Source: Macrostomum lignano (lineage: Eukaryota). From it: a DNA stretch of 64,000 nucleotides. Where the stretch lies: the NCBI GenBank assembly GCA_002269645.1, contig NIVC01000208.1, forward strand, positions 62,001 to 126,000, in the 5' to 3' direction. Within the stretch, counting starts at the first letter, position 1. The number at the start of each line of letters is the position of its first letter. Made by a program: the position numbers and the translations under genes. Under the pieces are notes generated by a model. It had not been told where the DNA came from, made no database searches, and saw nothing but the letters and a program-made list of their open reading frames with translations. Below are positions 1 to 64,000 of the stretch, piece by piece.

Positions 1-83
1 TGCTATCTGGCCACGGCCGCTCAGTATGAGTACTTTGTGGATAACAAAAACGTCAGAAACAGCCACTACTCGAGCATCATCTA
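1..83 (+). pseudogene. P5a: 3' end of an inverted, truncated PAN-domain gene copy
   Basis: Reads [10 protein letters not shown] then YFVDNKNVRNSHYSSII*, the same as the end of ORF 19309-19563. Confidence 0.8.
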
Positions 84-1930
84 ATAAGTGAGTTTAATCC
101 GAACAAGCAATGCTTATCTTCCGTGCTCTGAAAGCCGTGCCTCCCTGGTAGCATGGATGTATGATTTTTGGCTTTATGCTTTCAGTTCCGGAGATTTCAG
201 TTTCGGAGAGTCGTGCTCTGTAGATTTCATTTCAGCAGAAATGCATACACAAGTCAGCTTCAAAAGTACATGCATCTGATATCAGATAGGGTCAAATTGG
301 TCCCAGCTAGAGCGTCCTTAGATCCGTGCATGTACTTTCAACCAAATATCGCCCCGTTATGTCACTAAGATCCAAGTAAATCTCTCGATGTAGCCTGGGA
401 CATCTTCAAACAGCATGGTGAATAGCATTTAGCTCATATTTCTCACTGTGGATCCCCGACAACAGAAACAGAAGAAGCAGAAGAGGAAATAGGAAAACAA
501 AGAAAAGAAGACAGAGAACCGGGCCGGATTGCTATTGTGAAATTTCAAAGAGCCGAGGGCCGGATATAGAGAAGCTTTGCAGCCCGGAGTTGGCCGACCT
601 TGCATTAGTAAGATAGAAAGTTTTCAGTTTTTAGTTTTAAACTAGCAATCTGCTTGGGAGGCAACAAAGAAAAGAATAAAATTTCTTGAATAGGCTGCGT
701 GTCAGGTTCGAGTTAAGCGCTGCAAAGTCTGCATGCTTTTGGCAGTAGTGTTATTTTATTTCACAAAAGCGACGCTCTGCAGAAATGTTTACCAATGCAG
801 AAAAGACGAACTATATATCTTCTTGGTAGTAATCAAACCAGCTATGAAGTGCTCTATGAAGTAAATCGCTTTGCCAACGAAAAAATCTCTCTGATCGATG
901 GCCGCTTTTTATTAGAAGCAGGGTGCTTGCATTTTCCCATTCCGCCGACTCCCCTGCGCAGGCAGACAAGCGCGTGGAATTGTACCTAGTCATATGAACA
1001 GACACACACACAAGTGTGCAGAAGTAGAATTATCGCTGCTTGTCACGATTGGGTTGTCACCATATTGACATCCGATTGATTTATTGTATTGTTTTATGCT
1101 ATTGTTCAACATTGTGAATAGCTTTCTTGCACGCATTCAAGCTTTGTAGAAAAACATTCAACATGACAGTTTGCGTGGATGCTGCTGAAAACTCCCACTG
1201 GGATTCAATCCTTCAAACTGCAGCGAACTGAAACAATAGGCTGAAAAATCAGAACGCCTGAAGCCTCAGCTGAAATTTGGCAATCGGGAACTACAACAGC
1301 TAGTGAAGCAAAGCTGCTGCCGTGCCAAGTGTTGAAACATTTTAACCACTTTTTTTCACTGAAAGCTTCCTGCATCAATGAAGTTCCCTGTTCACGCGAA
1401 AATATTTTGTTGGCCTCCATAAGAGTTTTTTTAATTTTCCAACAAAAATTCCCAAAGAATTCTGTTCCGCATAAAAGCTGTGTCAGGTTGGTCGGTAATT
1501 TTTCCCTTTTCACTCCTTCGAGCAACATTTTGACGTAATTGACGTCCGCCGGCTCGTCGCTGGCAAATGGGTATTTTTACAAATGCCGACAGATAACGAC
1601 GTTATACAGCGGCTCAAGGTTCAGCGAAATGCAGAAGTTCTCATTTACCAGCAACTTTGTTTAGCCGTCAAAAATGTTGGTCGAATTCGCCAACATTGAA
1701 TTGGGTTGCCATATTTTTGAACAATGCGATATAACGACACCAACTCGACTTCCCATGGCTACGTCGAGCATATATTTAATATTTCTGACCGTTTTAAACA
1801 ATCTATCCAGTCATGAAATTGATTCGACGGTGACTGTATATTAAATTCTCCCAATGCAACTGACCCAATGGAAAACGGATAACAAAAGTCTAATCAACCG
1901 AACATAGAACCTTATTGTCTGCGACGAAAG

Positions 1931-3085
1931 TCAAGGGCATGTGCCAGCGGACCAGCTTGTACCGGGAGAGCACTGCCTCTGAATGTACTTAAAGTTGGAG
2001 CATTGCATATAATGAACATCACTGCTGCAATGCTGCTGGTATTCGCCTTCGATCCCGCAGTATTGATCTGCTGATGCGCACGCAGTGCTGCTTGCTGAAG
2101 CAGTGGTTGAGACTGGAGCAGTGGTTGAGACTGGAGCAGTGGTTGAGGCTGAAGCAGTGCTTGAGGCTGGAGCAGTGGTTAAGACTGGAGCAGTGGTTGA
2201 GGCTGAAGCAGTGCTTGAGGCTGGAGCAGTGGTTGGGGCTGAAGCAGTGGCGGTGATTAAGGCTGGAGCAGTGGTTGAGGCTGGAGCAGTGGTTGAGGCT
2301 GGCGCAGTGGATGAGACGGGAGCAGTGGTTGAGGCTGGAGCAGTGGCGGTGGTTGAGGCTGGAGCAGTTGTTGAGGCTGGAGCAGTGGCAGTGGTTGAGG
2401 CTGGAGCAGTGGCAGTGGTTGAGGCTGGAGCAGTGGCAGTGGTTGAGGCTGGAGCAGTGGCAGTGGTTGAGGCTGGAGCAGTGGCAGTGGTTGAGGCTGG
2501 AGCAGTGGCGGTGCTTGAGGCTGGAGCAGTGGTGGAGACAGAGTCAGTCTCAGCACTTTTTCCCTCAGTAGTGGTGGATAGAAGCCGACCCTCAACGACC
2601 TAAAAAAAGAGCGGCATTGGCTTGAAGCGTATCGAGTTTTATCTTTGTTTAATAGACATTGCTTTATACAAGTTGTTCTAGGAAATTTCAATCCAATAAT
2701 TTTTGCATTCGCTCAGTCTGCAGTTTTGATTGTTATGTTGCCCCATTTGCCTCAAATCACCTAAAAACAATTTTTAATCACAAAGCAAGATAGACCGACT
2801 GACCTCGCTGACGCAGTCCAGGGGTCTCCACAGCGCCTCATACTGAGCGGCAGTGGCCAGATAGCAAGTGCCGTCTCGCTTGAACACGGCGGTGCAGTTG
2901 GGTCGCACTGCGCACTCCACAGAGCAGACGCGAGGGTCTCGAACTCCGTTAACCCGAAACAGGTCGGTCAGGTTTCCGGGGCAACCCGAGACGACGCGGA
3001 AGCGGACGCAGACTCCGGACGCGACGGACAGCAGGCTGAGCAGGCAAGAGGCCACAGACAGCATTCTGTGATGTGGCAGGTGCAT
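1931..3085 (-). CDS. P1a: secreted PAN/Apple - mucin stalk - 5-Cys module protein, about 316 aa; exons 2804-3085 and 1931-2599
   Basis: Signal peptide (..SCLLSLLSVASG). PAN-like Cys pattern CSVECAVRPNCTAVF..TCYL. Donor GAG/GTCAGT at 2803, acceptor TTTTTAG/GTC at 2600, phase 0. Exon 2 is 669 nt and open: VVEGRLLSTT..(STTATAPA)n..CASADQYCGIEGEYQQHCSSDVHYMQCSNFKYIQRQCSPGTSWSAGTCP*. Start could be the second Met (MLSVA). Confidence 0.85.
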
Positions 3086-4113
3086 CTTCTGAGATGTAAG
3101 GATTGAACTTTCGGTATGAATGGAGGCGGAGTTTTTAGAAGAGCTAATTAGATTTTTAATTTAATTAACGTGTGTTTAATGTGTCGGCTGCTTCTTGTGT
3201 GTCGATGGAATTGAAGAAAAATGTGTCCACATTATGCTTTAAGCGAAAAACCTCAGTACCATTTTAGCTTTTTGATTGGCGTTTTACCGAGCAAAAGTTC
3301 TACGATTGGCTAAGGTTTGCGGACTTTCCGTTAGAGTACCAAAATCTCTTGTATGTTCTATTTGAATCAATTTCTTGTATTTAATCGGCAGTTCTTAATG
3401 CCTGCTTTTCTTGATATTTTTATGGCAGGATGGTAAACGGGCTCAAACGATGCCACGCATTGGTACTTCTGGTAGAGATGGAATATTAGTAATTGGGAAG
3501 GCAAAGTATTGCGTGGTTAATTTTTTTTAAATCTGATAGTTAGGCCGGCTGTCGAATCAGTAGATCGATTCACATTTTTATCAAGCTAATGTTTTTATGT
3601 GAAGTTATGTGAACTATGCAAACTACTGCAGGGAAATTTCCTAGAAAGGAAGCAAATCAGAGCAACTGCGCACGAAACTTGGCCGGGCGGGGGTTTGTCG
3701 TGCGTTTCAAATCAATCAGGACCAATCCCCAAGGCACAGTATTGGCCCGCTTGTAGCTCGGACCACTTCAAATTCTCAAATTCTGTCTTTATTTCAGAAT
3801 TTCGTCTGAAAACTGCTCTCGATTTAATACAATGAAATATTTGTTCTATGTTTAGTTGAGTCATGTCGAAGTTGAAATATCAATCTAGTGCTAAAAAGTG
3901 GTCAGAGAAAATACAGCGAAAAGCGGTTTGAATGCAGTGTAGCCTCCCTTTAATTTGATTTGTCCAGTAGTGTATTGGCTAGAATCAACGACCCAGCTGA
4001 CTTTCTAACTCGTATGAGAGCGTTTGTGAATGAGAATTCTCGTAATTTTTTTCTTTCTTATCCATGTAGAAATATTTTTGTCCATTTCGTGGGCTAGATT
4101 TGTATATGTAGTG

Positions 4114-4378
4114 TGTGGTGCCGGAGCGCTGAGCTCTAGGCACTGGCTAACTAACTAGCTTATGCTATGTACGTGCATCGTACGTGCACACCATTCTTTC
4201 CTCTCCCTTCGCTCTGACTGGCCATCCCCTAAGCCGCCATGTACTTGTACGTAGTTATTTATCATCACGTGACTTTATTTCGGTGTTCTCTCGGCCCTTG
4301 CTCGTGTCATTATATAATAAGCTACTTGCTAGTTAAAATGAACCTTGAGTTTCTTTATGCCAAATTCACGGCACGACA
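4114..4378 (+). repeat. 5' LTR
   Basis: TGTGGTGCC...GGCACGACA; differs from the 3' LTR at two positions that I could see. Confidence 0.95.
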
Positions 4379-4379
4379 A

Positions 4380-4430
4380 TGGCGTCGCAAGCAGGATTCG
4401 AACCTGCGCGGGGAAACCCCATTGGATTTC
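4380..4430 (+). other. Extended primer-binding site: 51-nt complement of the 3' part of mature tRNA-Ser
   Basis: Reverse complement is GAAA TCCAA TGGGGTTTCCCCG C GCAGG TTCGAAT CCTGC TTGCGAC G CCA. This gives part of the anticodon loop, a long variable arm, T arm, acceptor strand, discriminator G and CCA, matching the known animal tRNA-Ser layout. Confidence 0.9.
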
Positions 4431-4437
4431 CTGATGC

Positions 4438-6375
4438 TTCCTGGGGTATCGCATCTCAGCGGATGGAGTTCGGCCAGACAAGAAGCTGGTGGAGAAGATC
4501 CAGAAGGTCAAGCCGCCCACGACGAGGAAGGAGCTGGAGTCGTTTCTGGGGCTCACCAACTATTATGCGCGCTACATCCAGGCCTACTCGGAGAAGATTG
4601 AGCCCTTGACTGCTTTGAGGAGTCAGAAGTCCAGCTTTGTGTGGGGCCTGGAGCAGCAAAAGGCTTTCGAAGACCTCAAGCGAGCCTTGGCGGTGTACCC
4701 GGTTATCCGCATATTCGATCCCAGGAAGCTGACCACCCTGACGACAGATGCCAGCGAGTCCGCAGTATCGGGAATCCTCAGCCAAGACGGCCACCCGGTG
4801 CTGTACCTGTCAAGGCGCCTCTCACCCGCCGAGCGCAACAATTCCAACATCGAGCGGGAGGCTCTGACGGTCGTCTGGGCAACTCAGCGAGCAAAGCACT
4901 TTCTATTGGGCAAGAAATTCCTGCTTCAGTGCGACCACCAGCCACTGGAATTCATCTTCGGACCCAGTCGGGAGCTTCCCAAGGTGACTTCGGCGCGGAT
5001 CATGCGGTGGGCCATTCAGCTTGCCGCGTTCGACTTCGACATCGCCTACGTCAAGGGCAACAGCATCCCTCACGTGGATGCCATGTCCCGGATGCCATTC
5101 GAGAGCAATGATGACGGCGATTCTAGTGGCGATGGTGGCTTCATCCACTGGACCGAGACTGACCTGTTGAGGCTTGAGGAAATCCGCCAGGGAACAGACA
5201 TCGACCCAGTGCTCAAGAGCATCAAGCGCCGGATCCAGAAGAATGTCTGGTCCAACTGCTCGGCTGCAGAGCGTCCGTTCAAGGCTGTCCGTCATCAGTT
5301 GACGATCGAAGACGGCGTCGTATGCTGCGGAGACCTGCTGGACCCGCCTGCCGCGGTCCGCAGTAAAATGCTGCAAGCGGCTCACGGAGTGACCCACAGC
5401 GGAGCGCTGGCGACGCGAAATCGACTCAAACGCGAAGCATGGTGGCCGGGGCACTGCGATGATGTTGAGCGGTTTGTGAAGCAGTGCGCGACATGTACGA
5501 GGATCCGACCACTGCCCAATCGCACGGTGCACACGTGGCCTACCGAGGAGACGCCTTGGAAGCGGGTGCACATGGACCATGCTCACGTGTCGGGAGTCGG
5601 CCTGATTCTGGTGCTGGTTGATGCTTTCTCTGGCTGGCCGGAAGCCGTGCACGTGGCAGACAAGAGCGCGAGGACGGTGATTCGAGTTCTACGGGCCATC
5701 TTCGCGAGGCAAGGCGTGCCGCACACTCTGGTGTCCGACAACGCACCAGAGTTCCACGATCAGGAGCTTCAAGGCTGGCTGGAGCGGATCGGCTGCAATC
5801 AGCTCTTCACGCCGCCGTACCACCCGCAGTCCAATGGCTGCGCCGAGCGGATGGTGCAGACTGTCAAGCGAGGACTCAAGGCGTTTGCAGCTCATCAAGG
5901 ACCATTTGACGCATACCTGGCCAAGCTCCTGCTGAACTACCGAGCGACTCCACGTAGTGACGGCCGAGGCAGCCCCTCAGCGCTGATGGGTCGGCAGCTG
6001 AGAAGCCCGTTGACGCTGACCTTCGAGACGGACGCCCCGGTCGTTTACCAAGCTCGTCAAAGCGCACAGCCCGAGCTTGCTGAGTTCGTCGTGCAGGCCG
6101 GGCACAACACGGCGATCGTCACCCGGACCGAGTCGGACCGGCCCGTCCTGGCGCACAGGGGCCAGCTTCGCCCACTGCTGGCCGCGGCCGGGTCGGAGGC
6201 CGAAGGAGGCCGTCCGGAGCTCAACGTATCGGAGGCGCCGACCAACGATTCGGGAGAGTCAGCGACTGTTGAGCATCCTCAAGCCGGTGAGCTCGATACG
6301 GCTGATACGGGGCTCAGGAGGAGCCAGCGCGGCAACAAGGGCGTTCCTCCTGACCGCTTGACAGCTCGTTGGTGA
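4438..6375 (+). pseudogene. pol: 5'-truncated gypsy pol (RT thumb, RNase H, integrase), 646 open codons
   Basis: FLGYRISADG RT end; RNase H motifs TDAS, EREAL, CDHQPL; HHCC zinc finger (AHGVTH..CATC); D-D-E core (HMDH, VSDNAPEF, SNGCAER). Confidence 0.9.
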
Positions 6376-6383
6376 TGACGGGA

Positions 6384-6648
6384 TGTGGTGCCGGAGCGCT
6401 GAGCTCTAGGCACTGGCTAACTAACTAGCTTATGCTATGTACGTGCATCGTACGTGCACACCATTCTTTCCTCTCCCTTCGCTCTGACTGGCCATCCCCT
6501 AAGCCGCCATGTACTTGTACGTAGTTATTTATCATCACGTGACTTTATTTCGGTGTTCTCTCGGCCCTTGCTCGTGTCATTATTTAATAAGCTACTTGCT
6601 AGTTAAAATAAACCTTGAGTTTCTTTATGCCAAATTCACGGCACGACA
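6384..6648 (+). repeat. 3' LTR
   Basis: Direct repeat of 4114-4378, preceded by a short, weak purine-rich tract. Confidence 0.95.
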
Positions 6649-7790
6649 TATATGTAGTGTAAATTCAATTTAAGTATATTAAACTTTTCAGGCAAAATGA
6701 CTAGAAATCGTCTACTGAAGAGTAGAAACTATTGACTGTGTCTTTAATATTGCTTTAGTCAATCTCATGTTGGCTGGTATCATGTTTTAGTTTATGGATA
6801 TTCTGCAGATAATTTCCTGCAGACGTTGACCACGGAACAAAAACCAGAGTAATACTGGTCATAGTCCTTCAAAGACAGATCTATTTTTGGAATTTTATAG
6901 GTAAAACTGTAAAATATCAAACAGGCAAACACGACCCTACACCAAGACTGTAATTTTTATCATTGTTTCCATACTTGTAGCATGCAATTACATGTAGAAT
7001 CAAGTCTTCGCAGAGACAAAACGCTTCCTGGTCGATTTAGAAAGCCTCGAAACACCAAGCGACCCGTGAGTCGGCACCAAACGTCGAGGGCATCCAACGA
7101 CAGCTGGATAAGCATTAGTTCCTGATGTGACAAGTGTCCGTCTGGTCATCTCAGAGCAAAAGTCTGTAGTGATGTGCGTGCCAATCGAAATTGAGGTTGC
7201 AGTTTTGCGCTAGGCGCTGATGCACAGGCGACTGAACTTGCAGAGTTTAGAAATATTTAAAAGTAGCATAAATAGCTACTTAATAAAGCATTGGCTTTTT
7301 TATACACAAAAGGAATCAACCTCATGCGCAAGGGAAATGCTGTACCAGTGCATTTTGCTTGAAGCGTGTGTCAACAACTGAAGCGGAAGAGTTTAAATGT
7401 ACTAAACTTGTGACATTTGACTGTCCATCAATCAGTGAATAAATCGATTTTCTTCTATTTTAACAAAAAAGAGACAGGAATGCAGTGAATAGGAGAAAAC
7501 AGCTTAGGGAATTCAACTCAACCATTTTTTATTGACGGCAATTTAAAATCTCGAGTAGCTTCTTATTTGAATTGAGAGAAGCATTCATGACATCATCATT
7601 GCCCACCTCTTTCAAACTTGTGAGAACTAAAGCAAATAAAAAGATGGAAACCAGACATCTCTACAGCAGATGCTATCATCGAAGGTGCATGGTATTTTTC
7701 CTTGAATAAAATTTCGAAAACAAGTTCGGAATTATTCATTTTTGCTGATCACTTGAATCCTGTCGTAGTTAATTTGTAGTTTTCCTTTCA

Positions 7791-8873
<1,083 letters not shown>

Positions 8874-8963
8874 TTTATTTTTATTGTTAAAAAACATTTT
8901 CCTAATTGAATGTCCTAATGCTTTCAACTGAAATTTACCCTAGGCTCGAGCATTTGATAGCAA

Positions 8964-8970
8964 ATTTATA
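8964..8970 (-). promoter_or_regulatory. Possible TATA box of P2a
   Basis: TATAAAT on the minus strand about 90 bp upstream of the ATG, also present in the other two units. The region is AT-rich, so this may be chance. Confidence 0.3.
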
Positions 8971-9544
8971 GGAATAGGATAGCATTGGCAGTATCCAATG
9001 GCTGAAGATGTTTGAGTAAGAAATTCAGCTGACTGCCATTAAGGACGTAGGCTAGATAAGGCTAGATCCTTAAACTTGAATGAGAATATTTTTGTTTGTC
9101 TGAAGTGAGCTTAATAGCCTAGTTTTTATTTACCCTATATGTCACACTAAGTACAATATATTCTATATATAGCATGAATTTCTCGAATGCAAACGAAGAA
9201 AGTAACAGAAAATTCAATTTACATTTGAAAAAGTAGCGCTACATAAAAATTTTTTGCTGTCAGGTAATTAGACAGATTATTAAATTTTGTTAAGCTCAAA
9301 ATTATTATTTAGTAAAATTTTGTAGCCTACCTAACAAATAGGATTGTGGACACTTTTTTGATTATTAACACTGATTAATGTGATTGTTAACCAAGTATTT
9401 GTTTTTTAATATTCATTTAATTAATAATTATTTCATTTACACAATTTAGTTCATAACGAACTAGGTCATAAAAACTCAAACACACAAACTTGTGTCAGTC
9501 GAATTTTTGTTACCTGGAGTTTGTGTCAGTCAGGGTTGTATTAG

Positions 9545-10140
9545 TCGGAGATCCGTTAATCGGAGATTTATCAGTCGGAGATGTGTCAGTCGGAGATGTG
9601 TCAGTCGGAGATGTGTCAGTCGGAGATGTGTCAGGCGGAGATGTGTCAGTCGGAGATGTGTCAGTCGGAGATGTGTCAGCCGGAGATGTGTCAGTCGGAG
9701 ATGTGTCAGTCGGAGATGTGTCAGGCGGAGATGTGTCAGGCGGAGATGTGTCAGGCGGAGATGTGTCAGTCGGAGATTTATCAGTCAGAGATTTATCAGT
9801 CGGAGATGTGTCAGTCGGAGATGTGTCAGCTGGAGATGTGTCAGTCGGAGATGTGTCAGTCGGAGATGTGTCAGTCGGAGATGTGTCAGTCGGAGATGTG
9901 TCAGGCGGAGATGTGTCAGGCGGAGATGTGTCAGTCGGAGATGTGTCAGGCGGAGATGTGTCAGGCGGAGATGTGTCAGGCGGAGATGTGTCAGTCGGAG
10001 ATTTATCAGTCAGAGATTTATCAGTCGGAGATGTGTCAGTCGGAGATGTGTCAGTCGGAGATTTATCAGTCGGAGATGTGTGAGATGTGTCAGCCCAAGT
10101 TGTGTCTGTTTGAATTATGTCAGTCGGAGATTTGTCAGTC
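9545..10140 (-). repeat. 15-bp minisatellite (GTCAGTCGGAGATGT)n; minus strand reads (SPTDT)n, candidate mucin exon 9514-10248
   Basis: About 40 units. The minus-strand frame is open in this copy, with a candidate acceptor CTGTCAG at 10249 and donor CAG/GTAAC at 9513. The repeat itself is certain; coding status is not. Confidence 0.85.
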
Positions 10141-11950
10141 AGAGAGGTGTCGGTTAGAATGGTGTCAGCCAAAGTAATTGTTGTGAAAATCGAAGTAGCA
10201 TGAAGTTGGAACTCAGCCAAAGCAGGCAGCAGGCCAGCAGTTCTGACTCTGACAGAATTTGCATCTTAAGCTCGTATTTTTAGGAAAAAACTTCGTCAAG
10301 AAGTTTGTAGACCTACTGGTTCATTAGGTTTTTTATTGCTGGATAGCAAAGTAGGGTATCACTCATTTGCTCTCAGAGAGGAGCCACTTTAAAAGCGTTT
10401 TGTATCGTTTCTGCATTCTTTGACAGAATTGCGTTGTACAATTTCTCTAATAGTATCAGATAAGTACTGTTTTGCTGCAAGTTAGCCTATACTATATCCG
10501 ATGGAAGCTTCAAGTACAAGCGTACGGAAACCATTATCGGTTTCCTATAGCATGATAAAAGTTTGAAATGTATTTTAAAAAACCGCTCAATAAGTTTGCA
10601 TAACAAATCGTCATTGTCATCATAAATGCATTAGGCTTAGATTATTCTACCCTACCCTACCTAGACAGCAGCCCAGAATGCACTAGACAAATTCTGAAAC
10701 AACAGAATAAGTCTATACAAAATCTGTTCTTTAGAGGAAGAGCCTTCGCTTCGACTTAATCTAAATGTAGCTCCGAGAAGTGCTTACTATAATCTACCTA
10801 AGTGCTTTGTTCGTGATACATGTACCAAGTATTTTCTTTGGAGTTACAAGTTTCTTTAAGTAGAACATCCTCAAAACGCTTGTCGATCGTAATGAAATTC
10901 TTTATAATTGAGAAGTAAGCTCCTTGAACTGCTTGAAGCGCTTTTGAAAGAGACCTATAAATTAATATGATACACTGAATATCGGCGGTAAGAACAGCAC
11001 GAAAATACGGCATCAATGGGTGTTGAGACAAAGACAGCCCCAATGCTTGGGCAGCCAGAAAGCAACCAAGAAAACGTAGAGTGCACGAAGAGAGCTCATA
11101 TCGTTCGGTAAACAATGTATTTATGAAAAAATGACCTAAGCTACACCTATGCAGTTCATTCTCTTCCTATTCATTAAGACTTACTTGACTTTGCTTCAGG
11201 GTGACCAGAAGAGAAAACAACGGGGAGATGGGAGCGCCACATTTTAATAATCCATGAAAAACCAGCTTGCAACAAAGGCGCGTAGCCAGTCAGGGAGGTT
11301 CGGTGAGCCTTCCTTCGGTTTGGTCTTCAGTGCAGTTCTCGGGTACACAGACCTCATCCGAGGACGATCTTTGGTAAAGGCCGGGCATTGGCAGATAATA
11401 TAGTGCTGGGCTCAGTGCTGGACCCCTTTGGATTTAATTCAGAAATGTCTTTTTGATTGAATGAATAAACTAGCTTATTAATATTTCTCTAAATTACAAT
11501 GGCTTTTTAACGTAAACAAACGTTTCAGCAAGCACTCATGCTGCTTTAGCTCGTATACTTTTCACAGATGGCCGGAGTTCTCAGGTAAAAACTCAGGTAA
11601 ATACAGCACTCTGCTTAACTATTGACAAATATGTACGTTGGGCTTAGAAAGTGATTGCGCAGCAACAGTTCCAAACTTTTATGGCAGTAGTTTTGATAGA
11701 AAACGTCAAATAAACTTTGTCTATCTAAACTTCCTGCTTAAATCGATCATGCTGCATAAGAAGTGTTATTTTCTTTTTCCAGGGTTTCGATTATTAGAAA
11801 ACCGCTTTTCCGACACAGACGGCAATGTCACATCGTCGATTTGGTCGTAAAACATCTGTAGTTAAAAGTATATGCCAAATGCGTTTAGCTAAAAAGCCTA
11901 TTTTCAAAAAAAGATTTTCACAAACATTGAAAATTAATTCCGCAGCATAC

Positions 11951-12498
11951 CTTGATGATTTTAGAAGCAGTGGCAGTGGTAGAGGCTGGAGTAGTGGTTG
12001 AGGCTGCAGCAGTTGGGCTGCAGTAGCAGTTAAGGCTGGAGCAGCAGTGGAGGCTGCAGCGGTGGCAGTAGTTGTGGCTCTTGTGGTGGCAAGCTCAGTC
12101 TTAAAACTTGTTGCCTCAGCAGAATTGGAAAGCCGATCGTCAACGACCTAAAACATTCAGTCACATTTGCTAAGGTAAACCGCACAAAACTACGACCTGT
12201 TTCAGATACAAGACAACAGATACCGACTGACCTCGCTGACGCAGTCCAGGGGTCTCCACAGCGCCTCATACTGAGCGGCAGTAGCCAGATAGCAGATGAC
12301 GTCTCGCTTGAACACGGCGGTGCAGTTGGGTCGCACTGCGCACTCCACAGAGCAGACACGAGGGTCTCGGACTCCGTTGACCTGCGACAGGTCGCTCACG
12401 TTTTTGGGGCAACCGGGGACGACGCGGAAGCGGACGCAGACGCCGGACGCGACGGACAGCAGGCTGAGTAAGCAGATGACCATTTTAGGTGACTTCAT
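11951..12498 (-). pseudogene. P3a: PAN gene, exons 12232-12498 and 11951-12147; exon 2 has an apparent 1-nt deletion
   Basis: MKSPKMVICLLSLLSVASG plus PAN domain, 84-bp intron. Exon 2 is 197 nt, with GCAGCC-CAACT where the repeat has GCAGCCTCAACT, and ends at donor AAG/GTATGC. Downstream exons are unresolved. Confidence 0.65.
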
Positions 12499-13915
12499 GG
12501 TGTTTAAATTTGTTACTCTGCTTTTTGAAGAGACGCTTTCAGAGTCTAACCGCGCATTTATGCACATGCCACTGTGCTTGAGAGGATGATACAATACTCA
12601 AGGCGTTAAGAGATATTTTTAAAGATTGGCAGATGCTTAAGTAGACAAGTGTTTATACTCTAGTGCCGTTTCTGTACAAAAAGTCAATACATCTGCTCCT
12701 GGGAGGTTCTAGTGTTATGTACATTAGTTACAGTTGTCTCTTTGGTAAACAGCCGCAGGAGTCTGTACATGGGCATCCTGGCGATGGCAATTCTGTGCAT
12801 TCCTCTGACTCCCGAGCCGTCAGAGGAATTTGGGGTAACGCAACTTAAAAGGCACCAATACTGTATGCAGGCACGCATCCATGCACAGGCTCACACTGGG
12901 TGTACATGACATTCTAATTGTTTAAACCACCCACGGGCCAGTTTTTCGTGGGCACAAGCCTCAAATTAATGTGATTAAGAAGAGAAGCGTTTATCGCCGA
13001 TCTGGCTATTTACTCTGCATCAAGATTTTACCTTCAAGATTAAAAATAGTATATTAAATATATGCGCTTTCTATATGAATTCTGGATCTTTCCTTATACC
13101 GAGAAATTGAATTAGCCAATGAAAATCGATTTTGAATTTCAGTAAATTCACACAGTGTTCGTACTGAAAACAGGAGATGTGTCAGATATGAAGCCCCATA
13201 CGGTAGACATTTTTGTATTTTCTTATTCAAATCTAGAAAGCTAATTAGCAATGCAATGATTATTTGCTCTATGAAGACAGGACTCTTAGTTTGACATTCG
13301 AAAATAGATTAAAAATAAGGGCAAAAATGTTTTAAAAGACTGCCTTTATATCACTGAGTAAAATATTTAACAGTCAAACTTTAATTAAAAGTGCATTCAT
13401 TTGTTGAATTGAGTGCAAAATCAGTAGCAGTTGAAGATTCAAGAATCAGTTAAATAACAGTTCAGTTTGACGTGATTTCAGGAAGAAAACAGCAAAATGG
13501 TTTCTAAGCAGGTAAGCGAAGCTGATTAGAAATCTAACAAATCTTGAGTGAAAGTCACAACGATTCGCCTTGAAATCGCTTGGGTTTCAAGCTATGCACT
13601 TTAAAATGCGCATGCACTACTAGTGATGAGAAGTTGGTGAGTAGTTAAATTTACATGTAACTCAACTCTAAAGTGCAGCACTAGTCACAATGTTCTCATC
13701 CCAAGCAGTAGTATTGTGCGAATATTTTTGAATTCAAAGATCTTCAAATTAGAGGTATTGAAACTGATTATTTGGTTTAACAGCATAATGTATAAATTGG
13801 TTACATATAGAAGAGCGTTTTAATCAGATTAAGGGTTGTGAATATCCTAAACAGTGACCGTCAGAGTTAAAATATTACTGGCCAAACCCCACTTCAACAA
13901 GCGGTTGCAGCGGCA

Positions 13916-15407
13916 TCAGGTGCCCGAGTCGCAGGCGGCCGACTCCAGAAGCACGGACACGAAGCCCTGGTCGACGGTCCAGGTGCCGCCGAACACGCAG
14001 CCGCCCCTGCAGAAGGAGCCACCGCCGCCGCCGCAGTGGCCGTAGCCCAGTCCAGCTCCGCCACCGCTGAAGCCTCCGCCAGCTCCAGGGGCACCTCTCA
14101 GTGAGTTGATCCTACTGCCGCCTCCGCCGCCTCCTCCGAAGCCTCCATGGCAGACGCTGCCGTTTCCGGCGCTGCCGCCGACCCAGCCATCGGCCAGACT
14201 GCCGCCTCTCTCTCCGTCCGAGGAGCTCCGCCTTGGGCTGACGGCCCTGCCGAGCCAGCCGGCACCGCAGCCGCCGTAGTTGCTAGTGCTTGGGGTGCTA
14301 GCGGGATTGTTGGAGCCCGGCTGACCGTTGGTGCCGCCGAATCCCATGTAGATGGCGCGGTCACCCAGGCTGTCAGAACCGTTTATCCCAGTCTCTCCTG
14401 GTTTTCCTACGGTGAAATATATCGAACTGCTGATCCAAATGGTTTTTGCTTATCATATTTTACAATTTCTAGCAACTACAGCTACTGAGCTCACCATTTT
14501 TAATGCTGGAAGCTCCGCCGCCTCCGCCGGCAGCCAGCAGCAGCAGCCGGTCGCCCGTCCGGTACACGAAGCTGCCGCCGCCTCCGCCGCCTCCTTCGTA
14601 ATCCAACGACGTCGAGCCGCCCATCTGGCCCACAACGATGCTCAGCTGGGTGCCGGCTGTCAGGTTGACTCTGGCGCTCACCTGGGCTCCCTGGCCTCCG
14701 GATTTGCTCTTCAGTAAGTTGTCGCCACCTCTGGCACCGGCAGCTTTGATCAGGTAGCAGCCGGTCGTGTTGATGAGGACGCTTTGGATTGAGCCGTTTC
14801 TACCTGTGCTGCTGTCTGCAATGGAGCAGCGTCAGCGAGTTACAAAACTGGAGTGAGTGCAATTTCGGTCTTTGCTAGCCAATCCACAACAATGTATTGA
14901 TGACTTACTCCGAAGCTGCACTGCAGGCGAAGGCCAGTCGCTGTCGTCCGCCTTCCACACCTTTGCACCGACCTGAGATCCGATGACTCGCTGCACCTGA
15001 TTTGCTGAGATTGACAGCTTGGCGGTTGTTATGGCGACGACAATCTCGCACGTGGCATTGCTCTCCACCGAGACGGCAGCGCTGCAGCTCACTCTCTGGC
15101 ACTTTGCTAGACAGTCAATTGCAGTAGTGGCCTTGGTTGTTGTCGTGAAGTTGTTGTAGGCGTTCAGAACGGCTTTGAGCATGTGAAGCAACTGCTCTGA
15201 GCACACAGAATAGGTCCGCGAACTGTCGCCTTGTACTCGAAGCACGAGAGAGCAGCAAACTGCGTTTGGGCAATGAAGTCAGTATAGAACAGAGTGCAGT
15301 AAAAAGCTTCAATTTAGGCAGTCTTAAATACGAGTAATGTGGGAGCTGCATTTTAGTCACTTACCGAATAGAAAAGCAAGTTTTAATGACAAGCATTGCT
15401 CAGCCAT
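13916..15407 (-). CDS. G1: secreted PAN-like + ALK/LTK-type glycine-rich-domain protein, about 401 aa; exons 15365-15407, 14909-15259, 14495-14815, 13916-14406
   Basis: Three phase-1 GT-AG introns give a 1206-nt open frame. Signal MAEQCLSLKLAFLFVCCSLVLRVQG. PAN-like DCLAKCQRVSCSAAVSVESNATC. Glycine-rich-domain motifs TGRNGSIQ..TGCYLIKAAGARGG..GGQGAQV..LSIVVGQMG..GGGGGSFV..LLLAAGGGGG and GGFGGGG..GGGFSGG..GGGGSF. Confidence 0.85.
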
Positions 15408-15977
15408 GGCACTGCAGAGCTAGTAAGATTATTTTAACTTTCAATTTCTTGTGTTTCTAATTGTAGGATGATACACTTTATAAATTCTTCTGCAGTGATT
15501 TGGCAACCGGGTTGCAACCGGGTTTTTTATGAGCTGCTGTCGGATGGCAATTCCATTGGGACAGGGGGAGAAAGTCTGTGAAAGGCGGGATCGCAGCCAA
15601 TCGTAGATAGCAAGTCTTCTTGGCTCTCATGCGCTTCATTGTAGTCGATAAGTCTGGGGGCGGGCTTCTTTGCTTGAGTTCCTTTGTTTCGGAGCTTTCT
15701 CCTGAGATCAAAGACATTGCTGCCTCTATTTACTCAGAGTTTATATTTAAAAGATTTTTACTTCATCTTTGACAAAAATGCTTTAAAACTTCAAACATTG
15801 TTCACACATCCATTTAGTATACTATCATAGCTTTCTTGGTCTCCGTTCTGGGATTTAACTGCAAAGAAGGAAGAAATGTGTTGGGTGAAAAAGTTTTACC
15901 TGCTAAAAGCTTCGCATCGTTAAGTCACTCACTAGCATCTCAGCATCTCCCGAGTGAGCATTGGTATGGCGTTTCTT

Positions 15978-16300
15978 TGATGTTTGAGGTGACGCTTCTT
16001 TTAGATTTGACGTGACGCTTCTTTTATGTTCGACGTGACGCGTCTTTTATGTTCGACGTGACGCTTCTTTTATGTTCGACGTGACGCTTCTTTTATGTTG
16101 GACATGACGCTTCTTTTATGTTCGACGTGACGCTTCTTTTATGTTCGACGTGACGCTTCTTTTATGTTCGACGTGGCGCTTCTTTTATGTTCGACGTGAC
16201 GCTTCTTTTATGTTCGACGTGACGCTTCTAAGTTTCTTTTATGCTGGACATGACGCTTCTTTTATGTTCGAGGTGACGTTTCTACGCTTCTTTTATGCTT
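15978..16300. repeat. 23-bp minisatellite (CGACGTGACGCTTCTTTTATGTT)n
   Basis: Roughly 14 head-to-tail units with no spacers; end points approximate. Confidence 0.85.
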
Positions 16301-16842
16301 TTTCTTTCCTGGAGTTTTCGTCACATTATAAAAGCTTTAAATAGAAACATTGCACTCAAAATTCGAACCTATGTCGCTGCATTAGCAGTTCAGCCTTGCC
16401 ACATCTAGGCTAGCTCTCATCGAATCGATCTATTTATTGGCATTAGCATCTCAGCAACTGCCCCACGAGCACTGGCATCTCCCTAACCCTAACTAAAGCT
16501 CTTCCCTAGAGCCATAACTATAATTTTTGGGAATCCAAACAGAATTATTTAAGATTTTCGCTTCATATGATAAAATTCAACTTCGGTAGCAACAGAAAAT
16601 TTGTTCTGACATTCTGCCTTGAGACGGAACGTCCTGGCTGCATAATTACCTGGTTTTATAATATCGATTGATATTAAGATATTAAAAATCGGCTTTAAGG
16701 GGTTTAAAAAAGAAAAAAAGAAAAATCTACCAATTTTCAATTCGTCTAATTTTTTAGTCAAAAACGTAAATTTTTTTCGCGTCAATTTAAATTCGAACAT
16801 TTTAAGTATATATTTAATATGGACCTAAGCATACTTAGATAC

Positions 16843-17984
<1,142 letters not shown>

Positions 17985-18057
17985 GTATATTTGCAGCTTT
18001 TTGCTGCAAAAATTATCCAAAAACAATTGAATCACAAGGCAAGAGATACCGACTGAC

Positions 18058-18333
18058 CTCGCTGATGCAGTCCAGGGGTCTCCACAGCGCCTCATACTGA
18101 GCGGCAGTGGCCGGATAGCAAGTGCCGTCTCGCTTGAACACGGCGGTGCAGTTTGGTCGCACTGCGCACTCCACAGAGCAGACGCGAGGGTCTCGAACTC
18201 CGTTAACCCGAAACAGGTCGATCACGTTTCCGGGGCAACCGCAGACGACGCGAAAGCGGACGCAGACGCCGGACACGACGGACAGCAGGCTGAGCAGGCA
18301 GCAGGCCCGACCAAGCATACCGTAACGATTCAT
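18058..18333 (-). pseudogene. P4a: orphan first exon (signal peptide + PAN); exon 2 missing
   Basis: Intact 276-nt exon with donor, but the intron runs into the GATA array after about 70 bp. The paralog P4b keeps its exon 2. Confidence 0.75.
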
Positions 18334-19308
18334 GTATGTGTAAGATTATTTTTCTTTAACTGGATCTAGTGCATTAGTTAATCGGGATAAACTGCATGTC
18401 GAACCTTACAGATTGAATGAGCGACTTTCGGCCGATGGTAGTAGCGAGAATTTAAAGCTTGCTGCAACGTTCAGGTTGAGCGAAACTTGTTTGCAGCGTT
18501 GTCAGGCATTCCTCTCTAAGCTTCGAAATGTATTTTTGTTCACGGATGCTGCTATGTGCCTGTGCAGCATTGTCACAACTGTCACACTGTAGGATTGGAG
18601 CGCATCATTTTCTGCTTGCTTAGAGAGGCGTGACCAGTGGCGCATGTCAATCCTGCAAACATACATTGGGTTTCCATTGTTTCCACTTGCTTACAGATAA
18701 AAGCATTAAAACAAAGCCAATACCCTAGCAACAAAAACTTGGAAATTTGGAGACTTGCTCTTGAAACTAACAAACAACTTTTTTGCAAGAATTTCGTGCC
18801 CCTGATATAGTTTCAATGTGTAAGCAAGTACAGCAACAGAAGCAGAAATCGACATAGATTGTTTGCAAAGAAAAATACAAGCTAGTAGAAATTTCATTTT
18901 GGCGAAATCTCAGAATTGCATAAACTTTCTTTTTGTGATGATTCCTCATTTGCTTTGCCAAACCATTGACAAAAAGCTGCTAGAAGAAAATTTCTATCGT
19001 ATGACGTGTGATGTTGTTATCCGTCGATGTAATGTAAGAGTACATATTTTTCATCGACGTCAATGTCGTCAGGTTGCTGTACGGAAAAGTGGATGACATG
19101 ATTTTGTTTTACCAAAATTGGGCTACATTTGGGGAGCTCAAAAAACTAACATGACATTTCGACCTGTCGAATATTTGATACAACTCGCTTTAGTAAGCTT
19201 GTTTTAAAGGCAGAGTCTGAATTACCTTTCGGAAGAAAATAATTCATAATACGTTTTTCCGTTCAATAACGTTAAGTATCAAAAAATTGCTTAACTACTT
19301 GTACTGGC

Positions 19309-19563
19309 ATGAAGCCATCGTCGCAGGCCAGCGTCTCCTACCGACTCTGCGTCGGCTCCGGTTGCCCCGGAAACGTGACCGGCCTGTCGCAGGTCAACGG
19401 GGTTCGAGACCCTCGCGCCTGCTCGGTGGAGTGCGCAGTGCGACCCAACTGCACCGCCGTGTTCAAGCGAGACGGCACTTGCTATCTGGCCACGGCCGCT
19501 CAGTATGAGTACTTTGTGGATAACAAAAACGTCAGAAACAGCCACTACTCGAGCATCATCTAA
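19309..19563 (+). pseudogene. P5b: inverted PAN copy without signal peptide, deleted after YE
   Basis: 84-aa [41 protein letters not shown]..; about 150 bp shorter than P5c. Confidence 0.7.
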
Positions 19564-21324
19564 TAAGTGAGTTTAATCCGAACAAGCAATGCTTATCTTC
19601 CGTGCTCTGAAAGCCGTGCCTCCCTGGTAGCATGGATGTATGATTTTTGGCTTTATGCTTTCAGTTCCGGAGATTTCAGTTTCGGAGAGTCGTGCTCTGT
19701 AGATTTCATTTCAGCAGAAATGCATACACAAGTCAGCTTCAAAAGTACATGCATCTGATATCAGATAGGGTCAAATTGGTCCCAGCTAGAGCGTCCTTAG
19801 ATCCGTGAATGTACTTTCAACCAAATATCGCCCCGTTCTGTCACTAAGATCCAAGTAAAACTCTCGATGTAGCCTGGGACATCTTCAAACAGCATGGTGA
19901 ATAGCATTTAGCTCATATTTCTCACTGTGGATCCCCGACAACAGAAACAGAAGAAGCAGAAGAGGAAATAGGAAAACAAAGAAAAGAAGACAGAGAACCG
20001 GGCCGGATTGCTATTGTGAAATTTCAAAGAGTCGAGGGCCGGATATAGAGAAGCTTTGCAGCTCGGAGTTGGCCGACCTTGCATTAGTAAGATAGAAAGT
20101 TTTCAGTTTTTAGTTTTAAACTAGCAATCTGCTTGGGAGGCAACAAAGAAAAGAATAAAATTTCTTGAATAGGCTGCGTGTCAGGTTCGAGTTAAGCGCT
20201 GCAAAGTCTGCATGCTTATGGCAGTAGTGTGATTTCATTTCACAAAAGCGACGCTCTGCAGAAATGTTTACCAATGCAGAAAAGACGAACTATATCTTCT
20301 TGGTAGTAATCAAACAAGCTATGAAGTGCTCTATGAAGTAAATCGCTTTGCCAAATGAAAAAATCTCTCTGATCATATGACAAGCGCGTGGAATTGTACC
20401 TAGTCATATGGACAGACACACACACAAGTGTGCAGAAGTAGAATTATCGCTGCTTGTCACGATTGGGTTGTCACCATATTGACATCCGATTGATTTATTG
20501 TATTGTTCTATGCTATTGTAGAAAACACATGACAACTTGTCAACTTGACAGTTTGCGTGGATGCTGCTGAAAACTCCCACTGAAATCCTTCAAACTGCAG
20601 CGAACTGAAACAATAGGCTGAAAAATCAGAACGCCTAAAGCCTTAGCTGAAATTTGGCAATCGGGAACTACAACAACAACGCATCATCTAGTGAAGCAAA
20701 GCTGCTGCCGTGCTAAGAGTTGAAACATTTTTACCACTTTTTTCACTGAAAGCTTCCTGCATCAATGAATTTCCCAGTTCACGCGAAAATATTTTGTTGG
20801 CCTCCATAAGAGTTTTTTAATTTTCCAACAAAAATTCCCAAAGAATTCTGTTCTGCATAAAAGCTGTGTCAGGTTGGTCGGTAATTTTTCCCTTTTCACT
20901 CCTTCGAGCAAAATTTTGACGTAATTGACGTCCGCCGGCTCGTCGCTGGCAAATGGGTATTTTTACAAATGCCGGCAGATAACGACGTTATACAGCGGCT
21001 CAAGGTTCAGCGAAATGCAGAAGTTCTCATTTACCAGCAACTTTGTTTAGCCGTCAAAAATGTTGGTCGCATTCGCCAACATTGGATTGGGTTGCCATAT
21101 TTTTTAACAATGCGATATACTGTAACGACACCAAATCGACTTCCCATGGCTACTACGTCGAGCATATATTTAATATTTCTGACCGTTTTAAACAATCTAT
21201 GCAGTCATGAAATTGATTCGACGGTGGCTGTATATTAAATTCTCCCAATGCAACTGACCCAATGGAAAACGGATAACAAAAGTCTAATTAACCGAACATA
21301 GAACCTTATTGTCTGCGACGAAAG

Positions 21325-22204
21325 TCAAGGGCATGTGCCAGCGGACCAGCTTGTTCCGGGAGAGCACTGTCTCTGAATGTACTTATAGTTGGAGCATTGC
21401 ATATAATGAACATCACTGCTGCAATGCTGCTGGTATTCGCCTTCGATCCCACAGTATTGATCTGCTGATGCGCACGCAGTGCTGCTTGCTGAAGCAGTGG
21501 TTTGGGCTGGAGCAGTGTATGAGACTGGAGCAGTGGTTGAGGCTGGAGCAGTGGTTGAGGCTGGAGCAGTGGTTGAGGCTGGAGCAGTTGTTGAGGCTGG
21601 AGCAGTTGTTGAGGCTGGAGCAGTGGCGGTGGTTGAGGCTGGAGCAGTGGAGGAGACAGAGTCAGTCTCAGCACTTTTTCCCTCAGTAGTGGTGGATAGA
21701 AGCCGACCCTCAACGACCTAAAAAAAGAGCGGCATTGGCTTGAAGCGTATCGAGTTTGCATCTTTGTTTTATAGACATTGCTTTATACAAGTTGTTCTAG
21801 AAAATTTCAATCCAATAATTTTTGCATTCGCTCAGTCTGCAGTTTTGATTGTTATGTTGCCTCATTTGCCTCAAATTACCCAAAAACAATTTTTAATCAC
21901 AAAGCAAGATAGACCGACTGACCTCGCTGACGCAGTCCAGGGGTCTCCACAGCGCCTCATACTGAGCGGCAGTGGCCAGATAGCAAGTGCCGTCTCGCTT
22001 GAACACGGCGGTGCAGTTGGGTCGCACTGCGCACTCCACAGAGCAGACGCGAGGGTCTCGAACTCCGTTAACCTGAAACAGGTCGGTCACGTTTCCGGTG
22101 CAACCCGAGACGACGCGGAAGCGGACGCAGACTCCGGACGCGACGGACAGCAGGCTGAGCAGGCAAGAGGCCACAGACAGCATTCTGTGATGTGGCAGGT
22201 GCAT
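21325..22204 (-). CDS. P1b: PAN - short mucin stalk - 5-Cys module, about 224 aa; exons 21923-22204 and 21325-21717
   Basis: Same splice sites as P1a. Exon 2 is 393 nt and open, ending CSNYKYIQRQCSPGTSWSAGTCP*. Confidence 0.85.
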
Positions 22205-23232
22205 CTTCTGAGATGTAAGGATTGAACTTTCGGTATGAATGGAGGCGGAGTTTTTAGAAGAGCTAATTAGATTTTTAATTTAATTAACGTGTGTTTAATG
22301 TGTCGGCTGCTTCTTGTGTGTCGATGGAATTGAAGAAAAATGTGTCCACATTATGCTTTAAGCGAAAAACCTCAGTACCATTTTAGCTTTTTGATTGGCG
22401 TTTTACCGAGCAAAAGTTCTACGATTGGCTAAGGTTTGCGGACTTTCCGTTAGAGTACCAAAATCTCTTGTATGTTCTATTTGAATCAATTTCTTGTATT
22501 TAATCGGCAGTTCTTAATGCCTGCTTTTCTTGATATTTTTATGGCAGGATGGTAAACGGGCTCAAACGATGCCACGCATTGGTACTTCTGGTAGAGATGG
22601 AATATTAGTAATTGGGAAGGCAAAGTATTGCGTGGTTAATTTTTTTTAAATCTGATAGTTAGGCCGGCTGTCGAATCAGTAGATCGATTCACATTTTTAT
22701 CAAGCTAATGTTTTTATGTGAAGTTATGTGAACTATGCAAACTACTGCAGGGAAATTTCCTAGAAAGGAAGCAAATCAGAGCAACTGCGCACGAAACTTG
22801 GCCGGGCGGGGGTTTGTCGTGCGTTTCAAATCAATCAGGACCAATCCCCAAGGCACAGTATTGGCCCGCTTGTAGCTCGGACCACTTCAAATTCTCAAAT
22901 TCTGTCTTTATTTCAGAATTTCGTCTGAAAACTGCTCTCGATTTAATACAATGAAATATTTGTTCTATGTTTAGTTGAGTCATGTCGAAGTTGAAATATC
23001 AATCTAGTGCTAAAAAGTGGTCAGAGAAAATACAGCGAAAAGCGGTTTGAATGCAGTGTAGCCTCCCTTTAATTTGATTTGTCCAGTAGTGTATTGGCTA
23101 GAATCAACGACCCAGCTGACTTTCTAACTCGTATGAGAGCGTTTGTGAATGAGAATTCTCGTAATTTTTTTCTTTCTTATCCATGTAGAAATATTTTTGT
23201 CCATTTCGTGGGCTAGATTTGTATATGTAGTG

Positions 23233-25767
23233 TGTGGTGCCGGAGCGCTGAGCTCTAGGCACTGGCTAACTAACTAGCTTATGCTATGTACGTGCATCGT
23301 ACGTGCACACCATTCTTTCCTCTCCCTTCGCTCTGACTGGCCATCCCCTAAGCCGCCATGTACTTGTACGTAGTTATTTATCATCACGTGACTTTATTTC
23401 GGTGTTCTCTCGGCCCTTGCTCGTGTCATTATATAATAAGCTACTTGCTAGTTAAAATGAACCTTGAGTTTCTTTATGCCAAATTCACGGCACGACAATG
23501 GCGTCGCAAGCAGGATTCGAACCTGCGCGGGGAAACCCCATTGGATTTCCTGATGCTTCCTGGGGTATCGCATCTCAGCGGATGGAGTTCGGCCAGACAA
23601 GAAGCTGGTGGAGAAGATCCAGAAGGTCAAGCCGCCCACGACGAGGAAGGAGCTGGAGTCGTTTCTGGGGCTCACCAACTATTATGCGCGCTACATCCAG
23701 GCCTACTCGGAGAAGATTGAGCCCTTGACTGCTTTGAGGAGTCAGAAGTCCAGCTTTGTGTGGGGCCTGGAGCAGCAAAAGGCTTTCGAAGACCTCAAGC
23801 GAGCCTTGGCGGTGTACCCGGTTATCCGCATATTCGATCCCAGGAAGCTGACCACCCTGACGACAGATGCCAGCGAGTCCGCAGTATCGGGAATCCTCAG
23901 CCAAGACGGCCACCCGGTGCTGTACCTGTCAAGGCGCCTCTCACCCGCCGAGCGCAACAATTCCAACATCGAGCGGGAGGCTCTGACGGTCGTCTGGGCA
24001 ACTCAGCGAGCAAAGCACTTTCTATTGGGCAAGAAATTCCTGCTTCAGTGCGACCACCAGCCACTGGAATTCATCTTCGGACCCAGTCGGGAGCTTCCCA
24101 AGGTGACTTCGGCGCGGATCATGCGGTGGGCCATTCAGCTTGCCGCGTTCGACTTCGACATCGCCTACGTCAAGGGCAACAGCATCCCTCACGTGGATGC
24201 CATGTCCCGGATGCCATTCGAGAGCAATGATGACGGCGATTCTAGTGGCGATGGTGGCTTCATCCACTGGACCGAGACTGACCTGTTGAGGCTTGAGGAA
24301 ATCCGCCAGGGAACAGACATCGACCCAGTGCTCAAGAGCATCAAGCGCCGGATCCAGAAGAATGTCTGGTCCAACTGCTCGGCTGCAGAGCGTCCGTTCA
24401 AGGCTGTCCGTCATCAGTTGACGATCGAAGACGGCGTCGTATGCTGCGGAGACCTGCTGGACCCGCCTGCCGCGGTCCGCAGTAAAATGCTGCAAGCGGC
24501 TCACGGAGTGACCCACAGCGGAGCGCTGGCGACGCGAAATCGACTCAAACGCGAAGCATGGTGGCCGGGGCACTGCGATGATGTTGAGCGGTTTGTGAAG
24601 CAGTGCGCGACATGTACGAGGATCCGACCACTGCCCAATCGCACGGTGCACACGTGGCCTACCGAGGAGACGCCTTGGAAGCGGGTGCACATGGACCATG
24701 CTCACGTGTCGGGAGTCGGCCTGATTCTGGTGCTGGTTGATGCTTTCTCTGGCTGGCCGGAAGCCGTGCACGTGGCAGACAAGAGCGCGAGGACGGTGAT
24801 TCGAGTTCTACGGGCCATCTTCGCGAGGCAAGGCGTGCCGCACACTCTGGTGTCCGACAACGCACCAGAGTTCCACGATCAGGAGCTTCAAGGCTGGCTG
24901 GAGCGGATCGGCTGCAATCAGCTCTTCACGCCGCCGTACCACCCGCAGTCCAATGGCTGCGCCGAGCGGATGGTGCAGACTGTCAAGCGAGGACTCAAGG
25001 CGTTTGCAGCTCATCAAGGACCATTTGACGCATACCTGGCCAAGCTCCTGCTGAACTACCGAGCGACTCCACGTAGTGACGGCCGAGGCAGCCCCTCAGC
25101 GCTGATGGGTCGGCAGCTGAGAAGCCCGTTGACGCTGACCTTCGAGACGGACGCCCCGGTCGTTTACCAAGCTCGTCAAAGCGCACAGCCCGAGCTTGCT
25201 GAGTTCGTCGTGCAGGCCGGGCACAACACGGCGATCGTCACCCGGACCGAGTCGGACCGGCCCGTCCTGGCGCACAGGGGCCAGCTTCGCCCACTGCTGG
25301 CCGCGGCCGGGTCGGAGGCCGAAGGAGGCCGTCCGGAGCTCAACGTATCGGAGGCGCCGACCAACGATTCGGGAGAGTCAGCGACTGTTGAGCATCCTCA
25401 AGCCGGTGAGCTCGATACGGCTGATACGGGGCTCAGGAGGAGCCAGCGCGGCAACAAGGGCGTTCCTCCTGACCGCTTGACAGCTCGTTGGTGATGACGG
25501 GATGTGGTGCCGGAGCGCTGAGCTCTAGGCACTGGCTAACTAACTAGCTTATGCTATGTACGTGCATCGTACGTGCACACCATTCTTTCCTCTCCCTTCG
25601 CTCTGACTGGCCATCCCCTAAGCCGCCATGTACTTGTACGTAGTTATTTATCATCACGTGACTTTATTTCGGTGTTCTCTCGGCCCTTGCTCGTGTCATT
25701 ATTTAATAAGCTACTTGCTAGTTAAAATAAACCTTGAGTTTCTTTATGCCAAATTCACGGCACGACA
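23233..25767 (+). mobile_element. Second copy of the deleted gypsy element (LTRs 23233-23497 and 25503-25767; tRNA-Ser copy 23499-23549; pol 23557-25494)
   Basis: Offset 19119 from the first copy, with the same translated pol, same flanks and same LTR differences. It was copied by segmental duplication, not by a new insertion. Confidence 0.95.
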
Positions 25768-26909
25768 TATATGTAGTGTAAATTCAATTTAAGTATATTA
25801 AACTTTTCAGGCAAAATGACTAGAAATCGTCTACTGAAGAGTAGAAACTATTGACTGTGTCTTTAATATTGCTTTAGTCAATCTCATGTTGGCTGGTATC
25901 ATGTTTTAGTTTATGGATATTCTGCAGATAATTTCCTGCAGACGTTGACCACGGAACAAAAACCAGAGTAATACTGGTCATAGTCCTTCAAAGACAGATC
26001 TATTTTTGGAATTTTATAGGTAAAACTGTAAAATATCAAACAGGCAAACACGACCCTACACCAAGACTGTAATTTTTATCATTGTTTCCATACTTGTAGC
26101 ATGCAATTACATGTAGAATCAAGTCTTCGCAGAGACAAAACGCTTCCTGGTCGATTTAGAAAGCCTCGAAACACCAAGCGACCCGTGAGTCGGCACCAAA
26201 CGTCGAGGGCATCCAACGACAGCTGGATAAGCATTAGTTCCTGATGTGACAAGTGTCCGTCTGGTCATCTCAGAGCAAAAGTCTGTAGTGATGTGCGTGC
26301 CAATCGAAATTGAGGTTGCAGTTTTGCGCTAGGCGCTGATGCACAGGCGACTGAACTTGCAGAGTTTAGAAATATTTAAAAGTAGCATAAATAGCTACTT
26401 AATAAAGCATTGGCTTTTTTATACACAAAAGGAATCAACCTCATGCGCAAGGGAAATGCTGTACCAGTGCATTTTGCTTGAAGCGTGTGTCAACAACTGA
26501 AGCGGAAGAGTTTAAATGTACTAAACTTGTGACATTTGACTGTCCATCAATCAGTGAATAAATCGATTTTCTTCTATTTTAACAAAAAAGAGACAGGAAT
26601 GCAGTGAATAGGAGAAAACAGCTTAGGGAATTCAACTCAACCATTTTTTATTGACGGCAATTTAAAATCTCGAGTAGCTTCTTATTTGAATTGAGAGAAG
26701 CATTCATGACATCATCATTGCCCACCTCTTTCAAACTTGTGAGAACTAAAGCAAATAAAAAGATGGAAACCAGACATCTCTACAGCAGATGCTATCATCG
26801 AAGGTGCATGGTATTTTTCCTTGAATAAAATTTCGAAAACAAGTTCGGAATTATTCATTTTTGCTGATCACTTGAATCCTGTCGTAGTTAATTTGTAGTT
26901 TTCCTTTCA

Positions 26910-27992
<1,083 letters not shown>

Positions 27993-28664
27993 TTTATTTT
28001 TATTGTTAAAAAACATTTTCCTAATTGAATGCCTAATGCTTTCAATTGAAATTTACCCTAGGCTCGAGCATTTGATAGCAAATTTATATATAGGAATAGG
28101 ATAGCATTGGCAGTATCCAATGGCTGAAGATGTTTGAATAAGAAATTCAGCTGACTGCCATTAAGGACGTAGGCTAGATAAGGCTAGATCCTTAAACTTG
28201 AATGAGAATATTTTTGTTTGTCTGAAGTGAGCTTAATAGCCTAGTTTTTATTTACCCTATATGTCACACTGAGTACAATATATTCTATATATAGCATGAA
28301 TTTCTCGAATGCAAACGAAGAAAGTAACAGAAAATTCAATTTACATTTGAAAAAGTAGCGCTACATAAAAATTTTTTGCTGTCAGGTAATTAGACAGATT
28401 ATTAAATTTTGTTAAGCTCAAAATTATTATTTAGTAAAATTTTGTAGCCTACCTAACAAATAGGATTGTGGACACTTTTTTGATTATTAACACTGATTAA
28501 TGTGATTGTTAACCAAGTATTTGTTTTTTAATATTCATTTAATTAATAATTATTTCATTTACACAATTTAGTTCATAACGAACTAGGTCATAAAAACTCA
28601 AACACACAAACTTGTGTCAGTCGAATTTTTGTTACCTGGAGTTTGTGTCAGTCAGGGTTGTATT

Positions 28665-29521
28665 AGTCGGAGATCCGTTAATCGGAGATTTATCAGTCGG
28701 AGATGTGTCAGTCGGAGATGTGTCAGTCGGAGATGTGTCAGTCGGAGATGTGTCAGTCGGAGATGTGTCAGTCGGAGATGTGTCAGTCGGAGATGTGTCA
28801 GGCGGAGATGTGTCAGTCGGAGATTTACCATTTGGAGATGTGTCAGTCGAAGATGTGTCAGGCGGAGATTTTATCAGTCAGAGATTTATCAGTCGGAGAT
28901 GTGTCAGTCGGAGATGTGTCAGTCGGAGATGTGTCAGTCGGAGATGTGTCAGTCGGAGATGTGTCAGTCGGAGATGTGTCAGGCGGAGATTTTATCAGTC
29001 AGAGATTTATCAGTCGGAGATGTGTCAGTCGGAGATGTGTCAGTCGGAGATGTGTCAGTCGGAGATGTGTCAGTCGGAGATGTGTCAGTCGGAGATGTGT
29101 CAGTCGGAGATGTGTCAGTCGGAGATGTGTCAGTCGGAGATGTGTCAGTCGGAGATTTGTGCGTCGGAGATGTGTCAGTCGGAGATGTGTCAGGCTGAGA
29201 TTTATCAGCCGGAGATGTGTCAGTCGGAGATGTGTCAGGCGGAGATGTGTCAGGCGGAGATGTGTCAGGCGGAGATGTGTCAGTCGGAGATGTGTGTCAG
29301 GCGGAGATTTATCAGTCGGAGATGTGTCAGTCGGAGATGTGTCAGGCGGAGATGTGTCAGGCGGAGATGTGTCAGTCGGAGATGTGTCAGTCGGAGATGT
29401 GTCAGGCTGAGATTTATCAGCCGGAGATGTGTCAGGCGGAGATTTATCAGTCGGAGATGTGTGAGATGTGTCAGCCCAAGTTGTGTCTGTTTGAATTATG
29501 TCAGTCGGAGATTTGTCAGTC
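28665..29521. repeat. 15-bp SPTDT-type minisatellite, unit 2 copy
   Basis: Same consensus, but includes 16- and 17-nt units that break the minus-strand frame. Confidence 0.9.
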
Positions 29522-31330
29522 AGAGAGGTGTCGGTTAGAATGGTGTCAGCCAAAGTAATTGTTGTGAAAATCGAAGTAGCATGAAGTTGGAACTCAGCCA
29601 AAGCAGGCAGCAGGCCAGCAGTTCTGACTCTGACAGAATTTGCATCTTAAGCTCGTATTTTTAGGAAAAAACTTCGTCAAGAAGTTTGTAGACCTACTGG
29701 TTCATTAGGTTTTTTATTGCTGGATAGCAAAGTAGGGTATCACTCATTTGCTCTCAGAGAGGAGCCACTTTAAAAGCGTTTTGTATCGTTTCTGCATTCT
29801 TTGACAGAATTGCGTTGTACAATTTCTCTAATAGTATCAGATAAGTACTGTTTTGCTGCAAGTTAGCCTATACTATATCCGATGGAAGCTTCAAGTACAA
29901 GCGTACGGAAACCATTATCGGTTTCCTATAGCATGATAAAAGTTTGAAATGTATTTTAAAAAACCGCTCAATAAGTTTGCATAACAAATCGTCATTGTCA
30001 TCATAAATGCATTAGGCTTAGATTATTCTACCCTACCCTACCTAGACAGCAGCCCAGAATGCACTAGACAAATTCTGAAACAACAGAATAAGTCTATACA
30101 AAATCTGTTCTTTAGAGGAAGAGCCTTCGCTTCGACTTAATCTAAATGTAGCTCCGAGAAGTGCTTACTATAATCTACCTAAGTGCTTTGTTCGTGATAC
30201 ATGTACCAAGTATTTTCTTTGGAGTTACAAGTTTCTTTAAGTAGAACATCCTCAAAACGCTTGTCGATCGTAATGAAATTCTTTATAATTGAGAAGTAAG
30301 CTCCTTGAACTGCTTGAAGCGCTTTTGAAAGAGACCTATAAATTAATATGATACACTGAATATCGGCGGTAAGAACAGCACGAAAATACGGCATCAATGG
30401 GTGTTGAGACAAAGACAGCCCCAATGCTTGGGCAGCCAGAAAGCAACCAAGAAAACGTAGAGTGCACGAAGAGAGCTCATATCGTTCGGTAAACAATGTA
30501 TTTATGAAAAAATGACCTAAGCTACACCTATGCAGTTCATTCTCTTCCTATTCATTAAGACTTACTTGACTTTGCTTCAGGGTGACCAGAAGAGAAAACA
30601 ACGGGGAGATGGAGCGCCACATTTTAATAATCCATGAAAAACCAGCTTGCAACAAAGGCGCGTAGCCAGTCAGGGAGGTTCGGTGAGCCTTCCTTCGGTT
30701 TGGTCTTCAGTGCAGTTCTCGGGTACACAGACCTCATCCGAGGACGATCTTTGGTAAAGGCCGGGCATTGGCAGATAATATAGTGCTGGGCTCAGTGCTG
30801 GACCCCTTTGGATTTAATTCAGAAATGTCTTTTTGATTGAATGAATAAACTAGCTTATTAATATTTCTCTAAATTACAATGGCTTTTTAACGTAAACAAA
30901 CGTTTCAGCAAGCACTCATGCTGCTTTAGCTCGTATACTTTTCACAGATGGCCGGAGTTCTCAGGTAAAAACTCAGGTAAATACAGCACTCTGCTTAACT
31001 ATTGACAAATATGTACGTTGGGCTTAGAAAGTGATTGCGCAGCAACAGTTGCAAACTTTTATGGCAGTAGTTTTGATAGAAAACGTCAAATAAACTTTGT
31101 CTATCTAAACTTCCTGCTTAAATCGATCATGCTGCATAAGAAGTGTTATTTTCTTTTTCCAGGGTTTCGATTATTAGAAAACCGCTTTTCCGACACAGAC
31201 GGCAATGTCACATCGTCGATTTGGTCGTAAAACATCTGTAGTTAAAAGTATATGCCAAATACTTTTAGCTAATAAGTCTATTTTCAAAAAAATATTTTCA
31301 AAAACACTGAAAATTAATTCCGCAGCATAC

Positions 31331-31818
31331 CTTAATTTTGGCAGCAGTGGCAGTGATTGAGGCTGGAGCAGCAGTTGAGGCTGCAGCGGTGGCAGTAGTT
31401 GTGGCTCTTGTGGTGGCAAGCTCAGTCTTAAAACTTGTTGCCTCAGCAGAATTGGAAAGCCGATCGTCAACGACCTAAAACATTCAGTCACATTTGCTAA
31501 GGTAAACCGCACAAAAGTACGACCTGTTTCAGATACAGGACAACAGATACCGACTGACCTCGCTGACGCAGTCCAGGGGTCTCCACAGCGCCTCATACTG
31601 AGCGGCAGTGGCCAGATAGCAAGTGCCGTCTCGCTTGAACACGGCGGTGCAGTTGGGTCGCACTCCACAGAGCAGACACGAGGGTCTCGAACTCCGTTGA
31701 CCTGCGACAGGTCGCTCACGTTTTTGGGGCAACCGGGGACGACGCGGAAGCGGACGCAGACGCCGGACGCGACGGACAGCAGGCTGAGTAAGCAGATGAC
31801 CATTTTAGGTGGCTTCAT
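31331..31818 (-). pseudogene. P3b: PAN gene with a 7-nt deletion in exon 1; exons 31559-31818 and 31331-31474
   Basis: GGGTCGCACT[GCGCACT]CCACAG collapse near 31660 frameshifts the PAN domain. Exon 2 (144 nt) is intact. Confidence 0.75.
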
Positions 31819-33256
31819 GGTGTTTAAATTTTCACTCTGCTTTTTGAAGAGACGCTTTCAGAGTCTAACCACGCATTTTATGCACATGCCACTGTGCTTG
31901 AGAGGATGATACAATACTCAAGGCGTTAAGAGGTATTTTTAAAGATTGGCAGAAGTAGACAAGTGTTTACAATCTAGTGCCGTTTCTGTATAAAAAGTCA
32001 ATACATCTGCTCCTGGGAGGTTCTAGTGTTATGTACATTAGTTACAGTAGTCTCTTTGGTAAACAGCCGAAGGAATAAGCTGCTGCTGTTAAAAATTGTT
32101 GTTAAATTTTTTTCGATATCTTAGAGTTTCCTTTCTGGATACAAGAAGTATGCTACTGATGGTTGTCACTTAACTGCCTCTTCCTGAGAGAGCCACTTAA
32201 AGTCCCGTATTTTGCACGCTAGCTTTTAAAACGCTATTTTGTTGACAGACTTGTCAATTTGCTTCATAACTTGAGATGTTAGCTGCAGTTTTATTCTGGT
32301 TTTATTAGTGCAAGCAGTCGGCAGTGGAACTGGAAAAAGTAATGTACTCACTAAGAATACCGCGGGTGAGCGTACATGTAGTAGATATATTACTCGAAGT
32401 AGTATGCTACACAAGTTAGTTTAATGCAGGCATTATTGAGCCCTTTTTATTCATATTATGAGCAGCTAAATGCATAAAAAGTATCCGTTATGGACATTTC
32501 ATTTTCATATTGAAGTAGAATTTTACTTTGACCATACTCGCAGGAGTCTGTACATGGGCATCCTGGCGATGGCAATTCTGTGCATTCCTCTGACTCCCGA
32601 GCCGTCAGAGGAATTTGGGGTAACGCAACTTAAAAGGCACCAATACTGTATGCAGGCACACATCCATGCACTTGCTCACACTGGGTGTAAATGACATTCT
32701 AATTGTTTAAACCACCCACGGGCCAGTTTTTCGTGGACGCCAAGCCTCAAATTAATGTGATTAAAAAGAGAAGCGTTTATCGCCGATCTCGCTATTTACT
32801 CTGCATCAAGACTTTACCTTCAAGATTAAAAATAGTATATTAAATATATGCGCTTTTTATACGAAGTCTGGATTTTTCCTTATATAGAGAAATTGAATCA
32901 ACCAAAGAAAATTCTTTTGAATTTCAGTAAATTCACACAATATTCGTACTGTATTATCAAAATACGGTCGTATTGTTTCTTTGAGTGAAAAATATTATCA
33001 TTCAAAATGTCCAAGAAACGGCTAAATCTAGAAGATAAGATAGGAAGATAAGAAGATAAGAAGCCACCTACGGAAAACATTTTTGTCTTCTCTTATTCAT
33101 ATCTAGCAAGCTAATTAGCAATGCAATGATTATTTGCTCTATGAAGACAGGACTCTTAGTTTGACTTTCGAAAATAGATTAAAAAAATAAGGGCAAAAAT
33201 ATTTTAAAAGACTGCCATTATATCACCGAGTAAAAATATTTAACAGTCAAACTAAG

Positions 33257-33295
33257 CAGGAACAGGCAGCATGGAACTTCTAGGAGTGTGAACAT
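33257..33295 (-). pseudogene. P8 stub: first 13 codons (MFTLLEVPCCLFL) left after deletion of the gene body
   Basis: Flanks match 61620 and 63175-63213 in unit 3; about 1.55 kb is absent here. Confidence 0.65.
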
Positions 33296-33826
33296 GGCTA
33301 ATATGGTTTGCTTTCCTAAGAAAATAGTTTGTATTACTACTTAGACTTGCTTTTTACAGTTCAGAGGTGTTGGTTTGGTGTAGTTTCGTGTCCGTGCTAC
33401 AAGAATTATACACTCATAATACGTTTCTGAGCCAATCAGCTTCTTAGCCTCTGAGATGCCAATCCGAACATTGCATTGCCTCAAAATCTTAGAGCCAATG
33501 GTAGCCGGAGCAAAACGGTTGCAGCTGGTCCACCTGTATGTCTGAACTGCGACCGTTGTTCCTATCCTGCCATATAGCCTCCCAAACACTACACTTATCT
33601 GACAACTGCCATTTAGCAACATGACCGGCTAAAACTTGAATCTAGTCAGGAAAGTGGCATCGATATACATTATGCGAAAATGCAACTCAGGAAGTATCAT
33701 GCCAATATTTTGTCACAGTCATGGCTAGATTAGATCAATGCGTATTGTTTTGCTTTTATTTATAGGAGGTTTCACTGTTTCAGCACAAAAAGTTTAATTT
33801 CTTTTGATAGGAGGCATACCCAGTTT

Positions 33827-34090
33827 TCATCTTTTGAGATGTCCTGCATTTCTTATGGCTCTACAAGCTGTTGAAACCCGCGGATTCTGAACCCGCTGAA
33901 TTCCAATCCCCGGAACTATTTCGACCTGTATTCTTAAATCTGAAGTCATACCTAAAAAATTGTTAATACTTAGGATAGAGGTAGACATAAAATGGAGTAA
34001 ATTCGTGTTGCATGAAGATTTGAGTGAAGCATTGATCTCGTCGGCTGGGGTACAGCGCAGAATGTCAGGCAACGTCTGTCTAAAGCAGGC
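33827..34090 (-). pseudogene. Degenerate Helitron PIF1-type helicase fragment
   Basis: Minus frame FRQTLPDILRCTPADEINASLKSS closely resembles the Helitron helicase motif GDFRQTLPVIPRSTPADEINACLKSS (recalled consensus). A GMPP motif follows downstream. Confidence 0.65.
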
Positions 34091-35288
34091 ATTGGCAAAC
34101 CCGGTCTCTGGCCCCTGCCTCTCTCTACGTCCCTTGAGTCCTTTGAAACTTCTCTATCCTCTCATCTCATCTCTCCTTTCTTCTCTTTTATCTTTGCTCT
34201 CTTATCTCTTCTCATCTCTCTCTTCTCTCTCATTTCTCTTTTCTCTTTTGCCGACCCCTGCTTCGAAAGCCAGTTTTTGGAACGGATTACTCTCATGGTT
34301 GCTTCATTCCGTTAGCCTCTTGCTGACTGCTTCGATCACGTCATCTTTCTGGCCAATTTGCAGCCCTGAAAGGAATTTGTGTATCACCAGCTCCACTGCA
34401 GTCTGCAGCAGTCTTAAAATCAAGGAAATGCACATTTCTTTGAAGGCATTTAAATTTTAAAGTATCTTTAAGTGAGACTTTGTGTTAAAATTTCCATGGC
34501 GTCAAAATTTGGTAGGTTTGTATTGTAATCGCTTTTTTATAAATTTTTTGCTTTTACAAAACCATGCTGCATTGCCTTGATTTGCCATCCACTGGTAAAC
34601 TGCTGCAGAGTTTGCTGCCTGGGTTAGAATTCCTTTAACCTAGCGAGCAAGATTGTACACACAGTTTTTATTTTTATAGTTAGAGAAGATTGATATTCAT
34701 AGAGCTTTCCGTCTAGAAGCCAAAAGCAGGCACTGAAAGACAGCTGAGCACACAAATTTATTCCGCTCGTCCAAAAAAACCTCCAGAAATCCTCTGGTAG
34801 GAAAAAAAGACGAGCGGCTTGCATGGGACGTCCGAGTGCTTTCAGTATTTATTAGTTCGTAATTAGCCGGAATAGAAAACCTTTTGAGTTGTTTGAGTGC
34901 AAAGTCAGAATCAGTGAAAGATTCAAGAATCAGTTAAATAACAGTTCAGTTTGACGTGATTTCAGGAAGAAAACAGCAAAATGGTTTCTAAGCAGGTAAG
35001 CGAAGCTGATTAGAATTCTAACAAATCTTGAGTGAAAGTCACAACGATTCGCCTTGAAATCGCTTGGGTTTCAAGCTATGCACTTTAAAATGCGCATGCA
35101 CTACTAGTGATGAGAAGTTGGTGAGTAGTATTGAAACTGATTCATTGGTTTAACAGCATAATGTATAAATTGATTACATATAGAAGAGCGCTCTAATCAG
35201 ATTAAGGATTGTGAATATCCTAAACAGTGACCGTCAGAGTTAAAATATTACTGGCCAATCCCCACTTCAACAAGCGGTTGCAGTGCCA

Positions 35289-36789
35289 TCAGGTGCCCGA
35301 CTCGCAGGCGGCCGACTCCAGAAGCACGGACACGAAGCCCTGGTCGCCGGTCCAGGTGCCGCCGAACACGCAGCCGCCCCTGCAGAAGGAGCCGCCGCCG
35401 CCGCCGCAGTGGCCGTAGCCCAGTCCAGCTCCGCCACCGCTGAAGCCACCGCCGGCTCCAGCGGCGCCTCTCACTGAGCTGGTCCTGCTGCCGCCTCCGC
35501 CGCCTCCGCCGAAGCCTCCGTCGCAGACGCTGCCGTTTCCGGCGCTGCCGCCGACCCAGCCGTCGGCCAGACTGCCGCCTCTCTCTCCGTCCGAGGAGCT
35601 CCGCCTTGGGCTGACGGCCCTGCCGAGCCAGCCGGCGCCGCAGCCGCCATGGTTGCTATTGCTTGGGGTGTCAGCGGGGCTGTTGGAGCCCGGCTGACCG
35701 TTGGTTCCGCCGAATCCGTTGTGGGCGTGGCTACCCAGGCTGTCGGAACCGTTTATTCCAGTCTCTCCCTGTTGTCCTGCAGTGAAATCAGCCAAACTGC
35801 TTATTCGAGTGGTTTTTGCTTATCATAGTTTACAATTTCTAGTAACTGCAGCTACTGAGCTCACCATTTTTAATGCTGGAAGCTCCGCCGCCTCCGCCAG
35901 CAGCCAGCAGCAGCAGCCGGTCGACCGTCCGGTACACGAAGCTGCCGCCGCCTCCGCCGCCTCCTTCGATATCCAACGACGTCGAGCCGCCCATCTGGCC
36001 CACAACGATGCTCAGCTGGGTGCCGGCCGTTAGGTTGACTCTGGCGCTCACCTGGGCTCCCTGGCCTCCGGATGTGTTCGTCAGTAAGTTTCCGCCACCT
36101 CTGGCGCCGGCAGCTTTGATCAGGTAGCAGCCGGTCGTGTTGATGAGGACGCATTGGATTGAGCCGTTTCTACCTGTGCTGCTGTCTGCAATGGAGCAGC
36201 GTCAGCGTGTTACAAAACTGGAGTGAGTGCAATTTCTGTCTGTGCCAAATAATGGTTACCACTCAACACTGAGACAATGCATTGATGACTCACTCCGAAG
36301 CTGCATTGCAGGCGAAGGCCAGTCGCTGTCGTCCGCCTTCCACACCTTCGCACCGACCTGAGATCCGATGACTTGCTGCACCTGATCTGCTGAGATTGAC
36401 AGCTTGGCGGTTGTTATGGCGACCATCTCGCACGTGGCATTGCTCTCCACCGAGACGGCAGCGCTGCAGTTCACCCTCTGGCACTTTGCTAGACAGTCAA
36501 TTGCAGTAGTGGCCTTGGTTGTTGTCGTGAAGTTGTTGTAGGCGTTCAGAACGGCTTTGAGCATGTGAAGCAACTGCTCTGAGCACACAGAATAGGTCCG
36601 CGAACTGTCGCCTTGTACTCGAAGCACGAGAGAGCAGCAAACTGCGTTTGGGCAATGAAGTCAGTATAGAACAGAGTGCAGTAAAAAGCTTCAATCTAGG
36701 CAGTCTTAAATACGAGTAATGTGGGAGCTGCATTTTAGTCACTTACCGAATAGAAAAGCAAGTTTTAATGACAAAAATTGCTCAGCCAT
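35289..36789 (-). CDS. G2: paralog of G1, about 399 aa; exons 36747-36789, 36294-36641, 35865-36185, 35289-35776
   Basis: Same phase-1 introns; 1200-nt open frame; two separate 3-nt indels relative to G1. Confidence 0.85.
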
Positions 36790-37349
36790 GGCACTGCAGA
36801 GCTAGTAAGATTTCAATTTCTTGTGTTTCTAATTGTAGGACGATACACTTTATAAATTCTTCTGCAGTGATTTGGCAACCGGGTTGCAACCGGGTTTTTT
36901 ATGAGCTGCTGCCGGATGGCAATTCCATTGGGACAGGGGAGAAAGTCTGTGAAAGGCGGGATCGCAGCCAATCGTAGAGAGCAAGTCTTCTTGGCTTTCA
37001 TGCTCTTCATTGTAGTCGATAAGTCTGGGGGCGGACTGCTCTGCTTGAGTTCCTTTGTTTCGGAGCTTTCTCCTGAGATCAAAGACATTGCTGCCTCTAT
37101 TTACTCAGAGTTTATATTTAAAAGTTTTTTACTTTATCTTTGACAAAAATGCTTTAAAACTTCAAACAGTGTTCACACATCCATTTAGTTTACTATCATA
37201 GCTTTCTTAGTCTCCGTTCTGGGATTTAACATTCAAAGAAATAGGAAATGTGTTGGGTGAAAAAGTTTTACCTGCTAAAAGCTACGCATCGTTAAGTCAC
37301 CATCACTAGCATCTCAGCAACACCGCAGTGAGCATTGGTATAATGTTTC

Positions 37350-37920
37350 TTTGATGTTTGACGTGACGCTTCTTTTACGTTTGACGTGACGCTTCTTTTG
37401 TTTGACGTGACGCTTCTTTTATGTTTGACGTGACGCTTCTTTTATGTTCGACGTGACGCTTCTTTTATGTTGGACGTGACGCTTCTACGTTTCTTTTATG
37501 TTTGACATGACGCTTCTTTTATGTTCGACGTGACGCTTCTTTTATGTTCGACGTGACGCTTCTTTTATGTTTGACATGACGCTTCTTTTATGTTCGACGT
37601 GACGCTTCTTTTATGTTTGACATGACGCTTCTTTTATGTTCGACGTGACGCTTCTACGTTTCTTTTATGTTTGACATGACGCTTCTTTTATGTTCGACGT
37701 GACGCTTCTTTTATGTTCGACGTGACGCTTCTTTTATGTTTGACATGACGCTTCTTTTATGTTCGACGTGACGCTTCTTTTATGTTGGTCATGACGCTTC
37801 TTTTATGTTCGACGTGACGCTTCTACGTTTCTTTTATGTTTGACATGACGATTCTTTTATGTTCCGACGTGACGTTTCTACGCATCTTTTATGTTCGATG
37901 TGATGCTTCTTTTATGTTTT
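37350..37920. repeat. 23-bp minisatellite, expanded copy
   Basis: Same unit as 15978-16300, roughly 24 units; end points approximate. Confidence 0.85.
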
Positions 37921-38749
37921 TTCTTTCCTTGAGTTTTCGTCACATTATAAAAGCTTTGAATAGAAACATTGCACTCAAAATTCGAACCTTTGTCGCTGCA
38001 TTAGCAGTTCAGCCTTGCCACATCTGGGCTAGCTCTCATCGAATCGATCTATTTATTGGCATTAGCATCTCAGCAACTGCCCCACGAGCCCTGGCATCTC
38101 CCTAATCTATGTGATCGATTAGAGAAAAAATGGCTGGACCGATTTTGTTCGAACTTGCACTGTTCGATCAGAAATTTTCCCGTGACTGTACATGCATCGT
38201 GGCTAAGAAATTGCTCGATGCTAAAGGCATTAAATATTCGAAAAACATGCTTTTTTGCAAAGGTCAAGCAAACTTTTCGACTTGAAAAATGCACTGTAAG
38301 AATGCTAGAGAAAAAACTGACTGGTTGAATTCTGATTCTGAAATAGATTGCATCACAATAGGCTTTTTTATTTATCGTCTGTGTACTGGCTGAATTTGAC
38401 ACTCAATTGAATTGCGTCACAGCTTTGAGTGTGAAAGCATAGCGCAGTACTGAATTTATATTACGTAACCATATTGTTAACTTTCATAGACACTGGTACT
38501 GACTTGCCTAAGAAATTGATTATGTCATAACTGCTTCGTGTGACTTTTTACTCTACCTGACTTGGTGTGAGTGTTGAATTATATAAGTGGTACAAATTCA
38601 CTGATAACTTCGATGAGAGCTAGCCTAGAGCTGAACAGACCAGACTGCTAATGCAGCGACCTGGGTTCGAATCTAAGTAGTTTAAAAGTAGTAGTGTAAA
38701 ATTTTTTTATTAAAAGCTTTTATTAAAGGACTAAATAAAAACACTTAGA

Positions 38750-39480
38750 TTACTGCACTCGATAAGCCAAGGATTATTGCTATTAATAAACCAAGGATTA
38801 CTGCACTCTATAAACCAAGGACTATTGATGCACTTGATAAGCCAAGGATTAATGCACTTGATAAACCAAGGACTACTGCGCTTGATAAACAAAGGATTAT
38901 TGCACTTGATAAACAAATATTGCACTTGATAAACCAAGGATTATTGCACTTGATAAACCAAGGATTATTGCACTTGATAAACCAAGGATTATTGCACTTG
39001 ATAAACCAAGGATTATTGCACTTGATAAACAAATATTGCACTTGATAAACCAAGGATTATTGCACTTGATAAGCCAAAGATTACTGCGCTTGATAAACCA
39101 AGGATTATTGCATTTGATAAGCGAAAGATTACTGCGCTTGATAAACCAAGGATTATTGCACTTGATAAGCCAAAGATTACTGCGCTTGATAAACCAAGGA
39201 TTATTGCACTTAATAAACCAAGGATTATTGCACTTGATAAACCAAGGATTATTGCACTTAATAAACCAAGGATTATTGCACTTAATAAACCAAGGATTAT
39301 TGCACTTGATAAGCCAAAGATTACAGCGCTTGATAAGCCATGGATTATTGCACTTGATAGTAAAGAATGTTGCACTTGATAAGCCAAGGATTATTGCACT
39401 TTGATAATAAGGAATATTGCACTAGATAAATCAAGGAATATTGCACTTGATAAGCCAAGGATTATTGCACTAGCTGAGAA
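38750..39480. repeat. 24-bp tandem repeat (TTGATAAACCAAGGATTATTGCAC)n inside the Helitron, block 1
   Basis: Directly visible tandem units. Confidence 0.9.
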
Positions 39481-39599
39481 GCTGATTACTGCGCTGTCTA
39501 AAAAATAGATTATTGCGCTCGCTGAGACGTGGATTGTTGCACAACCTGAGAAAGCGATTATTGCATTAGCGGAAGTAACATTTGCACTAGCTACTTGCT

Positions 39600-40030
39600 G
39601 TCTCGTGGATGCTTGCTCTCGAGGGGGGATACTTGCTATTTGGGAGAGGGGGTACTGGCTACATGTATGGGATTCTTTCTATCCAGGGATGCTTGCAATT
39701 TAGGGATTCTTGCTATCTGCAGGATGCTTGCTATCTGGGTGGATGCTTCTATAATATCTGGGGGGTGCTTGCTATCTGCAGGATGCTTCTATAATATCTG
39801 GGGGGTGCTTGCTATCTGCAGAATGCTTGCTATCTGGGTGGATGCTTCTATCTGGGGGATGCTTGCTGTCTGCAGATGCTTGCTATCTGGGTGGATGCTT
39901 GCTATCTGGGGGATGCTTGCTAATCTGCAGATGCTTGCTATCTGTGGTTATTCTTGCTATGAGCATTAGAGGATGCTTGCTATCTGCGATTGTTCACTTT
40001 TGGAGGGGGTTGCTTGCTGTCTTGGGAATA
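39600..40030. repeat. About 17-bp repeat (GGATGCTTGCTATCTG..) inside the Helitron; recurs at 41280-41520
   Basis: Degenerate tandem units. Confidence 0.8.
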
Positions 40031-40259
40031 TGTTCTATTTAGGGAAACTATATTTTGTTGTCTGTTTGTTAATTTTAGAGAAAAAGTGATTCTTCAATTT
40101 TGCAAACATCTTAGTCCGTGACAATTTTACACGAATAAGGTGATTTTTAAAACGTGAAGAAGGAATTGGTGTTTAAGAAAATGTGCTTTTTTGTTGTTTT
40201 CCATGAACTATTTTTGCTCCTTTCTTATTGGGCGCCCCGAAGGTTTATTAAGATAAAGA

Positions 40260-41275
40260 TAGCAATAACCAAGGATTATTGCTCTTAATAAGCCAAGGAT
40301 TATCGCTTTTAATAAGCCAAGGATTATCGCAATTGGCAAACCAAGGATTACTGCACTTGATAAACCAAGGATTACTGCACTTGATAAACCAGGGATTATT
40401 GCTCTTAATAAACCAAGAATTACTGCGCTTGATAAGCCAAGGATTACTGCACTTGATAAACCAAGGATTACTGTACTTGATAAACCAAGAATTATCGCTC
40501 TAAATAAGCTAAGGATAATTGCTCTCAATAAACCAAGGATTACTGCGCTTGATAAACCAAGGATTATTGCTCTTAATAAGCTAAGGATTATTGCACTTGG
40601 CAAACCAAGGATTACTGCTCTTAATAAGCCAAGAATTATTGCTCTTAATAAGCTAAGGATTATTGCGCTTGATAAGCCAAGGATTACTGCTCTCAATAAA
40701 CCAAGGATTACTGCGCTTGATAAACCAAGGATTATTGCACTTGATAAACCAAGGATTATTGCTCATAATAAGGTAAGGATTATTGCACTTGGCAAACCAA
40801 GGATTACTGCTCTTAATAAGCCAAGGATTATTGCTCTTAATAAGCTAAGGATTATTGCGCTTGATAAACCAAGGATTACTGCACTTGATAAACCAAGGAT
40901 TACTGCACTTGATAAACCAAGAATTATCGCTCTAATAAGCCAAGGATTATTGCACTTGGCAAACCAAGGATTACTGCACTTGATAAACCAAGGATTACTG
41001 TACTTGATAAACCAAGAATTATCGCTCTAAATAAGCTAAGGATAATTGCTCTCAATAAACCAAGGATTACTGCGCTTGATAAACCAAGGATTATTGCACT
41101 TGATAAACCAAGGATTATTGCTCATAATAAGGTAAGGATTATTGCACTTGGCAAACCAAGGATTACTGCTCTTAATAAGCCAAGGATTATTGCTCTTAAT
41201 AAGCTAAGGATTATTGCGCTTGATAAACCAAGGATTACTGCACTTGATAAACCAAGGACTACTGCACTTGATAAG
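40260..41275. repeat. 24-bp tandem repeat, block 2
   Basis: Same consensus, with variant units recurring in a higher-order pattern. Confidence 0.9.
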
Positions 41276-42351
41276 CTTGGCTACTTGTATGGGATTCTTT
41301 CTGTCCAGGGATGCTTGCTGTTCAGGGATTCTTGCAATCTGCAGGATGCTTGCTATCTGGGTGGATGCTTCTACAGTATCTAGGGATGCTTGCTATGTGC
41401 AGGTTGCTTGCTATCTGGGGTGAAGCTTGCTACGTGTATTAAGGGATGCTTGCTATCTGCTGTTGCTTACTTTTGGAGGGGGGTGCTTGCTATCTGGAGG
41501 GATACTTGCTGTCTTGGGAATATTTTCTATTTAGGTGGAATGTCTGTTATCTTTGTGAAAGCTATATTTTGTTGTCAGTTTGTTAATTTTAGAAAAAAAA
41601 GGGATTCATAGCAAATATCATTGTCCGTGACAATTTTACATGAATAAGGTGATTTTTAAAAGTGAAGAAGGAATTGTTGTTTAACGCCAGTGATGCCTCT
41701 GCATGATAGGCAACTGTGTTGCCTTTGGGTAACAATATTTTTTGCTGTAGCTGCTTTTCCAGCCATTGCCGAGCGTACTGCTTGAACCGCTACAGAAGTA
41801 GTACGCTATTGCTTTGAAAGAATGCAAGTATGGTTGAATTGTCAGTTTTATAATTCTACACAAGCATGTTTTATTAGCACATAAGCCCCAGAATTAAAAT
41901 GAGAATTCGATTCCTAGCCCCCCTCCCTAAGAATTCTTTTCATTTTAAAGGATTCGTCCCTTGCTTATTGGCCACCCCGAAGGGGGGCGCTAGATTGCTA
42001 GTCCTAACTATAGCTCTTCCCTAGAGCTATAACTATAATTTTTGGGAATCCAGACAGAATTATTTAAGATTTTCGCTTCAGATGATAAAATTCAACTTCG
42101 GTAGCAACAGCAAATTTGTTCGGACATTCTGCCTTGAGACGGAACGTCCTGGCAATTACCTGGTTTTATAATATCGATTGATATTAAGATATTAAAAATC
42201 AGCTTTAAGGGGTTTACAAAAGAAAAAAGAAAAATCTACAAATTTTCAATTCGTCTAATTTTTTAGTCAAAAACGTAAATTTTTTTCGCATTAATTTAAA
42301 TTCGAACATTTTCAGTAAAGATTTAATATGGACTTAAGCATACTTAGATAC

Positions 42352-42880
<529 letters not shown>

Positions 42881-43585
42881 CGAAACCTAGGTTTTCAGGC
42901 AGAAAAGCTGGATAAAACTGCGTGGGTGCCAACTGCAGTGCACCGATCAGGTTCCACAAAGTAAATTTAGAGTGTGGAAATTGACAAACGTAGGGCTGCA
43001 GGTGGAGAATAGAAAAATTAATACTAGATATGCTTTTTCTAGGAAGTAAAATGGCTTGTCGAAATTTGAGAAAGCTCTGGAAGATTCGCAGGCTTATGAC
43101 AGCAGTGCGATTTTACTGATTATATCTTCATGATAGCAGTTAAACCATAAAGCAGAAAATTCAGCTTATCTGCCAGAATAAATAGACAGAGGAAAATACC
43201 CGGAAACCCAGAGTCTGCTACTTAAACTGACTATATGATGCACTTGACTTGGTCTTTTGGTAACCCTGATTTGGCTGATCGCCACTTGAATTGAATATGT
43301 CGAACTTGAAATGAGTTACGAGCGTATTTATGAGCTTATTAAGTTGGCTATTTTGCTACTTTTTCTACTAGTCCGTTCGATGATTAAAGAATAAAAAATG
43401 GATTTCAACAAAAGTACGCATGTAAAGTACTTTTTTGTAGGTAAGGAATACCAGCCTCTCCTGCATTACCTAGAAATGTGACACCGGAAATATGAACAGA
43501 TAACCTACCAATATTAAATTAAAATCAAATTGATGAACTTTATATTATCAAAGATTTTTCTCTTGAAAACATCTCGAAGAACATA

Positions 43586-43659
43586 CTGACGCAGTCCAGG
43601 GGTCTCCACAGCGCCAAATACTGAGCGGCAGTAGCCAGATACCAAGTGCCGTCTCGCTT
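43586..43659 (-). pseudogene. P7: isolated 74-bp fragment of the PAN exon
   Basis: Matches the [25 protein letters not shown]-coding segment with a few substitutions. Confidence 0.75.
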
Positions 43660-43802
43660 TAGTGCAAATCAGGCATTCTGATTCAGTGACTTTGTTTTTG
43701 CAATCTTATTTCCCAAAGTCTCAGCCTACTGCTGGTATATTGTTAACGAAATTTGAACGCCTTTCTAGATTAATGTTTGATACTGTGCTGTAGCCTAGCC
43801 TA

Positions 43803-44119
43803 GGGGGTTGTAGCTTAGCGGTTAAAGCGTCGGAATCACGACTTTAAGGTCGCGGGTTCGATTCCCGATTTCACTGGGACAATTCGTGTCCTTGAGAAAG
43901 ACACTTAACTCTGCATTGCTTCAGTTCACCCAGCTGTAAAATGGGTGCCAGCATTAGCTGGGGTACGCTCGTAATTGAGGCTGTGTGGGGCGACCCCCAG
44001 TCCTTGGAATGAACAGCCGTACGCAGCCTTCAGATGCGCCGCGCAATAGCTGCGGCTGAGCTGTCGGTTGCACATCTGGCCCAATCGGGGCAGGTGTAAT
44101 CAATTATTATTAATTATTA
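43803..44119 (+). mobile_element. tRNA-derived SINE with a CORE-like central domain
   Basis: A box TAGCTTAGCGG (43811), B box GGTTCGATTCC (43855), CORE-like GTGTCCTTGAGAAAGACACTTAAC..CAGCTGTAAAATGGG, and a (TTA)-type tail. No paired acceptor stem, so not a tRNA gene. No TSD seen. Confidence 0.7.
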
Positions 44120-44780
44120 CTCGTGTTATATTTATAATGATGATAATAGTAATGAATTGATAATACGTACATCACCCCCCTGCCCCGCGTTGTCGTTGAA
44201 ACCCCCCTTTCTTTTGATTGGCTGAGGTTTGTTACATATTGTATTTTTGACCCTCTGGCGTGTCGCGATTGGCTTGGGGTGGATTGTTTGCGCTAATGCT
44301 GTCTGGCGTGGGACCCTAGGGCTTACGCCAGGCAGCCTAAATATAATGAGAATCGCTGGCGGGGAGCAGGGGGGCGCGCGGTCCTGCAACTCAAACTAGG
44401 CCATCAATAGAATACCTTCTACCGAAAACTATCCACTAGCTAATCACGCAACCTGCTCTCCGCTGAGTCGTGCATACACTGAATTGATCATCGCCAGTAA
44501 GTTCGCGTGTTTGAGTTACTACTTTCGGAACTGTGCTGGGCTTGGCAACAGTACTTGGGAAGTTTAGGGACGGACTTTCGACGCTTCTTGACGCGACCTC
44601 CGCTCAGGATCGAAGCTCAGTCCGGCCAGCGGATTGAAGCGAACCCGCTCAATGCTCAGAAGCGAACAATGCTCAGACGGCCTGTCACAACAAAAATATT
44701 TCATGTATACTTTTGTTTTAATTTTTATTCACGATATCTACAGCTTGCCTACTAACGAGTAGTATGTCAAACTCTTAGCG

Positions 44781-45185
44781 ATGAAGCCATTGTTGCGAAT
44801 CTGCTGCCTGCTCAGCCTGCTGTCCGTCGCGTCCGGCGTCTGCGTCTGCTTCCGCGTCGTCTACGGTTGCCCCGGAAACGTGACCGACCTGTCTCGGAGT
44901 TCGAAATTCTTGCACCTGCTCGGTGGAGTGCGCGGTGCAACCCAACTGCACCGCCGTGTTCAAGCGAGACGGCACCTGCTATCTGGCCACTGCCGCTCAG
45001 TATGAGGCGCTGTGGAGACCCCTGGACTGCATCAGCGTGGTTTTTTTCTGCTTTATGGTAAACTTTTTTCATAAATAAACACAACTAATACCAGTTCATC
45101 CGATTGTCTTTTTAGGTAGTAGATTAACGGCCGACCTCTGCTAAGAATTCGAGCATGAAGTCTGTGGCTGATCAATTGCCCCCGC
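44781..45185 (+). pseudogene. P6: inverted PAN gene, frameshifted
   Basis: Signal MKPLLRICCLLSLLSVASG is intact. About 8 nt are deleted after DLS, the donor is lost, and the exon 2 relic (TTTTTAG/GTA GTA GAT TAA) has a stop and is interrupted by a foldback element. Confidence 0.75.
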
Positions 45186-45764
45186 GGGGTGCCCTTGAAT
45201 TTAGTAACCGAAATTTAGTAACCGTGAATTTAGTACCGCCTGAATTTAGTACTGCCTGAATTTAGTACCGCCTGAATTTAGTACCGCCTGAATTTAGTAC
45301 TGCCTGAATTTAGTACCGCTTGAATTTAGTACCGCCTGAATTTAGTAATGCTTGAATTTAGTAACGCAACAAATGGTGCAGCTGAGAGATATTCCCTATG
45401 TATTAGTACAATACTAATACATTAGTACTATACTAGTGTATTATACATAGTATACATGCATAGTATAATACATAGTATAATACATTAGTATAGTACTTCC
45501 TGAAGGAAAGGAAGTGAATATGAAGTGAAGGAAAGTTCTATTGTTCTGCAACTTCACTATATATATATTATACATTAGTTTTATACATAATATATTTTGT
45601 GCCTACATATATGTGCGTTACTAAATTCAGGCGTTACTAAATTCAGGCGTTACTAAATTCAGGCGTTACTAAATTCAGGCGGTACTAAATTTAGGCGGTA
45701 CTAAATTCAGGCAGTACTAAATTCACGGTTACTAAATTTCGGTTACTAAATTCACATAGACCCC
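45186..45764. mobile_element. Foldback/MITE-like element with long inverted arms built from a 17-bp repeat (TGAATTTAGTACCGCC..)
   Basis: Left arm about 45186-45366 is the reverse complement of right arm about 45614-45764; GGGG..CCCC ends; AT-rich core. Superfamily and TSD not determined. Confidence 0.75.
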
Positions 45765-46104
45765 TTTCTAATCAGGTTCAACTGCCCTGCCCCCACGCTG
45801 ATTGCCTGAAATCTTGGGGGAAAAGCAACAACTAGAAGTCCCAGAAACATCCAGCGAAACATTGGTATTTTGATACGGTTTGGATCATAACCTGTTTTGT
45901 TAACAAATTCCAAACTCAACTTTACACAGGTCCCTTTGATTATGGTCAATAGACATTGCTAATCTTCCGCGTAGGCCCGTGAATGTAAAACTGCGCATGT
46001 CTATTCTGTTAAAAAGCGTTTAAAAGGTATAATAAATATAAGGTTACCGAGACTTCAGTCTTTTCCATGCATCAAATTCTATAAGGACTGTATTCTCAAA
46101 GCAT

Positions 46105-47174
46105 TCAAAAAGTGTCAGCTGTTGTTGGAGCAGTGTCAGCTGTTGTTGGAGCAGTGTCAGCTGTTGTTAGAGCAATGTCAGCTGTTGTTGGAGCAGTGTC
46201 AGCTGTTGTTAGAGCAATATCAGCTGTTGTTGGAGCAGTGTCAGCTGTTGTTGTAGCACTGTCAGCTGTTGTTGGAGTAGTGTCAGCTGTTGTTGTAGCA
46301 CTGTCAGCTGTTGTTGGAGTAGTGTCAGCTGTTGTTGTAGCACTGTCAGCTGTTGTTGGAGCAGTGTCAGCTGTTGTTGGAGCAGTGTCTGCTGTTGTTG
46401 GAGCAGTGTCAGCTGTTGTTGGAGCAGTGGTTGAGGCGGGAGCAGTGGTGGTGGTTGAGGCTGGAGCAGTGGTTGAGGCTGGAGCAGTGGTTGAGGCTGG
46501 AGCAGTGGTTGAGGCTGGAGCAGTGGTTGAGGCTGGAGCAGTGGTTGAGGCTGGAGCAGTGGTTGAGGCTGGAGCAGTGGTTGAGGCTGGAGCAGTGGTT
46601 GAGGCTGGAGCAGTGGTTGAGGCTGGAGCAGTGGTTGAGGCTAGAGCAGTGGTTGAGGCTGGAGCAGTGTCAGTCTCGGAACTTTTTTCCTCAGTAATCT
46701 TGGATAGAAGCCGATCCTCAACGACCTAAAAATGAGTGAAATTGACTCAAAAAATTCCGAAATCTCAACTTGTTTTAAAGAAATTGTTTCATTTGCAGGT
46801 AAAATACTTGTTGCATTACCCCAGCACGCACTTTTGCTTTTTTGCTGCAAAAATTATCTAAAAACAATTGAATCACAAGGCAAGAGATACCGACTGACCT
46901 CGCTGCTGCAGTCCAGGGGTCTCCACAGCGCCTCATACTGAGCGGCAGTGGCCAGATAGCAGGTGCCGTCTCGCTTGAACACGGCGGTGCAGTTGGGTCG
47001 CATTGCGCACTCCACAGAGCAGACGCGAGGGTCTCGAACTCCGTTGACCTGCGACACGTCGGTCACGTTTCCGGCGCAACCGTAGACGATGCGGAAGCGG
47101 ACGCAGACTCCGGACGCGAAGGACAGCAGGCTGAGCAGGCAGTAGGCCCGACCAAGCATACCGTAACGATTCAT
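46105..47174 (-). CDS. P4b: secreted PAN - (STTAPA)n - (PTTADTA)n mucin protein, about 298 aa; exons 46899-47174 and 46105-46725
   Basis: Signal MNRYGMLGRAYCLLSLLSFASG; 173-bp phase-0 intron; exon 2 is 621 nt and open (VVEDRLLSKITEEK..TTADTF*). Confidence 0.85.
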
Positions 47175-48150
47175 GTATGTGTAAGATTATTTTTCTTTAA
47201 CTAGATCTAGTGTATTAATTAATTGGGATAAACTGCATGTCGAACCTTACAGATTGAATGAGCGACTTTCGGCCGATGCTAGTAGCGAGAATTTAAAGCT
47301 TGCTGCAACGTTTAGGTTGAGCGAAACTTGTTTGCAGCGTTGTCTGGCATTCCTCTCTGAGCTTCGAAATGTATTTTTGGTCACGGATGCTGCTCTGTGC
47401 CTGTGCAGCATTGTCGCAACTGTCACACTGTAGGATTGGAGCGCATCATTTTCTGCTTGCTTAGAGAGGCGTGACAAGTAGCGCATGTCAATCCTGCAAA
47501 CATGCATTGGGTTTTCATTGTTTCCACTTGGTTATAGACAAAAGCATTAAAACAAAGGCAATACTCTAGCAACAAAAATATGAAATTTGGAGACTTGCTC
47601 TTGAAACTAACAAACAACTTTTTGCAAGAATTTCGTGCCCCTGATATAATTTCAATGCGTAAGCAAATACAGCAGCAGAAGCAGAAATTGACGTAGATTG
47701 TTTGCAAAGAAAAATACGAGCTAGTAGAAATTTCATTTTTGGCGAAAACTCAGAATTGCATACCCTTTTTTGTGATGATTCCTCATTTGCTTTGCCATAA
47801 ACCATTAACAAAAAAACTGCTAGAAGAAAATTTCTATCGTATGAGGTGTGACGTTGTTATCCGTCGATGTAATGTAAGAATACATATTTTTCATCGACGT
47901 CGATGTCGTCAAATTGCTGTACGGAAAAGTGGATGACATGATTTTGTTTTACCAAGATTGGGCTAAATTTGGGGAGCTCAAAAAACTAACATGGCATTTC
48001 GACCTGTCGGATATTTGATGTAACTCACTTTAGTAAGCTTGTTTTAAAGGCAAAGTCTGAATTACCTTTCGGAAGAAAATAATTTATAATACGTTTTTCC
48101 ATCCAATAACGTTAATTATCAAAAAACATTGCTCAATTACTTGTACTGGC

Positions 48151-48570
48151 ATGAAGCCATCGTCGCAGGCCAGCGTCTCCTACCGACTCCGCGTCGTCTC
48201 CGGTTGCCCCGGAAACGTGACCGACCTGTTTCAGGTTAACGGAACTCGAGACCCTCGCGTCTGCTCGGTGGAGTGCGCAGTGCGACCCAACTGCGCCGCC
48301 GTGTTCAAGCGAGACGTCACTTGCTATCTGGCCACTGCCGCTCAGTATGAGGCGCTGTGGAGACCCCTGGACTGCAGCAGCGAGGTCAGTCGGTCGCTCC
48401 GGCTTCTGTGTGATTTGAGTGATTCACTTGGGCAAGTATTCATTGTGAGACATTGAGCCAGTGCCTTTTTTGGTCGCTTAGGATCAGCTTCTTTCGGGTA
48501 TTACTTAGTGAATAACATTCAGTCTGAGACTGCTACCGCCCTGGAAACAGCCACTACTCGAGCTTCATCT
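48151..48570 (+). pseudogene. P5c: inverted PAN copy without signal peptide; decayed exon 2
   Basis: PAN exon is complete to LDCSSE/GTCAGT. The exon 2-like relic near 48465 (TTTTTGGTCGCTTAGGATCAGCTT) lacks the original AG acceptor. Confidence 0.7.
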
Positions 48571-50374
48571 AATAAGTGAGTTTGATCCGAACAAGCAATG
48601 TTTATCTTCCGTGCTCTGAAAGCCGAGCCTCCCTGGTAGCATGTATGTATTATTTTTGGCTTTATGCTTCCAGTTCCGGAGATTTCAGTTTTGGAGAGTT
48701 GTGTTCTGTAGATTCCATTTCAGCGGAAATGCATACACAAGTCAGCTTCAAAAGTACATGCATCTGATATCAGATAGGGTCAAATTGGTCTCTGCTAGAG
48801 CGTCCTTAGATCCGTGCATGTACAACCAAAGATCGCCCCGTTCTGTCACTAAGTTCAAAGCAAAACTCTCGATGTAGCCTGGGACATCTTCAAACAGCAT
48901 GGTGAATAGCATTTAGCTCATATTTCTCACTGTGGATCCCCGACAACTGAAACAGAAGAAGCAGAAGAGGAAATAGGAAAACAAAGAAGAGAAGACAGAG
49001 AACCGGGCCGGATAGCTATTGTGAAATTTCAAAGAGCCGAGGGCCGGATATAGAGAAGCTTTGCAGCCCGGAGTTGGCCGACCTTGCATTAGTAAGATAG
49101 AAAGTTTTCAGTTTTTAGTTTTAAACTAGCAATCTGCTTGGGAGGCAACAAAGAAAAGAATAAAATTTCTTGAATAGGCTGCGTGTCAGGTTCGAGTTAA
49201 GCGCTGCAAAGTCTGCATGCTTATGGCAGTAGTGTGATTTCATTTCACAAAAGCGACGCTCTGCAGAAATGTTTACCAATGCAGAAAAGACGAACTATAT
49301 ATCTTCTTGGTAGTAATCAAACAAGCTATGAAGTGCTCTATGAAGTAAATCGCTTTGCCAACGAAAAAATCTCTCTGATCGACGGCCGCCTTTTATTAGA
49401 AGCAGGGTGCTTGCATTTTCCCATTCCGCCGACTCCCCTGCGCAGGCAGACAAGCGCGTGGAATTGTACCTAGTCATATGAACAGACACACACACACACA
49501 AGTGTGCAGAAGTAGAATTATCGCTGCTTGTCACGATTGGGTTGTCACCATATTGACATCCGATTGATTTATTGTATTGTTCTATGCTATTGTAGAAAAC
49601 ACATTCAACTTGACAGTTTGCGTGGATGCTGCTGAAAACTCCCACTGAAATCCTTCAAACTGCAGCGAACTGAAACAATAGGCTGAAAAATCAGAACGCC
49701 TGAAGCCTCAGCTGAAATTTGGCAATCGGGAACTACAACAGCTAGTGAAGCAAAGCTGCTGCCGTGCCAAGTGTTGAAACATTTTTACCACTTTTTTTCA
49801 CTGAAAGCTTCCTGCATCAATGAAGTTCCCTGTTCACGCGAAAATATTTTGTTGGCCTCCATAAGAGTTTTTTAATTTTCCAACAAAAATTCCCAAAGAA
49901 TTCTGTTCCGCATAAAAGCTGTGTCAGGTTGGTCGGTAATTTTTCCCTTTTCACTCCTTCGAGCAACATTTTAACGTAATTGACGTCCGCCGGCTCGTCG
50001 CTGGCAAATGGGTATTTTTACAAATGCCGACAGATAACGACGTTATACAGCGGCTCAAGGTTCAGCGAAATGCAGAAGTTCTCATTTACCAGCAACTTTG
50101 TTTAGCCGTCAAAAAAGTTGTTCGAATTCGCCAACATTGAATTGGGTTGCCATATTTTTGAACAATGCGATATAACGACACCAACTCGACTTCCCATGGC
50201 TACTACGTCGAGCATATATTTAATATTTCTGACCGTTTTAAACAATCTATGCAGTCATGAAATTGATTCGACGGTGACTGTATATTAAATTCTCCCAATG
50301 CAACTGACCCAATGGAAAACGGATAACTAAAGTCTAATCAACCGAACATAGAACCTTATTGTCTGCGACGAAAG

Positions 50375-51763
50375 TCAAGGGCATGTGCCAGCGGACCAGC
50401 TTGTACCGGGAGAGCACTGCCTCTGAATGTACTTAAAGTTGGAGCATTGCATATAATGAACATCACTGCTGCAATGCTGCTGGTATTCGCCTTCGATCCC
50501 GCAGTATTGATCTGCTGATGCGCACGCAGTGCTGCTTGCTGAAGCAGTGGTTGAGACTGGAGCAGTGGTTGAGACTGGAGCAGTGGTTGAGGCTGAAGCA
50601 GTGCTTGAGGCTGGAGCAGTGGTTGGGGCTGAAGCAGTGGCGGTGATTAAGGCTGGAGCAGTGGTTGAGGCTGGAGCAGTGGTTGAGGCTGGAGCAGTGG
50701 TTGAGACGGGAGCAGTGGTTGAGGCTGGAGCAGTGGATGAGACGGGAGCAGTGGTTGAGGCTGGAGCAGTGGATGAGACGGGAGCAGTGGTTGAGGCTGG
50801 AGCAGTGGCGGTGGTTGAGGCTGGAGCAGTTGTTGAGGCTGGAGCAGTGGCAGTGGTTGAGGCTGGAGCAGTGGCAGTGGTTGAGGCTGGAGCAGTGGCA
50901 GTGGTTGAGGCTGGAGCAGTGGCAGTGGTTGAGGCTGGAGCAGTGGCAGTGGTTGAGGCTGGAGCAGTGGCAGTGGTTGAGGCTGGAGCAGTGGCGGTGG
51001 TTGAGGCTGGAGCAGTGGCGGTGGTTGAGGCTGGAGCAGTGGCGGTGCTTGAGGCTGGAGCAGTGGCAGTGGTTGAGGCTGGAGCAGTGGCAGTGGTTGA
51101 GGCTGGAGCAGTGGCAGTGGTTGAGGCTGGAGCAGTGGCAGTGGTTGAGGCTGGAGCAGTGGTGGTGGTTGAGGCTGGAGCAGTGGCGGTGCTTGAGGCT
51201 GGAGCAGTGGTGGAGACAGAGTCAGTCTCAGCACTTTTTCCCTCAGTAGTGGTGGATAGAAGCCGACCCTCAACGACCTAAAAAAAGAGCGGCATTGGCT
51301 TGAAGCGTATCGAGTTTTATCTTTGTTTAATAGACATTGCTTTATACAAGTTGTTCTAGGAAATTTCAATCCAATAATTTTTGCATTCGCTCAGTCTGCA
51401 GTTTTGATTGTTATGTTGCCCCATTTGCCTCAAATCACCCAAAAACAATTTTTAATCACAAAGCAAGATAGACCGACTGACCTCGCTGACGCAGTCCAGT
51501 GGTCTCCACAGCGCCTCATACTGAGCGGCAGTGGCCAGATAGCAAGTGCCGTCTCGCTTGAACACGGCGGTGCAGTTGGGTCGCACTGCGCACTCCACAG
51601 AGCAGACGCGAGGGTCTCGAACTCCGTTAACCCGAAACAGGTCGGTCAGGTTTCCGGTGCAACCCGAGACGACGCGGAAGCGGACGCAGACTCCGGACGC
51701 GACGGACAGCAGGCTGAGCAGGCAAGAGGCCACAGACAGCATTCTGTGATGTGGCAGGTGCAT
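50375..51763 (-). CDS. P1c: PAN - long mucin stalk - 5-Cys module, about 394 aa; exons 51482-51763 and 50375-51277
   Basis: Exon 2 is 903 nt and open; C-terminal module as in P1a. Confidence 0.85.
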
Positions 51764-52738
51764 CTTCTGAGATGTAAGGATTGAACTTTCGGTATGAATG
51801 GAGGCGGAGTTTTTAGAAGAGCTAATTAGATTTTTAATTTAATTAACGTGTGTTTAATGTGTCGGCTGCTTCTTGTGTGTCGATGGAATTGAAGAAAAAT
51901 ATGTCCACATTATGCTTTAAGCGGAAAACCTCAGTTTTATATTAGCTTTTTGATTGGCGTTTTACCGAGCAAAAGTTCTACGATTGGCTAAGGTTTGCGG
52001 ACTTTCCGTTAGAGTACCAAAATCTCTTGTACGAGGTATGTTTTATTTGAATCAATTTCTCATATCGAATCGGCAGTTCTTAATGCCTGCTTTCCTTGAT
52101 ATTTTATGGCAGGGTGGAATTTTAGTATTGGGAAGGCAACGTATTGCGTGGTTATTTTTTTTTAAAATCTGATAGTTAGGCCGGCTGTCCAATCAGTAGA
52201 TCGATTCACATTTTTATCAAGCTAATGTTTTTATGTGAAGTTATGTGAACTATGCAAACTACTGCAGGGAAATTTCCTGGAAAGGAAGCAAATCAGAGCA
52301 AGTGCGCACGAAACTTGGCCGGGCGGGGGTTTGTCGTGCGTTTCAAATCAATCAGGACCAACCCCCAAGGCACAGTATTGGCTCGCTTGTGGCTCGGACC
52401 ACTTCAAATTCTCAAATTCTGTCTTTATTTCAGAATTTCGTCTGAAAACTGCTCTCGTTTTAATACAATGAAATATTTGTTTCATGTTTAGTTGAGTCAT
52501 GTCGAAGTTGAGATATCAATCTGGTGCTAAAAAGCGGTCAGAGAAAAGACAGCGAAAAGCGGTTTGAATGCAGTGTAGCCTCCCTTTAATTATTTGATTT
52601 GTCCAGTAGTGTATTTGCTAGAATCAATGACCAGCTGACTTTCTAACTTGTATGAGAGCTTTTGTGAATGGAAATTCTCGTATTTTTTTAATTTCTTATC
52701 CATGTAGAAATATGTGTCCATTTCGTGGGCTAGATTTG

Positions 52739-52749
52739 TATATGTAGTG
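52739..52749. other. Empty (pre-insertion) site of the gypsy element
   Basis: Single TATATGTAGTG between flanks that match both sides of the element in units 1 and 2. Confidence 0.85.
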
Positions 52750-53855
52750 TAAATTCCATTTAAGTATATAAAACTTTTCAGGCAAGATGAATAGAAATCG
52801 TCTACTGTAGAGTAGAAACTATTGACTGTCGTGTCTTTAATATTGCTTTAGTCACTCTCCTGTTGACTGGTATCATGTTTTAGTTTATGGATGTTAATTT
52901 CCTGCAGACGTTAATCACGGAACAACAACCAGAGTAATGCTGGTCGTAGTCCTTGAAGACAGATCTATTTTTGGAATTTTATAGGTAAAACCGTGAAATA
53001 TCCAACTGGCAAACACGACCCTACACCAAGACTGTAATTTTTATCATTGTTTCCATACTTGTAGCATGCAACTACATGTAGAATCAAGTCTTCGCAGAGA
53101 CAAAACGCTTCCTGGTCGATTTGGAAAGCCTCGAAACACCAAGCGACCCGTGAGTCGGCACCAAACGTCGAGGGCATCCAACGACAGCTGGATAAGCATA
53201 AATTCCTGATGTGACAAGTCTCCGTCTGGTCATCTCAGAGCAAAAGTCTGTAGTGATGTGCGTGCCAATCGAAATTGAGGTTGCAGTTTTGCGCTAGGCG
53301 CTGATGCACAGGCGACTGAACTTGCAAAGTTTAGAAATATTTAAAAGTAGCATAAATAGCTGCTTCATAAAGCATTGGCTTTTTTATATACAAAAGGAAT
53401 CAACCTCATGCGCAAGGGGAATGCTGTACCAGTGCATTTTGCTTGAAGCGTGTGTCAACAACTGAAGCGGAAGAGTTTAAACATTTGAGTGTCCATCAAT
53501 CAGTGAATAAATCGATTTTCTTCTATTCTAGCAAAAAAGACAGAAATGCAGTGAATAGGAGAAAACAGCTTAAGGAATTCAACTCAGCCATTTTTTTTGA
53601 CGGCAGTTTGAAATCTTGAGTAGCTTCTTATTTGAATTGAGAGAAGCATTCATGACATCATCATTGCCCACCTCTTTCAAACTTTTGAGAACTAAAGCAA
53701 ATAAAAAGATGGAAACCAGACATCTCTACAGCAGATGCTATCATCGAAGGTGCATGCTAATTTTCCTTGACTAAAATTTCGAAAACAAGTTCGGCATTAT
53801 TCATTTTTGCTGATCACTTGAATCTTGTCGTAGTTAATTTGTAGTTTTCCTTTGA

Positions 53856-55575
53856 CTATCCAAGCAAAATATCTCCAACTTTCTCCAAAATTCCCTTTTC
53901 ATCACTTTTCATCGTTGTTCTACGAAAAGCAGCTTCCCGAACGGCAGTTGTTGGCTTGGCGACTTCAGCAGGTTTTGTTGTTGCTTCTTTGTAGTCAATG
54001 AACACAGTACTCGATTCAGTCGGTGTCGAAACTTCGGAAACTGTCTTATCGTCAGCATTTTCAACCGCTATTGCAGCTAGAGTTCCGCGACCAATTTTGA
54101 CTTCCGGTTTTGAAGCTGTGGTTGAGGCTGGAGCACTGGTTGAGGCTGGAGCAGTGGTTGAGGCTGGAGCAGTGGTTGAGGCTGGAGCAGTGGTTGAGGC
54201 TGGAGCAGTGGTTGAGGCTGGAGCTGTGGTTGAGGTTGAAGCAGTGGTTGAGGCTGGAGCACTGGTTGAGGCTGGAGCAGTGGTTGAGGCTGGAGCTGTG
54301 GTTGAGGTTGAAGCAGTGGTTGAGGCTGGAGCAGTGGTTGAGGCTGGAGCACTGGTTGAGGCTGGAGCACTGGTTGAGGCTGGAGCAGTGGTTGAGGCTG
54401 GAGCTGTGGTTGAGGTTGAAGCAGTGGTTGAGGCTGGAGCAGTGGTTGAGGCTGGAGCACTGGTTGAGGCTGGAGCAGTAGTTAAGGCTGGAGCAGTGGT
54501 TGAGGCTGGAGCAGTGGTTGAGGCTGGAGCAGTAGTTAAGGCTGGAGCAGTAGTTAAGGCTGGAGCAGTGGTTGAGGCTGGAGCAGTGGTTGAGGCTGGA
54601 GCAGTGGTTGAGGCTGGAGCAGTGGTTGAGGCTGGCGCAGTGGATGAGACGGGAGCAGTGGTTGAGGCTGGAGCAGTGGTTGAGGCTGGAGCACTGGTTG
54701 AGGCTGGAGCAGTGGTTGAGGCTGGAGCAGTGGTTGAGGCTGGAGCAGTGGTTGAGGCTGGCGCAGTGGATGAGACGGGAGCAGTGGTTGAGGCTGGAGC
54801 AGTGGTTGAGGCTGGCGCAGTGGATGAGACGGGAGCAGTGGTTGAGGCTGGAGCAGTGGTTGAGGCTGGAGCAGTGGTTGAGGCTGGAGCAGTGGTTGAG
54901 GCTGGAGCAGTGGTTGAGGCTGGATCAGTTGTTGAGGCTGGAGCAGTGGTTGAGGCTGGAGCAGTGGTTGAGGCTGGATCAGTTGTTGAGGCTGGAGCAG
55001 TGGTTGAGGCTGGAGCAGTGGTTGAGGCTGGAGCAGTGGTTGAGGCTGGAGCAGTGGTTGAGGTTGGAGCAGTGGTTGAGGCTAGAGCAGTGGCTGAGGC
55101 TACGGGCAAAGTGTTGGCAAGCTCCAAACCTAAACCTTTTGTTGTTCCCTTGGCAGAGGTGAAAGGAAGCCGATCGTCAACGACCTACAAAATCCGGACA
55201 TAAAATAGCGCAGTTCACAGTTATGCCTCACTGATGGTTGGCCTGATCAAATTACACAAAACTGGTTTAACAGCAAAGGTGGAAAAGCCAACTGACCTCG
55301 CTGACGCAGTCCAGCGGTCTCCACAGCGCCTCATACTGAGCGGCAGTGGCCAGATAGCAAGTGCCGTCTCGCTTGAACACGGCGGTGCAGTTGGGTCGCA
55401 CTGCGCACTCCACCGAGCAGGTGCGAGGGTCTCGAACTCCGCTGACCTGCGACAGGTCGCTCACGTTTCCTGGGCAACCAGAGACGACGCGGAAGCGGAC
55501 GCAGACTCCGGACGCGACGGACAGCAGGCTGAGCAGGCAGAAGACAGTGAGCGCTGAAGTCTGAATCGTAGGCAT
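53856..55575 (-). CDS. P2c: PAN - expanded mucin repeat - charged tail, about 535 aa; exons 55297-55575 and 53856-55184
   Basis: Exon 2 is 1329 nt and open, with variant units ([24 protein letters not shown]). Confidence 0.85.
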
Positions 55576-56214
55576 TTTAAAAAACATATTCCTAATTGAA
55601 TGTCTAATGCTTTCAACTGAAATTTACCCCAGGCTCGAGCATTTGATAGCAAATTTATAGGAATAGGATAGCATTGGCAGTATCCAATGGCTGAAGATGT
55701 TTGAGTAAGAAATTCAGCTGACTGCCATTAAGGACGTAGGCTAGATAAGGCTAGATCCTTGAACTTGAATGAAAATATTTTTGTTTGTCTGAAGTGAGCT
55801 TAATAGCCTAGTTTTTATTTACCCTATATGTCACACTAAGTACAATATATTCTATATATAGCATGAATTTCTCGAATGCAAACGAAGAAAGTAACAGAAA
55901 ATTCAATTTACATTTGAAAAAGTAGCGCTACATAAAAATTTTTAGCTGTCAGGTAATTAGACAGATTATTAAATTTTGTTAAGCTCAAAATTATTATTTA
56001 GTAAAATTTTGTAGCCTACCTAACAAATAGGATTGTGGACACTTTTTTGATTATTAACACTGATTAATGTGATTGTTAACCAAGTATTTGTTTTTTAATA
56101 TTCATTTAATTAATAATTATTTCATTTACACAATTTAGTTCATAACGAACTAGGTCATAAAAACTCAAACACACAAACTTGTGTCAGTCGAATTTTTGTT
56201 ACCTGGAGTTCATG

Positions 56215-57870
56215 TCAGTCAGGGTTGTATCAGTCGGAGATGTGTCAGTCGGAGATGTGTCAGTCGGATATGTGTCAGTCGGAGATGTGTCAGTCGGAGA
56301 TGTGTCAGTCGGAGATGTGTCAGTCGGAGATGTGTCAGTCGGAGATGCGTCAGTCGGAGATGTGTCAGTCGGAGATGTGTCAGTCGGAGATGCGTCAGTA
56401 GGAGATGCGTCAGTCGAAGATGTGTCAGTCGGAGATTTTATCAGTCAGAGATTTATCAGTCGGAGATGTGTCAGTCGGAGATGTGTCAGTAGGAGATGCG
56501 TCAGTCGGAGATGCGTCAGGCGGAGATGTGTCAGTCGGAGATGTGTCAGTCGGAGATGTGTCAGTCGGAGATGTGTCAGTCGGAGATGTGTCAGTCGGAG
56601 ATGTGTCAGTCAGAGATGTGTCAGTCAGAGATGTGTCAGTCGGAGATGTGTCAGTCAGAGATTTATCAGTCGGAGATGTGTCAGTCAGAGATGTGTCAGT
56701 CGGAGATGTGTCAGTCGGAGATGTGTCAGTCGGAGATGCGTCAGTCGGAGATGTGTCAGTCGGAGATGTGTCAGTCGGAGATGCGTCAGTAGGAGATGCG
56801 TCAGTCGAAGATGTGTCAGTCGGAGATTTTATCAGTCAGAGATTTATCAGTCGGAGATGTGTCAGTCGGAGATGTGTCAGTAGGAGATGCGTCAGTCGGA
56901 GATGCGTCAGGCGGAGATGTGTCAGTCGGAGATGTATCAGTCGGAGATGTGTCAGTCGGAGTTGTGTCAGTCGGAGATTTACCATTCGGAGATGTGTCAG
57001 TCGGAGATGTGTCAGGCGGAGATTTATCAGTCAGAGATGCGTCAGTCGGAGATGTGTCAGTCGGAGATTTGTCAGTCGGAGATGTGTCAGTCGGAGATGC
57101 GTCAGTGGGAGATATGTCAGGCGGAGATTTATCAGTCGGAGATCTATTAATCGAAGATGTGTCAGTCGGAGATGTGTCAGTCGGAGATGTGTCAGTCGGA
57201 GATTTACCATTTGGAGATGTGTCAGTCGAAGATGTGTCAGGCGGAGATTTTATCTGTCAGAGATTTATCAGTCGGAGATGTGTCAGTCGGAGATGTGTCA
57301 GTCGGAGATGTGTCAGTCGGAGATGTGTCAGTCGGAGATGTGTCAGTCGGAGATGTGTCAGGCGGAGATTTTATCAGTCAGAGATTTATCAGTCGGAGAT
57401 GTGTCAGTCGGAGATGTGTCAGTCGGAGATGTGTCAGTCGGAGATGTGTCAGTCGGAGATGTGTCAGTCGGAGATGTGTCAGTCGGAGATTTGTCAGTCG
57501 GAGATGTGTCAGTCGGAGATTTGTCAGTCGGAGATGTGTCAGTCGGAGATGTGTCAGTCGGAGATGTGTCAGTCGGAGATGTGTCAGTCGGAGATGTGTC
57601 AGTCGGAGATGTGTCAGTCGGAGATTTGTCAGTCGGAGATGTGTCAGGCGGAGATGTGTCAGGCGGAGATGTGTCAGTCGGAGATGTGTCAGGCGGAGAT
57701 ATGTCAGTCGGAGATGTGTCAGTCGGATATTTGTCAGTCGGAGATGTGTCAGGCGGAGATGTGTCAGGCGGAGATGTGTCAGGCGGAGATTTATCAGTCG
57801 GAGATGTGTGAGATGTGTCAGCCCAAGTTGTGTCTGTTTGAATTATGTCAGTCGGAGATTTGTCAGTCAG
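56215..57870. repeat. 15-bp SPTDT-type minisatellite, unit 3 copy (about 1.65 kb)
   Basis: Longest copy; several 16-nt units (GGAGATTTTATC) break the frame. Confidence 0.9.
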
Positions 57871-59687
57871 AGAGGTGTCGGTTAGAATGGTGTCAGCCAG
57901 AGTAATTGTTGTGAAAATCGAAGTAGCATGAAGTTGGAACTCAGCCAAAGCAGGCAGCAGGCCAGCAGTTCTGACTCTGACAGAATTTGCATCTTAAGCT
58001 CGTATTTTTAGGAAAAAACTTCGTCAAGAAGTTTGTAGACCCACTGGTTCATTAGGTTTTTCATTGCTGGATAGCAAAGTAGGGTATCACTCATTTGCTG
58101 TCAGAGAGGAGCCACTTTAAAAGCGTTTAGTTGCATCGTTTCTGCATTCTTTGACAGAATTGCGTTGTACAATTTCTCTAATAGTATCAGATAAGTACTG
58201 TTTTGCTGCAAGTTAGCCTATACTATATCCGATGGAAGCTTCAAGTACAAGCGTACGGAAACCATTATCGGTTTCCTATAGCATGATAAAAGTTTGAAAT
58301 GTATTTAAAAAACCGCTCAATAAGTTTGCATAACAAATCGTCATTACCATCATAAATGCATTATGCTTAGATTATTCTACCCTACCCTACCTAGACAGCA
58401 GCCCAGAATGCACTAGACAAATTCTGCAACAACAGAATAAGTCTATACAAAATATAATCCTTAGAGGAAGATCCTTCGCTTCGACCTAATCTAAATGTAG
58501 CTCCGAGAAGTGCTTACGATAATCTACCTAAGTGCTTTGTTCGTGGTACATGTACCAAGTATTTTCTTTGGAGTTACAAGTTTCTTTAAGTAGAACATCC
58601 TCAAAACGCTTGTCGATCGTAATAAAATTCTTTATAATTGAGAAGTAAGCTCCTTGAACTGCTTGAAGCGCTTTTGAAAGAGACCTATAAATTAATATGA
58701 TTCGGTATCGTCAAATACACTGAATATCGGCGGTAAGAAAAGCACGAAAAGATGGCATCAATGGGTGCTGAGACAAAGACAGCCCCAATGCTTGGGCAGC
58801 CAGAAAGCAACCAAGAAAACGTAGAGTGCACGAAGAGAGCTCATATCGTTCGGTAAACAATGTATTTATGAAAAAATGACCTAAGCTACACCTATGCAGT
58901 TCATTCTCTTCCTATTCATTAAGACTTACTTGAATTTGCTTCAGGGTGACCAGAAGAGAAAACAACGGGGAGACGGGAGCGCCACATTTTAATAATCCAT
59001 GAAAAACCAGCTTGCAGCAAAGGCGCGTAGCCAGTCAGGGAGGTTCGGTGAGCCTTCCTTCGGTTTGGTCTTCAATGCAGTTCTCGGGTACACAGACCTC
59101 ATCAGAGGACGATCTTTGGTAAAGGCCGGGCATTGGCAGATAATATAGTGCTGGGCTCAGTGCTGGACCCCTTTGAATTTAATTCAGAAATGTCTTTTTG
59201 ATTGAATAAATAAACTAGCTTATTAATATTTCTCTAAATTACAATGGCTTTTTAACGTAAACAAACGTTTCAGCAAGCACTCATGCTGCTTTAGCTCGTA
59301 TACTTTTCACAGATGGCCGGAGTTCTCAGGTAAAAACCGATACAGCACTCTGCTTAACTATTGACAAATATGTACGCTGGGCTTAGAAAGTGATTGCGCA
59401 GCAACAGTTGCAAACTTTTATGGCAGTAGTTTTGATACAAAATGTCAAATAAACTTTGTCTATCTAAACTTCATGCTTAAATCGATCACGCTGCATAAGA
59501 AGTGTTATTTTTTTTCCAGGGTTTCGATTATTAGAAAACCGCTTTTCCGACACAGACGGCAATGTCACATCGTCGATTTGGTCGTAAAACATCTGTAGTT
59601 AAAAGTATATGCCAAATACTTTTAGCTAATAAGTCTATTTTCAAAAAAATATTTTCAAAAACACTGAAAATTAATTCCGCAGCATAC

Positions 59688-60182
59688 CTTAATTTTGGCA
59701 GCAGTGGCAGTGATTGAGGCTGGAGCAGCAGTTGAGGCTGCAGCGGTGGCAGTAGTTGTGGCTCTTGTGGTGGCAAGCTCAGTCTTAAAACCTGTTGCCT
59801 CAGCAGAATTGGAAAGCCGATCGTCAACGACCTAAAACATTCAGTCACATTTGCTAAGGTAAACCGCACAAAAGTACGACCTGTTTCAGATACAGGACAA
59901 CAGATACCGACTGACCTCGCTGACGCAGTCCAGGGGTCTCCACAGCGCCTCATACTGAGCGGCAGTGGCCAGATAGCAAGTGCCGTCTCGCTTGAACACG
60001 GCGGTGCAGTTGGGTCGCACTGCGCACTCCACAGAGCAGACACGAGGGTCTCGAACTCCGTTGACCTGCGACAGGTCGCTCACGTTTTTGGGGCAACCGG
60101 GGACGACGCGGAAGCGGACGCAGACGCCGGACGCGACGGACAGCAGGCTGAGTAAGCAGATGACCATTTTAGGTGGCTTCAT
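59688..60182 (-). CDS. P3c: intact exons 1-2 of PAN gene (59916-60182, 59688-59831); downstream exon(s) unresolved
   Basis: 267-nt and 144-nt exons are open, ending ..TAAKIK/GTATGC at a phase-0 donor. Confidence 0.7.
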
Positions 60183-61882
60183 GGTGTTTAAATTTGTTAC
60201 TCTGCTTTTTGAAGAGACGCTTTCAGAGTCTAACCACGCATTTTATGCACATGCCACTGTGCTTGAGAGGATGATACAATACTCAAGGCGTTAAGAGGTA
60301 TTTTTAAAGATTGGCAGATGCTTAAGTAGACAAGTGTTTACACTCTAGTGCCATTCCTGTATAAAAAGTCAATACATCTGCTCCTGGGAGGTTCTAGTGT
60401 TATGTACATTAGTTACAGTTGCCTCTTTGGTAAACAGCCGAAGGAATAAGCTGCTGCTGTTAAAAATTGTTGTCAAATTTTTTTCGATATCTTAGAGTTT
60501 CCTTTCTAGATACAAGAAGTATGCTACTGATGGTTGTTACTTGACTGCCTCTTCCTGAGAGAGCCACTTAAAGTCCCCGTATTTTGCACGCTAGCTTTTA
60601 AAACGCTATTTTTTTGACAGACTTGTCAATTTGCTTTATAACGAGAGATGTTAGCTGCAGTTTTATTCTGGTTTTATTAGTGCAAGCAGTCGGCAGTGGA
60701 ACTGGAAAAAGTAATGTACTCACTAAGAATACCGCGGGTGAGCGTACATGTAGTAGATATATTACTCGAAGTAGTATGCTACACAAGTTAGTTTAATGCA
60801 GGCATTATTGAGCCCTTTTTATTCATATTATGAGCAGCTAAATGCATAAAAAGTATCCGTTATGGACATTTCATTTTCATATTGAATTTTACTTTGACCA
60901 TACTCGCAGGAGTCTGTACATGGGCATCCTGGCGATGGCAATTCTGTGCATTCCTCTGACTCCCGAGCCGTCAGAGGAATTTGGGGTAACGCAACTTAAA
61001 AGGCACCAATACTGTATGCAGGCACACATCCATGCACTTGCTCACAATGGGTGTACATGACATTCTAATTGTTTAAACCACCCACGGGCCAGTTTTTCGT
61101 GGACGCCAAGCCTCAAATTAATGTGATTAAAAAGAGAAGCGTTTATCGCCGATCTCGCTATTTACTCTGCATCAAGACTTTACCTTCAAGATTAAAAATA
61201 GTATATTAAATATATGCGCTTTGTATACGAAGTCTGGATTTTTCCTTATATAGAGAAATTGAATCAACCAAAGAAAATTCATTTGAATTTCAGTAAATTC
61301 ACACAATATTCGTACTGTATTATCAAAATACGGTCGTATTGTTTCTTTGAGTGAAAAATATTATCATTCAAAATGTCCAAGAAACGGCTAAATCTAGAAG
61401 ATAAGATAGGAAGATAAGAAGATAAGAAGCCACCTACGGTAAACATTTTTGTCTTCTCTTATTCATATCTAGCAAGCTAATTAGCAATGCAATGATTATT
61501 TGCTCTATGAAGACAGGACTCTTAGTTTGACTTTCGAAAATAGATTAAAAAAATAAGGGCAAAAATATTTTAAAAGACTGCCATTATATCACCGAGTAAA
61601 AATATTTAACAGTCAAACTAAGAATTCATTTGTTTATTTTGTAATTAATATGAAGTTTCACGAAATAAATAGTTGTTGAAAGGAATTTTAAATATTCCAA
61701 AACAGTCTAAACTTTATTTGGATTAGTTTTTAGCCAGCTGTTTGCATTCAAAGAGTAGCAGAAGTTCTTAGGGCAACACAACGATCTTAATTAAAGCTGT
61801 CCAGCGGTCACATGCCGGGACCATTCAATACTAGGGATGGGAGACGACGAAAGTTGAAGCCCGACATATTTATAACTTGATT

Positions 61883-61948
61883 CTCGAAAAACATTACTTG
61901 GATAGTTTTGTGTCTGTGCTGTAAACTATCCAAGTAATGCTTTTCGAG
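61883..61948. other. 66-nt hairpin (26-bp stem, 14-nt loop)
   Basis: CTCGAAAAACATTACTTGGATAGTTT versus AAACTATCCAAGTAATGCTTTTCGAG, with one mismatch that is a G-U pair on the minus strand. Confidence 0.7.
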
Positions 61949-62322
61949 GACTGAGTCATTAATAAATCGGCTTCCAAATTTTGTAGTTTCCTGTCCCGTT
62001 TGAGGCGTGAGCAGTGGCGGTGCTTGAGGCTGGAGCAGTGGCGGTGGTTGAGGCTGGAGCAGTGGCGGTGGTTGAGGCTGGAGCAGTGGTTGAGGCTGGA
62101 GCAGTTGTTGAGGCTGGAGCAGTGGCGGTGTTTGAGGATTGAGCAGTGGCGGTGCTTGAGGCTTGAGCAGTGGCGGTGTTTGAGGCTTGAGCAGTGGCGG
62201 TGCTTGAGGCTGGAGCAGTGGCGGTGCTTGAGGCTGGAGCAGTGGCGGTGCTTGAGGCTGGAGCAGTGGCGGTGTTTGAGGCTGCAGCAGTTAAATTTTC
62301 ATGTGGGACACCCTGCCACAAA

Positions 62323-63213
<891 letters not shown>

Positions 63214-63777
63214 GGCTAATATGGTTTGCTCTCCTAAGAAAATAGTTTTTATTACTACTTAGACTTGCTTTTTACAGTTCAGAGGTGTTGGTTTGGTGTA
63301 GTTTCGTGTCCGTGCTACAAGAATTATACACTCAATACGTTTCTGAGCCAATCAGCTTCTTAGCCTCTGAGATGCCAATCCGAACATTGCATTGCCTCAA
63401 AATTCTTAGAGCCAATGGTAGCCGGAGCAAAACGGTTGCAGCTGGTCCACCTGTGTGTCTGAACTGCGACCGTTGTTCCTATCCTGCCATATAGCCTCCC
63501 AAACACTACACTTATCTGACAACTGCCATTTAGCAACATGACCGGCTAAAACTTGAATCTAGTCAGGAAAGTGGCATCGATATACATTATGCGAAAATGC
63601 AACTCAGGAAGTATCATGCCAATATTTTGTCACAGTCATGGCTAGATTACATCAATGCGTATTGTTTTGCTTTTATTTATAGGAGGTTTCACTGTTTCAG
63701 CACAAAAAGTTAAATTGCTTTTGATAGGAGGCATACCCAGTTTTCATCTTTTGAGATGTCCTGCATTTCTTATGGCT

Positions 63778-64000
63778 CTACAAGCTGTTGAAACCCGCGG
63801 ATTCTGAACCCGCTGAATTCCAATCCCCGGAACTATTTCGACCTGCATTCTTAAATCTGAAGTCATACCTAAAAAACTCGCTAATACTTAGGATAGAGGT
63901 AGACATAAAATGAAGTAAATTCGTGTTGCATGAAGATTTGAGTGAAGCATTGATCTCGTCGGCTGGGGTACAGCGCAGAATGTCAGGCAACGTCTGTCTA
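63778..64000 (-). pseudogene. Degenerate Helitron helicase fragment, second copy (cut by window end)
   Basis: RQTLPDILRCTPADEINASLKSS, as at 33827-34090. Confidence 0.6.

Follow-up and report, generated by a model that had tools for sequence, protein, structure and literature searches.

An over-long copy of primer tRNA-Ser at the deletion junction of a Gypsy retrotransposon in Macrostomum lignano, and similar copies elsewhere in the genome

The stretch that we analysed, hereafter the window, comprises 64,000 nt of Macrostomum lignano contig NIVC01000208.1. At 4114-6648 it holds a 2535-bp LTR element, whose 265-nt LTRs are 99% alike and whose parts are as follows.

4103..4113, + strand: left copy of an 11-bp target-site duplication; the 11 bp occur once at three empty paralogous sites
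4114..4378, + strand: 5' LTR, 265 nt, TG...CA, with two differences from the 3' LTR
4380..4393, + strand: normal 14-nt primer-binding site (PBS) of the family, for tRNA-Ser; 10 of 10 relatives match up to here and no further
4380..4430, + strand: 51 nt exactly complementary to mature tRNA-Ser from CCA to position 35 (the isodecoder being AGA or CGA, with T67)
4431, + strand: C opposite tRNA position 34, maybe inosine read as G
4432..4434, + strand: 3-nt filler found neither in the tRNA nor in parent pol; a 6-nt repeat of pol 4438-4443 takes in its first two bases
4435..6375, + strand: retained pol with the RT end, RNase H and integrase (domain search); 646 open codons without a start
6371..6383, + strand: purine-rich stretch ahead of the 3' LTR, in the PPT position, as in relatives
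6384..6648, + strand: 3' LTR
6649..6659, + strand: right copy of the 11-bp target-site duplication

The element has the paired LTRs with TG...CA ends, the PBS and the PPT of Ty3/Gypsy elements, and the family can be assigned to Ty3/Gypsy because relative L032 and the window remnant follow the domain order protease, RT, RNase H, integrase. The 4-6 bp target-site duplication of that group is found in the family (5 bp in 4 of 4 relatives) but not in the window insertion (11 bp). The window element is a young, dead, internally deleted Gypsy retrotransposon. The window as a whole (1-64000) is a tandem array of large duplicated units, with a repeat of about 19 kb and minisatellites of 8, 15, 18 and 23 nt.

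The tRNA copy begins one base past the end of the 5' LTR. A sequence-only reading had recognised a 51-nt copy of mature tRNA-Ser at this place, and the match proved exact, CCA included: 4380-4430 is the reverse complement of CCA plus host tRNA-Ser positions 73 to 35 with zero mismatches, position 58 being copied without error. When aligned to the host tRNA-Ser genes, as that reading had proposed, the 48 gene-encoded letters matched at 100% (E 4.9e-16), and the matching genes were called tRNA-Ser AGA and CGA by ARAGORN; the first 24 letters of the copy, used as a backwards-read control pattern, gave 0 matches. A CCA after the gene end was found in 0 of 10 aligned tRNA-Ser genes and, in another comparison, in 0 of 3; the genes carry A/T-rich flanks there instead. 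Because the CCA is missing from the genes, the template was a mature tRNA and not a gene; the base at position 34 also fits inosine. Searches of the window with ARAGORN and of 4000-6800 with Rfam gave no match, the fragment being too short.

Although the 51 nt to position 35 stand as first described, the copy may end one base later: base 4431 may be a 52nd copied base, with position 34 read as G, that is, as inosine. An anticodon-arm pattern matched 16 genes (8 AGA, 5 CGA, 3 TGA and 0 GGA), and a tRNA-Ser gene with G34 as the origin of base 4431 was rejected at 0 of 16. Since no gene has G34, a C opposite position 34 would require inosine. Base 4431 alone is weak evidence, as it is terminal, would agree by chance once in four times and is also part of a repeat. 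The same position-34 change occurs in two other copies of the same tRNA and in one copy of tRNA-Leu(AAG), in each case inside a tract that matches on both sides.

The long tRNA copy is not a family trait, because the relatives match the window through the 14-nt PBS only, in 10 of 10 cases with a comparable LTR-PBS stretch. Autonomous members carrying the same 51-nt leader, which the earlier reading had named as a finding that would speak against it, were thus absent (0 of 10), and a naturally extended PBS of the Ty1/Ty3 type was rejected on the same count. That reading had also taken PBS length to be set by the stop at m1A58; in this family, with its 14-nt PBS, it is not. Four full-length copies carry 1833-1845 more bases between the PBS and the pol breakpoint, so that about 1.84 kb was lost in the window element, and the three of these that were measured show 11-18 differences over 1949 shared bases. 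In relative L032 the missing region holds gag, protease and RVT_1. The earlier statement that gag, protease and most of RT are gone is therefore right for these domains, while RNase H and integrase remain. As a separate observation, the first ATG of gag-pol in full-length relatives lies across the spacer base and the first bases of the PBS (window 4379-4381; L032 1786-4779, - strand); the PBS may thus encode the first Gag residues in relatives, and a second ATG lies 14 codons on.

The join between the tRNA copy and pol is less simple than a direct fusion to the FLG codons. The order of tRNA followed by pol is as had been read, but the C at 4431, the 3-nt filler at 4432-4434 and one pol codon intervene: parent pol resumes at 4435, one codon before FLG. 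The hexamer repeat reported at the junction is indeed present twice (4428-4433 and 4438-4443); its pol copy, though, lies 3 nt inside retained pol, off the breakpoint. A clean jump by microhomology at the pol breakpoint, as originally suggested, was accordingly rejected when checked, because it leaves the filler over and the repeat offset by 3 nt. The 3808 internal bases of the parent hold seven copies of the 4-mer and three of the 6-mer, so few that a repeat near the breakpoint is unlikely to be there by chance. A single slip does not account for the filler, and host end joining could leave the same trace at the join. Part of window 3900-4700 was found in 20 of 24 listed sequencing runs, none of them RNA, which carries no weight either way for the junction.

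A search for other copies with the same junction returned three places (window 4380, window 23499 and contig C2219), all of them one insertion, since the flanks are common to all. Two further parts of the window belong here.

23233..25767, + strand: the same insertion again, lying inside a tandem duplication about 19.1 kb away, with no difference over 1949 compared internal bases
52739..52749, + strand: empty paralogous site with the 11 bp once

The C2219 copy has 7 differences in 1949 internal bases, and its two LTRs are identical. A flank search gave 6 matches, namely three filled sites, all with the deleted form, and three empty ones; no full-length allele of the insertion site was among these 6. 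A re-mobilised deleted form, or a non-autonomous subfamily of the TRIM/LARD type, was rejected, as the three places amount to one insertion without independent ones. At the empty sites the 11-bp stretch that borders the element on both sides is present once, which contrasts with the 5-bp duplication in 4 of 4 full-length relatives. Odd duplication lengths in retroviruses have been tied to uncoordinated joining of the two ends in the passages available from PMC2857682, and the 11-bp duplication here speaks for a fault at integration. Of 7 bases at the target site, 6 agree with the LTR start, a likeness that could by itself lengthen the duplication.

Over-long primer copies also occur outside the window. 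A pattern for CCA-bearing tRNA-Ser copies running past position 58 matched 12 places in four element families, and its reversed control none; all 12 matches follow a CA end, after a gap of one base in 11 and directly in 1. A more general pattern (T loop, CCA, LTR end) matched 63 places versus 16 in its control. Inspection of these 63 rows, 9 of which were judged by an identical matched string in an inspected row, left 12 independent copies in 21 rows, that is, 11 besides the window. Nine tRNA-Glu-like and two tRNA-Tyr-like rows, for which neither a comparison with host genes nor an LTR context was established, were taken out before counting, and the other 31 rows resembled a tRNA in nothing but the pattern. 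The survey yields a lower bound and lacks a denominator. The 12 copies are A (the window), B and C (Ser AGA type), D (Ser TGA), E (Ser CGA), F-K (Ser GCT) and L (Leu AAG). Two LTRs are present in eight of them (A-F, K and L); J is followed by gag-pol, I shares the LTR of K, behind H come a PPT and a second occurrence of its LTR start, and G was counted with its LTR context unverified. The parents of the over-long copies have a PBS of about 11-17 nt, under the 18 nt copied up to A58.

Copied lengths in the 12 range from 47 to 81 nt, and the last matched positions are 35, 28, 23, 33, 39, 5, 36, 28, 37, 33, 33 and 21; seven copies thus end at positions 33-39, three of them right before C32. The copies B, C and D each occur at several places with common flanks, and their 5' LTRs lack the outer end, that of C being only 92% like its 3' LTR. 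Copy I consists of an LTR with its tRNA copy, fused to DNA that is not part of an element. Normal short duplications were seen in 4 of 8 over-long two-LTR copies versus 14 of 16 normal-PBS relatives (scored by eye; Fisher test by hand, about 0.07), which is suggestive of a link between read-through and abnormal outer ends. In L143, a normal-PBS relative of family C, the 5' LTR is clipped and the duplication measures about 22 bp, showing that odd ends arise without read-through too.

The mismatches in these copies are concentrated at a few tRNA positions. There are 19 in 642 aligned bases over the 12 copies, and 16 fall on positions 58 (changed in 8 of 12 copies), 34 (3 of 8), 32 (3 of 5) and 26 (2 of 3). 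The other 614 positions hold three, one of which (copy E, position 67) is a gene variant present in 3 of 4 CGA genes. Position 34 is changed from A to G in 3 of 3 copies with an ANN anticodon that pass it and in 0 of 5 others; C32 is changed in 3 of 4 Ser copies passing position 32, and G26 in 2 of 3. We take positions 58, 34, 32 and 26 to carry m1A58, I34, m3C32 and m2,2G26, as in eukaryotic tRNAs generally. All four are among the seven conserved misread sites (9, 20, 26, 32, 34, 37 and 58) that the accessible text of PMC8062790 lists, in which inosine is read as G. Positions 37 (0 of 11) and 9 (0 of 1) were unchanged among the over-long copies. These counts are to be read with the four positions having been picked after the data were seen, the search pattern forbidding changes at several T-arm positions, and best-prefix scoring dropping terminal mismatches. 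Judged from genomic sequence, the eleven further copies likely preserve a record of tRNA modifications; the window copy has no internal mismatch, its sole modification mark being the one terminal base.

We consider delayed second-strand transfer with an over-extended primer copy to be the best reading of the window element, and a probable one: the tRNA copy runs beyond position 58, the insert lies at the deletion junction with the 3-nt filler between, and the LTRs are whole. A PBS shorter than 18 nt would leave the plus strand stranded, with time to overrun A58. Plus-strand strong-stop DNA would then read past A58 and halt in the anticodon loop shortly before C32 (which is probably m3C32), and its over-extended 3' end would no longer match the 14-nt PBS on the minus strand. 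Docking in pol may have followed, probably first at the 4-nt match, with two templated and one untemplated base being added and re-priming occurring a few bases upstream. The mismatched molecule would have been resolved in favour of the plus strand, and its integration with poorly coordinated ends would give the 11-bp duplication. Formation before integration, in one round, is favoured by the lack of a full-length allele among the 6 flank matches and by the odd duplication, which are not proof. Pulsinelli and Temin reportedly described in 1991 strand-transfer deletions in spleen necrosis virus vectors that bear on the same step; those came from a retrovirus vector experiment and not from a natural germline record.

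This scheme recalls what is known of HIV-1. The part of Hardy et al. 2025 available to us (PMC12657518) describes 44 proviruses in which 7-54 nt of additional tRNA-Lys3 sequence mark a deletion junction, 5 of them changed at position 58. Whole LTRs, a PBS running into primer tRNA, an insert at the deletion junction and some position-58 changes are common to the delayed second-strand transfer set out there as model e and to our copies. The early proposal of an over-extended strong-stop DNA jumping into pol is hence supported by this precedent and by the 11 further genome cases. The HIV-1 proviruses of that excerpt are somatic and defective, from one virus with one tRNA, and position 58 is the only one discussed; here, in contrast, the elements are inherited Gypsy elements of several families, using several tRNAs, with marks at 58, 34, 32 and 26 and a parent PBS under 18 nt. 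According to the sections of Fukuda et al. 2021 at hand (PMC8599865), synthesis of the retroviral plus strand ends ahead of m1A58, and copies that go further are unable to pair with the minus strand. Read-through past 58 likewise gives a 3' end mismatched to the minus strand in our scheme; whereas such DNA cannot complete and integrate in the account of those sections, the copies here were integrated, at the cost of a deletion. Ty1 and Ty3 also have a short PBS, and in both the first strong-stop DNA takes in a longer piece of the tRNA than can pair with it; by the portion of PMC5371799 to hand, in Ty1/Ty3 this DNA is a dead end and its tRNA sequence is not inherited, whereas here the tRNA copy is inherited, via an aberrant route.

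As an alternative, the over-extended cDNA could have been a free dead-end product that was recombined via its LTR into an integrated element and end-joined into pol by host repair. The tRNA record would be the same and only the timing of the deletion would differ, and polymerase-theta-like joining also gives short templated filler. Tying in with this are the tRNA-bearing plus-strand strong-stop DNAs of Ty3, which accumulate in particles as dead ends (PMC5371799, same portion), the filler partly templated by nearby pol, the outer-end losses in the 5' LTRs of B, C and D, which fit recombination into an existing element as well, and copy I on its non-element DNA. The window element nevertheless has two whole LTRs, which are identical in the C2219 copy, no full-length allele is among the 6 flank matches, and the 11-bp duplication would go unexplained; we regard this repair route as unlikely.

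LINE machinery makes tRNA retrocopies, and a retrocopy of this kind or a tRNA-derived SINE might have inserted at the PBS and removed the internal part; tRNA-Ser cDNA does occur outside any PBS in the genome (L206, L210 and L212). Here the copy starts exactly at the PBS, in primer orientation and with the primer's own isotype, it has no tail or duplication of its own, and 12 of 12 pattern matches stand at CA ends in four families, which makes such an insertion very improbable. The SINE that the sequence-only reading had set up against itself thus failed, the segment being a CCA-bearing antisense copy fused to the PBS. Equally, the presence of the junction at three places, together with the extended or bipartite PBSs of Ty1 and Ty3 (PMC5371799, available portion), could suggest the functional extended PBS of a still-mobile non-autonomous subfamily. 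We find this hardly credible, since the three places share flanks and are one insertion, the several places of B, of C and of D likewise share flanks, and relatives lack the extension. An assembly or library chimera deserves as little credence: the junction is known from assembly sequence alone, but it is common to two contigs whose copies have 7 differences in 1949 internal bases, and the changes in eleven other cases are ordered and position-specific.

The mechanism itself is already known from HIV-1; the setting and what the copies record are new. At the level of titles and abstracts in the open-access literature, and leaving older yeast work aside, no paper treated inherited retrotransposon copies as recording several tRNA modifications. 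Compared with mim-tRNAseq, which in the accessible text of PMC8062790 is an in vitro method with another RT, the copies here are of single molecules, made in vivo and fixed in a genome. We lean somewhat towards a broader view, in which LTR families with a PBS under 18 nt regularly give rise to over-long copies as an overlooked by-product, and in each of these the element's own RT has read a single germline tRNA molecule. If this is true, mining genomes would map m1A58, I34, m3C32 and m2,2G26 and the true primer isodecoder for organisms that lack tRNA sequencing, and would show how retrotransposon RTs misread in vivo. On the best reading given above, plus-strand DNA that overruns its primer stop, deemed a dead end, can be integrated and inherited in retrotransposons, primer overrun is a source of internally deleted elements, and assemblies hold a readable record of tRNA modification. 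In vivo RT stop sites on primers, and whether short-PBS families yield more such products, are computable now.

Several individual copies have features of their own. In copy J (L230 1143-1220, C2171) the long tRNA copy is followed by a short LTR-end-like stretch and a second, normal PBS, so that it is an insertion with almost no loss of gag. Copy H (L225 1543-1800; C712, C5093) runs from the tRNA copy straight to the PPT, the whole internal region being lost, and its second LTR is truncated, with an inverted piece behind it. Copy D (L103 1642-1700; C2379, C1210) has the variable arm of tRNA-Ser(TGA) but at position 67 the base of the PBS type, which looks as though the element had supplied the PBS part and a different isodecoder the remainder. 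In copy B (L133 2139-4604) a second LTR element is nested in the opposite orientation. Near 1500 in L206, L210 and L212 a tRNA-Ser(GCT) copy extends from position 57 to the 5' end and is changed at 32 and 26; it has no PBS ahead of it, is fused to unrelated sequence and is RT-made. The uncounted CCA-bearing tRNA-Glu-like and tRNA-Tyr-like copies lie behind CA ends in L227, L233, L228 and L232, and among the tRNA-Glu-like ones one ends at position 10 and one is full length.
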